From Candidatus Latescibacterota bacterium (GTDB taxonomy: Bacteria > Latescibacterota > UBA2968 > GCA-2709665), in the NCBI GenBank assembly GCA_963667175.2, contig CAXXXF010000001.1, forward strand, positions 1 through 64,000: 64,000 nt of DNA, given 5' to 3'. This document shows positions 1 to 64,000 of the stretch, in pieces (position 1 is the stretch's first letter; every line of letters starts with the position of its first letter). Made by a program: the position numbers and the translations under genes. The notes under the pieces were generated by a model, which saw only the letters and a program-made list of their open reading frames with translations, searched no databases and was not told the DNA's origin.

Positions 1-1134
1 CGGGCTGGTTGTGATCAACGAACGCCCGGTCAATGCCGAAACCCCTGCCCACCTGCTGGACGACGCCATTACGCCCACGGAAAGGCATTTCATTCGGAAC
101 AACGGATTTCCCCCGGAGAACACGAATGCGACAGGCTGGAAGCTGACGGTCGGACGGCCCTCGTGGGCAGGCCGATGACGTTCGATATCGACGACCTGAA
201 AACAACGGTTCGAGGTGGTCACCCGCGCGCTCGTGCTGGAGTGCGGCGGCAACGGCCCGCGCGTTCTTCGACCCGCCGGCGAGGGGCGATCATTGGACCT
301 ACGGCGCCGTGGGCTGCTCGGCGTGGACGGGCGTCCGCCTCGCCGACGTTCTCACAGCCGTCGGGATTAAGAAAAGCGTCGTCTATACCGCGCACGAGGG
401 CGGCCGATACCCACCTCTCCGGCGAGCCGGGCAGATTCCCCCTTTCGCGGGGCGTGCCCGATCGAGAAGGCCATGGACGAACACAATCTCATCGCCTTCG
501 CCCAGAACGGGAAACCGATTCACCCGATGAACGGCGCGCCGCTGCGCCTGATCATCCCCCGGATGGCCGGGGTCCTGTTCGCAGAAGTGGCTCACTCGCA
601 TCCGGCTGCGGGACCGGGTGCAACGACGGCCCGAAAATGACCGGGACCTCCTACCGGGTCCCGAATCGTCCGATCTCCCCGGGCGAGGAGGTGGACGAAA
701 AGGACTTTGACATCATACACAGCATGCCCGTCAAGTCGATAATCACGAATCCGTCCAACGGCCACAGGACGGGCGACCGGTCGATTGCGGTCCGCGGCCA
801 CGCGTGGGCCGGCGACCGGCGGGTGGATGCCGTGCATCTCTCGATCGACTTCGGCGCAACCTGGATGAAGGCGGACGTGGACGATCCGGTGAACCCGTAC
901 GCGTGGCAGAATTGGCACGCGAGGGTCGCGTTTCCGCAGGCGGGGTATTACGAGGTGTGGGCCAGGGCCACGGACTCAATGGGCGTGAGCCAGCCGCACG
1001 CGATCGCGTGGAACCCTCGCGGCTATCTCAACAACTCGATGCATCGGGTGGCGGTCACTGTAAGGAAAGGAAGAAGGAAGAACGATGAAGGAAGAAGGGA
1101 GAACGAAGAGGGCCTGCGCCAAAGGGATGACTGA
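1..1134 (+). CDS. Sulfite oxidase family molybdopterin oxidoreductase (SorA/SoxC-like), 5'-truncated by the window, with several apparent frameshifts
   Basis: Across frames: NAETPAHLLDDAITPTERHFIRNNG, LECGGNG (Mo-ligand Cys), W-T-G-V-R-L-A-D-V-L, and a C-terminal dimerisation domain (MPVKSIITNP, GHAWAG, EVWARATDS..QP..WNP.GYLNN). Single-base indels in 150-620 look like read errors. Confidence 0.85.
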   Translation, partial: RAGCDQRTPGQCRNPCPPAGRRHYAHGKAFHSEQRISPGEHECDRLEADGRTALVGRPMTFDIDDLKTTVRGGHPRARAGVRRQRPARSSTRRRGAIIGPTAPWAARRGRASASPTFSQPSGLRKASSIPRTRAADTHLSGEPGRFPLSRGVPDREGHGRTQSHRLRPERETDSPDERRAAAPDHPPDGRGPVRRSGSLASGCGTGCNDGPKMTGTSYRVPNRPISPGEEVDEKDFDIIHSMPVKSIITNPSNGHRTGDRSIAVRGHAWAGDRRVDAVHLSIDFGATWMKADVDDPVNPYAWQNWHARVAFPQAGYYEVWARATDSMGVSQPHAIAWNPRGYLNNSMHRVAVTVRKGRRKNDEGRRENEEGLRQRDD

Positions 1135-1136
1135 TC

Positions 1137-1844
1137 ATGTCGCTCACATCAGAACAGGTACACCTGTTTCGCCACATCGGCTTTCTCAGATTGGCAGACC
1201 GGCTTCCGAAGGCGCTTGTTGATGAGCTCAAAAACGCAATCTGGAGCAACATCCGCGAAGAAGTGGAACCGGTCGTGCGCGACGCGGAAGGACGGATCAT
1301 CCGCCTCTCGGGCGTCGTGGACCGGGACCCCGTTTTCCTCGAGACCGCGACCAGCCCCCTGGTACTGGATCCCCTGGAATCCCTTCTGGGCCCCAACATA
1401 GAGCTCATCAAGAACAGACACAACCACGCCACGCTTCGCCGGGCCTCGGAGCACCGCCCAGAAGGAATGCACCGGGACGTCAGGCAGTGGTCGCGTACCA
1501 TCTTCACGGTGATCTTCTACCTGGAGGAGACAACCGTGGAAAACGGTTGCACCATGGTTGTCCCGGGCTCCCACCATTTTCCGGGCGTTAAAGGCCGCCT
1601 CTACGACGACGCCGAAACGCTGCGTCTCCTCGAACAGGCGGTGCCGGCGCCCATGCCCGAAGGCGGGATGCTCGTCATCGACAGCATGATCATGCACGGC
1701 GTTGGGCAGAACCTGACCGACGGCACACGCATGAGCATGACTGTGGGTTACCACAGCGTGGACGAAATCGCCGACGCGGTGAATCCGCACAGGATGCTTG
1801 TGCGCGGAGAACGCCCGTACGACGGCAATGTGCCACGGAGATAG
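1137..1844 (+). CDS. Phytanoyl-CoA dioxygenase (PhyH) family Fe(II)/2OG dioxygenase
   Basis: HRD, ENGCT.VVPGSH and distal HG..N.T...R.S motifs. Confidence 0.85.
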   Translation: MSLTSEQVHLFRHIGFLRLADRLPKALVDELKNAIWSNIREEVEPVVRDAEGRIIRLSGVVDRDPVFLETATSPLVLDPLESLLGPNIELIKNRHNHATLRRASEHRPEGMHRDVRQWSRTIFTVIFYLEETTVENGCTMVVPGSHHFPGVKGRLYDDAETLRLLEQAVPAPMPEGGMLVIDSMIMHGVGQNLTDGTRMSMTVGYHSVDEIADAVNPHRMLVRGERPYDGNVPRR

Positions 1845-1963
1845 CGCCTCATCCTTTCACGTTGTTTCAGTAAGCCAGCCATTTGATCGCGAATCGATTA
1901 CTGATGAAATAACCCTTATATTCCCAATGGTTAATCCCGGGTCCCGCCAATTCACGGTGTGGA

Positions 1964-1992
1964 TTGCGATTGGCCCTGCCATTGTGTATCTT
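1964..1992 (+). promoter_or_regulatory. Putative sigma70 promoter
   Basis: TTGCGA-17 nt-TATCTT with TG dinucleotides just upstream of -10. Confidence 0.4.
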
Positions 1993-2041
1993 GTACCAGG
2001 GTTTGCGACAACACATTTCGGATTTCAGGCGGATTTTTTGC

Positions 2042-2206
2042 GGAAGGCCGAGTAATCGTCGGGAACTTGGCCGATCCATGCCTGTTGGGGGTCGCGGAAA
2101 CAGAAGTTAGGTGCAGTGCGCGGTACACTATGTGCCCACAGGCATTTAGACCGTAAACGCGATTCGACAACAGAACCCGGACCACGTCGACGCTCGGTTC
2201 AATTCC
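2042..2206 (+). ncRNA. Candidate structured RNA (long hairpin with large internal bubble), family unassigned
   Basis: Outer stems GGCCGAG/CTCGGTT and CGTCG/CGACG; inner stem ATGCCTGTTGGG (2078-2089)/CCCACAGGCAT (2135-2145). Confidence 0.3.
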
Positions 2207-2237
2207 ATTGGCCATTCGTGCAATGAGTGCTCGGTTT

Positions 2238-2576
2238 ATGAATGCGAAAGCTCCACAAATTACAGAACCGCTTTTGGATGAGATCACGAGAAAAATTGTC
2301 GATCACTTTCATCCGGATCAAATTGTACTTTTCGGCTCCTATGCCTATGGAGAGCCAACGAACGATAGCGACTTGGATTTGCTTGTCATAATGGACACAG
2401 ATTTGCGCCCGACAGCGCGAAGTGCCGCGGTTGCCAACATATGTCGCCCCAAATATGTCGCGATGGATATTGTCGTGCGTACACCTGAAGAAATCCAAAC
2501 CCGCCTGCGTGACTTCGATCCATTTCTCGAAGGAATCTTTAGATTTGGACGCACCCTCTACAAATCAGCCGGGTGA
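2238..2576 (+). CDS. Minimal nucleotidyltransferase (MNT) antitoxin
   Basis: LFGSYAYG...DSDLDLLV motif; overlaps the HEPN gene. Confidence 0.9.
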   Translation: MNAKAPQITEPLLDEITRKIVDHFHPDQIVLFGSYAYGEPTNDSDLDLLVIMDTDLRPTARSAAVANICRPKYVAMDIVVRTPEEIQTRLRDFDPFLEGIFRFGRTLYKSAG

Positions 2577-2954
2577 TATACAAGCGTGGGTCTACAAAGC
2601 GGAAGAAGACTTTCGCACGGCAACAACCATGGTCCGGAAACGCAGCGAACCTGTTCCCGACAATGTTTGTTTCTGTGCGCATCAGTGCATTGAAAAGTAC
2701 CTCAAGGCTTTTCTGGTTTTTCATCGAGTACATTTTCCGAAAACACACGATCTCCTGGCACTGTTGGATTTCGCGGTGGATATAGATCCGATCTCGAGGA
2801 ATTGCGACTTGATCTCAATTATCTATTCCCGTTTGCCGTTGAATATCGCTATCCCGGGGAAAACGCGACTGTCGAAGAATCAAGAAATACAGTAAGGGTA
2901 ATGCGGCGCGGGCGGCGCATCCTGAGGGCGAAACTGAGTATCGGAGATGCATAA
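2545..2954 (+). pseudogene. HEPN-domain toxin, frameshifted near 2790 (real or sequencing error)
   Basis: W..KAEED, CF.AHQCIEKYLKA, PKTHDL in one frame; continuation DLEELRLDL...AVEYRYPG... to TAA 2952-2954 in another frame. Confidence 0.8.
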
Positions 2955-2969
2955 CGTCCAAAGAAGCCG

Positions 2970-3494
2970 CTACATATCGAGCGTTACGGATTCAGCGTGT
3001 CCCATCCACTGTCCGGTCAGTGAATAGATGACCGTTTCGTGGCAGACGACGATTACCCGCTGAAAGGACAGGTGTCTTTCCATTACACGATTAACACGAT
3101 CGCGAACGCTGGAGAGCGGCTCCCAGTCTCTCGTTTCACCGGACGGCCATTCCCCGTCGGACTCGAGCATTACAGCCACTGTTTCGTTGACCTGCTCCAG
3201 CGAATCGCGCCATCCGCAGATCCATTCGTGCAGATCGAATTCGACGTGTAGCGGAATACCGAGCCGGCGGCTGATGATGGCGGCCGATTGGAGCGACCTC
3301 GTCATCGGGGACGAGATAACCAGTTGATAATTCTCGGCTTCCAGGTCATCTGACGCTTTCTCGATCTGACGGATGCCGGTTTCCGTCAGCGGAACGATAT
3401 GTGCCGCCCAGCCGACGGCGGCGCCCTTGAGATCACCTCCGCCAGCCAGGCTCCAGTCTGGCTCTCCGTGCCGGATAAGATGGAAAGTCGTCAT
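2970..3494 (-). CDS. Histidine phosphatase family protein
   Basis: LIRHGE, SSPMTR, DLHE, VVCH motifs. Confidence 0.9.
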   Translation of the reverse strand: MTTFHLIRHGEPDWSLAGGGDLKGAAVGWAAHIVPLTETGIRQIEKASDDLEAENYQLVISSPMTRSLQSAAIISRRLGIPLHVEFDLHEWICGWRDSLEQVNETVAVMLESDGEWPSGETRDWEPLSSVRDRVNRVMERHLSFQRVIVVCHETVIYSLTGQWMGHAESVTLDM

Positions 3495-3572
3495 TTCCTT
3501 AACGCGGAACACAGAACCGTACCGGGCGCAAGCGTGCCTGGACGATACGGTATCAGGATCCCCTGTCCGATC

Positions 3573-5648
3573 TCAATTGGAATTCTCCAGCACGGCCACA
3601 TAGGCGTCATACAAGTGCTGGACCCTCTCGACGTAGTGCACGGGCTGTCCGCCGCGGCAGAAACCGTAGCGCGCCCGCTCGTAGTATTCGGGCTGTGAGA
3701 GAAGACGCATCGCCTGCTCCACGTGGCCGAACCATCGGTTTGGGTCCCATCCCTTTTCGCGCGCCAGGCGACGGGCATCCAGCAGATGTCCGTAGCCCAC
3801 GTTGTAGGATGCCAGGGCAAAGCGAATTCGCGACTGCATCGGTATTTCGAGATCGAAACGGTCGATCAACTGATGCATGTATTTGGTACCTGCATGGATG
3901 CCCTGTTCCGGGTCCTCCAGCTTGCCGAAACCCAGCTGGAGCCCCGTTTTCGGCATCACCTGCATCAATCCCTTCGCGCCGACCCAGCTGACGGCGTTGG
4001 GGTCGAATCTGGACTCCTGGAACATCTGCGCTGTAATCAGGCGCCAGTCCTGACCGAATTGAAGCGCGTACTTTTTCGTCAGGTCGTCGTACGGAGACAA
4101 TTGTCCGCTCAGGTCGACCCGCGTTGAATCCTTGGCCCTGGCGATCCCGCGCCGGTTTTCGAAATACCTCTTCTTCATCATGTTGAAATAGAGACCGCCT
4201 TTTTCGCGCCTGACGTACTGGTTGAGCGATTCCAGCAGGGCCGGGTTTTCCTTGCGCACTGCCCATCCCAGCATTGCGGATTTGATGCTGAACGCGGCTT
4301 TCAATCTCCGGCCGTACGAACGTTCCACGTCAAGCAGATTGGAGTCCGCCAGCGTGAGGTCGTAGTCCCCCGACTCGATACGCTCGAGTATTTCTTCGGT
4401 CTCGACATCATCGGGCAGTTTGACAATCCGGATGTCATTCACCGAGTCCTGCAGAGCCTTCAGTGTCATATAGAAGGAGGAACTCTCGCGCACGTGGAAC
4501 GTCCGGCCTGCCAGGTCGCCGAGGCTGGATATGGAATCATCCTCCGCACGTGTAACCACAACTTCCTCCACTTCGTTATAGGGCCTCGTAAAGTCCGCCT
4601 CGGCCTGTCGCGTCGGGGTGATGGTCATCGCGGCGGCCACCACGTCTCCCTTGCCCTCGTTCAAATAAGACAGCAGTTCGGCATGCGACTTTGGAATGAC
4701 GATTTCGAGGCGCATCCCGTGTTCCGAGGCGAACTTCTTCATCAGCTCGTACTCGAACCCCACCTGAAGGCCCCGGTGAATGAAATACGTCATCGCGTTG
4801 TTGCGCGTGATCATGCGCAGCCGTCCCCGCTCGATCAGGCCCGGGAGATCGTCGGTGAATTCCTGCTGCCGCTCTCGGGAAAAGTGACGGGCGAGCAGGA
4901 ATTCGTCCACTTTGGTCTTGAGTTCGGTATCCTCGGGCCGCATCATCACCGCGATCGGCCGATCCCTCGCCAGCACCAGGGACGTTGTCAGGCTGTCATA
5001 ATAGCTGGACAGGGCGTGCCACAGATGCGAATCGGACAACGTGGCCTGGTATTCTCCGCCGGCGACGCCGTCCAGCAATGCTTCAATGTTCCGGGTTTCC
5101 GGTGCGGTTCGGATTCGCAGGGACGGCACCTGCCGCTGCAGGTTTACGAGCGTCTGATAGTATGAGCTCGAGCGCCGAACGCTGATTTCCATGCCCGCCA
5201 GGTCATCGATCTTCCGCGGTAGTCTGCCGCCGGTCCTGGTCACCAGATATTCGTCCACGTACATATAGGGGACCGAAAACGCGGCTTGCTTCTGGCGTTC
5301 GGGCGTAATGGTCAGGCTGGCCACCACGATGTCGCCCTCGCCCTCGAGCAACATCCCCATCATTCTGGAAAAGTCCCCGACCTTGACAAGCTCGGGCTTC
5401 AATTTGAGCGACTCTGCAAGCTCCCGCGCGATATCATAAGCGATTGTCACGTGCTGCCCGTGCCGCGGAAGGTAGGCGATCGGTTCGAGGGGTACGATCG
5501 CCCTGAGTTTGCCCCGAGACCTCATTTCGCTAAGGTCTCCGGTATATTTGGCCGGGGCAGGCGGGGGCTTCTCAGGTTGGCTGCACTGAAACAGAACGCT
5601 CAGTGCGGCGAGTACCATGGAGACCTGAACGCCGAGTCGGTGGAACAT
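3573..5648 (-). CDS. mltF: Membrane-bound lytic murein transglycosylase F-like (two solute-binding domains plus SLT domain)
   Basis: Lipoprotein-like N-terminus, duplicated SBP family 3 domains, QES.F, GA.GLMQ, LASYN.G.GH..DAR motifs. Confidence 0.9.
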   Translation of the reverse strand: MFHRLGVQVSMVLAALSVLFQCSQPEKPPPAPAKYTGDLSEMRSRGKLRAIVPLEPIAYLPRHGQHVTIAYDIARELAESLKLKPELVKVGDFSRMMGMLLEGEGDIVVASLTITPERQKQAAFSVPYMYVDEYLVTRTGGRLPRKIDDLAGMEISVRRSSSYYQTLVNLQRQVPSLRIRTAPETRNIEALLDGVAGGEYQATLSDSHLWHALSSYYDSLTTSLVLARDRPIAVMMRPEDTELKTKVDEFLLARHFSRERQQEFTDDLPGLIERGRLRMITRNNAMTYFIHRGLQVGFEYELMKKFASEHGMRLEIVIPKSHAELLSYLNEGKGDVVAAAMTITPTRQAEADFTRPYNEVEEVVVTRAEDDSISSLGDLAGRTFHVRESSSFYMTLKALQDSVNDIRIVKLPDDVETEEILERIESGDYDLTLADSNLLDVERSYGRRLKAAFSIKSAMLGWAVRKENPALLESLNQYVRREKGGLYFNMMKKRYFENRRGIARAKDSTRVDLSGQLSPYDDLTKKYALQFGQDWRLITAQMFQESRFDPNAVSWVGAKGLMQVMPKTGLQLGFGKLEDPEQGIHAGTKYMHQLIDRFDLEIPMQSRIRFALASYNVGYGHLLDARRLAREKGWDPNRWFGHVEQAMRLLSQPEYYERARYGFCRGGQPVHYVERVQHLYDAYVAVLENSN

Positions 5649-5689
5649 ACGAATCTCCTGATTGCGATAGATGCCTACTTGAAGAAAGC

Positions 5690-5783
5690 ATCAGAAACTA
5701 CGAAACACGGGAAAGAAACGAAAAATACGTGGCTGAATCAATCGCCAATAGAGACCTGCCTGCGTCATTCACGCACAGGCAGG
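5690..5783. repeat. Dispersed purine-rich repeat ending in a CCTGCCTGC palindrome; second copy at 40826-40930
   Basis: ATCAGAAACTAC.AAACACG.GAAA.AACGAAAAA..CGT.GCTGAA.TCAATCGCCA shared by both copies. Confidence 0.75.
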
Positions 5784-5899
5784 GCGCTGCGCAGACATGC
5801 GCAAAACCACGACGTTACACGTCAGCCTGACAATGCAACGACTTTCATCATTATGGGCGTTCAGAAGGGGCATGACAACTGTTTTCTCGATTCGCTCAT

Positions 5900-6114
5900 T
5901 AACAGTCCGTTGATAAAGTCGCTCTGCAGGCGATGCCGAGTCATTGCGGCCGAAGACAAGGCGCGCCTGTCTGCGTGCGGACACGCACAGGCAGGCGACC
6001 GACGCGAATCCCTGGATTCGGGGAGGGAGCGCCTGCCTGCTGCAGGCAGGCAACGCCGTAGTTCGGCCATAAGGGCCGGACGCAGCCCGGATGGACTTTT
6101 TCAACGGGCCGCTA
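5900..6114. mobile_element. MITE family A with two nested palindrome insertions
   Basis: Imperfect TIRs TAACAGTCCGTTGA.AAAG / CTTTTTCAACGGGCCGCTA; reverse-complement homolog at 33559-33724; partial copy at 13519. Confidence 0.85.
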
Positions 6115-6533
6115 AGGCACCCGCGGGCCGCACACAACGCTGCCGACCGGTCTGTTTCCAACACGAGATGGTATAGGGGTCCCATCAGAAGAACAGCATC
6201 GAAATTCTCGCGTGGTACGCCGTCCAGCGATCGTGCATCTGCGGTCCGGAAATCGATCCGGCCGGACAACCCCAGCACCTCGGCCGTCGCTCTGCATCGG
6301 ATCACGAACTCGTCGGCGAGGTCCACGGCTGTGAGCCGGTATCCGCGTTTCGCCAGGGCAAACGTGTACGACCCCGTACCGCATCCGATCTCGAGAATCC
6401 TCCCGCCAGACGGGAGGTACTGGTCCAGGTAGCGCCGGGTCAGATCCGCTTCCAACTGGTGGCGCGTCAGGCGGTCGTCCTCGCCGTCCCAGCCGGCGTT
6501 GTAAAACTCGCGTATGTCGCTCACGTCGTCCAA
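6115..6533 (-). pseudogene. Class I SAM-dependent methyltransferase, 3'-truncated by the MITE
   Basis: ILEIGCGTG, FDAVLLMGPLYHL; homology ends at the MITE boundary. Confidence 0.8.
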
Positions 6534-6626
6534 GGTAACATCACTGTCGGCGAATCACTCATTTCACTTGATGCCGAGGGACCTTTTCTCTTTTTGGAGA
6601 CCTGCCGCGCATGCCGATTTCCTGCA

Positions 6627-7268
6627 TTAACCGTACATCGACAGGTCATCCCAACCCGCGAGCAGATGCGGTCGGACCATCGAGGCGTCGGGTCGCCAGT
6701 CCTCCCATCCCTCCGAATAAGGCCCTCTGGAGCCCTCGATTTCGGCTACCGCACGGTCTCCCTCTTCCCTAACCGCCCGGCCCTCTTCGGGTGTCATTCG
6801 ACCCTGGCCGACCGCAAGATCCAGTTCATCGCGGTCCTTCCACTTCCAGCGCCGGTCCGGTTCAACGATAATGTCCAACTGGTGATCCCTGTAATCGAAG
6901 CCCATCCCGGTTTGTGTCAATTGACTCTGAAGGTTGACATACCAGCCCTGAAACACGCCATCGGCCGACCATCGGACCCAGGTTGCGCGACGTTCGCCAG
7001 GCCGCACCAGGATCAGAAGCTCGGCCCACCGCCAGACCGAATCCACCATTGCCCATTGCCGGTTCACCCAGTCCCTCGGTTTGCCTGGCATGTCGCGCGT
7101 AAACTCAGGCTTCTTCGTCGACGTACCCAGCGGAAGCCAGAGCCTGGCTCGTGAATCTGAATCCTCGACGATGGTGACCGGCTTTACGTCGATAATCCGA
7201 CCGTTCTCGTCAAGTCCCCGATAGAGGATCGGATCCCCGCTGAGGAACCTGGATCGCACGGTTTCCAT
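6627..7268 (-). CDS. DUF402 (FomD-like) family protein
   Basis: F.GWYVNLQ...G.D..DH.LDIIV.PD..W.WKD.DE motif. Confidence 0.85.
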   Translation of the reverse strand: METVRSRFLSGDPILYRGLDENGRIIDVKPVTIVEDSDSRARLWLPLGTSTKKPEFTRDMPGKPRDWVNRQWAMVDSVWRWAELLILVRPGERRATWVRWSADGVFQGWYVNLQSQLTQTGMGFDYRDHQLDIIVEPDRRWKWKDRDELDLAVGQGRMTPEEGRAVREEGDRAVAEIEGSRGPYSEGWEDWRPDASMVRPHLLAGWDDLSMYG

Positions 7269-7312
7269 GGAACGAGCTCCGCCGTGATCGGAACACACGA
7301 TATGACGATACG

Positions 7313-7774
7313 TCAATCCGCCAATGCCGCTGCTCCGTTGGCGAAATCTCCCCCTTCGAGATTTCCGTTATCGACGAACCACCGCGAATTTGCGTAAAGC
7401 GCCATGACCGACTTGTGTTTGAGGAACCCTTCTCTTCTGTAGAAATCCTGCTGGCCGTGTAACCCCGCCAGGATCACCCTGGGAACGGTGAGTTTCCTGA
7501 GGATCGAGCTCAAGATCGCCCGCCCGATACCCTGGCGTTGAAACTCCGGCGCAACGACGAGTTCGCACACGGTTGTAGACGACTCTTCGTCCGTGATCGC
7601 CCGACCGCCCCCTACGAGCGCCTCGCCGCTGAACGCAAAACAACAGACCTCGCTATTGGAATACGCGCGGCGGAGCTTTCCGGGATCCAGCTTTCCCAAC
7701 GGAACGCGTCTGTAGACTTTGGCCAGGTCCTTCCAATTGACGCCTTCGTGCACTCTCCCGATAGACAATTTCAC
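7313..7774 (-). CDS. GNAT acetyltransferase
   Basis: VVAPEFQRQGIG, FY...GF; GTG start chosen by inference. Confidence 0.8.
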   Translation of the reverse strand: MKLSIGRVHEGVNWKDLAKVYRRVPLGKLDPGKLRRAYSNSEVCCFAFSGEALVGGGRAITDEESSTTVCELVVAPEFQRQGIGRAILSSILRKLTVPRVILAGLHGQQDFYRREGFLKHKSVMALYANSRWFVDNGNLEGGDFANGAAALAD

Positions 7775-7895
7775 TCGTCGGCATGTTCCCCCCAGTTGAT
7801 TCGTGGCGTCTTTCAGTTGCGTCGTATGACGTTTTTGAGTTCTCGACTTCGAAAGGCGAATGGTTCCCAGATCAGACTGCCGGGTCGATGCCGCT

Positions 7896-8459
7896 TTAAT
7901 ACACGTCATGCGCCGCGCCGGGATTCCGAAATCCACCGCGATCGGTTTCCTGCTTCAGGGCATCCACGAACTTTGCGACCTCCTTACCCGACCGCAAAAT
8001 CACGACGTTCTTGTGGTCCCTGATCCGTTCCAAGCATTGCAAAATGCCCGGCAGGCGCGTCCTGTTGTAGTTCCAGATCCACCCCAGGAATTCGCGATCG
8101 GGCAACTGCTCCCGGCAGCCGGGATGGATGTCCGCGCGGCTTCGTCCCCGAAACCTGATTGCCCTCCTGAATACCTGAAACAGGCAGGTGAACCGGGACA
8201 ACGCCAGAAGGATCACCGTATCGCCCGCTGCGATCCGCTCCCTCATCGTACTGCCGTAGTTCCCGTCCAGTATCCAGGCCTCGCGACTCAAGAGCTCCCC
8301 GTGCCGGCGCTGCCATTCCTCCTGCGGCGGTTTTTGCCAGTCGGGTTTCCAATAGACGGCGTCCAGGTGGACCACCGGCAGGTCCAGCAACGATCCGAGC
8401 CTGACCGCCAGCGTGGACTTTCCGGCGCCGCCGCAACCGATGATGCAGACCCTCCGCAT
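7896..8459 (-). CDS. FlaR / adenylate-kinase-like P-loop protein
   Basis: IIGCGGAGKSTLA, HLDA.YW.P.W, WILDGNY. Confidence 0.9.
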   Translation of the reverse strand: MRRVCIIGCGGAGKSTLAVRLGSLLDLPVVHLDAVYWKPDWQKPPQEEWQRRHGELLSREAWILDGNYGSTMRERIAAGDTVILLALSRFTCLFQVFRRAIRFRGRSRADIHPGCREQLPDREFLGWIWNYNRTRLPGILQCLERIRDHKNVVILRSGKEVAKFVDALKQETDRGGFRNPGAAHDVY

Positions 8460-8525
8460 ACCGGAAACGGCGTCCTCGGCCCCTCTTCCTGACGGTGTGT
8501 GTTCGCTTCTCATCGCGCGCACGCC

Positions 8526-9386
8526 TCAACCCCAGTTCAGATCCGAAACGGCAGGATAATGGTCGCTGGGGTAAAGCGAACCCCGGTGGCGCCGTACGAT
8601 CTCGGACTTCTCCACGTTCACCTTAAGGCCGGGACAGCGATAGAGGATCCAGTCCAAACGCCAGGAGAGATGATGCTGGCGCAGGTCGTATGCCAGTCCG
8701 TCAAAGCCGTGATAGGTATTTGACTCCGGCCCGTCGCGACGTCCGGCGTTCAGAAACGCATCCTCGAAGCCTGCCTCGAGAAGGATCCGATGCACCGCAT
8801 CGGTGATCGTGCTGCCCGCCGCGGCGGGATCCTCCACGTCGGGCGTCCACGGGTTACAGTTGAAGTCTGCGGTCAGCAACTGGCGTTCCCCAGGTCTTGC
8901 AGCCGACGAAATCCATCGATTCAGCAGCGATGCGCCTTTGGTCCGCGCCTGCTCGCTGACGTGATCGAGATGGGTGTTGACGTGAAGGAATTCCATGTCC
9001 GTCGCCAGGTCGTGAAACCGGACCCACGTCGCCGTCCGAACGCAGGCCGACCCCCAGGAACGCGAGTAGCTCTCCGGCGTGGCGCTGATCCAGAACCCGC
9101 CCCTCGAGCGTGGCTGCAGCCGCTCCCGCCGCCAGTAAACCGGGTTGAAGAGGTGGGGTGGATCGTTGGCGTGCGGGCCCTGGAAGCTGTCGTACGCCTC
9201 CAGAGATTCGCCGAATGTCGCGAAATTCGGCCACTGAACTTCCTGAAAGCCGATAAGATCCGGCGACGTATCATCGATCACCTCGCAGACCAGCGCAGAG
9301 CGACCGGAACCGATCCAGGCATTCCCCGGCTCGTGTTCGTCGTATCCGCCGGCGAGATTGAAAGTCATGACGCGGAGGCTACCCAT
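8526..9386 (-). CDS. Endonuclease/exonuclease/phosphatase family protein
   Basis: MTFN, GFQEV, NTHLDH, DFN, PSDHYP. Confidence 0.9.
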   Translation of the reverse strand: MGSLRVMTFNLAGGYDEHEPGNAWIGSGRSALVCEVIDDTSPDLIGFQEVQWPNFATFGESLEAYDSFQGPHANDPPHLFNPVYWRRERLQPRSRGGFWISATPESYSRSWGSACVRTATWVRFHDLATDMEFLHVNTHLDHVSEQARTKGASLLNRWISSAARPGERQLLTADFNCNPWTPDVEDPAAAGSTITDAVHRILLEAGFEDAFLNAGRRDGPESNTYHGFDGLAYDLRQHHLSWRLDWILYRCPGLKVNVEKSEIVRRHRGSLYPSDHYPAVSDLNWG

Positions 9387-9460
9387 CTTCCTGTACGGTC
9401 CTTCCGACTTTGGTCGTGTATGGACTCAACGTCCGCTATCCGCATTCTTTGGCGGCGGGA

Positions 9461-9766
9461 CTATCCGCCGGGGATGCGCGGACGCACCTCCCGGTCCAGC
9501 CTGTCCGAGAGCTCGTCCTCGGCGACCTCGAGTTCATAGTTGGTCTGAATGCTCATCCAGTATCTGGGGGAGGTGTAGAAATATCGCGCGAGCCTCAACG
9601 CCGTATCCGCGGTGATGCCGCGTTTGCCAAGGACGATCTCATTGACGCGGCGCGGGGGCACCCCGATGGATAGCGCCAACTGGTTCTGGCTGAGATTCAT
9701 CGGCTTGAGAAACTGTTCCAGCAATACTCTCCCGGGATGAACGGGAACCGTTTCCCCAGCGGACAT
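9461..9766 (-). CDS. higA: HigA family antitoxin (no adjacent toxin)
   Basis: PVHPG..L...FL.P, R.NEIV.GKR.ITADTALRL, W...Q..Y.L. Confidence 0.9.
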   Translation of the reverse strand: MSAGETVPVHPGRVLLEQFLKPMNLSQNQLALSIGVPPRRVNEIVLGKRGITADTALRLARYFYTSPRYWMSIQTNYELEVAEDELSDRLDREVRPRIPGG

Positions 9767-9859
9767 AGATTCATCTCCACGGGCGATCGTCTGCGTACGC
9801 AACGTCACAGGCGGCGCAGGCAGGACGAGCGGTTCTATTGGTCGCGACTCCGAGGACCG

Positions 9860-10075
9860 GGCGGACAGTCGAAAAGCAGCGATCGGTTATCAGTGGTCAG
9901 CCTTCAGCTTGAGTCAAGAGCGAAAAGCGGCTCGCACGGAGACACAAAGACACGAAGAAAACCAGAGGATGAGATCCGAAACACCATTCAGGCGGGCGAC
10001 CACAAGGGTCGCCCCAACGAATCAAGAATCAGCGATCTGCTATAAGTGGTCAGCCTTCAGCTAAAGGCGGTAAAG
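9860..10075. repeat. Composite repeat island (heptamer CAG runs, ACACGAAG-type run, REP hairpin)
   Basis: 9904-10033 is repeated at 10906-11035; contains GGGCGACCACAAGGGTCGCCC. Confidence 0.85.
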
Positions 10076-10109
10076 GGAAGACAGCAGTCGATCGCGTCCG
10101 GCGGAGCGA

Positions 10110-10799
10110 TCAGTTTTGGGTGATCCGCAGCATATTCGAATCGCCGCGGCGGAACTCAAAGGGCACGGGTACCCGTTCGACCGTTGCCGACCGTTGCAGG
10201 GTTTGAATCACCGCATTCAGATGCCTCGAAGGTTTACCAGCGAGGTCGAACAACGGAAATACCCGGATCTCTCTCCCCACTCGAAGCAGTTCCCGTAGGA
10301 AGGAGAGATGCGTATTGAGGTCGAATTCCGCGGTGTACAGAAACAGCAGGTGAGAACAGAGGACAAGATCGAAGGATCCGGCCTCGAAGGGTAACCCGGG
10401 CAGGCTCCCAGAGACGTACCGGCCGCCCGCGGTCCCGGACCGGAAGTCGCGGAGGAACGTCCTGAGGACGTCACGTCGCAACTGGATGACCGCTTCGGGG
10501 CTACCGTATTGGTTCCACAGAAACCGTTCACGCGCCTTTCGCGTTCCCGCAAGCATGCGCGTGCCTGTGCGTTCGAAATCGATTTCCAGGTTCCGGCCTG
10601 AGAACCTGTAGATGGGATCGACGGCGACGACGAATCGCCCGGTTCCGCCCCATTCGGCCGCGAACGACGACGGTCCTCCACCGCAGTCCAGGACCCGCGC
10701 GGATGACGGGACGTCGGACAATGCGAAGAACGCCTCGTATTCGGCCGCGCTCCGGCCCCAGGCGGGAACGGCTCCTCCGAAATCGAATTCTCTGGACAT
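10110..10799 (-). CDS. SAM-dependent methyltransferase
   Basis: GRS..EY...F.L, LDCGGGPSSF, FDL.LCSH.LFLY. Confidence 0.85.
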   Translation of the reverse strand: MSREFDFGGAVPAWGRSAAEYEAFFALSDVPSSARVLDCGGGPSSFAAEWGGTGRFVVAVDPIYRFSGRNLEIDFERTGTRMLAGTRKARERFLWNQYGSPEAVIQLRRDVLRTFLRDFRSGTAGGRYVSGSLPGLPFEAGSFDLVLCSHLLFLYTAEFDLNTHLSFLRELLRVGREIRVFPLFDLAGKPSRHLNAVIQTLQRSATVERVPVPFEFRRGDSNMLRITQN

Positions 10800-10829
10800 A
10801 GGCGTGAATAATCGGGAGCGGACACCATC

Positions 10830-11200
10830 AAGACGAAAGTCAACTCATACAAAGACACGAAGACACAAAGGGAAAGAACAGCCATTAGCAGTCAGCCGCC
10901 GGAAGTCAGCTTGAGTCAAGAGCGAAAAGCAGTTCACACGGAGACACGAAGACACAAAGAAAACCAGAGGATATGATCCGAAACACCGTTCAGGCGGGCA
11001 ACCACAAGGGTTGCCCCTACAAATCAAGAATCAGCTATCAGCTTGAAGCAAGAACCGAACCCGTTGACGTCAGCGCCGTTATGAGGGCGACCACAAGGGT
11101 CGCCCCTACGAATTCAACATCGGCGCGACGAGGGCAGGATGCCCTCGCTCCCGGGAAAGCGGGGAGACGGGAGAGGATAGACGGGAGACGATCTGAGTGC
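10830..11200. repeat. Composite repeat island with three REP-like hairpins
   Basis: Second copy of the 130-bp unit, GGGCGACCACAAGGGTCGCCCCTAC, CGAGGGCAGGATGCCCTCG and GGGAGAC heptamers. Confidence 0.85.
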
Positions 11201-11201
11201 C

Positions 11202-12170
11202 CTAAAGGCGGCCCCTTCGGATGACGGCTTCGATAAACTCGCCTTTACCAGCCTGGTAGGACTGCCTGTCCTTTGGAAATCGGCGAGCCAGGTCCCGTTT
11301 CAATCTCATGTAGTCGTCCGCAAGGCCGCGGTCCGATCTCAGGCGGTCCCTGAACAGGATTATTTCGTTCCAATCCGCGCTCGTCTTTTCGAACATGTGA
11401 ACGTGATGGGAGCGAGGTTCGCCTTTCTGGAAGAAGTGCCTCCGAGGGATGCCGTTTTCTCCCCTGTATTCGTACCCGATCCCGCCGAGCGGCTTTATAC
11501 ATATCCTGGCGCGTTCAAAATCCCTGACGGCGATCGCAATGTCCAGCACCGGCTTGGCGGACGTCCCCTGGATGGACGTGCTGCCCACGTGCTGGATATC
11601 CTCCACGAAATCACCGATCGTTTCTTCGATATTCTCTTGTTCCAACTCGAACAGGATGCTCCATTCTTCCCGATACGGGGACACCGACACCTCTCCGCGA
11701 TTCAAACCGAGCAAAGGTCCTCTGCTGAACAGTTCCGGCAGGCGGTCCGGCGTCAGGAAGGTTGCCAGTTCAGGATCTACCATCGAGATGGATTCTCGGG
11801 AAATCCAGGAAAATGCGAAGACAACGCCCGATTCCGGACCCACCGTTCCGACGTGTTCCCAACTGTCCGGTAAATGAGGATCGGCCTTGAACAGAAAGTC
11901 CGTCCGTTCCACGTCTGATTGGATATACGGTTTGAAGTAGCCGGTCTTCCCGATCTTGCGAATGAACTGAAGGTCCTCGATTCCCGATTCCTCGCGGGTT
12001 TCTCGATGGGCGGCCTGAAGCGGCGTTTCACCGGCCTCGACGTTTCCTCCCGGCAGGCGATAGGTTTCGTAGCCGATGGATTTGAGTTCGAGGACGAGCA
12101 ATTCGCATGTCCCAACCGCGTCGTGCCTGATAATCAGCGCGAACGCTTTATGGACGAGCGGGTTCTTCAT
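11202..12170 (-). CDS. NUDIX hydrolase fused to a GrpB (nucleotidyltransferase-fold) domain
   Basis: GG.VE.GE....AAHRE..EESG Nudix box; HVGSTSI.G..AKPVLDI and FRD.LR...Y..LK..LA GrpB motifs. Confidence 0.85.
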   Translation of the reverse strand: MKNPLVHKAFALIIRHDAVGTCELLVLELKSIGYETYRLPGGNVEAGETPLQAAHRETREESGIEDLQFIRKIGKTGYFKPYIQSDVERTDFLFKADPHLPDSWEHVGTVGPESGVVFAFSWISRESISMVDPELATFLTPDRLPELFSRGPLLGLNRGEVSVSPYREEWSILFELEQENIEETIGDFVEDIQHVGSTSIQGTSAKPVLDIAIAVRDFERARICIKPLGGIGYEYRGENGIPRRHFFQKGEPRSHHVHMFEKTSADWNEIILFRDRLRSDRGLADDYMRLKRDLARRFPKDRQSYQAGKGEFIEAVIRRGRL

Positions 12171-12234
12171 TGTCCTGGAACATGCGCCGTGGGAATTGTG
12201 GGATCGTATCTCATTGATTCCATGACTGTTACGA

Positions 12235-12717
12235 TTATATCCCCAGTCGTTTACGGATGACCTCCAGTGTCTCCTCGGGCGTCTGGTTTCCGTTGTCGAT
12301 CACGATTCCGATTCCCGGATCGATATGCGAAGACCGATATTGTTCCCTTATGCGGTTTCGTTCCCGCGGAGACAGTTGCCGGCCGCCGCGATCGGAAACC
12401 GCTACTTCAACGGGCGGCCTGAGCGTAAACGCGTGTATGGAAACACGGGCGTCTGCCCCTACGCGTTCGAAGACCACGTACTCACGCAGCGAAATCGGCC
12501 ACGTGACGACAACGTTGAACCCGCGCGAGAGCCAGTTTCGGGTCAACATCACGGAGTCCTCGACACAGTACGGGATGACATCGGACAGACTCAGGCAGTC
12601 GGCGAAGTGACGCAGGTCGTCGATCTCGACGTGGACGGTCCGGGGCAGGTTTGCCGCCAGCAGACGACCGACAGTCGATTTGCCGGAATTGATCGAACCG
12701 TTGATATAGATCAGCAT
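12235..12717 (-). CDS. Small P-loop (shikimate/gluconate kinase-like) protein
   Basis: INGSINSGKST Walker A. Confidence 0.75.
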   Translation of the reverse strand: MLIYINGSINSGKSTVGRLLAANLPRTVHVEIDDLRHFADCLSLSDVIPYCVEDSVMLTRNWLSRGFNVVVTWPISLREYVVFERVGADARVSIHAFTLRPPVEVAVSDRGGRQLSPRERNRIREQYRSSHIDPGIGIVIDNGNQTPEETLEVIRKRLGI

Positions 12718-12729
12718 GGGGCGCGGCCG

Positions 12730-13497
12730 TCAGTCGATAAGACCCCAGAGGCGCTGCCGGTCCGCCGACCAGCCCGACCAATCGGGGTGCACGTGTTTGA
12801 TCGCCTCCAGATCGCGTTTGCGGCCGCCCGCCGGGAAATAATTCCACCCCATCGCGCGCCTGGGTCCTGCGGCGGTCTTCAATCCTGTCGCGTGCCAGCA
12901 GGAGGGCGTCCACACCAGGGTCCAGCGGGGGTCGAGGACAACTTCCACTTCGTGCGGGTGGCGGGCGTACAGATGCCCGGGCATTTCGTCGTGCGTCCCG
13001 GTCGCCAGTTCGAGCTGCATCAGTTCGGCCCTGACCTCCTCCGGTGGGCGGTGCTGGCTGCCAGGCAGCACCCGCAACGGCCCGTTGCTGGAATCGTGAC
13101 GGTCGAGGGCGGTACGGAAGGAGACCTGGCGGACTTCCGGACTGCCGTCCGCGTGCCACGGGACCTGGCGCCGGCCCGTCCTCTCCGCCTTCGAGGCGTC
13201 TCCGATACCGCAGGCGCCCACGTGTACCTTCTCGGCGCCCAGGATGCGCCGCGCCGCGTCCACAATCTCCGGGCGCTCCACCATCTTCAGCACCGGTTCG
13301 CCGATCATCAGAAACAGGCAGGCCAGCCGGTTGCATCCCGCGGGGAACTCACTGCGTTCCCACTCCGGCTCCACTTCCTGCTGCCGGTTGTCGACCAGGC
13401 GCACGCCTTGCTCCCCCAGGGGATTCGGGATGAGGAAGAACCCGTTGCGTTCGAAGTGCGCCAACTGGTCGTCGCTGATCTTCAGTTGATTCTCCAT
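12730..13497 (-). CDS. PhyH family dioxygenase
   Basis: F..NGF, WHAD, NGPLRVLPGS, WHAT. Confidence 0.85.
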   Translation of the reverse strand: MENQLKISDDQLAHFERNGFFLIPNPLGEQGVRLVDNRQQEVEPEWERSEFPAGCNRLACLFLMIGEPVLKMVERPEIVDAARRILGAEKVHVGACGIGDASKAERTGRRQVPWHADGSPEVRQVSFRTALDRHDSSNGPLRVLPGSQHRPPEEVRAELMQLELATGTHDEMPGHLYARHPHEVEVVLDPRWTLVWTPSCWHATGLKTAAGPRRAMGWNYFPAGGRKRDLEAIKHVHPDWSGWSADRQRLWGLID

Positions 13498-13518
13498 ATT
13501 TCAAGCCCTCTCCACGGT

Positions 13519-13557
13519 TAGCAGTCCATTGAAAAAGTCGCTCTGCAGGCGAGGCCG
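13519..13557. mobile_element. Truncated end of MITE family A
   Basis: TAGCAGTCCATTGAAAAAGTCGCTCTGCAGGCGAGGCCG matches the ends of the 5900 and 33559 copies. Confidence 0.75.
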
Positions 13558-13597
13558 CGCCGTCAGTAACAACACGGTCGAGGACAAGGTAGAATCG

Positions 13598-14173
13598 TTA
13601 CGCCGAATCGCCAAGAGAGAAAGTCATCCGCCTGTTGAACCGGAAACGCTCATCGGGAACCATATATTCCAACCGGTCGCACAGGAAGCGCCCGGCAGGC
13701 GCCGTATCCTGTAGCCGCGCACAGAGCTGCAGACTTTCCTCAACGGAAATGAACTCGGCGATTGTCATGTGAGGGGCTATATGGCGTCTGCGATAAACTT
13801 CGCCGGCAAACCCGGACGTGCCGTGGAGGACGTCCTTCAAGCGGTCGACCGGTTCCCGCGGCGAGATGCGATACGCGACACCGGGATGCCGCGTCGAAGC
13901 ACACAACCTGTCATATTGAAGTTTGAACGGACGGACGTCGGAGAGGACACCGCGGATTTCGCAGGCAAGCGCGGGACACCAGACCGCCGAGCGGGGATCG
14001 TATCTGGCTCGCAGGCGGTTGATCTCCTCCGACACCTCCGGCGGCGGCAGAATGAGGATGATACCCAGCCGGTAGGCGCGTTGCCAGTCTTCCCATGTCG
14101 ATGTGTTGTTTACGTATGTGATCAAAGCGATTCCAGCAGGGTGAACCGGTTGCGGACGGCGGCGATGCCACAT
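13598..14173 (-). pseudogene. 2'-5' RNA ligase / 2H phosphoesterase family, apparently internally deleted
   Basis: LRARYDP and second PHMTIAEF motif present; first HxT/S motif missing; start uncertain. Confidence 0.6.
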
Positions 14174-14252
14174 GGGAACACGTAACGGCCGTTGAATACG
14201 CCGATTCGTTCGTGGATCCAGACCTCGTCAATCGGGAGGCATTGAGATTGGC

Positions 14253-14611
14253 TTAAGTAGCTGTGGTAACGTGACCAATCCGTGTGTCGTCGTCGAGTAC
14301 TTTCTCGATGGAACGTACAAGCCGCTGTTTGGGGAACGCGCCGACGAGGCGGTCCATTACATTTCCATTCTTGAAGAGCAGCAGGGTCGGCAGGCTTTGA
14401 ATGCCGTATCGGACCGCCGACGAATGAGAGGAACGAAATCCATCTTTCCGACTTTCAAGCGCCCGGCGTACTCGACAGCCAGTTCCTTCAAAATCGGATC
14501 GATAAGCCGGCAGGGTCCGCACCAGTTCGCGCCGACGTCGACGAGGACGGGACGGTCTGAGGAAATCACCTCCGCTTCAAAGGTCGCGTCGGTGAACGTA
14601 GCGGGTTTCAT
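14253..14611 (-). pseudogene. trxA: Thioredoxin, frameshifted near 14430
   Basis: F..EV..SD.PVLVD..A.WCGPC in one frame; [15 protein letters not shown]....R.VGA in another. Confidence 0.85.
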
Positions 14612-14615
14612 AAGT

Positions 14616-14870
14616 TCATCCTCCTCTCTCTGACAGATTGCGTGGCAGGTCGAGCCGTGAATAACCCGGAAAGAAGAAATCAGGCCTGATGGACTGAATC
14701 CTTCCAAGGTCACACATGAGACCGATGTGTTCCGCATTGGGCGAAATCCTGCCGGTCTCCCACCGGGCAACTGTGGACTGGGGAACGTCCAGGATTTCTC
14801 CCAGTTTCTGCTGGGTGATCCCCACCGTTTTTCGAAACTCCCTGATCCGCGACCGGTCGAACGGCATCAA
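14616..14870 (-). CDS. XRE family helix-turn-helix regulator
   Basis: [24 protein letters not shown]...P. Confidence 0.85.
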
Positions 14871-14895
14871 AATCTCCAGTGATTATATCATCATT

Positions 14896-14930
14896 GCTAT
14901 AAAAATAGCCAAATATAGATTGACTGTCAA
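14896..14930 (-). promoter_or_regulatory. Putative sigma70 promoter overlapped by two palindromes
   Basis: TTGACA-17-TATTTT on the minus strand; GCTAT-AAAA-ATAGC (14896-14909) and TTGAC-T-GTCAA (14920-14930). Confidence 0.55.
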
Positions 14931-15077
14931 GGGTGAAATCGTCCATACGATTTCGTCCGGGTAAAAGTCAGAAATTACGCAGTGGGAAGCGCAGGCGGGA
15001 GCTAACCGGTGTCGCGACGATGACGGGTCTGCAAGGGGGGCGCGTCCCCGGGTTCGCCCGGATCTTTGGCGCGGATT

Positions 15078-16103
15078 TCAGGAGGAGTTTACGACCGCTG
15101 ATCTCAGGGCGTCATAGCACGCGTTCCAGCGGTCCAACTCGTCCCTGACCGTTTCTTCGTCACCCATTGAAGTCCAGCAGGTGACGCCGTGAATGAACAT
15201 CAACATCCGTTCGCTCGCCAGTGCCGCCGATTCCTCCTCTCGCCAGGCAGGTTCGCAGACGTCCCGGTACGCTTCGAGAAATGCGGCTTCCACGTTGTCG
15301 TCCGCCAGTCGATAACGCGTCGACTCGCCCCATGTCGAATCAGAATGCGACGCCAGATAGTACATCGAAACACAGACTTCGAACACCCGCCGACCTCGTG
15401 ACGCGTGGTTGCAGTCAATGAACCAGAGGTTGCTCTCGCGATCGATGATCATATTCTGAGGACTGGTATCCACGTGCAGACCGGTTTCGACCAGGCGCGG
15501 ACGAAGCCTGTCAATCGCTTCGACGCAGTGCTCTGTATCCTTTACGTACGTGACAAACTGATCGTGAAATGCTCTTCCTCTGGTTGAATCCCGCATCTTT
15601 CGGACGTTCGCCTGCAACCGGTTGACAGCGAGATGATTCATGGTGAGTCGTTCTTCGTCCGGCAGGTCCCGATATCCGACGCCTGCACTGTGAAGACGGG
15701 CGATTTCAGTCCCCGTGAGACGAACGTCCGGTTCATTCCCCTTTTTCGGCGGCCTTCCCTCCACAAACGGGAAGACCTCAACTGTCAACCCCGGTTCCGT
15801 CGTCAAAAAGGTCTTCCCGTCAAGTGACTGCAACGGAAGGACGGTTCGTACGCCGAGATCACTCAGGCGCATCTGGAATCGATGTACCTGCGAAAGACGG
15901 CGAATGTTTGACAATGAACCCGCTGAGTTCCGCCCGGGTTCGGATATCCGGAGGACGAACGGCTTCCCCGTATTCCGGCACGCGATCCTGACAACATGGG
16001 CGATCATGCCGCCCATGTCGCGATATTGTCCATCCCAGAGAATCCCGTATTTTCGACCGAGCCACTCCGGGCAGGGCAGCGCTTCATTCAGGCTCAACTG
16101 CAT
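15078..16103 (-). CDS. Aminoglycoside phosphotransferase / homoserine kinase II-like protein
   Basis: IARLH, H.D..P.N, FID motifs. Confidence 0.75.
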   Translation of the reverse strand: MQLSLNEALPCPEWLGRKYGILWDGQYRDMGGMIAHVVRIACRNTGKPFVLRISEPGRNSAGSLSNIRRLSQVHRFQMRLSDLGVRTVLPLQSLDGKTFLTTEPGLTVEVFPFVEGRPPKKGNEPDVRLTGTEIARLHSAGVGYRDLPDEERLTMNHLAVNRLQANVRKMRDSTRGRAFHDQFVTYVKDTEHCVEAIDRLRPRLVETGLHVDTSPQNMIIDRESNLWFIDCNHASRGRRVFEVCVSMYYLASHSDSTWGESTRYRLADDNVEAAFLEAYRDVCEPAWREEESAALASERMLMFIHGVTCWTSMGDEETVRDELDRWNACYDALRSAVVNSS

Positions 16104-16227
16104 TTCACCTGCCCTGCATTCTCAGATGTGCCGCTGAACGTTGCGGTCCATCACCGATCGTGTCGGCGGCAGGCCCGTTCATCATCGACTCCGATCAGCA
16201 GCACGGTTCAGTATTGGAACCCGCGAA

Positions 16228-16821
16228 TCAGGCGTCCGGCGCGGACTCGCTCCGGACTCGCCGTGCGTTGAAATACAGGGCGGCGTGCCCACGCGCGTCG
16301 TCGACCGGCCTATGGGTGTGCAGCAGGCCGCCACGTACTTCCGCGGGATATTCCGGGCGGTCCCCCAGGTATTCCAGGTTCAATGCCGCCTGAACATAGG
16401 ACGGCACGTCCACGCCGGCTCCCACAAAGGGACAGCGGATCCGGAACGGTCCCCGGAAAACGGAGGCGTTGCAGAATCTCCGCAAATACCAGTCGAGCCA
16501 GATTCCGTCGAACATCAAAGGATGGGCGGCCAGCGCCAACTCGGAACCCAGGCTTTCAAGCCAGAACAGGCAACGTTCCATCCCCCCGGCGGGCGGTACG
16601 GTGTTGCGCCGAATTTGCGCCCACGCCTCCGGTTGGGTACGCCACCAGGCCATCACATTCGCTGCGCCGCGTGCGCCATCCAACGCATCGAGATTGATTT
16701 CGAAAACATCCAGTTCGCGCCCGCTTTCGTCGAAGGCTGCAATTCCGAGGCTGAGCATCGAATTCTCTCCCGGCGTCGGCCCGTCAACCTCGATATCCAG
16801 GAAACAATAGATCAAGCCCAT
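16228..16821 (-). CDS. DEDDh 3'-5' exonuclease (Rv2179c-like)
   Basis: DIEVDGP.PG..SMLSLG, FD, HTH..VDDA. Confidence 0.8.
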   Translation of the reverse strand: MGLIYCFLDIEVDGPTPGENSMLSLGIAAFDESGRELDVFEINLDALDGARGAANVMAWWRTQPEAWAQIRRNTVPPAGGMERCLFWLESLGSELALAAHPLMFDGIWLDWYLRRFCNASVFRGPFRIRCPFVGAGVDVPSYVQAALNLEYLGDRPEYPAEVRGGLLHTHRPVDDARGHAALYFNARRVRSESAPDA

Positions 16822-17030
16822 ACAGGTCTCTTTCAGACACTTGATTACGAAAGTCGTCTGGCGAACGTCCGGTCCCTCTATGTCATTCGAAGGGTGGGCG
16901 AGGGCATTTCGACCGGCCACTTCAGCAGGCCGTTTCGGCAAGCTTGGCGAAAGCAACGCAGGCAGTATAAACGACATCGCGAGACGGATGAATCGTCGGA
17001 AGAACGGTGGGGTATTTCCGGGACAGGACG

Positions 17031-17858
17031 TCAGGTCAGCCCGATGCTCCGGATTCGGGAACAATAGTGACGTTCAAATGCCGTTCGCAATCGGGAGAAT
17101 CCCCATGGCTTTCCGCGCCTTTTCGTTGAATCGACGACGACGGAGCCGAAGCCGAAGGCCAAATAGTGGCAAACGTCTGAAACATCAGCCTCGAAGAACC
17201 CTGCGTCCCTCAGACGCGAAAACAGTCGATGCGCCGGCCAGGCCGGATTGTGAAGCAGTACGCCGACCAGTATCTCTTTGCTTCCCAGGAACGCCTGTTC
17301 GAAATCGATGAATTTGTGGACCACGCCATCCCGCAGGAACAGGTTCCGCGGATTCCAATCCAGTTTGATCAGCACCTCGTCCGAAAGCTCGACATTCGTG
17401 ACGTTCTCGCCGAGCACCTTGAAAATCGGCGCGCAATCGTCGTCATCGGATGCCAGCCGGGAGAGACTGTCGTGTAGTGAGTCAAGATTCTCATCCGCCC
17501 CCCTGCCCTGGAAACAACGGTCTTTCAGGTCCGTACACGGCGCTGGCACGTTGAACAGATGTGCGATCGCGTCGACGTAACGATCGGCCAGCAGGTCCAG
17601 ATCGACGGTCGTCAGGTCCACGTCGCGCATCAGATCGCCGGTTACCCGCTCGATGACGATATAGGCGTCTTGACTCGAATCCAACAGGGTCGGTATCAAT
17701 CGAGAACCGCCGTAGTGCCGGTAGAATCCGACTTCACGCCTGAACCTGCCTGCCGGATCGTCGTTTTGATTGTAGGTTTTCCTGACCGAGCCGTCCGGGA
17801 GACAGTCGATCCGGCTCTTGCGGCCATCGTATGGCAGCTTCATCGCCTGTACTCGCAA
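17031..17858 (-). CDS. Protein-kinase-like (APH fold) hypothetical protein
   Basis: RE..FY, DWNPRN, FIDFE. Confidence 0.6.
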   Translation of the reverse strand: MRVQAMKLPYDGRKSRIDCLPDGSVRKTYNQNDDPAGRFRREVGFYRHYGGSRLIPTLLDSSQDAYIVIERVTGDLMRDVDLTTVDLDLLADRYVDAIAHLFNVPAPCTDLKDRCFQGRGADENLDSLHDSLSRLASDDDDCAPIFKVLGENVTNVELSDEVLIKLDWNPRNLFLRDGVVHKFIDFEQAFLGSKEILVGVLLHNPAWPAHRLFSRLRDAGFFEADVSDVCHYLAFGFGSVVVDSTKRRGKPWGFSRLRTAFERHYCSRIRSIGLT

Positions 17859-17979
17859 GCGTTGTTACTGTTTGAATTTTCGCGTTGACCGAACGACGGG
17901 GCGGATGGGCGAGGGCACGTATAGACCCGGGCGGGGAACAGGGTCCTGTTGCGAAGCTGAACTCCCTCGCCTGACTGAC

Positions 17980-18693
17980 TCAGGTGTGTGCGACATGCTT
18001 CATCAGAATGGTCCACAGACCCGCCATTCCGAAGCGTCCGGATTCCTCAGGTTGGACCACCATGGGCTGGAGCTCGAGAATCTCGAAATAGCCTCGAAGA
18101 ATGTCCCTCAGCCGGTCCTCAGAGAAACCAATCCCCGGTGGCATTTTGCCCTCTTCATATACCTCCCTGTCATCAACGGGCCGCCCGGCCGTCGTGTCAA
18201 AGCAGGTCATCCCGAAGATACCGTTCTGCTTCAATAAGGCGCGAATCAGGTTGAGGTAGTCCGGCCTCCGATGCGGCTTCAGATGATGAAAAAGACCTGA
18301 GTCGTACGCGATGTCATAGTGGTCGTCAGACAAGGGTGCATCGAAGACGGACCCAATGATAAAATTGACGTCAACACGTTCCTGTTTTTCGATCAGACGC
18401 CCCTGTTCGACCGCGGTCTTCGACAAATCGATCTCATCAACCCGACATCCCGCCTTCGCCAGGAAGATTGCGTTTCGACCGATACCGCATCCCAGATCGA
18501 CCGCACGACCGGCCTTGAAGATTCCCTGTTCGAAGTATCTGACCAGGTTCTCGTCCGGGACGTTCTTTAGAAAGGGAGGGGTCCGGTTCCTCCGGGCGTA
18601 GAAGCGTTCCCAATCTACCCCGTCAGGTACGGCAGCATCGACGCGCACCGCGTCTTTAAAGGTATGGATGAGCTTTCCCGGGATTTTTGACAT
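17980..18693 (-). CDS. Class I SAM-dependent methyltransferase
   Basis: PDENL, DLGCG.GRNAIFLA, YDSG.FHH. Confidence 0.9.
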   Translation of the reverse strand: MSKIPGKLIHTFKDAVRVDAAVPDGVDWERFYARRNRTPPFLKNVPDENLVRYFEQGIFKAGRAVDLGCGIGRNAIFLAKAGCRVDEIDLSKTAVEQGRLIEKQERVDVNFIIGSVFDAPLSDDHYDIAYDSGLFHHLKPHRRPDYLNLIRALLKQNGIFGMTCFDTTAGRPVDDREVYEEGKMPPGIGFSEDRLRDILRGYFEILELQPMVVQPEESGRFGMAGLWTILMKHVAHT

Positions 18694-18916
18694 CTTGAGT
18701 CACTGATGGTCCGCGGATTGCCTCTGTCTCCAATCCGTTGGAAATTATGACATCTACAAGGTCGATTTCGCCGTAGGGTCAGCTTACAACGTAAGATGAA
18801 CTCCTGGCATGGGATCAACACCCAAGGGTCTACTGTCCTGACACCCTTGAGACAGAGGTGAGCACACGGGCTTCGCCGGGTTTGGCATATCCGCGGCGTT
18901 TTGATGATCAGCGTGA

Positions 18917-19099
18917 TTACGGCGGGTCGCAATAATGCGTTTTTCCGAACTCGACAAAGGATTCCACCTCCCTATTGAGCAGTTTGACCTCACCCGGCTG
19001 TGCCGTCCCGTTGTAGGAAGCGAATGCCGCGGTGATCAGCGGCCTCCATTCGGGGTACCGATTGCAGGCCCAGGCGCCGCTCGACCGACGGGCTACCAA
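18917..19099 (-). pseudogene. C-terminal gene fragment, DUF4111/adenylyltransferase-like
   Basis: AWA...YPEWRPLI.AA..SY segment without its N-terminus. Confidence 0.4.
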
Positions 19100-19108
19100 T
19101 CATCCGGT

Positions 19109-19507
19109 CTAAACGAATACTGAAGGCGAAACGCCAAATCGCCTGGACAGAGCACGGACCTGCCGGATGTTCAGCTCTCGTTTTCCGCTCAGGATCTCCG
19201 AAATCACTCCTTGCGAGCCTACCTCCGGCAAATCCGACTGAGTCAATTCGTGCTCTTCCATGAGAAGTCGAAGTGGATCTGCTCCCTCCAGGCTGGGCAT
19301 GGAACAGTGTTGTTCTTCCCAGGCGTGGACAACGGCGCCCAGTGTATCGAGCAAAGAATAAAGCGGATGTCGCTCATCCGTGCCTACTTCGTCGATCAGG
19401 CGGTTGAGCCGCTGCAAGGCCAGGTCGTATTCCCGCTCGTTCCGGATCTTGAGTAGCGTGCTCACTTGCGACCATGATCGCTGAAGCTGTGGGGTAATAA
19501 CGCTCAT
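19109..19507 (-). CDS. HigA-type HTH antitoxin (toxin missing)
   Basis: I.NE.EY, L.D.VG.DE.HPL, LM.EH.L.QSDL.E.GSQ.V.SEIL.GKR.LN; GGAGG RBS. Confidence 0.85.
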   Translation of the reverse strand: MSVITPQLQRSWSQVSTLLKIRNEREYDLALQRLNRLIDEVGTDERHPLYSLLDTLGAVVHAWEEQHCSMPSLEGADPLRLLMEEHELTQSDLPEVGSQGVISEILSGKRELNIRQVRALSRRFGVSPSVFV

Positions 19508-19519
19508 GTCCTCCATCCT

Positions 19520-19775
19520 CGAGCTTGTCGTCATTATCGTCTTCTCTTTGAATGACGGCGATGCACCTTCCGCTGAAGGACTCTATCGGTCTATCCACGC
19601 CAAGGACGTAGGCGTCGAGGTTGTCACCGTCAGCCGCCGGCACGTCCTCCAGGAATCCGTAGTTGACAGGATAGACGAACCCCGCCTCAGGATGCCTGGA
19701 GCCAATGGGCCGGTCTGTCCTGACCCGTACCGTCTTTCCGATAAACGTCCGTGCGCCGACGAATTCGGCCGTCAT
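19520..19775 (-). pseudogene. Inorganic pyrophosphatase-like protein, 3'-truncated
   Basis: DRP.GS.HP...YPVNYG....A.DGD.LDAY.LG...REDD.DDKL, then homology stops. Confidence 0.8.
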
Positions 19776-19814
19776 GCTTGACCGGTCTCCAGTACTATAC
19801 AAAATCAACCACCG

Positions 19815-20159
19815 TCACACAGGGTCGTAGATGCAGGCATCCAGAATGCTCAGCACTTCATTGAGCACAGTCCGCGGCGCACTCGAAACCCGCTCCACCC
19901 TCCGGCTGGCGTGATCGACTGATTTGATCTGCTCGACCATAATGTAGCCGCCAACAGCCTGTCCTTCCGGGATCTTCACATGAAACGGGATATCTCGGAA
20001 CGTGCTGGTGATCGGGCACACCATCGCGAGCCCGGTATGTCTGTTGAACAACGTATTGCTGATGACCAGAGCGGGGCGACGGCCCAATTGCTCGTGTCCG
20101 GACTGGGGACTGAAACTCAACATGACAAAATCGCCTTTCTCGGGAACATATCCTGACAT
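19815..20159 (-). CDS. mazF: MazF/PemK toxin
   Basis: Y.P..GD....F.PQ.GHEQ.G.RPALV.S...FN..TG....CPITS. Confidence 0.95.
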   Translation of the reverse strand: MSGYVPEKGDFVMLSFSPQSGHEQLGRRPALVISNTLFNRHTGLAMVCPITSTFRDIPFHVKIPEGQAVGGYIMVEQIKSVDHASRRVERVSSAPRTVLNEVLSILDACIYDPV

Positions 20160-20408
20160 CTACCACACTTCCTTCCCCGCGGGCTTTCCCCAGTCCAATG
20201 CTTCGACTTGATAGTCCGAAGGCATTCTGGAAATCAGTTCATTCAGATCGTACGTCCCCCGCACTCTGGAAAAGGGTTCGACGATAATCTGGCCGTCTCT
20301 CACGGAGACGTTGACCTGATCGCCAACATTGATTCGGGCTTCCGCCATAATTGATTTGGAAAAACGAAGCCCCTGGCTGTTGCCCCATTTCTGTACTCTG
20401 GTCACCAT
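20160..20408 (-). CDS. mazE: MazE/AbrB antitoxin
   Basis: VQKWGNSQGLR and C-terminal DWG.P.G.EVW. Confidence 0.95.
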   Translation of the reverse strand: MVTRVQKWGNSQGLRFSKSIMAEARINVGDQVNVSVRDGQIIVEPFSRVRGTYDLNELISRMPSDYQVEALDWGKPAGKEVW

Positions 20409-20441
20409 CAGTTGCCTCCTCGAAATCATAACGCCAGTGAA

Positions 20442-20460
20442 GTATATACAAAGTATATAC
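20442..20460. promoter_or_regulatory. Putative MazE operator
   Basis: GTATATAC-AAA-GTATATAC just upstream of mazE. Confidence 0.6.
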
Positions 20461-20528
20461 AAGCATTAATCCGGAAGCAAGCGGATTCACAGACACTGGG
20501 TCGACGCGTTATTCGGCATGGATCGGCA

Positions 20529-20972
20529 TCAACCTGCCAATCTTTCCATTTGAACGTGGGTAGAATCCTCATTGAAGATTGAAAACCCCAGCCTGCGGTA
20601 GAACGCGATACCGCGGGTGTTGATCTTGAGTACCTGAAGGGTTACGGCCTTTTTCTGTGCTCGCGCATCCGCGACAATGCGGTTCATGCACGCCGACCCG
20701 AGCCCTTTTCCCTGGTACTCGGGAAGGACGAACATCTGATGGATTCTGACCGAATCGGCTGTGGCGGAGGTGGAAAAGTAGCCAATGTATTTTGATTGAA
20801 ACCGGATGATTCGGACATCCTGTGAAGTAAACCGCGCATCGTGCATTTTCCGCTGGCGGATATGATCCCAATCCCAGACCTGGTCGATGTACTCCCTGAA
20901 CGCCGCCTCCTTCACGGCGAAGACGAAGTCGCTGTCCCCCTCGAACGCCTGGCGAATGCTCAATCCATCCAT
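20529..20972 (-). CDS. GNAT acetyltransferase
   Basis: VLPEYQGKGLG, L.VLK.N..G..FY.RLGF. Confidence 0.9.
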   Translation of the reverse strand: MDGLSIRQAFEGDSDFVFAVKEAAFREYIDQVWDWDHIRQRKMHDARFTSQDVRIIRFQSKYIGYFSTSATADSVRIHQMFVLPEYQGKGLGSACMNRIVADARAQKKAVTLQVLKINTRGIAFYRRLGFSIFNEDSTHVQMERLAG

Positions 20973-20986
20973 AACAGCGTCGAAAT

Positions 20987-21096
20987 CCCCCCACCGCATC
21001 AGCCATCGCCGACCCTCCGACACGCTTCGACAAGCACAGGGACCGAACTCAGGGATCGGCTCGGCTTCTGCGACTCCCCCTCAAGGGGGGAGTGAT
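20987..21096. repeat. REP-like composite repeat family B; second copy at 38302-38446
   Basis: CCACCGCATCAGCCATCGCC...GGCTCGGCTTCTGCGACTCCCCCTCAAGGGGGG.GTGAT shared. Confidence 0.85.
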
Positions 21097-21131
21097 CGGC
21101 CTGTCAATCGGGCACGCGCAATCACTTCCAC

Positions 21132-21722
21132 CTATTTGGTTGCGGTTGAACTACGCGAATCAACGATAGGGCATATCTCGACCACGCGAAAGTCGGGGCG
21201 GCACAGGACGCCCCAGGAAGGCAAACCCAATCGCTTCCACAGCGCGAACGGTTCCAGTTCGGAGATCCGGCTCACGAAAAGGCTCAACACGGTGCCATGC
21301 GAAACGATGGCGATTTTCTTATGTCGAAACCGATCTGAGAGTCCATACACGGCCTTCGAAAACCTGTCGTGCGCTTGATCCGCCGTCTCCTCGCCGAAGA
21401 CCAGGTCCGCCGGCCGGCAGAAAAAACGCTCGACCGATCGCTCGAATCGCCCCTTTTCCAGGAAGCCGACGTTGGCGCGCTCGTGTTCGTGCAATCCTTC
21501 GACGATTTCTATCGGGACATCCAGCACGCGGGCAGCGATTTCAGCCGTTTCCACGGCCTTGGGTTCATCGCTGCTCACAACCAGATCGAGATCGTATCCG
21601 CCCAATTTCTCGCCAAGTATCCGCGAACGAGACCGGCCTTTGTCAGACAGGCGCCACTTCCTGGCCGGGACGCCAGGATCGACCACCGGTAACGAGTGTT
21701 TGACGAGAACAAGAAAAGACAT
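21132..21722 (-). CDS. Histidine phosphatase family protein
   Basis: LVKHS, SS.EPKA.ETA, LHEH, IVSHG. Confidence 0.85.
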   Translation of the reverse strand: MSFLVLVKHSLPVVDPGVPARKWRLSDKGRSRSRILGEKLGGYDLDLVVSSDEPKAVETAEIAARVLDVPIEIVEGLHEHERANVGFLEKGRFERSVERFFCRPADLVFGEETADQAHDRFSKAVYGLSDRFRHKKIAIVSHGTVLSLFVSRISELEPFALWKRLGLPSWGVLCRPDFRVVEICPIVDSRSSTATK

Positions 21723-21817
21723 CGTGGGGCAATGACTCCTCTCCGATCCGCATGAGAGGCCGAGAACCGGGATCGTAACGCGGTTTGGATGCTGACATCA
21801 TGTTGTTAAACAAATAG

Positions 21818-22093
21818 TTACTTCAAGCTTAATACCAGCTCTTTTCCCAATGCCCTGGCCGCTTTTCTCAGCGTCGACAGCCGGATGTCTCCAGCACGGT
21901 TTTCCAGGCGGGAAATCGCCGTTTTTTTTGTATGCATCAACCTGGCAAGCTGCTCCTGCGTCAAGCCGGCCTCCTCCCGAGCCTGCCGCAGCAAAACGCC
22001 GAATTCGAACTCCTTATACCCTTCCTCAAATCCCTCTGCGAATTCAGGATCGGACGCTTTCCGACTCGCAATATATCTTTCTACATCGCTCAT
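21818..22093 (-). CDS. XRE-HTH antitoxin (HigA-like)
   Basis: L.QAREEAGLTQ.QLA....TKK.AISR.EN; ATGA overlap with the toxin gene. Confidence 0.9.
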   Translation of the reverse strand: MSDVERYIASRKASDPEFAEGFEEGYKEFEFGVLLRQAREEAGLTQEQLARLMHTKKTAISRLENRAGDIRLSTLRKAARALGKELVLSLK

Positions 22094-22452
22094 GATTCAC
22101 GCTCCCTTTGACGATTCAAGTAATCTCGCCTGTACGCCTCAGCTCTTCTAATCTCTCGCGGATTGGTCTTCAGTGTCTTCTTCAAATATCCGTGAGTGAG
22201 AGTTAGCCTATTGCCGGTTGTGAAAAAACCAAAGATTCGAAAGGTACCCGTCTGGGTTGGAATCCTGCATTCCCAGATGTCCAGTGTACCGACCAGTTTC
22301 TTAAGGAAATGCGGCGGAATCCGGTCTATCCGCTCCATGAGTCTAAACAACCACAAGACCTTCTGAGCATCTTTGGGAGCCAATCTGCCAAGGAAGCTCT
22401 CAACCGGACACTTTCCATCTTCTGTGCGATAGAATTCAACACGCATTGCCAT
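22090..22452 (-). CDS. RelE/ParE (HigB/Gp49-like) toxin
   Basis: FY.TE.G..PV..FL, IWECR, RIF.F, LTHG..KKT.KT..REI..A. Confidence 0.9.
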   Translation of the reverse strand: MAMRVEFYRTEDGKCPVESFLGRLAPKDAQKVLWLFRLMERIDRIPPHFLKKLVGTLDIWECRIPTQTGTFRIFGFFTTGNRLTLTHGYLKKTLKTNPREIRRAEAYRRDYLNRQRERES

Positions 22453-22554
22453 TCAGGAGGATAACATATTCGTTAACTTCAGGCAATAAAAAAACGCCGA
22501 ATGAGATCCCGATAATTCCCGAGACGCGGCTGGTTGCGGCCCTGCGCGCATTAT

Positions 22555-23028
22555 TTATTCGTCCGGGTCAAACGGTTCTTCGGGCGGCTCGCCCCTGGAT
22601 AGGCTCTCCAGTACAGAATGAAGATCGCGCGGCCAAAACGTCTTTTCAAACCTGCCAACGTCGTCAATCGACCACCAGCGGAATTCGCGGAAGGCCGATG
22701 CCTCGCCGCGCGCGGGATTCGCGTCCATGGACGGTTCGAAGGGTTCAGTCTGAACCCAATAGAAGTATTCGTTCTGGCTGTATTCGCGGTTGTCCCACGT
22801 GAATTCGATCCGCCTGGTCCATACCATTTGTCCCACTGAGAATCTCGTTGCGCCTGTCTCCTCCGCGACCTCCCGGCGAAGCGCATCCTCGTCAGATTCA
22901 CCGGGTTCCAGACCTCCACCGGGAGTCACCCAGAACTCATTTCCCGATACCGGTTCCTGGACCCTCATCAGCAGAACCCGCCGGCCCGACGTCAACATCA
23001 CCGCTCGTACAACCCGTCTCTTGATCAT
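22555..23028 (-). CDS. NUDIX hydrolase
   Basis: W.TPGGG.E.GES...ALRRE..EETG. Confidence 0.9.
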   Translation of the reverse strand: MIKRRVVRAVMLTSGRRVLLMRVQEPVSGNEFWVTPGGGLEPGESDEDALRREVAEETGATRFSVGQMVWTRRIEFTWDNREYSQNEYFYWVQTEPFEPSMDANPARGEASAFREFRWWSIDDVGRFEKTFWPRDLHSVLESLSRGEPPEEPFDPDE

Positions 23029-23058
23029 GGCCCTGCCCGTTTTGCGAAAATATCCACC

Positions 23059-24036
23059 TCAACTCTCCGATGAATCAATCCAGATACCGGACGTCGTTTC
23101 GGGAACCCTGTTCGAATCGACTTGCGATGCCAATTCGTCGAGAAGCAACCGTATAGAGTGTTCGTCCCCTTCAATGAAGAGCGGAGCCAAAGGGCCCCGG
23201 CCGTGCAGGGTCTGCAGCAGCAGGTCAATCGCCATCATTCGCCGTTCCGGCGTCCTGCAATTCGGCCATGACCGCACGAAATCTTGCGCCGCCTGCGGGT
23301 GGCCGGTGGTGAGGGACTTCGCGCTCTTGCGCCAGGCCTGCCAATTGAAGACGTGACCGCAGCCCGGACATTCGAGTCTCTCGTCGCGCTTCTTAAGCCC
23401 TTTCCGATAGTCCCTCCACCGTCGTCTGTAGCCACAGCCCCTGCACCGGATTTCGCCGCCCGAATGATGTGCTTTGCCATCGCATGCAGGACATCTCAGC
23501 CGTTTATTACCTGCGGATCGATCTCCTCGTTGATGACCGGCCGCATCGGGTTTGCGTATCACGTCGTTGCAATTGGGGCATAGGAGCCGCACCCGCGATC
23601 CGACCGAACGTTGGTAGGCTTTGGGATCCCATTTCCTTCCACAGTTGCAGCGGAGTTGGCCCTGGCCCCTTAAGAGAGTGCGGCAATCAAAACAGCGGGG
23701 CCTTTTCCGGAGCGCCTTGCGGCACTCTGTCCAGAAGAGCCGCCTGGCGCAGTGCGGACAGTGAAACCAGCGGCCGCGATCACCGTGCCAACCCATGCCG
23801 TACAGGGGATCAATTCGACGCTGCACCCGCGTGTTGCATTCAGGGCAGGGCACTCGTCCAAGCTGGAATGCGTCGGCGACAGCCAGAATGTCCGCGCTAC
23901 GGGCATAGAGTGAAGTGCCAACGTCGTCGAGGGCATGTTTGTCGTAAATGCCCATGCCGGCGAACCGGTAGAGACGCCGGATTCGCGTCTGACTGACTCT
24001 CGGCGCCCATTTCAAAGCATTATCGCCCTGTGGCAT
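23059..24036 (-). CDS. Hypothetical basic protein with multiple zinc-ribbon motifs
   Basis: CPEC, CPHC, CFDC, CNC, CPNC, CPAC, CRGC, CPGC; start uncertain. Confidence 0.7.
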   Translation of the reverse strand: MPQGDNALKWAPRVSQTRIRRLYRFAGMGIYDKHALDDVGTSLYARSADILAVADAFQLGRVPCPECNTRVQRRIDPLYGMGWHGDRGRWFHCPHCARRLFWTECRKALRKRPRCFDCRTLLRGQGQLRCNCGRKWDPKAYQRSVGSRVRLLCPNCNDVIRKPDAAGHQRGDRSAGNKRLRCPACDGKAHHSGGEIRCRGCGYRRRWRDYRKGLKKRDERLECPGCGHVFNWQAWRKSAKSLTTGHPQAAQDFVRSWPNCRTPERRMMAIDLLLQTLHGRGPLAPLFIEGDEHSIRLLLDELASQVDSNRVPETTSGIWIDSSES

Positions 24037-24494
24037 AACGGATTGTCCTGTTTTGTCAGACAGCTCGCCGGACCATACCCGTCCGTCCTGTCCGGCGATC
24101 CGAGTCGACGGAGGGAATATGGTCTTAAAGTGGGACAAGATCAAGTCCCCCCTCCCCCGTTTCATGATTCTACATCCACGGAAGGATATATATAATTTAC
24201 TGTTATTAAATTATTTAAATGAAAAAAAAATGCGAAAAAATCAGGCGATTTTCTGTAAGCGATAGCTTGTGAGCCGTTCGGTGGGAGGGGCTGAAGAATC
24301 CGGTTAATGGTGGGGTATTGACAAAATGCGATGGCTTGCGGTTTCGCGCTGATCGTCAGGGCGGCGACGGTCTCCATCCGGTTCCTGGGCCGAATTGGTT
24401 TCGGGGAATCCGCCCGCAGACGTCGCTCATAAGCGATCCTGAATCAAGCCGTCGGCCGTCGGGGAAACAAAGAGAGACTTCCGGATTTCCGGTA

Positions 24495-26921
24495 TCATTC
24501 CTGACGTAGGACGTCGGCCGGATTTGCCCGAGCAGCTCTAGCGGCCCGCCAACTGACGGTCAACAGAGCCAAGCCAAGCGCCAATGTGGCAGAGAGCGCG
24601 AATGTCCACCAACCGACGTCGATCCGATAGGCGAAGTCCTGGAGCCAGGTATCCGCGGCATAATGGGCCACGGGCCAGACGATGACGATAGCGATAAACA
24701 CCAGCTTCAAAAAGTCCCTGGACAGCAGGGCAACAACGCCGAAGGCTGACCCGCCGAGAACTTTGCGTATGCCGATTTCTTTCGTGCGACGCTCTGCGGT
24801 GAAGGATGCGAGACCGAATAATCCGAGAAAGGCGACAAAGATCGCCAGTCCCGAGAATACACCGAAGATGCGCATCAGTCGAATCTCGTCTATATATAGC
24901 CTATCGAAGTCAAAATATGTGTCCAGAAATGTATAGTGAAAATGCACCGCTAGTGCCAATTCAGCGCATTTCTCCCGCAGGAACGATAGAGCAGCAGGAA
25001 AAGTACCGGGTCGGAGCTTTATGACGAATTCCGGAGCATGCCAGACATATCCTGGATCCATATTCAGACGTAACGCCATTGGTTCGATTTCGTGGTGTAG
25101 CGACCGGATATGGAAATCCTGCACGATACCCACAATCGTGCCGTTCGATTCGACTAAGTCTCCCCAATTCATATGAACCTTCTGACCGGTCGTTGTTCCA
25201 ATACCCATAACCCGTGCAGCCGATGCATTTAATATAACTCCGTCATAGGACCTGCTGGCGAATATGGACCTGAAATTCTGCCCGGCGATCAGTTCAATTC
25301 CTAGTGTCTTAAGGTAATCCTGATCGATATACATTGTCTTTATTCTCGTCGGTTTGCTTTCAGGCGCGTCTATCAATGTATACGTGCCTCGACTCCAAAT
25401 GTGGTTACCTGGCACGTGAGTTGCAAAAGACACGCTGAGTATATTCGGGTTTCGCTTCAGTTCGTACTTTATCGTCCGGACGCGGCGCTCAACGGAACGC
25501 ACGTCATTGTCGATTCCCCGTGCATCGAGTACAACTACATCCCGCTTATCAAAGCCCAGATTCTTGTATCTGATGAAATGCAACTGCCTAATCACCACGA
25601 TTGTTGCTCCGATCAGACCGATGGAGATTACAAATTGGAAGACGATAAGGCCCTTGCGAAATCCTGCGCTCCTGGGTGTAGCTCTTGACAGATCCTTCAT
25701 CATCACGATGGGACTGACATGCGAAAGGAAGAATGCCGGATAGCTCCCTGCCAGTATGCCGACAACCAGTGCGCCAACGCTCAACGTAAGAAGAAAACGT
25801 CCGTTGTAGTCGACCGCAAGGGACCTGTTCACGGCAGCATTCAGGATTGGCAGGAACATCTCCGTAAGCATTACGGCAGCGGCAAATGCAATTGCCGCGA
25901 ATATAACCGCTTCACCCAGGAACTGCTGTATCAGTTGCCGGCGGTGCGCCCCCATGACTTTGCGCAGACCCGCTTCCCGTGCCCGGCTGGCTGAGCGCGC
26001 GGTTGCCAGATTCATATAGTTCGCGCAGGCAATCAACAGGATCAGAACACCCACAGAACCAAACAAGTACAGTTCATTTATGTCGCGATTAGCGCCCAGT
26101 TCCCGCTCCATATGAGAATGCAAATGGATATCCGTAAGGGGCATAAGCAGGCATGGCATACTCGACATCCGCACGCGCGAGACGGATTTGTCGCCTGCAT
26201 CGTCTGGTGTGAACTGATGTGGCAGCCAGACACTGATTTTTTTCGCCAATTCACCAGGTAATGCCTTCTCGCTGAGAATAAGATAGGTGTAGGCGATACC
26301 TTGCTGCAGTTCACCGTCCGGATTGTCCGCATAAGGCACCAGTCCCTGGAAGTTAAAGTGGGTATGCCGCGGAATCTCGTCAAGTACCCCCATGACCTTC
26401 ACCGTTCTCTCAGATGAATAGCCCGCATGTATTCTCAATGCCTTACCCATGGGGTCAGCGTCGCCGAAGTAGCGTTTCGCCATGTCCTGGGATATCACGA
26501 TCGCGTCAGGCGACGTCAGCGAGGTACCCGGATCTCCCTGCACAAGTGAAAACGAGAATACGTCGAAGAAGGTCGAGGTCGCATACAACAACCCTTCCTC
26601 GGAAAATTCACGGTCCCGATATGACATCCGGGTACCTGTCTTTGATACACGCGCAATGCGGACGGCCTGTTCAATATCGGGAAAGTCCGCAACGAGCTTT
26701 GGTCCAAGATGTGCAAAAGTCGATGCATCATTCCAGGTAGAGAACCGATAGATGCGATCGGCGTGCTGGTGAAATCGGTCGTAACGCAATTCATCCTCGA
26801 TTAACAGCCCAATCATCAGGCAGCACGCGATCCCTACTGAAAGCCCGACGATATTGATGGCCGAGTAGAGCTTGTAGCGACGCATATTGCGAAAGGTAAT
26901 GAGAAGCACGTTTCGAAACAT
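24495..26921 (-). CDS. MacB/FtsX-family ABC transporter permease (duplicated architecture)
   Basis: INI.GLS.G, LLIAC.NYMNLATARS..RA.E.G.RK, R.KEIGIRKVLG. Confidence 0.95.
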   Translation of the reverse strand: MFRNVLLITFRNMRRYKLYSAINIVGLSVGIACCLMIGLLIEDELRYDRFHQHADRIYRFSTWNDASTFAHLGPKLVADFPDIEQAVRIARVSKTGTRMSYRDREFSEEGLLYATSTFFDVFSFSLVQGDPGTSLTSPDAIVISQDMAKRYFGDADPMGKALRIHAGYSSERTVKVMGVLDEIPRHTHFNFQGLVPYADNPDGELQQGIAYTYLILSEKALPGELAKKISVWLPHQFTPDDAGDKSVSRVRMSSMPCLLMPLTDIHLHSHMERELGANRDINELYLFGSVGVLILLIACANYMNLATARSASRAREAGLRKVMGAHRRQLIQQFLGEAVIFAAIAFAAAVMLTEMFLPILNAAVNRSLAVDYNGRFLLTLSVGALVVGILAGSYPAFFLSHVSPIVMMKDLSRATPRSAGFRKGLIVFQFVISIGLIGATIVVIRQLHFIRYKNLGFDKRDVVVLDARGIDNDVRSVERRVRTIKYELKRNPNILSVSFATHVPGNHIWSRGTYTLIDAPESKPTRIKTMYIDQDYLKTLGIELIAGQNFRSIFASRSYDGVILNASAARVMGIGTTTGQKVHMNWGDLVESNGTIVGIVQDFHIRSLHHEIEPMALRLNMDPGYVWHAPEFVIKLRPGTFPAALSFLREKCAELALAVHFHYTFLDTYFDFDRLYIDEIRLMRIFGVFSGLAIFVAFLGLFGLASFTAERRTKEIGIRKVLGGSAFGVVALLSRDFLKLVFIAIVIVWPVAHYAADTWLQDFAYRIDVGWWTFALSATLALGLALLTVSWRAARAARANPADVLRQE

Positions 26922-27129
26922 GACTGGGCGTCCCTGATGTACCAGTTTGGCAGGAGAAAGACGTCCGAATTCAACAGGCGATAGATTGATCCAGATAAAA
27001 CAATATCCGTGCCACATGTACATGTCACGGTTTAACAGTCAGTTATTGCAAAAGAGAAATTACCGAAGCAATCGGAAAGTGTTCGTTTATGGGACAGTAT
27101 TGTTCGAAAACGGACACTAAAGGCGTTGG

Positions 27130-27680
27130 ACCCTCACCCCCCATCCTCCGCAAGCAGCCAATAAGCTGTCAGCACTCAGCTCTCAGCCGTCAGCTTGAAC
27201 CAAAAACCAATCAGTTGACGTCAGCGCGGTGAGGAGTCAGGATCGGATGGGGCGCGTCGAGGGCAGGATGCCCTCGGTCCGGAGGAACGGAAATCAGTGG
27301 ACAGTGGCAAGTGGTCAGTGGTCAGTGAAAAGCGTGGAGACCGGAGAGGAAATGAGTGCCTAAGAAACGGGTAGACGTTAGACGGGAGAGGGGAGAGATT
27401 GGCTGCCGTGTGCAGGTTCATCTCTTGCCGGAGGCATAAAGGTAGAACCAATCGGGCAAGGATGTCATCTACCGTCTTGCGTCTCACGTCTCACCGCCAT
27501 CAGGGGTCCTATCCCCCGGGTCCGAAAAGCAGCAAACGCAGCTATCAGCCAGAAGCCGTCAGCTTGAACGAAAAGCAACCCATTGACGTCAACGCCGTGA
27601 AATGAAAGGACCAACTGGCGGCGTTTCGAGGGCAGGATGCCCTCGCTCCCAGGGAGAAACGGGAGACGGGAGTACGGTGA
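27130..27680. repeat. Large composite repeat island
   Basis: CAGC/CAGTGG heptamer runs, two CGAGGGCAGGATGCCCTCG hairpins, and a 127-bp element shared with 60111-60237. Confidence 0.85.
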
Positions 27681-27700
27681 GATATTTCTGGGACCGGGAA

Positions 27701-28804
27701 CTACACCAGCCCGAGGTCCTCATAGATGGCGCTGTTGGTCTCTCTGTTGCGCACCTGGTGGGCGCGTTCTCCCGGTGTGCCGTTGAAGATGCATACGACG
27801 ACGAGACTCGCATCGGGGTCCACGAAGGCGATCGACGACTGATAGCCCGCATTGCCAAACGTACGAGGTGCGGCGTAGCGCCCGAAACCGTAGGGAACCG
27901 AGTCTTTGCCGTAGATGTTGGAGTTGACATAGAATCCCAGACCCATATCCACAATGTGACCCAGAATTTCGTCCTTCATGCCCGTTCGATGGCGGGCGGT
28001 AATCGCTTCAACGGTCTGGGGACGAAGCAGTTGCTTCCCTTTAAACGTGCCTTTCCCGAGCAGCATCTCGTAGAAACGGCCCAACTCCCTCGCCGGTCCC
28101 CTTCCACTGCCACCAGGCACACATCGACCGATCGTTCGCTGCAAATCCACGCTGTAGTGCGACGGCTCGGGCGCTCCCCCGGCGGTATCGTACATCAGTC
28201 CGATCCGGTCCCTTTTCGCCTGGTACGTGGACGCATCCATCGAGAGGCTGCAGTTGGGCATATCCAGCGGTTCGAAAATTTCCTGATGCGCGTATATGTC
28301 GAATACCCTGCCGCTCTTGCGCGAGACGATCTCGCCGAGCACAAACCAGGCGTTCGCCACGTCATACCGCGCCCGTCTCCCTGGCAACCAGTCGTCCCGC
28401 AAGGGCGCATCGCAGATGGCGGCGACGATCTCGTCCCATGAAGATTCAAACCACGCGATATCCACGGGGCCGATTCCGCCGGTATGTGTCAACAGATGCC
28501 GAAACGTCAGACCCGCTTTTCCGCCGGCGCCGAATTCCGGCAGGTGGAGGCAGACGGGATCGTCGATCTCGATCTGACCCTGCTCCCACGTCTGTGCGAC
28601 GGCAACCGCGGTGATACCCTTCGTCAACGACATCCAGACGGTCATCGTATCACTCGTCATCGTACGGGTTGTCGTCGCGTTCCCGACGGCCGCGTCTGCA
28701 ACGACATTACCTTCTATTGACACATAGAGCTGCGCACCCAAATGGAGGCCATCTCTGACGCCTGCATGAAGGAGATCAACGGTCCGTGTCAGCGGTACAT
28801 CCAT
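27701..28804 (-). CDS. Serine hydrolase, beta-lactamase-related family
   Basis: SxxK (SLTK), HLLTHTGG, PG....Y, FG.AG. Confidence 0.9.
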   Translation of the reverse strand: MDVPLTRTVDLLHAGVRDGLHLGAQLYVSIEGNVVADAAVGNATTTRTMTSDTMTVWMSLTKGITAVAVAQTWEQGQIEIDDPVCLHLPEFGAGGKAGLTFRHLLTHTGGIGPVDIAWFESSWDEIVAAICDAPLRDDWLPGRRARYDVANAWFVLGEIVSRKSGRVFDIYAHQEIFEPLDMPNCSLSMDASTYQAKRDRIGLMYDTAGGAPEPSHYSVDLQRTIGRCVPGGSGRGPARELGRFYEMLLGKGTFKGKQLLRPQTVEAITARHRTGMKDEILGHIVDMGLGFYVNSNIYGKDSVPYGFGRYAAPRTFGNAGYQSSIAFVDPDASLVVVCIFNGTPGERAHQVRNRETNSAIYEDLGLV

Positions 28805-28857
28805 CGGCTATCCTGATTTCCCATCGCTTCGGATCCAGCCAGAAACGAATCCGTCCC

Positions 28858-28895
28858 AGCGCGTCGAGGGCAGGATGCCCTCGCTCCCGGAGGAG
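28858..28895. repeat. REP-like hairpin
   Basis: GCGCGTCGAGGGCAGGATGCCCTCGCTCCCGG; also near 11129, 27258, 27627 and inverted near 59875. Confidence 0.8.
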
Positions 28896-28915
28896 CCGGC
28901 GGTCTCCACTGCTCC

Positions 28916-30838
28916 TCACTCCGACCCGCCCGTCGACGTCCGGTGCAGGTCCGGGTCCTCCACGGCCTCGTAGATCACGCCGCCCTCGACGTTGCGCGGC
29001 ATGGGCGCCCCGGTGAGATAGCAGACGGTGGGCGCCACGTCGATGACGCGCACCTGGCGCTCGAGCGGTCCCGCCGACCGCACGCCCGCGCCCGCGGCGA
29101 TGAAGGTCGAGTGCTGGCCGGCCATGCCGAAGGCCACCGAGGGCAATTGCTTGCCGTGTGCGCCGTCGAACTCAGGGCGCAGCGCGTACACCACGTCGCC
29201 CACGCGGTCCGACCACAGGTTTACCATCTCCGCGTCCTCCCGGGTCAGGGCGAGGGCGAAGGTCCGCCGCCCCGTCTCCGGGTCCCTGTGGTCGTACAGC
29301 GCCTGGATGATATCCTTGCACACGTTGTCATAGTCCGCGGGATCGACGATGCCGCCGGGCTCCCGCCCCTTCAGGTTTACGAAGATGTGCACCAGACCCA
29401 CGTCCGCCGCCCGGGTGCGCGTCCAGTCGATGCGCCGGTCGGGGCCGTCGCCCTCGTACTTCAGGAACCCGGCCTGCTCCAGCACCGAGGCGACGTTGAC
29501 GACGGTGTGCTGCTGAGAAGTACCGCCGTGGTCTGAGACCACGAAGAAGGCCGTGTCGTCCCCGGCCAGCCGGCGCAGGCGGCCGATCCAGCGGTCGATG
29601 GAGGCGTAGGTACGCTCCACGCCTTCCCGGCAGCGCCGCTGTACCTCCGGCGGCGCCCCTGAGTGGGGATCGGCGGCGCGCAGGAAGAAGTGGCTCGTAT
29701 AGTCCGAGGCGTGGGTCTCCGTCATCAGCAGGTCCCAGTCGCGTGAGCCGGCCAGATACTCCGCCACGTCGGCCAGGCGCTGGTGGTGGAACTCGAGCAG
29801 TTCGAAGTAGGTGTTGTCGTCGATCAGGCCCAGGGCGTCGCGGCCCGGGTTCTGCAGGAAGTTGCCCACGTGCCGGTCGATTTCGCCGGCTACGGACGGG
29901 GGCTTCGTGTACCCGTCGGGCGGCCAGATCTGGGGGATGAACAGCTCGAAGGCGTCTGCCCCGGGCGTCAGCGTGATCAGCTTCGCCCGCACGTACCCAC
30001 TCACCTTCCCGCCGTCGATCTCGAAGGGGTCCAGCCACCAGTCGCTCCAATCCCCTACCGCCAGATCGGCGAGCGGTTGGGAGGCGTCCTTCGACCGGCA
30101 CAGACGCACCCGGTCGTAGCCATTTGCGCCGCTGGCGTAGATCAGCGCGTACAGCGGCACGGGGACGCCCTTACTCCCCCGGTTCATGCCCTCGCGGCCC
30201 CTCGCCAGGGGTTGGATGGCGAGGACCGCCTCCTTCAGGGGCCGCCCGGACTCGGGCACTCCGGTCCATCCTCTGGCGTCAACCAGGGTCACGGGGTCGA
30301 ACTCGCGCACCCCCTGCAGGGCGCTCGGGTCCAGGGTCTCCGGGTCGCGCTGGGCCTCGAGCCGCCTCGGCGCCCACTTGCCTCCGACGAAGAGGTGATA
30401 GCCCGCCACCTGGTGGTGGTTGGAAACGCCGGGGCCCGTGCCCTCCACCTGCACCCCGGAGCGGACCGTGGGCGGCCACGACATCTCCCACTTCACCAGG
30501 ATCGGCGTCTTACCGCCGCGCTCGAAGGCGTTCCAGATGTACTCCGAGCGAGACAGGGAGGTGTCGATGCCCCAGAGTGTGCGGTCCAGCGGCTGGCCCA
30601 CGTGTCGGATGTTAAAGTCCAGAATCCCGTGGGTTCCCGGCCACGAGCCAGTGGACAGGGCCGTCCAGCCCGGCGGCGTGAGCGTGGGAAAGACGCCGAC
30701 CATGGGCCGCCAGACGCCCGCCTCCATCAGCGCGCGCACGTTGGGCATGTGGCCGGCGTCGGCCATGTTCTTCACGATTTCCATGCTGGCGCCGTCCATT
30801 CCGGCGATGATGGCGCGTCTCGCGGGAGCCGTACTCAT
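28916..30838 (-). CDS. Alkaline phosphatase superfamily / nucleotide pyrophosphatase-type protein
   Basis: GMDGA, PT.TPP.WT...TG..PG.HGI, VVSDHG, IDVAPT. Confidence 0.9.
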   Translation of the reverse strand: MSTAPARRAIIAGMDGASMEIVKNMADAGHMPNVRALMEAGVWRPMVGVFPTLTPPGWTALSTGSWPGTHGILDFNIRHVGQPLDRTLWGIDTSLSRSEYIWNAFERGGKTPILVKWEMSWPPTVRSGVQVEGTGPGVSNHHQVAGYHLFVGGKWAPRRLEAQRDPETLDPSALQGVREFDPVTLVDARGWTGVPESGRPLKEAVLAIQPLARGREGMNRGSKGVPVPLYALIYASGANGYDRVRLCRSKDASQPLADLAVGDWSDWWLDPFEIDGGKVSGYVRAKLITLTPGADAFELFIPQIWPPDGYTKPPSVAGEIDRHVGNFLQNPGRDALGLIDDNTYFELLEFHHQRLADVAEYLAGSRDWDLLMTETHASDYTSHFFLRAADPHSGAPPEVQRRCREGVERTYASIDRWIGRLRRLAGDDTAFFVVSDHGGTSQQHTVVNVASVLEQAGFLKYEGDGPDRRIDWTRTRAADVGLVHIFVNLKGREPGGIVDPADYDNVCKDIIQALYDHRDPETGRRTFALALTREDAEMVNLWSDRVGDVVYALRPEFDGAHGKQLPSVAFGMAGQHSTFIAAGAGVRSAGPLERQVRVIDVAPTVCYLTGAPMPRNVEGGVIYEAVEDPDLHRTSTGGSE

Positions 30839-30893
30839 GAGATCTCTCCTGATGTCTAGATGAAGTGGCTGGCGGCGAAGCGGGTGGAACTCC

Positions 30894-31964
30894 CTACGGA
30901 AGGCGCGGGATGACCTCTTTCGCCATCAACTCCATCGAGCGCTTCATCTTCGCCTTGTCATCCCAGTCGTGGCCGATCATCAGCACCGTGCCGAAACCGC
31001 CGGTGACGTCGTACAGATCCCGCAGGCGCCGGGTCACGGTTTCGGGACTGCCGACGATGGCGATTTCATCGATGAAGTATTCGCGTGAAATGTCCGCGTC
31101 GGACATCGCGGGGTCTTTCTTCGGCAGGTCCAGCATATTGGCGATTTCGAGCATGCCGCGAAGGTACATCAGCGAATCGGCGAAGGCGCCGCCCAGCGCG
31201 TGCTCGCGAGCCTTGGCATCGGTCTCGCCCACGCAGATGCTCCGCGAAATCCGCCAGTCGCTCCGGTCCGGTTTCCGCCGCCCCGCGTCCGCGGCCCCGT
31301 CACAGATCATCTCCCAATGCCGTTTGATCTTTTGCGGAGGCGCCATATTGATGCTGATGGGCAGGAACCCGCGCCTGCCAGCCGTGGTAGCCGCCATCGA
31401 CTCTTCCTTGACGATGCTCATGGCGATGGGCGGATGGGGCTTCTGATACGGCTTCAATACCTCCCCCAACCCGAGTTCCGGGACCTTCTCCGCCATCGCG
31501 ACGTTCCAGAAATTGCCGTTGAACTCGAACGGACCGTCTTCGGTCCAGAGTTTCAGGACGATGTCCATCGCCTCCAAATTCATCAGCCCCTGGGTGCGCG
31601 GGTCCGGCAGGTCGAACAGCGGCCAGTCGGTCGGCACGCCCCCCTGTCCGAAGCCGACGTTGATGCGCCCTCGGGACAGGTGATCGAGGTAAGCGAGACG
31701 GACCGCCACGTTCGCCGGATGATGTTGGGTCATGATGGTGACGCCCGTGCCCAGTCGGATGTTCTCCGTCTGCGGAAGGACGTGGGCGATGAAGACGTCG
31801 TTGGCGGGAATCGGCTCCCACGTCGCGGTATGGTGCTGGCCGATCCAGGCCTCGGCAAATCCGAGCTCCTCGGCCCACAGCACGCACTCGATATCTTCTT
31901 CGAACGTCTGCGTTCGATTCTTTTGCGGCGGATGCAGCGGCATCATGAACGTCCCGAGATTCAT
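30894..31964 (-). CDS. Luciferase-like (LLM) flavin-dependent monooxygenase
   Basis: FMMP.HPP, AE.LGF.EAWIG.H, IRLGTGV, HP..VA.R.A.LDHLS.GR, PYQ.PHPP. Confidence 0.9.
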   Translation of the reverse strand: MNLGTFMMPLHPPQKNRTQTFEEDIECVLWAEELGFAEAWIGQHHTATWEPIPANDVFIAHVLPQTENIRLGTGVTIMTQHHPANVAVRLAYLDHLSRGRINVGFGQGGVPTDWPLFDLPDPRTQGLMNLEAMDIVLKLWTEDGPFEFNGNFWNVAMAEKVPELGLGEVLKPYQKPHPPIAMSIVKEESMAATTAGRRGFLPISINMAPPQKIKRHWEMICDGAADAGRRKPDRSDWRISRSICVGETDAKAREHALGGAFADSLMYLRGMLEIANMLDLPKKDPAMSDADISREYFIDEIAIVGSPETVTRRLRDLYDVTGGFGTVLMIGHDWDDKAKMKRSMELMAKEVIPRLP

Positions 31965-32065
31965 TTTCCGTTCTCCCGAACCGTTTGTAATGAATCGTCT
32001 CTCTTCGTCGTCTTCTTCATTCACGACCCGAAACATGCCTGTTTTTGCTTTCGCTGTCGCCCGGC

Positions 32066-32959
32066 TTACCGTTGGTCCTCTTTGATCGTGTCATTTCCCG
32101 GCTTCCGCAGGCTCTCGAAAACCGCGGCTGACAGGATGATCAGGCCGCCGATGATTTCCCTGTCCGACGGGATGGCTCCCAGCAGGATGATCGCGATGAT
32201 CACGCCGTAGACCGTTTCCAGCGCGAGCGTGACGCCGACAACCTTCCCGGAAAGGTGACGCTGGCTGTTGACGAACAGAATCCTTGCGAATCCAGTCAAC
32301 ACCACCCCAAGCGCCACCACGAGCAGGAGGTCCCTGGTACCGGGCAATTCGAAAAGGGTTTCATTGTAAATCAGAAACGGGAGGAGGAGCAGGCCCGCGA
32401 TGCCCATTTCATACGCGGAAATGTCCCAGCTATTGTACCTGTCGATGATCCGTTTCTTGCGTATCAGGATGAAGAGCGGGAGCATGGCGCCAGAGGCCAC
32501 GCCGTACAGAACTCCCTGAAAATTCGCATCGGACAGATCGAAACCGGGCGCCAGGCAGTAGACCCCGATCAGAACCGCGACCGCACTGGCGAAGTCGACT
32601 GCCCGCAGTCTGACGTTGAAGAACATGCTTTCGAGGAACACCATCAGCACCGGGTAGGTATACGTGGTCACCAGGCCGATTGCGACGGTCGAGACCCTGA
32701 TCGACTGGAAAAAGAGCACCCAGTGGACCGAAAGCAGGACGGCGATCGCCGAAAAGGTCGCGAGGTCGTTCCAACTCTTGATCGGGCTGCGGCTCTTCAG
32801 ACGCCTGGCGATGACGAAAATGACGATCGCCGCCAGAGACGTCCGCCAAAACACGATCTCATATGGATCGAGCTCGACCGCCTTTCCGAGCGGCGCGATG
32901 AATCCATACAGGAGCGTCGCAACGTGCACCTCAATGAGCGCACGCGACCTATGGGTCAT
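32066..32959 (-). CDS. DMT/EamA family transporter
   Basis: About 10 hydrophobic segments, HW..FF.SI..STVAI, E.VYG. Confidence 0.9.
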   Translation of the reverse strand: MTHRSRALIEVHVATLLYGFIAPLGKAVELDPYEIVFWRTSLAAIVIFVIARRLKSRSPIKSWNDLATFSAIAVLLSVHWVLFFQSIRVSTVAIGLVTTYTYPVLMVFLESMFFNVRLRAVDFASAVAVLIGVYCLAPGFDLSDANFQGVLYGVASGAMLPLFILIRKKRIIDRYNSWDISAYEMGIAGLLLLPFLIYNETLFELPGTRDLLLVVALGVVLTGFARILFVNSQRHLSGKVVGVTLALETVYGVIIAIILLGAIPSDREIIGGLIILSAAVFESLRKPGNDTIKEDQR

Positions 32960-33521
32960 CTGTCGATCCTGCCTCGACGATAATTCCCTGGGAATACCCG
33001 TCATCGCGTACTCCAGGGATAGCCGGACGGTCGTGTATTTGCATATCCGCGTTCAGGCGGGATCCCTTTTTCTTCAAAGTATACCTGACCTCCTCGTAAC
33101 CGTCCTTCAATTCGACTTCCCCTCTCTTCCAGCCGAGATGTTCATAGAACCCCTCGGCGCGGGTGTTCGTTTCGGTTTCCAGCCAGATTTCCTCGACGCC
33201 AAACTGCCATAGCCAGTCAACCGCGGCGTCCATCAATCTCCGGCCGATCCCGCGGCCTTCGTATGCCTGCCGAACGAAGAGAGCCCAGATCAACCCGGAA
33301 TCGGCATTCGCGATACAGAAACCGACGGTCCGGTCGACCGCATCCGCGACCCAGCACCTGCCGTCAGTCCGCATAAAGGTGGCGGCGCGCTCAGGCGTGA
33401 TCCCGGACGCGTCCAGTTCAGCAGCCGTCATCGCGTTTTCCGTCGTCGCCGTGCGAATCTCAAAGATAGCGGGAATATCGCCTGTATTGGCCTCGCGGAT
33501 GACAATCGCATTCGTCGTCAA
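32949..33521 (-). CDS. GNAT acetyltransferase
   Basis: IWALFV...YEGRGIG, TRAE.FY...GW. Confidence 0.85.
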   Translation of the reverse strand: MTTNAIVIREANTGDIPAIFEIRTATTENAMTAAELDASGITPERAATFMRTDGRCWVADAVDRTVGFCIANADSGLIWALFVRQAYEGRGIGRRLMDAAVDWLWQFGVEEIWLETETNTRAEGFYEHLGWKRGEVELKDGYEEVRYTLKKKGSRLNADMQIHDRPAIPGVRDDGYSQGIIVEAGSTDDP

Positions 33522-33558
33522 GTCGATGTTCCTGTTTGGAATACCCCTTTGCCTCCGT

Positions 33559-33724
33559 TAGCAGCCCATTGAAAAAGCCCATCCGGGCTGCGTCCGGCCC
33601 TTGTGACCGAAATACGGCGTTGCGCTCCCTCCCCGAATCCAGGGATGCGCGTCGGTCGCGCGCCTTGTCTTCGGCCACAATGACTCGGCCTCGCCTGCAG
33701 AGCGACTTTTTCAACGGACTGTTA
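33559..33724. mobile_element. MITE family A, uninterrupted 166-bp copy
   Basis: TIRs TAGCAGCCCATTGAAAAAG / CTTTTTCAACGGACTGTTA; no coding capacity. Confidence 0.85.
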
Positions 33725-33936
33725 GACTCCTTCCACACAGGCCTTCACGACACCAACACTTTTTCCCCATAATCCTGCAGCAAACTGGCATTCAGTTTGC
33801 CCGGTTTCCATTCTTCCTCCGTGCCGATCTCTTCAGCATGTCTTCCCTGCAATATCAGCGAAATCCTTGACTTCGATGAGGTTTTTGTTGTACTTTTAAT
33901 TGTCACGTTTGGACCAGTCCGAAAAGGAGAATTACG

Positions 33937-34161
33937 ATGTCAGATCCGTCTGTTCTGAATGAGTTGGAAAAAAACATCAGTCGTCTGACGCTCGATGAGC
34001 AGTTGCAGCTTATTGAGAGGGTGAGTCACCGAATACGCGCTGACGTCATGGCGAAAACTGATTTAGATGCTGAACTAAGCGAAATGGCCGCCGATCCAGA
34101 GATTCAAAAGGAACTTCGGGAAATCGAGATTGAAATCTCGGCAAGTAACAGGACGACCTGA
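33937..34161 (+). CDS. Small acidic protein, probable orphan antitoxin
   Basis: AAGGAG RBS; L..EQL.LIE and L..MA.DPEIQ.EL..I pattern; no toxin follows. Confidence 0.6.
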   Translation: MSDPSVLNELEKNISRLTLDEQLQLIERVSHRIRADVMAKTDLDAELSEMAADPEIQKELREIEIEISASNRTT

Positions 34162-34231
34162 ATGACTTGCGGCAATTGAACGTGACCGGTTCGCCTCTTT
34201 TCTGCTCGTTTCTTTCCCGCCGATCCCCCAT

Positions 34232-34891
34232 TCAGCTGTATATCCCAATCGTCAGTCTCCTTACTTTTGCCGACGCTTCCCCATCCGCGAGCAGGGCCGT
34301 CCGGATTGCGGGAGCCAACACCTGGTCTGACGGAAAGCCCTCCGGGCCGCAGGAGACGTACGAATATCCCAGGTGCGCCTGGGCGGTTCCGGACTCGCTG
34401 TTTGCAATGACGGCCAGGTCCATGTCCTCGATCACCGTCCCGTCGCCGGAAATCTGGCCGTCGCCGCCTTCGGCGAAGAGGACCCTCTCACCATCCGAGT
34501 TCCCGTCCCGCAGCAGAAGCCGCACGCGGCCCTCCTCCGCCACGCCGGCATCGCCCGGTACCGCTCCCAACTGTATCGCCGAGTTTCCCTCCGGGTGAGA
34601 TCCGAGGCCCAGGGTCAATTCCGCCGGCCCCGCCACGGTCACCCCAATCGCCTCCAATTCCAGCACCTTCACCACCGACATGCTCAGCGGCGCTCCCCGG
34701 AGGGTCACGCCGTCGCCAACGCTTCCCATCGCGATCATCTCGTAATGGCTTCCGTAGACATCCGTATAGTTATGCGTCGAAGCCGTGGACGATCCGGTAA
34801 GCGATTCGCACATCCAGTCGGGGCGGCCATGGGTGAAGTTGACTTCCTCGACCTCCACGTGATACGTCGTTCGCAACAATCGTCGGTTCAT
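34232..34891 (-). CDS. Hypothetical protein
   Basis: 219-aa ORF with GGAG RBS, co-oriented with neighbours. Confidence 0.6.
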   Translation of the reverse strand: MNRRLLRTTYHVEVEEVNFTHGRPDWMCESLTGSSTASTHNYTDVYGSHYEMIAMGSVGDGVTLRGAPLSMSVVKVLELEAIGVTVAGPAELTLGLGSHPEGNSAIQLGAVPGDAGVAEEGRVRLLLRDGNSDGERVLFAEGGDGQISGDGTVIEDMDLAVIANSESGTAQAHLGYSYVSCGPEGFPSDQVLAPAIRTALLADGEASAKVRRLTIGIYS

Positions 34892-34946
34892 GGTTTATCT
34901 CCCGCCATGCTATTGTCCGAATTCGAAAGGCGCGGTTTTCCGATCT

Positions 34947-35858
34947 CTACTTCCACTCGATGACTGCCGCGTTGATCCCGCCGCAGAGCAGGTAGAGCCT
35001 GCCCTCGTGGAACACCGGGAAGGGCCAGTGTCCGGAATCCAGGATGCACCCCATATCCTCGTAGGGTCCCGTCACGTCGAAGCCTTCAGAAAGCGCGCCG
35101 GAAAGCCCTCGATCATCGTTGAAGAGCATCAGCCAGCGGCCCCATAAACGGACGAGGATCGACGCGAACGGACCCCGGCTGCCCGGCGTATTCCCCATCA
35201 GCGGCTTCTTCGACAGCCGCCAGTGGATCCCGTCGTCGCTCAACGCCAGGCCGGCCACGGTCGTCACGCCGTCCGCCTGCGCGTTCCACCCGAGCCCGTT
35301 TCCCTGGAACGTACCGATGAACATGGGTCCGTCCTTCACCACCCGGACGTAACTCACGCTCTGGCCGTACCAGTGATTCTTGAGGTTGGGATGCGTTGTC
35401 ATGATCGGGAACACCTTCTGCTCGAAATGCACGCCGTCGCTCGACGTGGCCAGCGCCGTCGGCTGTCTGCCGGACGGGTGCACGCCATGGAAGTACATGT
35501 AAACCTCGCCGTTGTGCATCACGGCCGAAGGAGACGAAATGTGCTTCGTAAACGACGTCGCGGAGAGTTCGAGTACGGCCGTGCGCCACGTCCACGGACC
35601 CAGCGGGTGCGCCGCCGTCGCCAGCCAGATTTCGGAGCCGTCGTGCGTCGCGACGTAGGCGTAGTACGCGTCGATCGGGTCCGGAAGTACCCCCGCCGTC
35701 GGTAGAACCGAGATGTACGTCGCGTCCTGCCCCGCGAACTCCTGGTCGTCGGTCGCCGTCAGGACCGGATTCCCCTCGTAATGCGCCGCCTTCGGAAGGT
35801 GGAACGACATCTGTCCCGCCGCGGCCGCCGCCGTGAACTGTGATGGAAAGGTCTTCAT
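34947..35858 (-). CDS. Beta-propeller glycoside-hydrolase-like protein (GH32/43/130 type)
   Basis: NPVL, YY.Y...HDG, GPW, HISSP, YMYFHG, LA.S.DG..F/W repeats. Confidence 0.65.
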   Translation of the reverse strand: MKTFPSQFTAAAAAGQMSFHLPKAAHYEGNPVLTATDDQEFAGQDATYISVLPTAGVLPDPIDAYYAYVATHDGSEIWLATAAHPLGPWTWRTAVLELSATSFTKHISSPSAVMHNGEVYMYFHGVHPSGRQPTALATSSDGVHFEQKVFPIMTTHPNLKNHWYGQSVSYVRVVKDGPMFIGTFQGNGLGWNAQADGVTTVAGLALSDDGIHWRLSKKPLMGNTPGSRGPFASILVRLWGRWLMLFNDDRGLSGALSEGFDVTGPYEDMGCILDSGHWPFPVFHEGRLYLLCGGINAAVIEWK

Positions 35859-35890
35859 AGGATCTCCCTTACTGTATACGTTGTATACGT

Positions 35891-36544
35891 CTACATGCCG
35901 GCGATGCCACCCGATCGAAGGGCGTTGACCAGATCGAGGAACGAAACATAGATCTCACAGTCCGCACCGGCAAATCGAAACCTGTCCTGGTGCCCTTGCA
36001 AAACGACAAGCGGACGGCATCCCACGGCTCGGGCGACCGCCACGTCGTGGTCCGTGTCGCCGATTAATAGCGTCGCGGACGGATCGAGATTGAAATCTTC
36101 AATCAGGTCGCGGCATCTCTGCGCTTTCGACGCAGCCAGTCGATCGGAAAGCCCGTACACGCCTTTGAATCGACCGTGAATCCCGTGCATGCCCACCCAC
36201 GCAACGACCATTTCCTCCTGGGCAGCCGACAATACGAACTGATCGATTCCCTGTTCTTCCAGGTGCTCCAGCGCCTCCGCGATTCCCGGATTCAGTGAAC
36301 ACGATCCGACACCGGATTGGTACACGCTGTGGAATTCATCAGAAATGTCGCCTTGCTTCTCTCTTTCCAGATCGAATCCGAGACTGCGATAGTATTCCGA
36401 TACGGGAAACCGGAAAACCCGTCTGTGCGCCGCTTTGTCAATTGCCGGCAGATTCCTCCTGCACAACACTTCGTTGATCGAGCCTGCCGCCAGTTCCACG
36501 TCGTCCAGTATGGTGCCATTGAAGTCCCAAATGACTGATTTCAT
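35891..36544 (-). CDS. HAD family hydrolase
   Basis: IWDFNGTILDD, LSA, IGDT.HD. Confidence 0.9.
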   Translation of the reverse strand: MKSVIWDFNGTILDDVELAAGSINEVLCRRNLPAIDKAAHRRVFRFPVSEYYRSLGFDLEREKQGDISDEFHSVYQSGVGSCSLNPGIAEALEHLEEQGIDQFVLSAAQEEMVVAWVGMHGIHGRFKGVYGLSDRLAASKAQRCRDLIEDFNLDPSATLLIGDTDHDVAVARAVGCRPLVVLQGHQDRFRFAGADCEIYVSFLDLVNALRSGGIAGM

Positions 36545-36590
36545 GTCACTTTCGAGAATTTAGCCATTTTGATTCATAGAACGAAACTTA

Positions 36591-37348
<758 letters not shown>

Positions 37349-37581
37349 CATGGATGGACAGGATGAAAACCAAAGAGCACGAGAAATGCACGAGAAAACG
37401 AGGAAAACCAAAAAGCGCGAGAAAACGAGTAACGGCGGTGAATCGATTCACCATAGACCGCACGTCATCACTCCCACCACCGAGATCCCTGAACCTTAAC
37501 GGTTTTCCGTATGTCATACTCTGAATATTCAGAAAAACAACAGGTTATTCAAGAAACGGAGAATTTTCGTGAATTATTCAC
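37349..37581 (-). repeat. Non-coding element family C, copy interrupted by the intron
   Basis: GTGAATAATTCACGA, ATAAC..GTTGTTTTTC, GTGATG, AATCGATT, CATCCTGTCCATCCATG colinear with 56129-56370. Confidence 0.7.
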
Positions 37582-37820
37582 TTTAGCTCCCAGGAAAAAC
37601 ACATCCACTCTTTGAACATAATCCCCGCCAGCCAGCCACTCCAGCGGGGATTTGTACACGCAGCAGATTAATTCGAACTTAGCCAGTTATAGAGTTCTGC
37701 TCCGACAATTCGTCGTCACTCTTTCGCCTGGATGCGCGGTGCCCGGTGCAGAAGCCAGGCCGATTCGATATTTCTGACCGCTGTGTATGGGCAGTTTAAT
37801 CGGAGCTTGTCGAAGGGGGG

Positions 37821-37988
37821 CTACTTGCAAGACTCGTCGGTAGATTTCTTCGGGGCAATTCCCCGATCAGAACGCAGATGGTCGACGAACTCGCCAAAGC
37901 GCTTCCGGTCAGGTCCCACCTTCCTCACCCGCAGATTCTTCAAGTCATACTCGGCCCGCATCCCATCCTGCATCGGTACCCTATCCAT
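37821..37988 (-). pseudogene. BrnA-like antitoxin fragment
   Basis: MRAEYDL...RVRK.G..RK.FG N-terminus, then degenerates into a REP-like sequence. Confidence 0.45.
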
Positions 37989-38074
37989 TTTCAAATGCGG
38001 TCTCCCTTTGGTAGGGTCGTCGTCAGTCCACTGAACACACGTTCTGCGCGATTCCGTCTCAAAACGAGAAGCTG

Positions 38075-38251
38075 TCATCCGGCAACTTTGGGCTTCTTCC
38101 CAACGCCGTGCTTCGGATACGTTAGCCTTCCTTTGTGTCTTTTCTCTTTTTCGTGTAGTCGTTCTACAATTCGACGAATATCGTGGTTGCACTCTTTTGC
38201 GATCTGTCGTCGAACTGCGTGAATTTCCTCAACGATAGGGTCCTTCCACAT
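38075..38251 (-). CDS. Small protein of the type usually found beside PIN toxins (orphan here)
   Basis: MWKDPIVEEIH..R...A.....D. Confidence 0.6.
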   Translation of the reverse strand: MWKDPIVEEIHAVRRQIAKECNHDIRRIVERLHEKEKRHKGRLTYPKHGVGKKPKVAG

Positions 38252-38301
38252 AATGCGTTCCTTTTTTTTCATGTTGCCAGGTAACAAAAAGGCGTTGGAT
38301 T

Positions 38302-38446
38302 CCCTCCACCGCATCAGCCATCGCCGGCCCTTCGACAACCCTTCGACAAGCTCAGGACAGCGGCTCAGGGCTCGGCTCGGCTTCTGCCTGCCTGCCGCGC
38401 TCCGCTTGGCGCAGGCAGGCGACTCCCCCCTCAAGGGGGGGGTGAT
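38302..38446. repeat. Repeat family B copy with nested CTTCGACAAGCTCAGG and CCTGCCTGC palindromes
   Basis: Direct comparison with 20987-21096. Confidence 0.85.
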
Positions 38447-38719
38447 TGAACCGTTGAACGGGCGCGCGATTTGACTTGCGTCGATTTGGATGCGGCTGAG
38501 CAAAGCGAAGCCGCGCCAGGCCACCTCGACACGGATAGTGTTACCTATGTGCCCGAACACCTGTTACCGCATGTTCCCGGTCAATGCGGAAATATAGACG
38601 CGAATGCTGATGGCTGCAAGGTCGATTTTCGAAGATTCCTAAATTCGGCGCGGCGAGGAACGCCTGAATCCTGTGTTATTCAGCCGGGATCGTTCGATCC
38701 GGCGTCAGCCGTAGGGCGT

Positions 38720-40045
38720 TCAGTCGCTGCGTCCGATAGCGTCAAGAAGCACTTCGATCCCCTTCTTCAGGATTGGATCTTCAGAATCCCCGCAGTCTGC
38801 TTTCAACGGATCGACAACCACGGATGGGATATACGCGCTTCTGGACGATCCGGCGAACTCTCGAGAGGCTGGGTCTCGCTTCAGCGTGCCGTTGAAGACT
38901 TTCTGCTTGGTACATTGGAACCCGATTCCCGTGTGGGGTATCCGCATCGTGTAGACTGACCCCTCCAGCCCGGCCATTGCCGTTCCCACAACCGTCGCTC
39001 TGCCTAAAGCATCCAGGCTGATTGCCAGCCCCTCCCCGGCGCTTCCCGTCCAGCGGTTCACCAGGATAACGACCGGCTGTTTGTATTGCCACTCCCCTCC
39101 CGGTTCGACCCCGCTCAGAAATGGTCGTCCGCGTCGAGGCACGGTTCGCTGGTACACGCGTTCCCGGTCGATCAAGCGTCCGATAATTCCTTCAACGACT
39201 GCCGTATTGCCGCCGCCGACTCTGCGAAGATCGAGGATCAATCCTCCGGTGTCGCGCAATGCGTCCAGCGCGGCGTCGAAAAGCTCCAGGAGTCGACGGT
39301 CCGCCAGGTCGCCGTTGATGATCACGTAGCCGATGCGGGTTTCGATGGTACGAAATTCGAGCCTTGTCCGGTGGCGTGAATCGTATGCGGCATCAAACGC
39401 TTCGGGCGGGATGGAGACGCGCTTCGTCTCGCCCTGGTATCTGACTCCGATCGTCCTCGTCTGATCCCGATATCCCGCGAGCACCTTTCTCAGCGTCCAG
39501 CCCTTTATTTCGCCATCGACCTGGACGAATGACGCGCCTATCCGTTTTCGGACAGCGTCTTTGATCGAATTGCCGTTAAAGCGAAGTATCTCCATCCCCG
39601 CACACAGACCCGCGGCTTGCGCGGGAAAGCCCGGCCTGACGCCTGTGATTACCGCCTTCCCGTACTTCCATTCAGCCCATATGTCCGTCCGCGACGGGAC
39701 GATGTTCGGAGTAGATGCCGTATGCGTGTTCAGATGGACATGGTCGTCGTACAGCTCCTCCAGGACCGTCTCCATCAACGCGACAAATTCCGACGTCGTG
39801 GCCACTGACCGGACTCTCGGCCTGTAGATCGTCCTGACCCGTTCCCAGTCCGTCTGCTTTTCATCGAAATAGACGTAGTCCGTTCTGAACGTCTCCCAGA
39901 GAAAATCGAAGTCTTCATCATATTGCTCCGCGGTCAGTTCGCCCTTCGCGAACGCGATGGAATAGCTGAGGAAATTGAGCGTCACGATCGCGCAGAATAC
40001 GAACACAAAGAGCATCGCTTGCTGCCTCTTTGAGTAGGATCCCAT
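38720..40045 (-). CDS. S41 family peptidase
   Basis: Signal peptide, L.DDHV, GLILDLR..GGG, TGSAGE, VVGT. Confidence 0.9.
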   Translation of the reverse strand: MGSYSKRQQAMLFVFVFCAIVTLNFLSYSIAFAKGELTAEQYDEDFDFLWETFRTDYVYFDEKQTDWERVRTIYRPRVRSVATTSEFVALMETVLEELYDDHVHLNTHTASTPNIVPSRTDIWAEWKYGKAVITGVRPGFPAQAAGLCAGMEILRFNGNSIKDAVRKRIGASFVQVDGEIKGWTLRKVLAGYRDQTRTIGVRYQGETKRVSIPPEAFDAAYDSRHRTRLEFRTIETRIGYVIINGDLADRRLLELFDAALDALRDTGGLILDLRRVGGGNTAVVEGIIGRLIDRERVYQRTVPRRGRPFLSGVEPGGEWQYKQPVVILVNRWTGSAGEGLAISLDALGRATVVGTAMAGLEGSVYTMRIPHTGIGFQCTKQKVFNGTLKRDPASREFAGSSRSAYIPSVVVDPLKADCGDSEDPILKKGIEVLLDAIGRSD

Positions 40046-40048
40046 GCG

Positions 40049-40795
40049 TTATATGACTTTTCTAATCGAGTCGGGCAATTCGGCCAGCGAGCCAATTGTA
40101 AGGTCGAATCGATCCGATTCACTTCCCCCGATCTTGACTGTCTTTGCGCCAAGCTTCCTGGCGGACAGAAGGGGAGCCTCGGCATCGTCCACAATGACTG
40201 ACGCTTCCGGTCGGGCCCCGACTTCCCTCAGAATCCGCGGGTGGAAAGTGCTGTGCCCCTTTTGAAAGCCGACCAGATCAGACCCGAATGGTGTGCCTAT
40301 CCGTTCACGGACACCCATGCGCGCCAGCACGGTTTCGATCGCCCAGGATAGATTGCCGGATGCCGTATGGATTTCGAAATCTTCGGCCAGGGACCTGATG
40401 GCTGCCGCGGATCCAGGAAAGACCGCATTGGTATTCATGTACACGTGCGTGAGTACACGCTCGGCAACGTCCACACGTTCCTCGAATGTGCAGGGCGCTT
40501 TTTCACCCACTTCGTCGCACAGTTGCTGCACCCAATCCGCGTGGAGGCGGTCCCACCACCGGGACAGATTCAGTTTCCGCAATCCCAACGCCTCTCTGTA
40601 CTCTTCGCTCCCACGATTCCAGACATTCAACCATATTCTGTCCTGATGTTCAGCCCAGATACTGGCGTCTCCACCGAGTAATTCGCTGAACCGGGTTCCT
40701 GCCAACCTGCTGCTTTCTGATTCCCACATCGCGTTGTCGAGAATCACGCCGTCCAGATCCAGAAACAGAAACTTCCGTTCGTTCTCGTGCATCAC
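40049..40795 (-). CDS. HAD family hydrolase
   Basis: FLDLDGVILD, TASG, IVDD. Confidence 0.85.
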   Translation of the reverse strand: MMHENERKFLFLDLDGVILDNAMWESESSRLAGTRFSELLGGDASIWAEHQDRIWLNVWNRGSEEYREALGLRKLNLSRWWDRLHADWVQQLCDEVGEKAPCTFEERVDVAERVLTHVYMNTNAVFPGSAAAIRSLAEDFEIHTASGNLSWAIETVLARMGVRERIGTPFGSDLVGFQKGHSTFHPRILREVGARPEASVIVDDAEAPLLSARKLGAKTVKIGGSESDRFDLTIGSLAELPDSIRKVI

Positions 40796-40956
40796 ATTTC
40801 TCGTTTAAGAAGCGACAAAAAAAAAATCAGAAACTACAAAACACGCGAAAAGAACGAAAAAACCGTAGCTGAAATCAATCGCCACGATAGTCCTGCCTGC
40901 AGCGCGTGTTTGCGTGCCTGCAGCGCAGGGGCAAAACACATTCGGCCGAACATCAA

Positions 40957-41478
40957 TCAAGTCTGGTAGGAATAGATGATAGCGGCGTCAGTGAGAGTCC
41001 CGGATAACTCGGCGACCGACGGTACCCAGATGAGCTGCATGCGCCATCGTCGGATGATCTCAGGCATCGCATACGATTCCGAGCCGATGGCTTCGACCGG
41101 TTGTCTGGAGACATATTCGTTACTGGGAACCTTGAAGAAGTGGCGTTTTTCGAAAACATAGACGTTGGCCTGAAATTCCATGATCTGCCCTTTGTCTTCG
41201 CTGTTTACGAAGATAAAGCAGTTCTTGTCCGGATCGGTCTCGAACCCCAGGGATTTCAGCTTGCGCCTGGCAGATACAGAGTTCCTGACCCGTATTCGAT
41301 GAATCCCGGGAAACAGGTGAATGGATATCTCGTCGAAATCGCCAACATAGAGCAGACGATCCGGGATATAGCCTGGTTGGGGCCTTCTGGTGCTGCTGCT
41401 GAAATCCCGGGTCCGGTAGAATCTCGTTGGATGAAACACATTACTATCGCGGCGCGGTGTCACCTTATATAAGAGCAA
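40957..41478 (-). CDS. Hypothetical protein
   Basis: 173-aa ORF co-oriented with the array; start uncertain. Confidence 0.55.
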   Translation of the reverse strand: MLLYKVTPRRDSNVFHPTRFYRTRDFSSSTRRPQPGYIPDRLLYVGDFDEISIHLFPGIHRIRVRNSVSARRKLKSLGFETDPDKNCFIFVNSEDKGQIMEFQANVYVFEKRHFFKVPSNEYVSRQPVEAIGSESYAMPEIIRRWRMQLIWVPSVAELSGTLTDAAIIYSYQT

Positions 41479-41645
41479 ATTTGCGACTCCAGGCTTACGA
41501 AAGAATCACACCGAAGGGCACGATTTCCCGTCCGGAGGGAAAAGCCGAAATCATCGCGAATTCGACAGGGCTTCCAGGGAATGAATTCAGAACCCGCGGT
41601 CGGTAGTGAGATTCGTTCAACATTCAACGGGAGCGGCAAGACGGG

Positions 41646-42191
41646 TTAGTTCAAAAGCACTGTGCCCGGCACCCGGAGAATCTCGCACGTTTCGAACGCG
41701 TCTTCCTCGAATCTCAGCCTGATCCCTTCACAGTAATTGCACGAAGGCCCCCACCGCTCCTGATCCGCGTCGGGCAGACAGCCGACCGCGCTGGCTTCGA
41801 TAAACCCGCCGTGCGAGATAATCAGCGCGCTGCCGCCGTCCGGGAGCGACCTGGCGACGTTGAGGTGGAATTCAGCCAGTGTATTTGCGAAGTTCGCAAC
41901 GACGCTGTACGGGTTTTCACGGATAAATGAGGAGAATCCGCCGAATCCTACGTCGAAGGAGATCTCCGCGTCTGACGGCATGGATGCGAGCAGTTCGACC
42001 TGACGGTCGACCGCAAAGCCCATGGCGATAGCCGTTTCGAATGCGCGAGGGACCGGACTGGTATAGACCTTGTCGAACGCCGGCATTCCCTCCCCGACGC
42101 GCCTGGCGAGGTCGACACCGGCCTGCGAGAGATGTTGGCCGGGCTTTGTCCGCATCGTGTGCCTTCGATGTTCGATGAATCTGGCAGCCAT
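41646..42191 (-). CDS. Histidine phosphatase family protein
   Basis: RRHT, LS.AG..LA, SP.PRA.ETA, IISHGG. Confidence 0.85.
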   Translation of the reverse strand: MAARFIEHRRHTMRTKPGQHLSQAGVDLARRVGEGMPAFDKVYTSPVPRAFETAIAMGFAVDRQVELLASMPSDAEISFDVGFGGFSSFIRENPYSVVANFANTLAEFHLNVARSLPDGGSALIISHGGFIEASAVGCLPDADQERWGPSCNYCEGIRLRFEEDAFETCEILRVPGTVLLN

Positions 42192-42227
42192 TCGTTCATC
42201 CCTAAGCGGGTTTTGTGGTTGGTGTCG

Positions 42228-43097
42228 TCAGCCTGCATTGCGGAAAAACGCCATCAGGTCCTCGCGCACCCGCCCGCTTCCGTGGACGACGCTATGGGGT
42301 TTGTCGGGATACACGCGGAATTCGGCGCAGGGGATCTTCGATGCCAGGTCCTCACCCCATTCCACCGGCACTTCCCGGTCCCTGGCGCCGTGGACCACAA
42401 GGGTGGGTGCTTTTATCCGTCGGCATTCGTCAGTCAGATCCCTATCGAGATACGCGTCGATCGCCCGCAACTGAATGCCGTACCATGCCGCGCGCTCCTG
42501 AACGCTGGATTTCGCCACAAGCGCTTTCACTCGCTCTTCGTATTCCGCCAGCGTTCCCCGCTCTTCCATCTCGTCCCGTTCCCACAGCACATCCAGGGAC
42601 AACTCGACACCTTCCGGGCGGTTGTTCCACGTGGCGCCAGCGCCCTCCTTATTAAGGATCTCCAACTGTCCTTTGACAATCCGTGTCACCGGATCGTCAT
42701 CCGGCCAGAGATGCGCGGCCGTACCGGCCAGTGCAAGTGTTCTGACCCGCTCCGGATATCGCGCGGCAAACAGAATTGCAATCGGACCCCCCGCAGAAGA
42801 CCCGATCACGTGAGCCTTTTCCTCCGAAAGGTGGTCGAGCAATGCGACCAGGTCGCGCACCTGATTTTCCAGGTCGTAGCCCGAATCCGGGCGCGACGAC
42901 AGCCAGCAGCCCCGCCGGTCGTACATCACGTACCGGAATTTCGACGTGAAATCAGTTTCCCATCTCCATGCACCGGTCTCATCCGCGCGGAGATGCATAT
43001 CCAGCGAAGGAAATCCCCCGTGTACGAACACGATGACATCGCCCTCGCCTCGCACGTCGTAGAACATCCTGAAACCGTTTATGGTAGCGTATGGCAT
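42228..43097 (-). CDS. Alpha/beta hydrolase
   Basis: FVHGG, YDRRG, GSSAGG nucleophile elbow, HG..D..VP, H. Confidence 0.9.
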   Translation of the reverse strand: MPYATINGFRMFYDVRGEGDVIVFVHGGFPSLDMHLRADETGAWRWETDFTSKFRYVMYDRRGCWLSSRPDSGYDLENQVRDLVALLDHLSEEKAHVIGSSAGGPIAILFAARYPERVRTLALAGTAAHLWPDDDPVTRIVKGQLEILNKEGAGATWNNRPEGVELSLDVLWERDEMEERGTLAEYEERVKALVAKSSVQERAAWYGIQLRAIDAYLDRDLTDECRRIKAPTLVVHGARDREVPVEWGEDLASKIPCAEFRVYPDKPHSVVHGSGRVREDLMAFFRNAG

Positions 43098-43350
43098 CGG
43101 CCTATCCCTGGTGAGACCTCTACGCTCTCCCTGCTTTCAGGCTCTCGATTATCTTACGGTCTGTCTCGAATGCCATGTCCGCCGGCGGATGCTCCAGGGG
43201 GAACAGCCCGACCTCGGCCGCGTCGTCACCAGCCGCATCGTCGCCATGTAACAACGCGAGGGAGGACATCATATACGCAGGTACGAATCACGTGTCAAGG
43301 TCATTTCCCCGAATGCGCCACCATATTTGCGGCTGCTGGCTTCCGGTCAC

Positions 43351-43379
43351 TTGACGAAGCCGGCCGTTTCTCGTATACT
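43351..43379 (+). promoter_or_regulatory. Near-consensus sigma70 promoter
   Basis: TTGACG-17 nt-TATACT. Confidence 0.7.
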
Positions 43380-43601
43380 ACTAAACGGATCCCCGTAGGT
43401 TCTGCGTGCGGGTAGACTCTCGGGATCGCGTATCCAGCATTCACGTCGTTTCCGGGTCGGACTACATCTGCAATGGCGGATAACCGCCGCGGCGGATTGG
43501 CGTTTCGCCAACACGCCGACGATCCCGCAATACGTCTCCAGCGCCGGTGGATGCTCACGCGAGAATCGTGGCGCAGTGAGATTCCGATAAACGGGAGTAC
43601 A

Positions 43602-44870
43602 ATGATGTTCATTATGATGAAGATGAAAACATCCCATCACTGGATTGTGACGGCTGCGCTTTTTGCCGTGTTCCTGTCCGGTTGTGGAAAAGAAGACCCC
43701 GTTGCGCCACAGGAAGAGCACTATAAAGCCGAAGGCCTGGTCCTCCTCGACTCCGGCCAGCGATTCTTCCGTTATTTCCAGGGCAGGATCGACTCAGGAG
43801 ACGGCCGGGCGGAAATCCTGGCGGTCGTTCACGGCGAAGAGACCAGCAAGTGGAGCATCCGCTTCCTGGACAAGGACGGAAACGAAATGGCGCCCCCCAC
43901 CGGCGAGGGCTTCAGTTTCACGTGGGAGATTGCGGACACGTCGATCGTGGAGGTCGTCCAGGACGAGGGGGAAGCGGGCAAATTCGTCTTCGCCCTGCGC
44001 GGCCTCGAAACTGGCGAAACCACCATCAGGCTTCAGATTTCGCACGAAGGGCACGTCGACTTCACCACGTTACCGCTCCCGGTGTACGTGGTAGAAGAGA
44101 ACTGGTCCCATTTCATAGCGGAAGGGCTTGTCATCATCGAATCCGGCGTTCGATTCTTCCGCTATTTCCAGGGCGAGATCGACTCTGGCGAAGGTCGGGT
44201 ATCGGAACTCACGGCCCCAATTGGCCTGACGCCTCACTGGCGCATCATGTTTCTGGACGAACACGGCGAAGAAAAAGACCCGCCGGACGATTCGGTATTC
44301 ACGTTAGGCTGGACCATTGCCAACACCGACGTTCTCGAAGTCGTTCAGGACGAGGGCGACGAAGGTTCATTCGAGTTTCACCTGCGCGGCTTGCAGGAGG
44401 GCGAAACCACGATTGTATTTGAAGTCTGGCACGAAGGGCACATTGACTACCGCACACGACCCATTCCCGTACATGTGGAGTCACAGGAGGGTCAGCACGG
44501 CGAACCCGTGGGCGTTCGGCTTAAGGAAGAAGACAGCGGCGAGTTGCTTACACAGGCGCCCGTTAAGGGAGAGGGCGAAGCCACCGAGGCCCTGACCGTT
44601 GCCGTAGGCGACACCACCGACCACGTCGCGACGTTCTTCTTTGACGAAGACGACGTTGAATTCCAGCCGGAAGCGCCCGACCACACGCTGGGCATCGCGG
44701 TGGCCGACACCTCACTGCTGGCCATCGATCCGCCTGTAGCGCCCGAATACTGGGCGTTCAGGCTTATCGGCAAAAAGGCCGGCACGACCACCATAACGCT
44801 CTCCATTATCCACGACGGAGAGGCCGAAGACGAATTCGCGCCCATTTCGGTGGCGATCACGGCGCCGTAG
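43602..44870 (+). CDS. Acidic lipoprotein with three tandem Ig-like repeats and HEGH motifs
   Basis: GGGAG RBS, lipobox LSGC, two near-identical ~125-aa repeats ending HEGH(V/I)D plus a divergent third. Confidence 0.85.
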   Translation: MMFIMMKMKTSHHWIVTAALFAVFLSGCGKEDPVAPQEEHYKAEGLVLLDSGQRFFRYFQGRIDSGDGRAEILAVVHGEETSKWSIRFLDKDGNEMAPPTGEGFSFTWEIADTSIVEVVQDEGEAGKFVFALRGLETGETTIRLQISHEGHVDFTTLPLPVYVVEENWSHFIAEGLVIIESGVRFFRYFQGEIDSGEGRVSELTAPIGLTPHWRIMFLDEHGEEKDPPDDSVFTLGWTIANTDVLEVVQDEGDEGSFEFHLRGLQEGETTIVFEVWHEGHIDYRTRPIPVHVESQEGQHGEPVGVRLKEEDSGELLTQAPVKGEGEATEALTVAVGDTTDHVATFFFDEDDVEFQPEAPDHTLGIAVADTSLLAIDPPVAPEYWAFRLIGKKAGTTTITLSIIHDGEAEDEFAPISVAITAP

Positions 44871-44880
44871 CAGAAAGCGC

Positions 44881-44909
44881 GGCGGGAGGGTTGTTCTCGC
44901 CCTCCCGCC
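44881..44909. terminator. GC hairpin between convergent genes
   Basis: GGCGGGAGGG-9 nt-CCCTCCCGCC; no strong U tract. Confidence 0.55.
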
Positions 44910-45066
44910 ATCTGCAACGCGGAAGTACATTGCTGTTGACAGACTTGCACAGGATACAGCTTCCGCCCGGACTGTCTGCCTGATCCCAAAGGCTGGCAGG
45001 GAACACAGCAAATACGCTTCAACATCAACCTGACTCTCCGCGATCGAAGAACGGTATCATATTCCC

Positions 45067-45309
45067 CTAGACCTGATCCTCTACTCTTTCTACCAGCAGT
45101 GGTACACCAAAGTACGGCACAACGCGACTTTCTTCTCTGAAGGGGTCGACGTCGGTGACAAAGAATGCAATATCGTAGTCCTGGAAGATGTCCCTCTCGG
45201 CGTTCGGGTTGGCACGAGACCCATTCATCACAACCGCACGAATGCGGTCGTCGGACCGGGCGAATTCGAGGACCAGTGACAACATCTCTGCTTGGGTGCG
45301 TGTTTTCAC
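45067..45309 (-). pseudogene. Aminoglycoside 6-adenylyltransferase (AadK/Ant6) N-terminal fragment
   Basis: RT..EM...L.FA..D.RIRAV.MNGSRANPN...D.FQDYDI; stops after 80 aa. Confidence 0.8.
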
Positions 45310-45347
45310 CGGATGCTCCGGGCCAATTCGACTTGCCTGCTATACAT

Positions 45348-46370
45348 TCACACATCGGCCGCATCGGCGACGAAGCTGCAAAATGACTCGCGGATACCGG
45401 GCCGCGAATTCGGCAGTTCAGGTCGCCACTGGCGGGCGGCCATCCAACCCTGGGCGATTGCCGTGGCGGCAATCAAGGCGGGACCCTCGAGACTCGCGAG
45501 TCCGGCTGCCTGGCGCTTGACGGCCATTCTCCGGACGAGGTCCCGGTGGCCCGGACGATTCCGGTCTCCTGAATTCAGGACCTGGAGGTACGCGGGATCC
45601 AGAATCCACGGCCGGCGTTTCGGGTGGACGTCAATCAGGACCGCGCGGTCACCCCCGGGAGGCGGCTCTCTCATCAAACCGTTGCACATGTGGAAATCGT
45701 CGAAGCAGATTTCCGATCCGCATTTCTCGAAGACGAAATCCCAGTGGTCTTCAACGCTCGATAGAAGCACGTCTACGGGTCCGGGACATTGCCGCCGGAT
45801 TGCGCCTTCAAGCCAGCCGGAGACTTCGGTGCCCGTTGTGATACCCAGCGTGGGGTCGTCGATCAATTTCGCCTGCTGATAGAAGCGAATCCCGGCGTCG
45901 AGCATCAATTCGAACTCCCTGCCGCTCCAGGAATTGCCCAGAGGTCCGTACGGAATCGCTTCCAGTGCGATCCAGTGGACGTCAATGTCTCCCAGGCGGG
46001 ATCCCGCGGCATAGACCGCGGGCGTCAGGTCGGGCGCCAGGCGATGGAGTTCCCGGCACCAGAAATTCTCGCGCTCGCTCGTGCCGACCTTGACGATCAC
46101 GACAAGGCCCGTTTCCCGGTGCAGACCCCGAAGATGGACCGCGATCAGCCCGTATTCCTGGACGAAGAGCTCGATATCGCCTGCGATCGAAGTAATCGCT
46201 TCCGTCCGGTTCACGGCATCGAGAATCGACCACAAAACCTCGTCTTCGCGCGAGACCCGTCCGTTACGATCGAAGACTACCACAGCCGAATTTCCCCTGG
46301 TCCTGGCTCGCAGTTCCGAATCGCATCGTACGTTGAAGGAAACACGTTTCGGCACATCCTCGGTGTTCAA
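45348..46370 (-). CDS. APH-fold phosphotransferase-like protein
   Basis: VKV....E..W, F.D.H..N, LID. Confidence 0.65.
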   Translation of the reverse strand: MNTEDVPKRVSFNVRCDSELRARTRGNSAVVVFDRNGRVSREDEVLWSILDAVNRTEAITSIAGDIELFVQEYGLIAVHLRGLHRETGLVVIVKVGTSERENFWCRELHRLAPDLTPAVYAAGSRLGDIDVHWIALEAIPYGPLGNSWSGREFELMLDAGIRFYQQAKLIDDPTLGITTGTEVSGWLEGAIRRQCPGPVDVLLSSVEDHWDFVFEKCGSEICFDDFHMCNGLMREPPPGGDRAVLIDVHPKRRPWILDPAYLQVLNSGDRNRPGHRDLVRRMAVKRQAAGLASLEGPALIAATAIAQGWMAARQWRPELPNSRPGIRESFCSFVADAADV

Positions 46371-46714
46371 TCCTCAAATACCTCCGCCGACAGATCGAAG
46401 CTGGGTGTATGGAACAGCAACAGAGTCGACTTCACTGGCGTATCATTCCTGTATCCGAATACCGTACCCTTTGGCACCAGGCAGAAGTCTCCCCTTTCCA
46501 GGTGGTGTTCGCGGGAACCCAATGTGAAACGTACTTCTCCCTCGATCACGAAGTAGTATTTGTCCGAGCGGGTTGACCGTGCATTGCGATGGTGAATTCC
46601 GGGAGGGATCTCGATCGTGGCCATTGAAGAACTGCGATTATGGCGTGGCGTGTAGTCTCGGATTTCAAGACCTTCAAATGTGACTTCTCTTGCGGCCTTA
46701 GATTTGACGATCAT
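46367..46714 (-). CDS. Cupin domain protein
   Basis: PG..H, YFVIEGE..F, GD...VPKG...Y.N. Confidence 0.85.
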   Translation of the reverse strand: MIVKSKAAREVTFEGLEIRDYTPRHNRSSSMATIEIPPGIHHRNARSTRSDKYYFVIEGEVRFTLGSREHHLERGDFCLVPKGTVFGYRNDTPVKSTLLLFHTPSFDLSAEVFED

Positions 46715-46755
46715 CTATAGTTCCTATATGCCGATCGATTGCTGATTTCGTTTAG

Positions 46756-48188
46756 CCTTGATTCGAAGAAAATCAGGCGGCATTTCGTAGGATGGTGGAG
46801 ATTTTCCGGTATTGTTTCTCGATGTGTTTGTTGTGTTGCAGTCGCAGAGTAAGCCGTCCTTTTAGTCGGATGAGGTAGCCTGCGCGGTTGATGAGTGCGA
46901 GCCGGAGGGTGCGTATGGATTTGGGCGGCCGCCGGTTGGTGTCTTTCAAGGTACGATTGCGTTTTATCAACCCGGTTTCGATTTGGAAGTTGGCCAGGAG
47001 GTTGTGTGCGAGAATGACGAACTGTTGCCAGGCGCTATTGGCGTGGCAATCGTGTGTGGGAATGGTATCGAAGCTGAGTCCGGTCTTGAGTTCGCCAATG
47101 GCTTTTTCGTGCATGCCGCGACCTGCCATGAAGCGCCAGAGCGCGCGCATCTTGAGGGATAGATTGGTGGCCACCGCACAATATTCAAAGGTGCCGTCAT
47201 CGGGGTCGAACAGGTCCAACTGGTAGTTCTTGCGGGTTTGATGCATCACGCGTTTTTGAAAAATGGCGATGTTGAACGTACGTTTCCATTTCTTGACCGT
47301 CAGCGTTGACGTGAAGCCATCGACGCCTTTCTCGACGCGCTGCCAGTGGGTGCATTGACGGATTTGCCGCTGCAAGTCCAGGCCGCGCCAGAAGGGTACC
47401 TTGATGGCGTATGAGGCCTTGTTCTTGTTTAGCCTTTGAAGCACGTCCTGCTTGAAAGAGTCGTCATCCATACGGAATCGGAGGGTGTAGGCGTCCCCCA
47501 AGCTGTGTTCGACCTGGGTAACCATGTCCTGTAGCAACGGGATGGAGGCGCTGCCGTCATTGACGTTTCCGGGACGGTTGTGCGCCCGCAGAAAATGACC
47601 ACCGTCGGCCAGGTAGGCGGTAATCGGATAGTATTGCGATGATGCGGATTATAGCCACGACGGGCGCCGTCAACGTGCTTTCCCGTGCACAAGACCGTGC
47701 CGTCGACGTCGATCGTCAAGGTGCGGGCGCGCAACGCCTTGATTTTATGGGCAACAACGTCGACGTTGAGGGCTTTCGGGGTCTCTTGGCCCTTGTCGGT
47801 ATACCGTTTCAGAAAACTCAGATGATGCAACCGCCGGCTGCCCACCACCAGCAACCCCAGGATGACCCGGCACAGACTCGCCACACCGAAATCGCCGCCG
47901 GACACCACACCACCCAGATGAAGCCGCAATTGCTGGTTCCATTTCATGCTTCGCAAATTACGCATCAGAAGTTCCAATCCCGCATGCGACGTGAGGCCTT
48001 CACCCGTGAATTCGATCTCCAATTTGTTGTTGATACGACACCACAAATCCGCTCTCTTTCGTCTCACGGTAGGTGGCCTTTCGTTTTGGGTCAATTGGGG
48101 GTATTGTCGCTTCCCAATATACCATCACAAGAGGCCTTTTCCTATTGATAAATATGCACTTGCTTACAATAAAACTTCGTAGTCGTGG
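46756..48188 (-). mobile_element. IS1380-family element with frameshifted, internally deleted transposase
   Basis: LTSHAGL, TIDVDGTV, GYNPH, RMD, GRG..EK.IGELK, ANSAW, LAHNL; ends CCTTGATTCGAAG / CTTCGTAGTCGTGG; no target duplication seen. Confidence 0.9.
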
Positions 48189-48223
48189 CCCCGAAAATAC
48201 ACAGGTCTATTTTCGAACTAAGG

Positions 48224-48667
48224 TTAATCTCCTACCCATCCCCAACTACTGTAGAAACGGCCGTTCAGAAAGTTTTCCAACGCCTGCCGGACGTAGGGTA
48301 CCATATTGGGAGGTAGATCGTGGACCGAATGCCAAGACAGGTCGTTGCACCTGTCTGGCTCCATATTAATGACATCTCCTTGCCATCTCGAGGCGGCTAG
48401 AAAAAACGACACCCGTTCCTCCTCTACGTTCCTATGCATTACGCCAACCACTTCGATGTCGGATAGCCGGATCTCGATTCCTGCCTCCTCCCTCGCTTCA
48501 CGTATAGCTGCCGTTCTGACTTCCTCGCCGCCGTCGAGGTGGCCGGCGATCACACTGTACTTCCCGTCCTCATACCCAGTATTGTAGCGTCTCAACAGCA
48601 GAACTTCATCAGCGTCGTTCATCAGGAAGATATGTGCGTCAGGAATAAGCGTGAATTTCTCAGCCAT
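48224..48667 (-). CDS. NUDIX hydrolase
   Basis: LLRR.NTGYEDG.Y...AGH.D.GE....AAIREA.EEAGI. Confidence 0.95.
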   Translation of the reverse strand: MAEKFTLIPDAHIFLMNDADEVLLLRRYNTGYEDGKYSVIAGHLDGGEEVRTAAIREAREEAGIEIRLSDIEVVGVMHRNVEEERVSFFLAASRWQGDVINMEPDRCNDLSWHSVHDLPPNMVPYVRQALENFLNGRFYSSWGWVGD

Positions 48668-48927
48668 CTTTTACCTATATGGGGAAACTCTCGTATGGAA
48701 ATTGAAGTAGCAGGGCGTGAGACGCTCGGCGTTGTGCATCGGAAGACGACGGTTAATTCCTGTAGTAATCTGTCGGTATATCGAAAATCTCAGCAATCAA
48801 TCCCCCTTTGTCATCATTGTCGACGATCTCATCCCTTCGAATATTCTATCGACACCACTTACACCAAAATCTGACACAGCATACATTCCGGGCGAGGATT
48901 GCGCCATTGTCGTCCAATGGTGTTCGC

Positions 48928-50823
48928 TCAACCATAAAATAGCGGTCGACGGCTAATTTGCTGGGGGACAGGCAGAGGGCGGAATGGCATTCCCTCGGTC
49001 GCTCTATGGACCAACTTTACTAGACCGTCAATATTCGTCTTTATTTGCTCTCTGTTCTCGCGCGATCTAATATTCAGTCGACCCGTGGATTGTTCTTTGT
49101 TGCCTACGACAAGCATGTACGGGATCCATGCCTTTTCTCCATTTCTGATCTTCTTGCCAACGGTGTCTCCCCTGTCATCTAAGTCTACACGGATATTTCG
49201 CGAGGCAATAACGTCGCAGATTTCTTTTGCAAATGGCAGGTGACTGTCAGTAACAGGGATGACTCTCACCTGTGTGGGCGCCAGCCAGAGTGGAAACATG
49301 GGTGGAACGCCTTTGGATGCATCGACCGCGATATTCTCCAGAATTGCGCAGAGAGTTCTCTCGATGCTACCAAAACTAGACGCGTGCACGATCACGGGAC
49401 AGGGGTGCTTGCGGCCTTGTTCATCAGTAAAGCCAATATTGAATCGTTCGCCGTCCTTTATGTCCCACTGTACTGTGCTGACCTGGATATTGGATCTGTC
49501 TTCGTTGATAAACTGGTATTCGTTCTTCATCGTATAGTAGTGGCTCATGTGCGGCATGAGTTTAAAGAACGCTGGAACGTTCATTCTCTTTCCGAGGTCG
49601 ATCAGCCACGCTCTATTTGCTTCGAAAAAATCCACGGTGCCTTCCCAACCGAGAACCCAGCGCCCTTTCGCAATGATGTCGTCCATTAGACCTGCGAATT
49701 TGAGGCTCAGTATTTCAAACTCGTGGTGCGCTTCTACCTTGGTGGCGCAAGCAGCGTGCATATCCGTCATCATGAAGTTTCGGACCCGTTTGAGTCCGCT
49801 AACTTCCCCTTCCTGCTCGTTTCGGAAACACGTAGCTTCCTCGTACACTTTTAACGGTGATTGCTTATGGCTGAAGCGGACGTTTTCCATAAACGGAAAG
49901 CCGACGGGATCCGACGCATATCGGAGGTAGCAGATGCCCCGACCGCCATCAACCTGGTAGTCCCGTTCGTGAAATTCTCCCATCAATTCGCCGACGACGT
50001 TGTGGTCTCCTCGGATGAGGATGGGATTCTTCATTTCGACAGCGCCCCACTCGTGGGCGAGACGCGAGGCATAATCAAGAATTAGTTTTTGAATCAGTAC
50101 GCCGTTGGGATACCACTTGTAGTGCCCTTTTTCGGAAACATCGCAATAGTCAACCAGTTCGTGCCTCCGCATGTAATCAATGTGCTTGGGCGCTGTCTCC
50201 GATCCGACGCCCTGCGACAGTTCGTTGGAGACGAACTGTCGCAATATGCCATATACGGATTCAGATTTTAGAAAGATCGGACATCGTTCGAAATTCTCCC
50301 GAGTTATTTCGAATGGGTTGCCATCTGTGTCGACAACGACAAAACGCGTAAATTCGCTGGGTTTTCTTTCGAGTTTCTCGTGAACCTCAGTCTTTTCCAC
50401 GGGTGAATAACGCGCACTCGATTCGGAAAGAGGGTGGCCCAGACAGGAGACATCGAATGCTTTGTACCATCCAAATGGTGCCCGAACGACATTGAGCGAA
50501 CCAGCCAGTCCTGATTCGACTTTTTTCAATAGTTCAATTGCAACTAGAGACGTGCTCGGGTTTTCGGTTAAGTGGACATAGGGGTAGATGACGACCGTAT
50601 CGACGCCCACCTGCTTGGTCCGTTTGAGCACGTCGGCAACGAACTGTGCTGCTACCGACCCCGGCGACGCCGCGTCGCCCTTCTCAACCGAGATGAAGAG
50701 GACCAGACATTCCCTTTCGATCTCAACATTGCGCCGATCCGGCGGCAGCGATTCGGCCGAAGGTGTAGCCTTCTGTCTGGCCTCGAATCGGAAGTATCCC
50801 GTATGAATGGCTAAGCATCTCAT
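48928..50823 (-). CDS. thrS: Threonyl-tRNA synthetase, archaeal type
   Basis: N-terminal archaeal editing domain (YPY.HL, RAPFGWYKAF...C.GHPL.E.S), FR.EQ.GEV.GL.R.R.F.M.DMH, H.S..GSIER, P.WLAPTQVR and anticodon-binding domain; ATG 50823 has an AGGAG RBS. Confidence 0.95.
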   Translation of the reverse strand: MRCLAIHTGYFRFEARQKATPSAESLPPDRRNVEIERECLVLFISVEKGDAASPGSVAAQFVADVLKRTKQVGVDTVVIYPYVHLTENPSTSLVAIELLKKVESGLAGSLNVVRAPFGWYKAFDVSCLGHPLSESSARYSPVEKTEVHEKLERKPSEFTRFVVVDTDGNPFEITRENFERCPIFLKSESVYGILRQFVSNELSQGVGSETAPKHIDYMRRHELVDYCDVSEKGHYKWYPNGVLIQKLILDYASRLAHEWGAVEMKNPILIRGDHNVVGELMGEFHERDYQVDGGRGICYLRYASDPVGFPFMENVRFSHKQSPLKVYEEATCFRNEQEGEVSGLKRVRNFMMTDMHAACATKVEAHHEFEILSLKFAGLMDDIIAKGRWVLGWEGTVDFFEANRAWLIDLGKRMNVPAFFKLMPHMSHYYTMKNEYQFINEDRSNIQVSTVQWDIKDGERFNIGFTDEQGRKHPCPVIVHASSFGSIERTLCAILENIAVDASKGVPPMFPLWLAPTQVRVIPVTDSHLPFAKEICDVIASRNIRVDLDDRGDTVGKKIRNGEKAWIPYMLVVGNKEQSTGRLNIRSRENREQIKTNIDGLVKLVHRATEGMPFRPLPVPQQISRRPLFYG

Positions 50824-50855
50824 TGTTGAAGCACTCCTAGCTAAAATGACCAAAC

Positions 50856-50884
50856 AAAAAAAACCACTGCCGCGTCGGCAGTGG
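50856..50884 (-). terminator. Intrinsic terminator (attenuator) upstream of thrS
   Basis: CCACUGCCG-ACG-CGGCAGUGG followed by eight U. Confidence 0.9.
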
Positions 50885-50922
50885 GCTCAGAGAAATAGGA
50901 AGTTTATGTTTTTTGAACTTGA

Positions 50923-51072
50923 TCAGGTCTCCGAGGGATGCACCGCCGTTGGGTTGTTGGTGGGCGATGTGGTTGAGGTCATTTGATCGGTAGTTCGGGT
51001 AGACTTCTCTCCTGCCAGAGCGACTGCCCCGCTTCTGTTAACGATAGTATTTTGAATCAAAGCAGACGTCAT
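50923..51072 (-). CDS. Thr-rich leader peptide (49 aa; below the ORF-track size cutoff)
   Basis: MTSALIQNTIVNRSGAVALAGEKSTRTTDQMTSTTSPTNNPTAVHPSET*; 11 Thr; GGAG RBS. Confidence 0.85.
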   Translation of the reverse strand: MTSALIQNTIVNRSGAVALAGEKSTRTTDQMTSTTSPTNNPTAVHPSET

Positions 51073-51104
51073 TGCAATCTCCGCAGTTTCGGTGTATCGT
51101 GACT

Positions 51105-51133
51105 AAGATATGACTTCGACCAGACCATGTCAA
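51105..51133 (-). promoter_or_regulatory. Sigma70 promoter for leader-thrS
   Basis: TTGACA-17 nt-TATCTT on the minus strand. Confidence 0.75.
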
Positions 51134-51152
51134 GTCATTTGTCCGCCATTCA

Positions 51153-51584
51153 CCTTGATTCGAAGAGAATCAGGCGGCATTTCGTAGGATGGTGGAGATT
51201 TTCCGGTATTGTTTCTCGATGTGTTTGTTGTGTTGCAGTCGCAGAGTAAGCCGTCCTTTTAGTCGGATGAGGTAGCCTGCGCGGTTGATGAGTGCGAGCC
51301 GGAGGGTGCGTATGGATTTGGGCGGCCGCCGGTTGGTGTCTTTCAAGGTACGATTGCGTTTTATCAACCCGGTTTCGATTTGGAAGTTGGCCAGGAGGTT
51401 GTGTGCGAGAATGACGAACTGTTGCCAGGCGCTATTGGCGTGGCAATCGTGTGTGGGAATGGTATCGAAGCTGAGTCCGGTCTTGAGTTCGCCAATGGCT
51501 TTTTCGTGCATGCCGCGACCTGCCATGAAGCGCCACAGCGCGCGCAACTTGAGGGATAGATTGGTGGCCACCGCACAATATTCG
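51153..51584 (-). mobile_element. Truncated second copy of the IS1380 element (transposase 3' end and terminal repeat)
   Basis: Near-identical to 46756-47187. Confidence 0.92.
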
Positions 51585-51594
51585 AATTCCGCCA

Positions 51595-52065
51595 GGGTGA
51601 GTCATCCGCGAAAACTCGTGGTTTTGTTGTATCACCGGCTGTATTTCGACCGTGTGATGTTGCAAGGTTCGCAGGGGTATGGATTCATTTCGATCTCCAG
51701 GAAACGCGAGCATTTGTCCTGCTCTTGGCTTTTTCCTGCATCCGGTCTTGATCCTGTTCCTGGTTTCTAATCCTGCTTAATCCTTTCAATCCTGAGTCCA
51801 CTCCGAAAAGTGAGATTTCCGCAATTTCCACCAATTTAGGTCAGGTACGACCATTTTTCGAAATTATCCATATCCACATAAATCATTAATTATCATAGTG
51901 TTATATTAATCCTTGTTTCGGTTTGCTTCTGGCTAAAACACCATTTACGACCTTGTCGGAGCCGATTTTGACTTTTCGGAGTGGACTCAATCCTGTTAAT
52001 CCTGATCCGTTTTGGTTTTTATCCTGCTCATCCTGTCCATCCATGTAGGCTTGGGTTATTGAATT
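51595..52065 (+). repeat. Non-coding element family C, copy interrupted by a MITE
   Basis: GGGTGAGTCATCCGCGAAAAC..GGTTTTG.TGTAT.AC, GTGATG.TGC, GAGCATTTG.CCT, CATCCTGTCCATCCATG colinear with 56129-56370. Confidence 0.7.
51794..51988. mobile_element. 195-bp MITE with 18-bp perfect TIRs and a 6-bp target duplication
   Basis: GAGTCCACTCCGAAAAGT / ACTTTTCGGAGTGGACTC flanked by AATCCT on both sides; AT-rich interior. Confidence 0.9.
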
Positions 52066-52093
52066 GTGGAGGCCAGCGCTGAACCCACGAACA

Positions 52094-53185
52094 TCAGAAG
52101 TGGTCGGGCGACCAGAAGATGACCTCGCGGCGAGGGAACCACTCGTCGAGTTGGCGGGCTTCTGCGGTCGACAGCGAGATACCGCGGGCGCGGATGATGG
52201 GGGCCAAGTCGCTGCCGGACGCCTCGCCAAAGAGGAGCCGGCACATGAGATCGGCAGGCAGCCTGCGGTACAGCGGCGTCGCTTCCGGTGCGGCCCTGCC
52301 GACGAGCGATCCGAGGTCGAAGGGCAGCACCATCATCGAATTGTCGCCCGTGATTTCCAGGTCGGCGGCAGCCGTAACGACCAGGGCGTCGACAAAGGGG
52401 TGGCTGTGCGGGATCGCTCCGCTTATTCGCGTCACGCCGGCCTCCGCGCACGCGTCAAGCACGCGCTGCACAAGAATATCCAGGGCCGGTCCGTTTTCGT
52501 AAGCGACCTCATGCACCACTGCGCCGTTGTCGTCCGCTTCCCAATTGATGTATCCAGCCAGTCCTTCCGGGCCGCGGATGACGGTCGCGGGCAGGACACC
52601 CCGCACGCGAGACGGCGCGTAGTCCCAGTACGGTCGCGGACGCAACATGCTGCCGCTGCGACCGGCGTTGTTGCACTGATAGAGCGCAACCGTCTCCTCC
52701 AGATCACGCGTCTCGTCGAAGGGTAGCATCTCCAGCGCGGACCGACCCGGCTTCGGGGCACGGCGCAGCTCGGCCCGAAAACCCGTCAGCGGCACACAGC
52801 ACCAGCCGAGACGCAGGTAAAAGCGTGCCGGGATCGCGGAGAATAGCAGGCCCAGTTCGTAGCCATCGTCGCGCATGTACTCTGCGGCATGCTCCATCAA
52901 CCGCGTCGCGATGCCGCGCTCCCGAAAGTCCGGATGCGTGGTGACACCGCCAATGCCGCCCATCCGGACGGGTGTGGCGCCGAGGTGGACCCGGCGGTCC
53001 CAGATCCGCAGCGTCGAGACAATCCGGCCTCCGACAACGACAACCGGCGTCTGCGATGGACGCCAGGTCGGATCGCCTTCGATGTAGCCCGTGTAGCGGT
53101 CCCGGCCCGCGGGATTGTGCACCGCACAGAGCAGGTCCAGGAGTTCGTCGAGCTCCGACTCGCGGATGGGGCGAATGGTTTCCAT
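52094..53185 (-). CDS. Eis-like tandem GNAT acetyltransferase
   Basis: MGGIGGV.THP.FR.RG.A, FY.RLGW, second GNAT-like lobe. Confidence 0.85.
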   Translation of the reverse strand: METIRPIRESELDELLDLLCAVHNPAGRDRYTGYIEGDPTWRPSQTPVVVVGGRIVSTLRIWDRRVHLGATPVRMGGIGGVTTHPDFRERGIATRLMEHAAEYMRDDGYELGLLFSAIPARFYLRLGWCCVPLTGFRAELRRAPKPGRSALEMLPFDETRDLEETVALYQCNNAGRSGSMLRPRPYWDYAPSRVRGVLPATVIRGPEGLAGYINWEADDNGAVVHEVAYENGPALDILVQRVLDACAEAGVTRISGAIPHSHPFVDALVVTAAADLEITGDNSMMVLPFDLGSLVGRAAPEATPLYRRLPADLMCRLLFGEASGSDLAPIIRARGISLSTAEARQLDEWFPRREVIFWSPDHF

Positions 53186-53236
53186 GGGAACTGTGATCGA
53201 AATGTCGGTGAAATTCAGCTGCGGGGCACGTTGCCG

Positions 53237-54121
53237 TCAACCGGCGATTTTCAGCGACAATCCGTCAAATGCAATCCGGTATCCGTTTGCCGCGGCATAC
53301 CGGTCGAGATCATCGTGTTCCAGGTATCCTTCGTGAGAAATATGGGTCGCATAAGCCTGTGCGCCGTCCTTGAGAAGACCGTTTCGGCGAAACCGGTCGA
53401 CGTGGTCAATGACGTCGACGGATGCCAGATGATCCGGCGGACTTGCGTCGATCCCGACGCCGTACGTGTGATCAAGGACCAGCAGATCGAACCGCGTGGC
53501 GGTAGACTGCAGATGCTCCCATGCGTGCTCCGGAAGGACCGAGGTATCGGTCCCGTAAAATATGGCATGTGGACCTTGTTCGATCGCGTAGAGCAGGGCC
53601 CCCTCAACGGATCCGTGGTTTGCGGGATACCCTGTAATCGAATACCTGCCGACAGCCTGTTTTCTGTACGGCTCGAGGATCAACGTGTCGATCCTGAGGA
53701 CAAACTGCGTCTGTCGATCGAAGATGCTCCCGTACTCGCATCTCCGCGCCAGGTCCTCGTCGATCGACCGCAGCGTATCGATTGAACCGGCCAGAATCAT
53801 ATCCTTCGCGACCACCGTCCCATAACTCCCGTGCCTGGAAATCAGAAACTCGGGGTCGTAGTGGTCCTCATGGGCGTGGGTCATGAGACAGACGTCGATT
53901 CCTGTGAGACAGACGTCGTGTTCGAATGACGCGCTGACGACGTCCGGACCGATATCCACCAGCAGGTCGTCGTTCACGATAATGGACGACCGCCTGCGAA
54001 GATTCTTTCCGCCCATCCGCCTCGCGCACTTGCAGACCTGACACACGCAGAAGGGGCTTGGCACGGAAGGCGCCGCCGATGTGCCGAGAAATGTGACTTG
54101 CATCGGTAATCCGTACTCCAT
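53237..54121 (-). CDS. MBL-fold metallo-hydrolase (PhnP-like)
   Basis: FLGTSA...VP..FC.C..C, THAHEDH, ATHISH. Confidence 0.9.
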   Translation of the reverse strand: MEYGLPMQVTFLGTSAAPSVPSPFCVCQVCKCARRMGGKNLRRRSSIIVNDDLLVDIGPDVVSASFEHDVCLTGIDVCLMTHAHEDHYDPEFLISRHGSYGTVVAKDMILAGSIDTLRSIDEDLARRCEYGSIFDRQTQFVLRIDTLILEPYRKQAVGRYSITGYPANHGSVEGALLYAIEQGPHAIFYGTDTSVLPEHAWEHLQSTATRFDLLVLDHTYGVGIDASPPDHLASVDVIDHVDRFRRNGLLKDGAQAYATHISHEGYLEHDDLDRYAAANGYRIAFDGLSLKIAG

Positions 54122-54137
54122 CGTGGAGCATCCCGAA

Positions 54138-55040
54138 TCACCCCAGATGCTCCGTCCTCAGTTCCCGGGACCACTCGAAGTAATCGTACAGCCGCACCAG
54201 CTCGAATTCATCGACGATATCGGCTGCGGTACGCTCCTCAGACTCGCTGTAGATCACCGACGTGCCCACCTCCCCGGTGATGACAATACGCACGGCCTCG
54301 CCGTATTTCCGGTGTATATCGTCGAACCTGGCCCGGTTCTTGTCGAGATGCACCACTTCAAAGTCCAGATTGATGCGGGCGGAAGCCCAGCTTCTATAGT
54401 TATTGCTCCTGTCCAGGGTGGTCCCCTGCGGATCGATGATGGTGCATTGCGTACTCCTGTACACCGAGCCGACGAAATAGGCCTGCACGTCCAGAGCCCA
54501 GAAGTTCTGCACCAGCCCGCCGTGATACATGGAGCTGAAGAGCAGCAATTTGGGCCTCAGCTTCTTGTACTGGTCCCGCAATTCACCGAAGTTCAGATCG
54601 AAACAGATCACCCCGCCTACCGGCCCGAATTCGGTCCGGATCAGGGTCGCGCCGGGACCCGGCCGTGTGCCGCGGTCGAATTCCGGATAGACCGGAATGT
54701 ATTTGCGGTAGATCCCGGCCAGTTCCCCCTGCCTGTCGAGCAACCCGAGGACATTGAAGACCGCCTCGCTCTTGGGTTCCTTCTGATGCACCGGCACGGT
54801 TATATAGCAGCCGTACTCCCGGGCCAGTCCGGCCAGGAGTCGGGTCGTCGGTCCCTCGGGCACGTCTTCGACGCAGGTCCCGCAGATGGTCTCGGGGAGG
54901 ACGATCAGATCGGGCGTGGTGGCCCGCGCGACCTGCCCCACCAGGTCCGTCAGGTCCTTGTGGGTCTGCTCCATCACCTTCTCGTCTTCGCCACCTATCG
55001 GGGCGTAGGAAACGCTCGATACGACAATGTGATTGCTCAT
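54138..55040 (-). CDS. Carbon-nitrogen hydrolase (nitrilase superfamily)
   Basis: LPE, YRK, ICFD catalytic triad. Confidence 0.9.
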   Translation of the reverse strand: MSNHIVVSSVSYAPIGGEDEKVMEQTHKDLTDLVGQVARATTPDLIVLPETICGTCVEDVPEGPTTRLLAGLAREYGCYITVPVHQKEPKSEAVFNVLGLLDRQGELAGIYRKYIPVYPEFDRGTRPGPGATLIRTEFGPVGGVICFDLNFGELRDQYKKLRPKLLLFSSMYHGGLVQNFWALDVQAYFVGSVYRSTQCTIIDPQGTTLDRSNNYRSWASARINLDFEVVHLDKNRARFDDIHRKYGEAVRIVITGEVGTSVIYSESEERTAADIVDEFELVRLYDYFEWSRELRTEHLG

Positions 55041-55131
55041 GGGATTTCCTTTCGTTAGTCGATTCGTGTGGCCTGAGAACCCTGCTCCGCCAGGGGTGAA
55101 TTTACGCGGCCTGCTCGAAAGGCAGGTTCGA

Positions 55132-55497
55132 TCATCCTTCAGCGGGAGCATCACGTTCGCCGACCCAGACTTTGTTGCCGTCGGGATCTCGAACTCGAAA
55201 TTCCGTCATGTCGTAAAATGTCACGCCGATGGGATCGGGGTCGAAACCAGCGGAGATCAGCTGGTCACGAACCCCTTCAATATCGGACGTATAGTAATAG
55301 ACAACGGTGGACGCATTTGATTCAGAGCGTATTGAACGATCGATCATCACCTGGCAGCCGTGTTCGCCTCCCAGGATGGCGTGGCCCCAATCGTCCCTGC
55401 GGCGGATGACCTGCAGGCCCAATCCCTTCGAATAGAAGCCCAACGCTCGATCCAGATCGGTTATTGGAACCATTGACGTGATACGGTGAATGCTCAC
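55132..55497 (-). CDS. VOC/glyoxalase family protein
   Basis: D..RAL.FY...LG, EF.V.DPDGN. Confidence 0.9.
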   Translation of the reverse strand: MSIHRITSMVPITDLDRALGFYSKGLGLQVIRRRDDWGHAILGGEHGCQVMIDRSIRSESNASTVVYYYTSDIEGVRDQLISAGFDPDPIGVTFYDMTEFRVRDPDGNKVWVGERDAPAEG

Positions 55498-55694
55498 AGT
55501 TTTGCCTCCCAGCTAAAGCCTGAACTCGGCAATGGCGTCCACGTCCTGTTCGGTGCACTCTCTCAGGATAAACGAAGCCGCTCGTTCAGGGACATCTCTT
55601 TCGCCTGAAGGTGTGGCAGTGACAATTGTTGATCCGAAGAAGCGGTAGGAATTCGAGGCGTGACTTGAAAGGCGGTAGGGGGAAGGTGGGCAGT

Positions 55695-55967
55695 CTATTC
55701 CGAGGCGTCTATCCTGGCTTCGTTTTTGGCAATACGCTCACCGAAGGAGTCCAGGCGGCTGTCGATCTTATCAAGGCGGTCGTCGATTTCCTTAAATCGG
55801 ATGTCGACTTCCTTAAAGCGGTCGTTCATTGTATCTTCCAGCCTGTCTATTCGTTGCGTGAGCCTGTTTTCAAGGTTGGAGGTAAGCGTCCACATGGCGC
55901 CTATTAAGAGAAACAGGAACGTGGCCATGCGAACGTTATCAGCGCTGAAAAAAGATTTCGCGTTCAT
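55695..55967 (-). CDS. Small membrane-anchored coiled-coil protein
   Basis: Hydrophobic segment followed by RF..(V/I)D heptads. Confidence 0.7.
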   Translation of the reverse strand: MNAKSFFSADNVRMATFLFLLIGAMWTLTSNLENRLTQRIDRLEDTMNDRFKEVDIRFKEIDDRLDKIDSRLDSFGERIAKNEARIDASE

Positions 55968-56128
55968 AGCGTATTTTCCGAGTTTACTTTTGGCTTAACT
56001 TACCTGAAAAAGTACGCGGATTTGCTTTGATTGTCAAGGGCGAATATTGAACTGCTCGGCGGGAGAATTGCATGCGAAAGTTGGAGATAGATCGAGTTCT
56101 GGAAGCGTATCAAGGCGGAAGAGAAATC

Positions 56129-56370
56129 GGGTGGATTATTCACGACAACCCAGGGTTTTGGTGTATAACGGGTTGTTTTTCAATAAATTCAGCGAAGTAT
56201 TATGCGAACGCAATTCATGAATTACGAAGTTGATTGGTCAGGGTGATGCTGCGCGGCCCACGGAGGTAAGGATCAATCGATTTGGCCCGGAATCGTGAGC
56301 ATTTGCCCTTCTCCTGGTCTTTATCCTGTTCATCCAGTCCATCCATGCAAGTTCACGTTTAGTGAATGAT
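56129..56370 (+). repeat. Non-coding element family C, uninterrupted copy
   Basis: Colinear motif blocks shared with 51595-52065 and (minus strand) 37581-37349. Confidence 0.7.
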
Positions 56371-56456
56371 TCAGGAGAGAGACGCTGGTAAATGAAATTG
56401 ACAGAACTCCAAGTGTAATTGGCTGAGAGCGCATCAACTGACAGAGCCTTGCCGGT

Positions 56457-56966
56457 TCACGGCCCTACGTTCGCGACGACGCGCCGGAAGCGGATTTGCC
56501 GCCCGTCATCCCGGGTGCCGCCGTCGCGCCTCCAACCCGTAGCCTCGTAGAATGCGGTCCCTCGCGCGTAGCCCTCGACGGTCCACACAACTGCTTCATC
56601 ATAGCCGTCCGCAGCCAGATAACGAAGAGCGACGGACATGAGTGCTTTCCCAATACCTGTGCGCCAGTGCAGCGGACAGATTGCGATCGTATCCAGTTCG
56701 CCAAGGCGTCGATCTACCGGATCCCGGCTGGGTCCGATGCCGGCGAACCCTGCAATCGAACCCGTGCATTCGGCAACCCACCAGCGTTGAGGGACAGGTT
56801 GCGCAAGGTCGTGCCGCCACCGTTCGGTAAGCTCCGGCGTCACGATTCTATCGGCCCGGGAGAGAATCGCGCCAAATCCGGCGTTCCACGACTCGATGTA
56901 AATCCGTGCGATTATCTCGGCGTCGGCAGGGGTAGCCGATCGGATCGTCGGAGGTGATTCTCGCAC
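56457..56966 (-). CDS. GNAT acetyltransferase
   Basis: IR.AT..DA..IA.I...SW, GEL..I...P..WR.GIG, FYE..GW..DG. Confidence 0.85.
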   Translation of the reverse strand: MRESPPTIRSATPADAEIIARIYIESWNAGFGAILSRADRIVTPELTERWRHDLAQPVPQRWWVAECTGSIAGFAGIGPSRDPVDRRLGELDTIAICPLHWRTGIGKALMSVALRYLAADGYDEAVVWTVEGYARGTAFYEATGWRRDGGTRDDGRQIRFRRVVANVGP

Positions 56967-57086
56967 GTTGAAATACCCAGTGGGTAATGGTGTCTTATAT
57001 CGTCCGTAATACGCCGACAGCCCTCTTCGCTCCAGGCAATAGAGGGCTGTTATCAAGGTCGCGCCATCGCCTTGTGTTACTATTCG

Positions 57087-57272
57087 CTACGCGGATGTCT
57101 TCGGGCGTGCGCCACCATAAAAACCAAGGCGATCGTTCCGAGACATCTCTTTCGTCTGCAGGTAATGCACCTGGCGAATAAAATGTATCTCTTGCATCAT
57201 TCCGTCATTTGGAAATTCCCTCCGAACTTCCTCCCGGATCAATTCCTTCTCTGCCTGCGTCACTTCCCTCAT
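57087..57272 (-). CDS. Small protein downstream of the PIN gene, probable antitoxin
   Basis: AGGAG RBS; E...EFP.D.MMQEIH..R. Confidence 0.6.
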   Translation of the reverse strand: MREVTQAEKELIREEVRREFPNDGMMQEIHFIRQVHYLQTKEMSRNDRLGFYGGARPKTSA

Positions 57273-57282
57273 AGCGGGTCTC

Positions 57283-57738
57283 CTATAGTTCAGGTGGGGC
57301 GATAATCTCAATCGGCCCAAACCCTTCAACGCATTAATCAGATTGACTTCTCGTCGTATATTCACGTTTACTAAGGTACGTAAAGTTCCAACTGCAAAAA
57401 TACCCAATTCCGTTGGTCGCCGCAACGGCAACATGATTGCCGTCAGCTACATATTTCTGTGGAAAGACTTCCCTGCCAACGCACTCTCGTGCCAGTGCGT
57501 CGGCTTCTTCATCAAACACGAGGACTTTGCAATCCTTTACCAGGCTTTCTAACTGCCATCTCCTTTCCTCGTCAGGAGTGGCACGAATCTCCAACAAGAC
57601 AACACTTGAAATTACGACTTCAAAGTCTGGTAGACGTTTGCGCCAAAACTGAAGGGTCTGCATCTGGCGTTCCGGAGTTCTCGAATCGAAATATGCACTT
57701 GGAATCGTTGAATCAAGATAAACACTCTGTTTGGCCAT
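57283..57738 (-). pseudogene. PIN-domain (VapC-like) toxin with two frameshifts near the 3' end
   Basis: VYLDSTIPSAYFD, D..HVA.A, SWNF, then LVN...R.EVN..N and IEIIAPPEL* in shifted frames. Confidence 0.8.
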
Positions 57739-57834
57739 TTTCACCCGCTGTCACGTTGGTTACGGAAACCGGCGGATAGTGTTCGAAGATTTACGCTCTT
57801 CCGTCTCTTGGGACTTTGTACTGTTCATCCATGT

Positions 57835-58326
57835 CTATTCCGGTCTGTGAATGATATCGGTCGGCCTGTCCATCATCTCCATTCGGACGAATTCGAACTC
57901 GCCGCCGTTCGTGCGGTTCATATAGCGTTCGACTTCGTTGAAGCCGACGCGTTCGTAAACCTTTATCGCCCGTTGGTTGAACGCCGCGACGCGAAGCTGG
58001 ACTGTCTTCGGCGAGAACCGGGTTTGTGCGAATTCCAGTCCCGCACGAACGAAATGCTCCCCCAGTCCCTTCCCCGTCAGATCCGGATGAAGACCCAGAC
58101 CGAAATCCACGACGCCGTCTGAGTTTTGATACGCAAAAAACCCCACCAATTCGCCAGCGTCATCCCGGACGGCAAACATGGAGTCGCCCCGAAGCGTGGG
58201 ATCCAGAAGCTCCGCCAGGTCCTCGGCGTCCGCTTCCGCATCATAGAACGCGTATTCGCCCTCGTAATGCCATGAAGCGATCGCTTCAGCGTCCGATTGG
58301 GCCAGAGGTTCGATATCAAAGCGCAT
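57835..58326 (-). CDS. GNAT acetyltransferase (RimJ/RimL-like)
   Basis: I..W.YE..Y.FYD, GLGL.P.LTGKG.G, VA.FN.RAIKVYE..GF. Confidence 0.9.
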   Translation of the reverse strand: MRFDIEPLAQSDAEAIASWHYEGEYAFYDAEADAEDLAELLDPTLRGDSMFAVRDDAGELVGFFAYQNSDGVVDFGLGLHPDLTGKGLGEHFVRAGLEFAQTRFSPKTVQLRVAAFNQRAIKVYERVGFNEVERYMNRTNGGEFEFVRMEMMDRPTDIIHRPE

Positions 58327-59719
58327 CGGCCAATTCCCGGAGCACGTCGACCGCCATGAGCACGTCGTCTCGCCGGCACTCGAACTGCCCGACCTGGAAT
58401 CGGATGACGAACCGCCCCTCGTGGATCGTGTGCGTCAGGTAGATCCGGCCGTCGTCGTTCACCGCGCGGACCAGGGCCTCGGTGGCCTCGTCGGCATTCC
58501 GCCCTTTCGGCGCGAACTGGAACGTGAAGAGCGACAGCCGGCATTCCGTGGTCAGGCGGAAGCCGTCGAGCGATGCGATTGCGGCGGCGGCTTCGCCGGC
58601 CCAGGCGACGTGGTTCCGGATCCGCTGTCGCAGGTCTTCGAGGCCGTGGGCGCGCAGCAGAAACCAGAGTTTGAGGGCCCGGAACCGGCGTCCGAGAGGG
58701 ATCGTCCACTCGCTGTAATTGGTGATTTCGGACTGCCCGAGCGTCTCGAGGTATTCGGGACGGATACCCAGGGTCCGGACCTGTTGCGCCGGGTCCGCGA
58801 GAAACTGGATCGAACAATCAAACTGCGCGCCAAGCCACTTGTGGGGATTGAAGACAATGCTGTCGGCGCCGTCGACACCGGCCCACAGATCGCGCATCTC
58901 CGGGCAGATCATCGCGGAACCGGCCCACGCCGCGTCCACGTGAACGTAGAGATTATGCGCTCGCGCCACTTCGATGGCCGGCACCAGACGGTCTGACGCG
59001 CCGATCGACGTGCCGCCGACACAGAGGATGACACCGGCCGGCAAATATCCCACGGCTCGATCGTCGCGGATCGCCACGCGAAGCGCCTCCGGGTCGAGCG
59101 CGCCGGACCCGTCGGTGGGCACCTTGACGAGGTTCCGCTGGCCGATCCCGGCGATCCGGATCGACTTGTCGATGGACGAGTGGTTCTCCGGCGACGCGTA
59201 GATCCGCAATTGTCTCTCGCCCGCGATTCCGGTGTCGATCCCGCGCCAACCCAGCGCTCGTTCGCGCATGGTCAGAACGGCGCAGAGATTGGCCGCTGTC
59301 GCCGTGTCCTGAATCACCCCATGGAACCCTTCCGGCAACCCCAGGGCCTGGCGCATCCAATCCACCATCCGCGCCTCGATCTCAGTTGCCGCGGGAGAGG
59401 TCTGCCAGAGCATGCATTGGGCCGCCATCAACGCCGTCAGGTTCTCGGCGATCATCGAAACCGGCGCGGCATTCGCGGCGAAATAGGCGAAAAAGCGCCG
59501 GTGCTGCCAGTGCGTCATCCCGTCCGGCACGAGGCGCTCGAAGTCAGCGAAGATCGTCTCCATGTCTTCCGGCGCTTCAGGCGGCGCATCGGGCAGCATC
59601 GCGGCGACCTCACCCGGCGCGGTCTGCGCCCTCACGGGCCGCTCTTCAAGCGTATCCAGGTACTCGGCGCCCCATCGTGCCGTTCGCTCCGCCCATATAT
59701 AGTAGTCTTCTCGCTTCAT
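58316..59719 (-). CDS. PLP-dependent aromatic-L-amino-acid decarboxylase family (group II)
   Basis: THWQH..FFAYF, SPAATE.E, HSSIDK, HVDAAWAG, NPHKW (PLP lysine), LGRRFRALKLW. Confidence 0.95.
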   Translation of the reverse strand: MKREDYYIWAERTARWGAEYLDTLEERPVRAQTAPGEVAAMLPDAPPEAPEDMETIFADFERLVPDGMTHWQHRRFFAYFAANAAPVSMIAENLTALMAAQCMLWQTSPAATEIEARMVDWMRQALGLPEGFHGVIQDTATAANLCAVLTMRERALGWRGIDTGIAGERQLRIYASPENHSSIDKSIRIAGIGQRNLVKVPTDGSGALDPEALRVAIRDDRAVGYLPAGVILCVGGTSIGASDRLVPAIEVARAHNLYVHVDAAWAGSAMICPEMRDLWAGVDGADSIVFNPHKWLGAQFDCSIQFLADPAQQVRTLGIRPEYLETLGQSEITNYSEWTIPLGRRFRALKLWFLLRAHGLEDLRQRIRNHVAWAGEAAAAIASLDGFRLTTECRLSLFTFQFAPKGRNADEATEALVRAVNDDGRIYLTHTIHEGRFVIRFQVGQFECRRDDVLMAVDVLRELADAL

Positions 59720-59779
59720 ATCATGTCCATCGCTGACGCGGTAACATCGACCGTTGCGCTTCTAGCTCGCCCCTCGCCA

Positions 59780-59900
59780 TGTAGGGGCGTCCCCTGTGGG
59801 CACCCGGCCCATCCTGCCCGCATCGATCGCCGCGCCTATAGCTCGTTCCCCGCCATGCAGGGCGTCCCTTGCCTGGGAGCGCGGGCATCCTGCCCGCATC
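59780..59900. repeat. REP-like hairpins
   Basis: GTAGGGGCGTCCCCTGTGGGCACCCG and GGGAGCGCGGGCATCCTGCCCGC are inverted variants of hairpins at 10995-11150. Confidence 0.65.
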
Positions 59901-60110
59901 GACCGCGGCGCCTTCAATATAACACAATCGCTTTAAAACCACTATGCTTCGTGATTCCAATAGGGAGTTCGGATCGACCCGGGCGCGAAAACGTCAAACA
60001 GGGTTTCGCGGACACCGATTGGACCGCTCGCAGCGTTATTGGCATAGGACTTGAAACCAGGGGCGGGATTGTTTAGCTTGATGCCGGACGGTAGAGGAAA
60101 ACCTGAAATC

Positions 60111-60500
60111 GGTGAGAGGGTAGACGTGAGACGGGAGATGACGTCCTTGCCCGATTGGTTCTTCCTTTATGCCGCCGGCAAGAAATGAAACCGCAAGCGG
60201 CAGCCAATCTCTTCTCTCTTACGTCTAACGTCTACCCTCTTCCCGCCACCGACCTACCCCCTATCCCCCTTCCCGGGGGGAAGGGGGAAACGGTGATCCT
60301 CTCGCGGTGTCCTGGTTTTCACCCCCTCTCCCCCCGGGAGAGGGGGCCGGGGGGAGAGGTTTGCGGGGCTGGGGGTGGTTCGCTCTTGGCTGACGGCTGA
60401 TCGCTGCTTTTCGACGGCAGGGAATTTGGGGAGATGTGGATCTTGAATTTGATTTTCGATCTTGCTTCATGCTGAAGGCTGAAAGCTGATCGCTGCTTTT
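60111..60500. repeat. Composite repeat island
   Basis: 60111-60237 is the reverse complement of 27369-27495; CCCCTTCCC..GGGAAGGGG and CCCCTCTCCC..GGGAGAGGGG hairpins; GCTGA heptamer runs. Confidence 0.85.
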
Positions 60501-60555
60501 GGTGGACCGGGAGGCAAGGTCCCGACCACCACGCATTTACCTGGAGGATCTTTGT

Positions 60556-61830
60556 ATGGATACCCTTCCGCTGCCTGCACGGCCCGTACTCGCGGACTAC
60601 GTGAAACGCGCCGAGGACCTCGTCGGGGCCGTTCAGTCGGAAAACACGAACGCTGTTCAGGAGTTCTGCAACGACTGGCTCGAAGAGATTGTCCGCGTGT
60701 CCGGACCCGACCTGACGGACTTTGTGCGGGCCAGCTGGAAACGGGCTATCGGCGAAATTAAAAAATGCGCTGGTGACACGTCTGCGAGGGCCGGAGATGA
60801 TAGCGATCGGCTTTCGCTTGCCGGCGCTCAGTCGCTCATCGCACGAGCCCATAGTTTCGAGAGTTGGGCCACATTCGCCAGATTCATCGAGCGCGACACG
60901 CGCCAGACGTCCGAGGGCGCCGAGTTCGAGGTCGCGGCCGATGCCGTGGTCGATGGAGACCTCGCCAGACTTGAGTCGCTCCTCCGAGGGAATCCGGCCA
61001 TGGCCCACGCCCGATCGGCGCGCATCCACCGGGCGACGCTGTTGTATTACCTCGCCGCCAACGGCATTGAGGACTTCCGCCAGCGGTCGCCCGCAAACGC
61101 GCCCGAGACCGCGCGGCTTCTCCTGGAGGCCGGCGCCGAAGTGGATGCCTTGTGCGGACCGGGCGATTCGGGAGACACGCCCATGCTGGCGCTCGTGACC
61201 AGCGTTCATCCGCACCACATGGGTGTGGCGACCGAGCTGATTGAGATATTCGTGGTGGCGGGTTCGAAAGTAAATGGGGTAAACGGAGACGGCGCGCCAG
61301 TACGTCTGGCGCTCAATTTCGGGTATACCGATTCGGCCGCCGCCCTTGTGCGTCTCGGGGCGGAGGTGAAGACCGTGGCGATGGCCGCGGGGCTGGGTCG
61401 GCTGGATCTGACGAAGGTATTCGTTGAAGAGCGCGGCGTATCTCAGGCAGAGGTGGCAGCCGCGTTTGAGGATGCCTGCCGGTTCGGCCGGACGGCTATC
61501 GCCGAATACCTGCTGGCACAGGGCGCCGACGTGGACGGACAGGGAACCTGGGACATGACAGGCCTGATGTGGGCGGCGGCCCAGGGGCATCTCGACACCA
61601 TGGCGATGATCCTCGATCGCGCCCCCTCGCTCGAATTGCGGAACGAGTTCGGCGGCACCGCGATGGGCACCGCCCTGCACTTCGCAATCCATTCGCCGAA
61701 CCGCGGCGCCGACTATCCTGCCGTGATCGATATGCTTCTCAACGCGGGACTGAAATTCGAGGGGTCCAGGACCGGAACGGGGCTGGATGATATCGACGCC
61801 GTGCTCCGCCAACACGGTCGGATCGACTGA
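60556..61830 (+). CDS. Ankyrin repeat protein
   Basis: GGAGG RBS; LL.AGA.V, L..GADV, T.L.WAA..G repeats; N-terminal LP..P.L..Y.K.A.DL and AQ..IAR.H.F.SW segments. Confidence 0.85.
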   Translation: MDTLPLPARPVLADYVKRAEDLVGAVQSENTNAVQEFCNDWLEEIVRVSGPDLTDFVRASWKRAIGEIKKCAGDTSARAGDDSDRLSLAGAQSLIARAHSFESWATFARFIERDTRQTSEGAEFEVAADAVVDGDLARLESLLRGNPAMAHARSARIHRATLLYYLAANGIEDFRQRSPANAPETARLLLEAGAEVDALCGPGDSGDTPMLALVTSVHPHHMGVATELIEIFVVAGSKVNGVNGDGAPVRLALNFGYTDSAAALVRLGAEVKTVAMAAGLGRLDLTKVFVEERGVSQAEVAAAFEDACRFGRTAIAEYLLAQGADVDGQGTWDMTGLMWAAAQGHLDTMAMILDRAPSLELRNEFGGTAMGTALHFAIHSPNRGADYPAVIDMLLNAGLKFEGSRTGTGLDDIDAVLRQHGRID

Positions 61831-62035
61831 ACCGGCAATCCATCGATCGGCACTCTCGAAAAACAATCAGGCGCGGCGATCACGGCGGCGCCTATCTGAC
61901 ATTGGGAACGATTTGCTTGACAACACGCACCTAATGCTTTATGCTGAATGAACCTCGCCGACACATTGCAATTTCGGCTACATTCAATACATAGGAAGCC
62001 GATTCGACAGATCTTTCGAACGCGGGAATTAAACA

Positions 62036-62836
62036 ATGGACAATATCGGACAAGCATTCGACGACTCCGAGAATGCGGCTGAAACAGCCCGCCAATCCGC
62101 CGCCAAACTGGTGAATTTGACCAGACGCCTGCAAAAGGCAGCCAAAGAGGGTAACATCGGCGCAATCAAGAAGACGCGAGTCGGGCTCAGCGACGCGCTT
62201 GAGAACCTGACGCAGGCGGTGACGCACGCGATCCAATCCTGGCCCTATGACGATGATGAATTGGTAGAATATCTCAAGGGTGGCTATACACAAGAGTTGC
62301 GTCGCGTCGCCTCGGAAAAGGGACTGGAAATTCATTTGCGGGACGAACAGCTGATCTCACACCCGTCCATCGTGCGAATATTACCCGAGGATGAGGCGAT
62401 CCGAATTGACAACAAGAAGATCTCGACCATTAAGCCTTCCTACCTGTCCGATCTGCTGATCGCGAACCAGAACAAGCGCAGCCGCTTCTCGGCTAAGCGG
62501 TTTCTGGAAGCCCTGTACAGGGTTTACCTGGAGCTTGTGAAGGAAGACGCTTCGGATAGACTCATGAAAGGCGATTCCGGGCGTGTGGTACTCCTGGCAA
62601 GAATCTACAGGTTGTTCACGTCGCTGCCGGGTAGCGGGCGAGATTACGCAAAAATTGACTTTGCACGTGACCTTTACCAGTTGGAAACAAGCGGCGTGAC
62701 AGAGACGACGTCAGGGGCCAGAGTATTTTTCCACGCGTCCACCGGCACTCGAGGCGCAAGTAACGTATTCACCTTTGTGGGTCCACAGGGCCAGGACATC
62801 AAGTACTTCGGCATTCGATTTACAAAGGATGACTGA
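62036..62836 (+). CDS. Hypothetical protein, first gene of the DUF2791 operon
   Basis: 266-aa ORF with helical N-terminus; TGATG overlap with the next gene. Confidence 0.75.
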   Translation: MDNIGQAFDDSENAAETARQSAAKLVNLTRRLQKAAKEGNIGAIKKTRVGLSDALENLTQAVTHAIQSWPYDDDELVEYLKGGYTQELRRVASEKGLEIHLRDEQLISHPSIVRILPEDEAIRIDNKKISTIKPSYLSDLLIANQNKRSRFSAKRFLEALYRVYLELVKEDASDRLMKGDSGRVVLLARIYRLFTSLPGSGRDYAKIDFARDLYQLETSGVTETTSGARVFFHASTGTRGASNVFTFVGPQGQDIKYFGIRFTKDD

Positions 62837-63819
62837 TGCACGACAAGCATACCATCTCTCTCAAGGACTGGCTTCAGGTCATTGACGAAGAGTACCTTTC
62901 GTCGTTTGTGCGCGGTGGGGGCGCGTCGGTCAAATTCGCATTGCCGTCAGACGAGGGTTCCAGGGCTGGATTGTACGCAGAAGTGGAGGCCAGTTGCCAC
63001 GAGTCGGACTATCTTTTCATTAAGCTGAACGCAGAGACGATGCGAGCGCACATGCCGCAGGACTTTTTTTTCAGGTTCGCCAGCCAGGTCGATTGGCGTC
63101 TGACGGCTCGCCGTATGATCCTGAGGCTCGCGGCGGAGCAGGGCTACCGGATTGATGGAATACGTCCCCGCGAGGACGGCAACGTCTTCGACGCCATCGC
63201 GACAGCCAATGGTCTCGAATCGGAGTTCGTCCTTGGAAATCTTAGGCTGATGATACAGAATCGTGTCTTCAGGAACACGAAGATGGCAAGAGATTTCCGG
63301 GTGTGTATGAGCCATCTTTGCACGGAAGAGAATAGCCGTGGCGGGTACACAGGCGAGCCGTTGTTGGATTGGCTGACCGGAGAGAACACGCGAATCAGCG
63401 GCGTCCGGCCCTTTTCCATCTATACAAGTATCAATCGCAACACTGCCAGATACTTCATCGAATCGGCCTTCTACTGGATTCATCACGTTGGGCACTCCGG
63501 AACGGTGGTGTTGTTTGACAACGCCCGCGTCACGGTGGCGAGAAACCCGAAGGACGGAGTGCGCTACTACACCAGAGCGATGGCGATGGAACACTACGAA
63601 TTACTGCGGGAATTTATCGACGGCGCTGACCGGTTGACGAGTACGATGCTGGTCGTCGTCACCAACAGCGATTTCCTCGACGACAGCGGCGACCGCGGGT
63701 CCCGAGGCTACGGGATATACGAGGCCCTGCGCACGCGGGTGATGGACGACGTTCGAGATAGGAACCGGGTAAACCCGGTCGCATCGCTGGTGCGGCTGAC
63801 ATCGGAAGGTGGCAGGTAG
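62836..63819 (+). CDS. DUF2791 / BrxD-like ATP-binding-domain protein with degenerate Walker A
   Basis: G.ASVKF, L.WL.GE, G.SG.VVLFD, LREFID, Y.AL..R; lacks GxxGxGKT. Confidence 0.65.
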   Translation: MHDKHTISLKDWLQVIDEEYLSSFVRGGGASVKFALPSDEGSRAGLYAEVEASCHESDYLFIKLNAETMRAHMPQDFFFRFASQVDWRLTARRMILRLAAEQGYRIDGIRPREDGNVFDAIATANGLESEFVLGNLRLMIQNRVFRNTKMARDFRVCMSHLCTEENSRGGYTGEPLLDWLTGENTRISGVRPFSIYTSINRNTARYFIESAFYWIHHVGHSGTVVLFDNARVTVARNPKDGVRYYTRAMAMEHYELLREFIDGADRLTSTMLVVVTNSDFLDDSGDRGSRGYGIYEALRTRVMDDVRDRNRVNPVASLVRLTSEGGR

Positions 63820-64000
63820 TGGCAGTTTGCGCCGATAAACACGAATTCGCCTCCCGGCGGGCCCTGGAGGCGCTCCGAAACGGCGTGCCTAACAGGGACG
63901 CCGTGAAGCTATTGGGCTGCAACCAGCCGGAAGCCGAAGGACAATTCGAAGGTATGTTGACCGGGGCTGCGGAAGGCGTCGACCACTCGTCCGGCACTTT
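63819..64000 (+). CDS. DUF2791 / BrxD-like P-loop ATPase, N-terminus (runs off the window)
   Basis: GTG overlaps the upstream TAG; RRALEALRNGVPNR signature. Confidence 0.7.
   Translation, partial: MAVCADKHEFASRRALEALRNGVPNRDAVKLLGCNQPEAEGQFEGMLTGAAEGVDHSSGT

Follow-up and report, generated by a model that had tools for sequence, protein, structure and literature searches.

The thrL leader of Escherichia coli senses charged tRNA-Thr through the position of the translating ribosome, and it controls biosynthesis genes and no synthetase. The leader described here, which precedes an archaeal-type threonyl-tRNA synthetase (ThrRS) gene (thrS) of an uncultured bacterium, has the same layout: a leader peptide rich in Thr, helices that are predicted to exclude one another, and an intrinsic terminator ahead of the gene that it would control. 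However, the two show no sequence or covariance-model similarity (there is no match to the Rfam Thr_leader family), and the leader here is longer (49 codons), with a Thr cluster that extends across 18 codons and lacks Ile codons.

The auxiliary synthetase trpRS1 of Streptomyces coelicolor reportedly responds to failure of the housekeeping enzyme through ribosome-mediated attenuation, and Vecchione and Sello, in work of 2010, are said to have demonstrated antibiotic resistance of the trpRS1 enzyme as well. The amino acid is Trp there and Thr here, whereas the gene is an auxiliary second synthetase in both cases. The normally silent second ThrRS of Bacillus subtilis, thrZ, is said (by Putzer, in 1992) to be induced by antitermination when Thr-tRNA charging falls. 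It uses T-box RNAs that read uncharged tRNA directly, whereas the leader here is a translated upstream open reading frame (uORF).

Leader-peptide attenuators before aminoacyl-tRNA synthetase genes have been published for E. coli pheST (pheM) and for Streptomyces trpS and leuS (Seliverstov 2005, PMC1262725). These are likewise cases of synthetase attenuation, but the amino acid, enzyme family, and phyla differ, and the genes are housekeeping or actinobacterial ones. A further precedent is a threonine-dependent thrL proposed to lie before thrS in Streptomyces lividans TK24 (Droste 2021, PMC8079986). This is a weak case (18 residues, 2 Thr, leaderless, no U tract, and a bacterial-type thrS), whereas our leader encodes 11 Thr, ends in a canonical terminator, and recurs across phyla. 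Given these publications, the novelty implied by an earlier note on this DNA, which was made from the sequence alone, was overstated. What we describe is most likely a switch of a well-known type; new are the gene family that carries it and its occurrence in these uncultured bacteria.

The thrS gene and its leader

The window is the whole stretch of DNA that was analyzed, 64,000 nucleotides of a Candidatus Latescibacterota contig. The features of thrS and its leader are as follows, with the leader given in the direction of transcription.

48928..50823, minus strand: thrS, encoding an archaeal-type ThrRS of 631 aa with an N-terminal editing domain (Pfam, NCBIfam)
51105..51133, minus strand: sigma-70-like promoter (consensus match), with the −35 at 51133-51128, a 17-nt spacer, and the −10 at 51110-51105
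51079..51082, minus strand: uORF Shine-Dalgarno site GGAG, 6 nt before the ATG (from sequence; the block is kept in the relatives G019 and G015)
50923..51072, minus strand: leader peptide uORF, 49 codons plus stop, with 11 Thr codons and its ATG at 51072
50947..51000, minus strand: Thr-codon cluster (by codon count), with 8 Thr in codons 25-42, where the ribosome is presumed to stall
50963..50969, minus strand: segment 1, inside the Thr cluster, partner of segment 2 (paired in 88% of alignment cells)
50941..50948, minus strand: segment 2, a near copy of the terminator 3' arm, whose partner is segment 1 or segment 3 (pairing, conservation)
50886..50935, minus strand: middle hairpin, arms 50935-50928 and 50893-50886, nested in the 2:3 helix (94% of alignment cells paired)
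50883-50876, minus strand: segment 3, the terminator 5' arm, which pairs with segment 2
50856..50884, minus strand: intrinsic terminator (from folding), segments 3 and 4, a 9-bp stem at 50884-50864 and then U8 at 50863-50856
50834..50838, minus strand: thrS Shine-Dalgarno site AGGAG (read from sequence; kept in relatives)

The thrS product is a full-length archaeal-type ThrRS. Pfam places the editing domain tRNA-Thr_ED (PF08915) at residues 1-136 (E 2e-38) and also matches the class II core (PF00587) and the HGTP anticodon-binding domain (PF03129), and the score against the NCBIfam equivalog NF003068 is 588.7 bits, above the cut-off of 484. We take the start to be the ATG at 50823, in agreement with the N-termini of homologues. 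The TTG at 50853, which is the start in a program-made list of open reading frames, is unlikely, because the homologue N-termini fit the ATG.

The −35 hexamer is exactly the consensus and the −10 matches it at 4/6 positions (10/12 together). This is the sole promoter-like site within 50500-51500 (shuffled sequences average 0.7). Because the U tract lies only 32 nt from the thrS ATG and there is no other promoter-like site in this interval, thrS should be transcribed only by way of the terminator. The terminator stem has 9 pairs, 7 of them G-C, closed by a 3-nt loop (−15.8 kcal/mol).

The Thr codons of the uORF are numbers 2, 9, 25, 27, 28, 32, 34, 35, 38, 42, and 49. Given the local base composition, this content (11/49) is more than expected (binomial P 0.0036), particularly toward the end (9 of the last 25 codons, P 2e-4), and AC dinucleotides are distributed over the three phases of the uORF as 11, 3, and 0. 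Thus, the promoter, GGAG site, 49-aa uORF with its Thr codons, terminator with U8, and thrS ribosome-binding site that the earlier note had read on the minus strand are all where it placed them. A ribosome-binding site with a short ORF, a cluster of Thr codons, and a terminator before thrS with no later promoter are among the parts that an attenuator requires.

Alternative helices

The pairings proposed in the earlier note (1:2, 2:3, and 3:4) can be formed with 7, 8, and 9 pairs, respectively, the first two including one G-U each. The middle hairpin, which is conserved, was absent from that note; its 5' arm takes in the final codons of the uORF, just ahead of its stop codon.

According to the folding model, these alternatives are plausible on energetic grounds. 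With segment 4 left out, the minimum free energy (MFE) fold consists of the 2:3 helix and the middle hairpin (−23.9 kcal/mol), and the MFE fold of the leaders of two relatives (G019 and G015), with the 3' arm removed, likewise contains the 2:3 helix. When segment 1 is occluded, the terminator state (−24.5 kcal/mol) and the antiterminator state (−21.4 kcal/mol) are predicted to be near each other; when segment 1 is free, the terminator state is favored (−33.9 kcal/mol). The best duplex partner of the terminator 5' arm is segment 2 (−14.0 kcal/mol). Taken locus by locus, this 2:3 duplex is not significant, being equalled by 27/200 shuffles in the window and by 6 to 155/200 at other loci, and the fold of the whole leader is unexceptional (z −1.5). 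RNAalifold favors pairing of segment 2 with 50996-50988, so segment 1 is one of two candidate anti-antiterminators.

The earlier note had proposed that homologues be tested for a conserved Thr-rich uORF and covarying stems. The first of these is seen in relatives, as we show below. As to the second, an alignment of four closely alike leaders contains one compensatory pair in the terminator (A-U to G-C) and none in the 1:2, 2:3, and middle helices, most pairs being invariant. The helices tested came from one of the aligned sequences, and the observed covariation did not exceed shuffle controls (reached by 361/500 and 500/500 shuffles).

Proposed mechanism

Most likely, the leader acts as a transcription attenuator of the ribosome-mediated (leader-peptide) kind, responding to the level of charged tRNA-Thr and governing an auxiliary thrS of archaeal type. 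This was the reading of the earlier note, and it gains support from the conservation of the uORF frame, recurrence in other phyla, the lack of room for a separate promoter, and the plausible energetics. The course of events that we infer from the sequence is as follows. Transcription would start ∼25 nt upstream of the uORF. With ample Thr-tRNA, the ribosome would pass through the Thr cluster, and either segments 1 and 2 would pair in its wake or, once close to the stop codon, it would hinder segment 2. Segments 3 and 4 could then form the terminator, and RNA polymerase would halt at U8, 32 nt before thrS. When Thr-tRNA is scarce, because the cell is starved of threonine or its housekeeping ThrRS fails, the ribosome would be expected to stall within codons 25-42 and cover segment 1. 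Segment 2, thus freed, would pair with segment 3 around the middle hairpin, the terminator would not form, and thrS would be transcribed. Induction at low Thr-tRNA is therefore a prediction of this helix switching. Segment 2 ends 15 nt before the uORF stop codon, so that a ribosome at the stop would barely cover it, and termination in times of plenty must then depend on prior formation of the 1:2 helix.

Conservation in relatives and recurrence in other lineages

From the −35 hexamer through the thrS ATG, the leader is ∼73% conserved in two Latescibacterota relatives (G019 and G015). Both keep the promoter (in G019 with hexamers and spacing as in the window), both Shine-Dalgarno sites, segment 2, the middle hairpin, and the terminator. 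Insertions and deletions within the uORF are of 3, 6, 12, and 15 nt, all multiples of 3, so the frame is kept, and segment 2 is invariant in 4/4 related leaders. A third relative (G017) has a relic of the leader, and another full-length copy from the same phylum (G047, a genome with two ThrRS types) has none.

Leaders of the same design but different sequence precede thrS orthologues at some five positions of the ThrRS tree, in Latescibacterota, Armatimonadota, and Planctomycetota. A single metagenome scan yielded 56 loci. In a set of 72 distinct bacterial loci for which 100 nt or more of upstream sequence was available, a terminator-like element lies no farther than 130 nt from thrS in 11. 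Ten of these 11 were examined for ORFs, and in 10/10 the end of an ORF lies 54-62 nt upstream of the T tract, this spacing and a Thr-rich uORF being what the leaders have in common. In seven of the ten ORFs the Thr codons number 16/40, 8/34, 7/35, 11/49 (the window), 9/51, 10/54, and 5/29. The ORF at locus L149 has 7 Thr in its last 31 codons (7/40 if read from an upstream TTG start), those at L039 and L158 are weaker (3/20 and 3/28 among the ten), and L045 has a terminator and no Thr-rich ORF. In a scan of 83 upstream regions, Thr codons were densest (9 and 8 per 12 codons) at two sites immediately preceding the strongest terminators. An archaeal origin of the leader was considered and rejected, given that 40 archaeal thrS loci lack a Thr-rich upstream ORF (at most 4 Thr in 12 codons).

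These comparisons also bear on whether the uORF and terminator are instead an independent small gene (for a 49-aa protein or a short RNA), with thrS expressed by leaky read-through and threonine not sensed at all. In the Latescibacterota copies, the N-terminal part of the peptide, which has few Thr codons, is conserved too, and the last seven residues are nearly invariant, so the peptide itself could matter. However, the peptides of different lineages are unrelated in sequence; what they have in common is an abundance of Thr and the spacing between stop codon and terminator. The genes beside the leader-thrS unit vary by lineage, with no conserved operon partner, whereas the element always lies directly before thrS, and the conserved nucleotide blocks are arms of the helices. 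We thus consider an independent small gene very unlikely.

Control by other means

The established modes of thrS regulation suggest a different alternative, in which a trans-acting factor on the leader RNA controls termination and the uORF is incidental. The factor could be ThrRS, by analogy with the thrS operator of E. coli (autoregulation is mentioned in PMC2965389), or it could be uncharged tRNA-Thr, the ligand of the T-boxes that control thrS and thrZ in B. subtilis (a reference in PMC4787780). Against this, Rfam searches found no match in 46000-53000 at E values up to 10 (Thr_leader and T-box included) and none at the gathering score in 11 related loci. The terminator loop is only 3 nt, there is no hairpin resembling an anticodon arm between the terminator and the Shine-Dalgarno site, and the recurrence of in-frame Thr codons in unrelated leaders would be left unexplained. 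We give this alternative very little credence.

Least probable of all is that the uORF acts on translation or mRNA stability (e.g., ribosome traffic unmasking the thrS ribosome-binding site) and that the hairpin and U tract are not a working terminator here. In its favor, RNAalifold joins the beginning of the leader to the region around the thrS Shine-Dalgarno site, and locus L053 has another small ORF, also rich in Thr, that overlaps the start of thrS. Against it, the long-range pairing contains a mismatch in the window, and every lineage has a strong hairpin of G+C with 6-8 U after it, placed at a constant distance from the end of the uORF.

Two ThrRS types per genome

The genome analyzed here also encodes a canonical bacterial thrS, so the archaeal-type gene is a second copy. 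A canonical ThrRS is present in 5/5 leader-bearing genomes tested (G000 and G168-G171) and in 2/6 leaderless genomes (G175 and G047). The pattern is clear: the leader goes with genomes that have two ThrRS types, and it is mostly absent where the archaeal-type ThrRS is the sole copy. The "backup" synthetase inferred in the earlier note is thus supported; the other possibility that it named, an inhibitor-resistant enzyme, is conjecture. In several lineages, the spare archaeal-type enzyme has lost the editing domain.

Thr makes up 25 of the 631 residues (4.0%) of the ThrRS in the window. Over the last 475 residues, there is no difference in mean Thr content between leader-bearing (3.55%, n = 8) and leaderless (3.71%, n = 56) orthologues. 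The idea that the enzyme behind the leader is poor in Thr was accordingly rejected for the window.

Genomic surroundings

The unit lies between two copies of the same insertion sequence (IS), which are 100% identical over the segments 46756-47055 and 51153-51452.

51153..51571, minus strand: truncated IS copy, the 3' end of a DDE_Tnp_1_4 transposase gene, ending ∼20 nt upstream of the −35
48224-48667: NUDIX gene, between thrS and the full IS copy
46756..48150, minus strand: full copy of the same IS (identity, Pfam), downstream of thrS and the NUDIX gene, with an approximate upper boundary

It is conceivable, if on balance unlikely, that everything from the promoter through the Thr leader to the archaeal-type thrS is one self-contained cassette that moves horizontally and often decays, and which would supply an inducible spare ThrRS against natural ThrRS inhibitors or starvation. 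Under the cassette reading, loss of the editing domain in several lineages would make the spare enzyme a deliberately error-tolerant emergency synthetase. No biosynthetic cluster for a ThrRS inhibitor was found among the 10 neighboring proteins.

A crude scan of the genome (254 terminator/uORF pairs) gave no further convincing leader-peptide attenuators. The best candidates away from thrS were an ORF with five Leu and one rich in Thr; neither lies in front of a related gene, and both were set aside.

Implications

Because the mechanism is a textbook one, the gain is in scope rather than in principle. The leaders constitute a well-supported regulatory RNA family, absent from Rfam, for phyla that have no cultured members and in which gene control is almost unstudied. 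In metagenomes, the leader offers a simple sequence mark with which auxiliary synthetase copies can be separated from housekeeping ones. It also provides a case of how duplicated synthetases may stay silent until they are needed.

Organization of the leader

The leader that precedes the archaeal-type thrS of the window is best read as a ribosome-mediated threonine attenuator, and we consider this reading, already put forward in the earlier note, to be probably correct given the combination of conservation, recurrence, genome content, and folding energies. The promoter, the leader peptide ORF (uORF), and the terminator described before thrS were all located and are real, and the coordinates previously assigned to the four pairing segments agree with the window sequence to within one base. 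All features of the leader and of thrS are on the minus strand.

51133..51105, minus strand: sigma-70-like promoter, 10 of 12 matches, the sole such site in 50500-51500
51072-50923, minus strand: uORF of 49 codons between promoter and terminator, with GGAG 6 nt 5' of its ATG
50884..50856, minus strand: strong terminator-like site (50500-51500 scanned) with a 9-pair stem (seven G-C pairs), a 3-nt loop, and eight T

Threonine occupies uORF codons 2, 9, 25, 27, 28, 32, 34, 35, 38, 42, and 49, that is, 11 of 49 codons (binomial P 0.0036) and 9 of the final 25 (binomial P 2e-4), in both cases with local base composition as the expectation. AC dinucleotides in the uORF are distributed 11, 3, and 0 over the codon phases. 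The thrS ATG, at 50823, has its own AGGAG, and the U tract ends 32 nt upstream of it. Because the promoter scan (50500-51500) found no second promoter-like site in that interval, transcription can reach thrS only through the terminator.

Alternative structures and proposed mechanism

The mutually exclusive states proposed earlier were computed for the window. The anti-antiterminator (segments 1:2) together with the middle hairpin and the terminator (3:4) has an energy of -33.9 kcal/mol, compared with -21.4 kcal/mol for the antiterminator (2:3) with the middle hairpin nested inside it. A ribosome stalled at codons 32-35 would hide segment 1, and with segment 1 hidden the terminator and antiterminator states are close (-24.5 vs. 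-21.4). Before segment 4 is transcribed, the minimum free energy (MFE) fold is the antiterminator (-23.9), which is also the MFE fold in the Latescibacterota relatives G019 and G015 when the 3' arm is left out. Between the end of segment 2 and the uORF stop codon lie 15 nt, so a terminating ribosome would hardly cover it; termination when threonine is plentiful must then rely on prior formation of an anti-antiterminator. RNAalifold proposes 50996-50988, which takes in Thr codons 27-28, as another candidate for that element; one of its pairs is compensatory. In 6 of 10 leaders, the terminator 5' arm finds its best duplex partner among the final 26 nt of the uORF, a placement not above shuffles for individual loci.

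Conservation in close relatives

The leaders of G019 and G015 are ~73% identical to that of the window and can be aligned from the −35 hexamer to the thrS ATG; in G019 the promoter hexamers and their spacing are the same. Indels in the uORFs of relatives (3, 6, 12, and 15 nt) are all multiples of three, and the Thr core and last seven codons are retained. Conservation is highest in segment 2, in the two arms of the middle hairpin, and in the terminator. A third relative, G017, carries a leader relic (L162:1489-3012) in which the terminator is intact, a 1.3-kb insertion bearing transposase-like ORFs interrupts the uORF, and a SAM-methyltransferase-like ORF replaces thrS after the terminator. 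This relic supplies the sole compensatory change, at a terminator pair that reads A-U in the window and G-C in G017, with A·C in G019 and G015; the base change in G017 leaves the 2:3 helix paired as U-G. Most other helix pairs are invariant, and the values seen in shuffle controls were not surpassed. Covariation gives no proof of the helices and does not contradict them.

Recurrence across phyla

The bacterial clade of archaeal-type ThrRS (55%–72% identity to the window enzyme) spans many phyla. Of 72 distinct loci for which 100 nt or more of sequence upstream of thrS was available, 11 have a terminator-like element no more than 130 nt from the thrS start, and in all 10 of these 11 that were examined for it, an ORF stops 54-62 nt before the T tract. 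A Thr-rich uORF recurs before these terminators, more weakly in L039 and L158.

Threonine codons in uORFs of terminator-bearing thrS loci
L110: 16 of 40, including runs of eight and five
L122: 8 of 34
L053 (Armatimonadota): 7 of 35
Three Latescibacterota loci: 11 of 49, 9 of 51, 10 of 54
L147: 5 of 29
L149: 7 within the last 31 codons
L039: only 3 of 20
L158: only 3 of 28

In the eleventh locus, L045, the hairpin is weak and there is no Thr-rich ORF; L050 has a leader of the same build whose five-T tract fell below the terminator filter used for the count. Among 83 upstream regions, L110 and L122 show the top two Thr densities (9 and 8 per 12 codons), with the Thr-dense stretches directly 5' of 13- and 12-pair terminators. 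Several leaders follow strong promoters (e.g., L149 with 12 of 12 matches, L053 with 11 of 12). No shared sequence is evident among leaders of different lineages, and the neighboring genes differ in every lineage; the conserved unit is the leader plus thrS. No Thr-rich upstream ORF was found among 40 archaeal thrS loci.

In a FastTree phylogeny of 70 catalytic-plus-anticodon regions, leader-bearing genes occupy about five positions within one 40-row subclade and none fall in the deeper bacterial clades. This scatter is compatible both with a single origin followed by many losses and with repeated gain or transfer.

Two further upstream features were seen. At L053:2411-2506, the terminator is followed by an additional small ORF that carries a Shine-Dalgarno of its own and five Thr codons and overlaps the start codon of thrS; threonine may be sensed there a second time, at the level of translation. 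In a leaderless subclade (L042, L044, L047, L059, L041), a stretch ~30-160 nt 5' of thrS is conserved, with similar frame translations. This stretch had no Rfam match at gathering score in L042, L044, and L059 and may represent a thrS leader RNA not yet described.

Comparison with known systems

No Rfam model matches the leader in the window (E up to 10) or, at gathering score, in 11 related loci, which places it outside the Thr_leader and T-box families. It is a classical kind of switch, not surprising in principle; what is new is a cross-phylum member. Published leader-peptide attenuators include those of pheST in gamma-proteobacteria and of trpS and leuS in Streptomyces (PMC1262725), as well as that of a hisS paralogue in bacilli (PMC2965389). 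For S. lividans they are reported upstream of alaS, trpS, leuS, and thrS; the thrS leader peptide of that species has two Thr and lacks a U tract (PMC8079986). We found no report in the literature of a Thr leader before archaeal-type thrS in bacteria.

The synthetase and its genomic setting

The thrS product (631 aa) has three Pfam domains, namely the archaea-specific ThrRS editing domain (residues 1-136, E 2e-38), the class II core, and the anticodon-binding domain, and it scores 588.7 bits against the NCBIfam archaeal-type ThrRS equivalog model (cut-off 484). The editing domain is missing entirely from several orthologues, among them those of G019 and G015, the closest relatives of the window (L004:1498-2946, L053:2492-3940, L147:1459-2943, L149:778-2223; also L152 and L158). 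They begin at the equivalent of window residues 152-158, and in the editing-less relatives, homology to the window leader extends up to the ATG, with divergence starting immediately past it. They look like stand-alone catalytic ThrRS forms, which occur in some Crenarchaeota. The bacterial clade is rather Thr-poor (1.9%–4.8%, mean ~3.7%, over the last 475 residues; lowest in L149, 1.9%). A Thr-depleted enzyme was rejected, as the window ThrRS is not poorer in Thr than leaderless orthologues.

Archaeal-type thrS was found in 6 of 168 Latescibacterota genomes searched (E up to 1e-60) and in none of 14 other genomes of the window's genus. It is damaged in three of the six carriers (in pieces in G015; in-frame stop in G083 and G037). 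In G015 there are at least two pieces ~1.5 kb apart, with a 476-aa ORF between them on the opposite strand (L019, L005). In the window, two copies of one IS (DDE_Tnp_1_4), in direct orientation and 100% identical over at least 300 nt, flank the leader-thrS unit.

46756-48150: full IS copy, downstream of thrS and a NUDIX gene
51153-51571: truncated IS copy, ending ~20 nt before the −35 hexamer

The arrangement around leader, thrS, and NUDIX gene looks like a composite transposon, and archaeal-type thrS behaves as an accessory, mobile, often decaying element. Elsewhere in the window, an ORF at 62836-63816 has a BrxC/BrxD (BREX ATPase) Pfam match (E 3e-8).

Leader and auxiliary status

The window genome also encodes, on another contig, a canonical bacterial thrS (721.6 bits against TIGR00418, cut-off 383.65), so the archaeal-type gene is a second ThrRS. 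The canonical gene (contig C17) has a consensus-like promoter and a leader of roughly 290 nt (region L002:440-760) in which eight U follow a short G+C hairpin (fold z-score −1.1; no Rfam match at E up to 1). The suggestion that the archaeal-type enzyme is a backup is supported by this genome content; that it resists inhibitors is conjecture. The nearest functional parallel is the auxiliary trpRS1 of S. coelicolor, which is reportedly controlled by an attenuator.

All five other Latescibacterota carriers of archaeal-type thrS have the canonical ThrRS, as do four of four further leader-bearing genomes (G168-G171). Among five leaderless carriers it was found in one (G175), and it is also present in leaderless G047; in the remaining four (G172, G173, G174, G176) it was not found, which is weak evidence because the genomes are mostly metagenome-assembled and their completeness is not established. 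The attenuator reading predicts such a pattern, in which a sole ThrRS is free of Thr-codon control and spare copies sit behind a threonine sensor.
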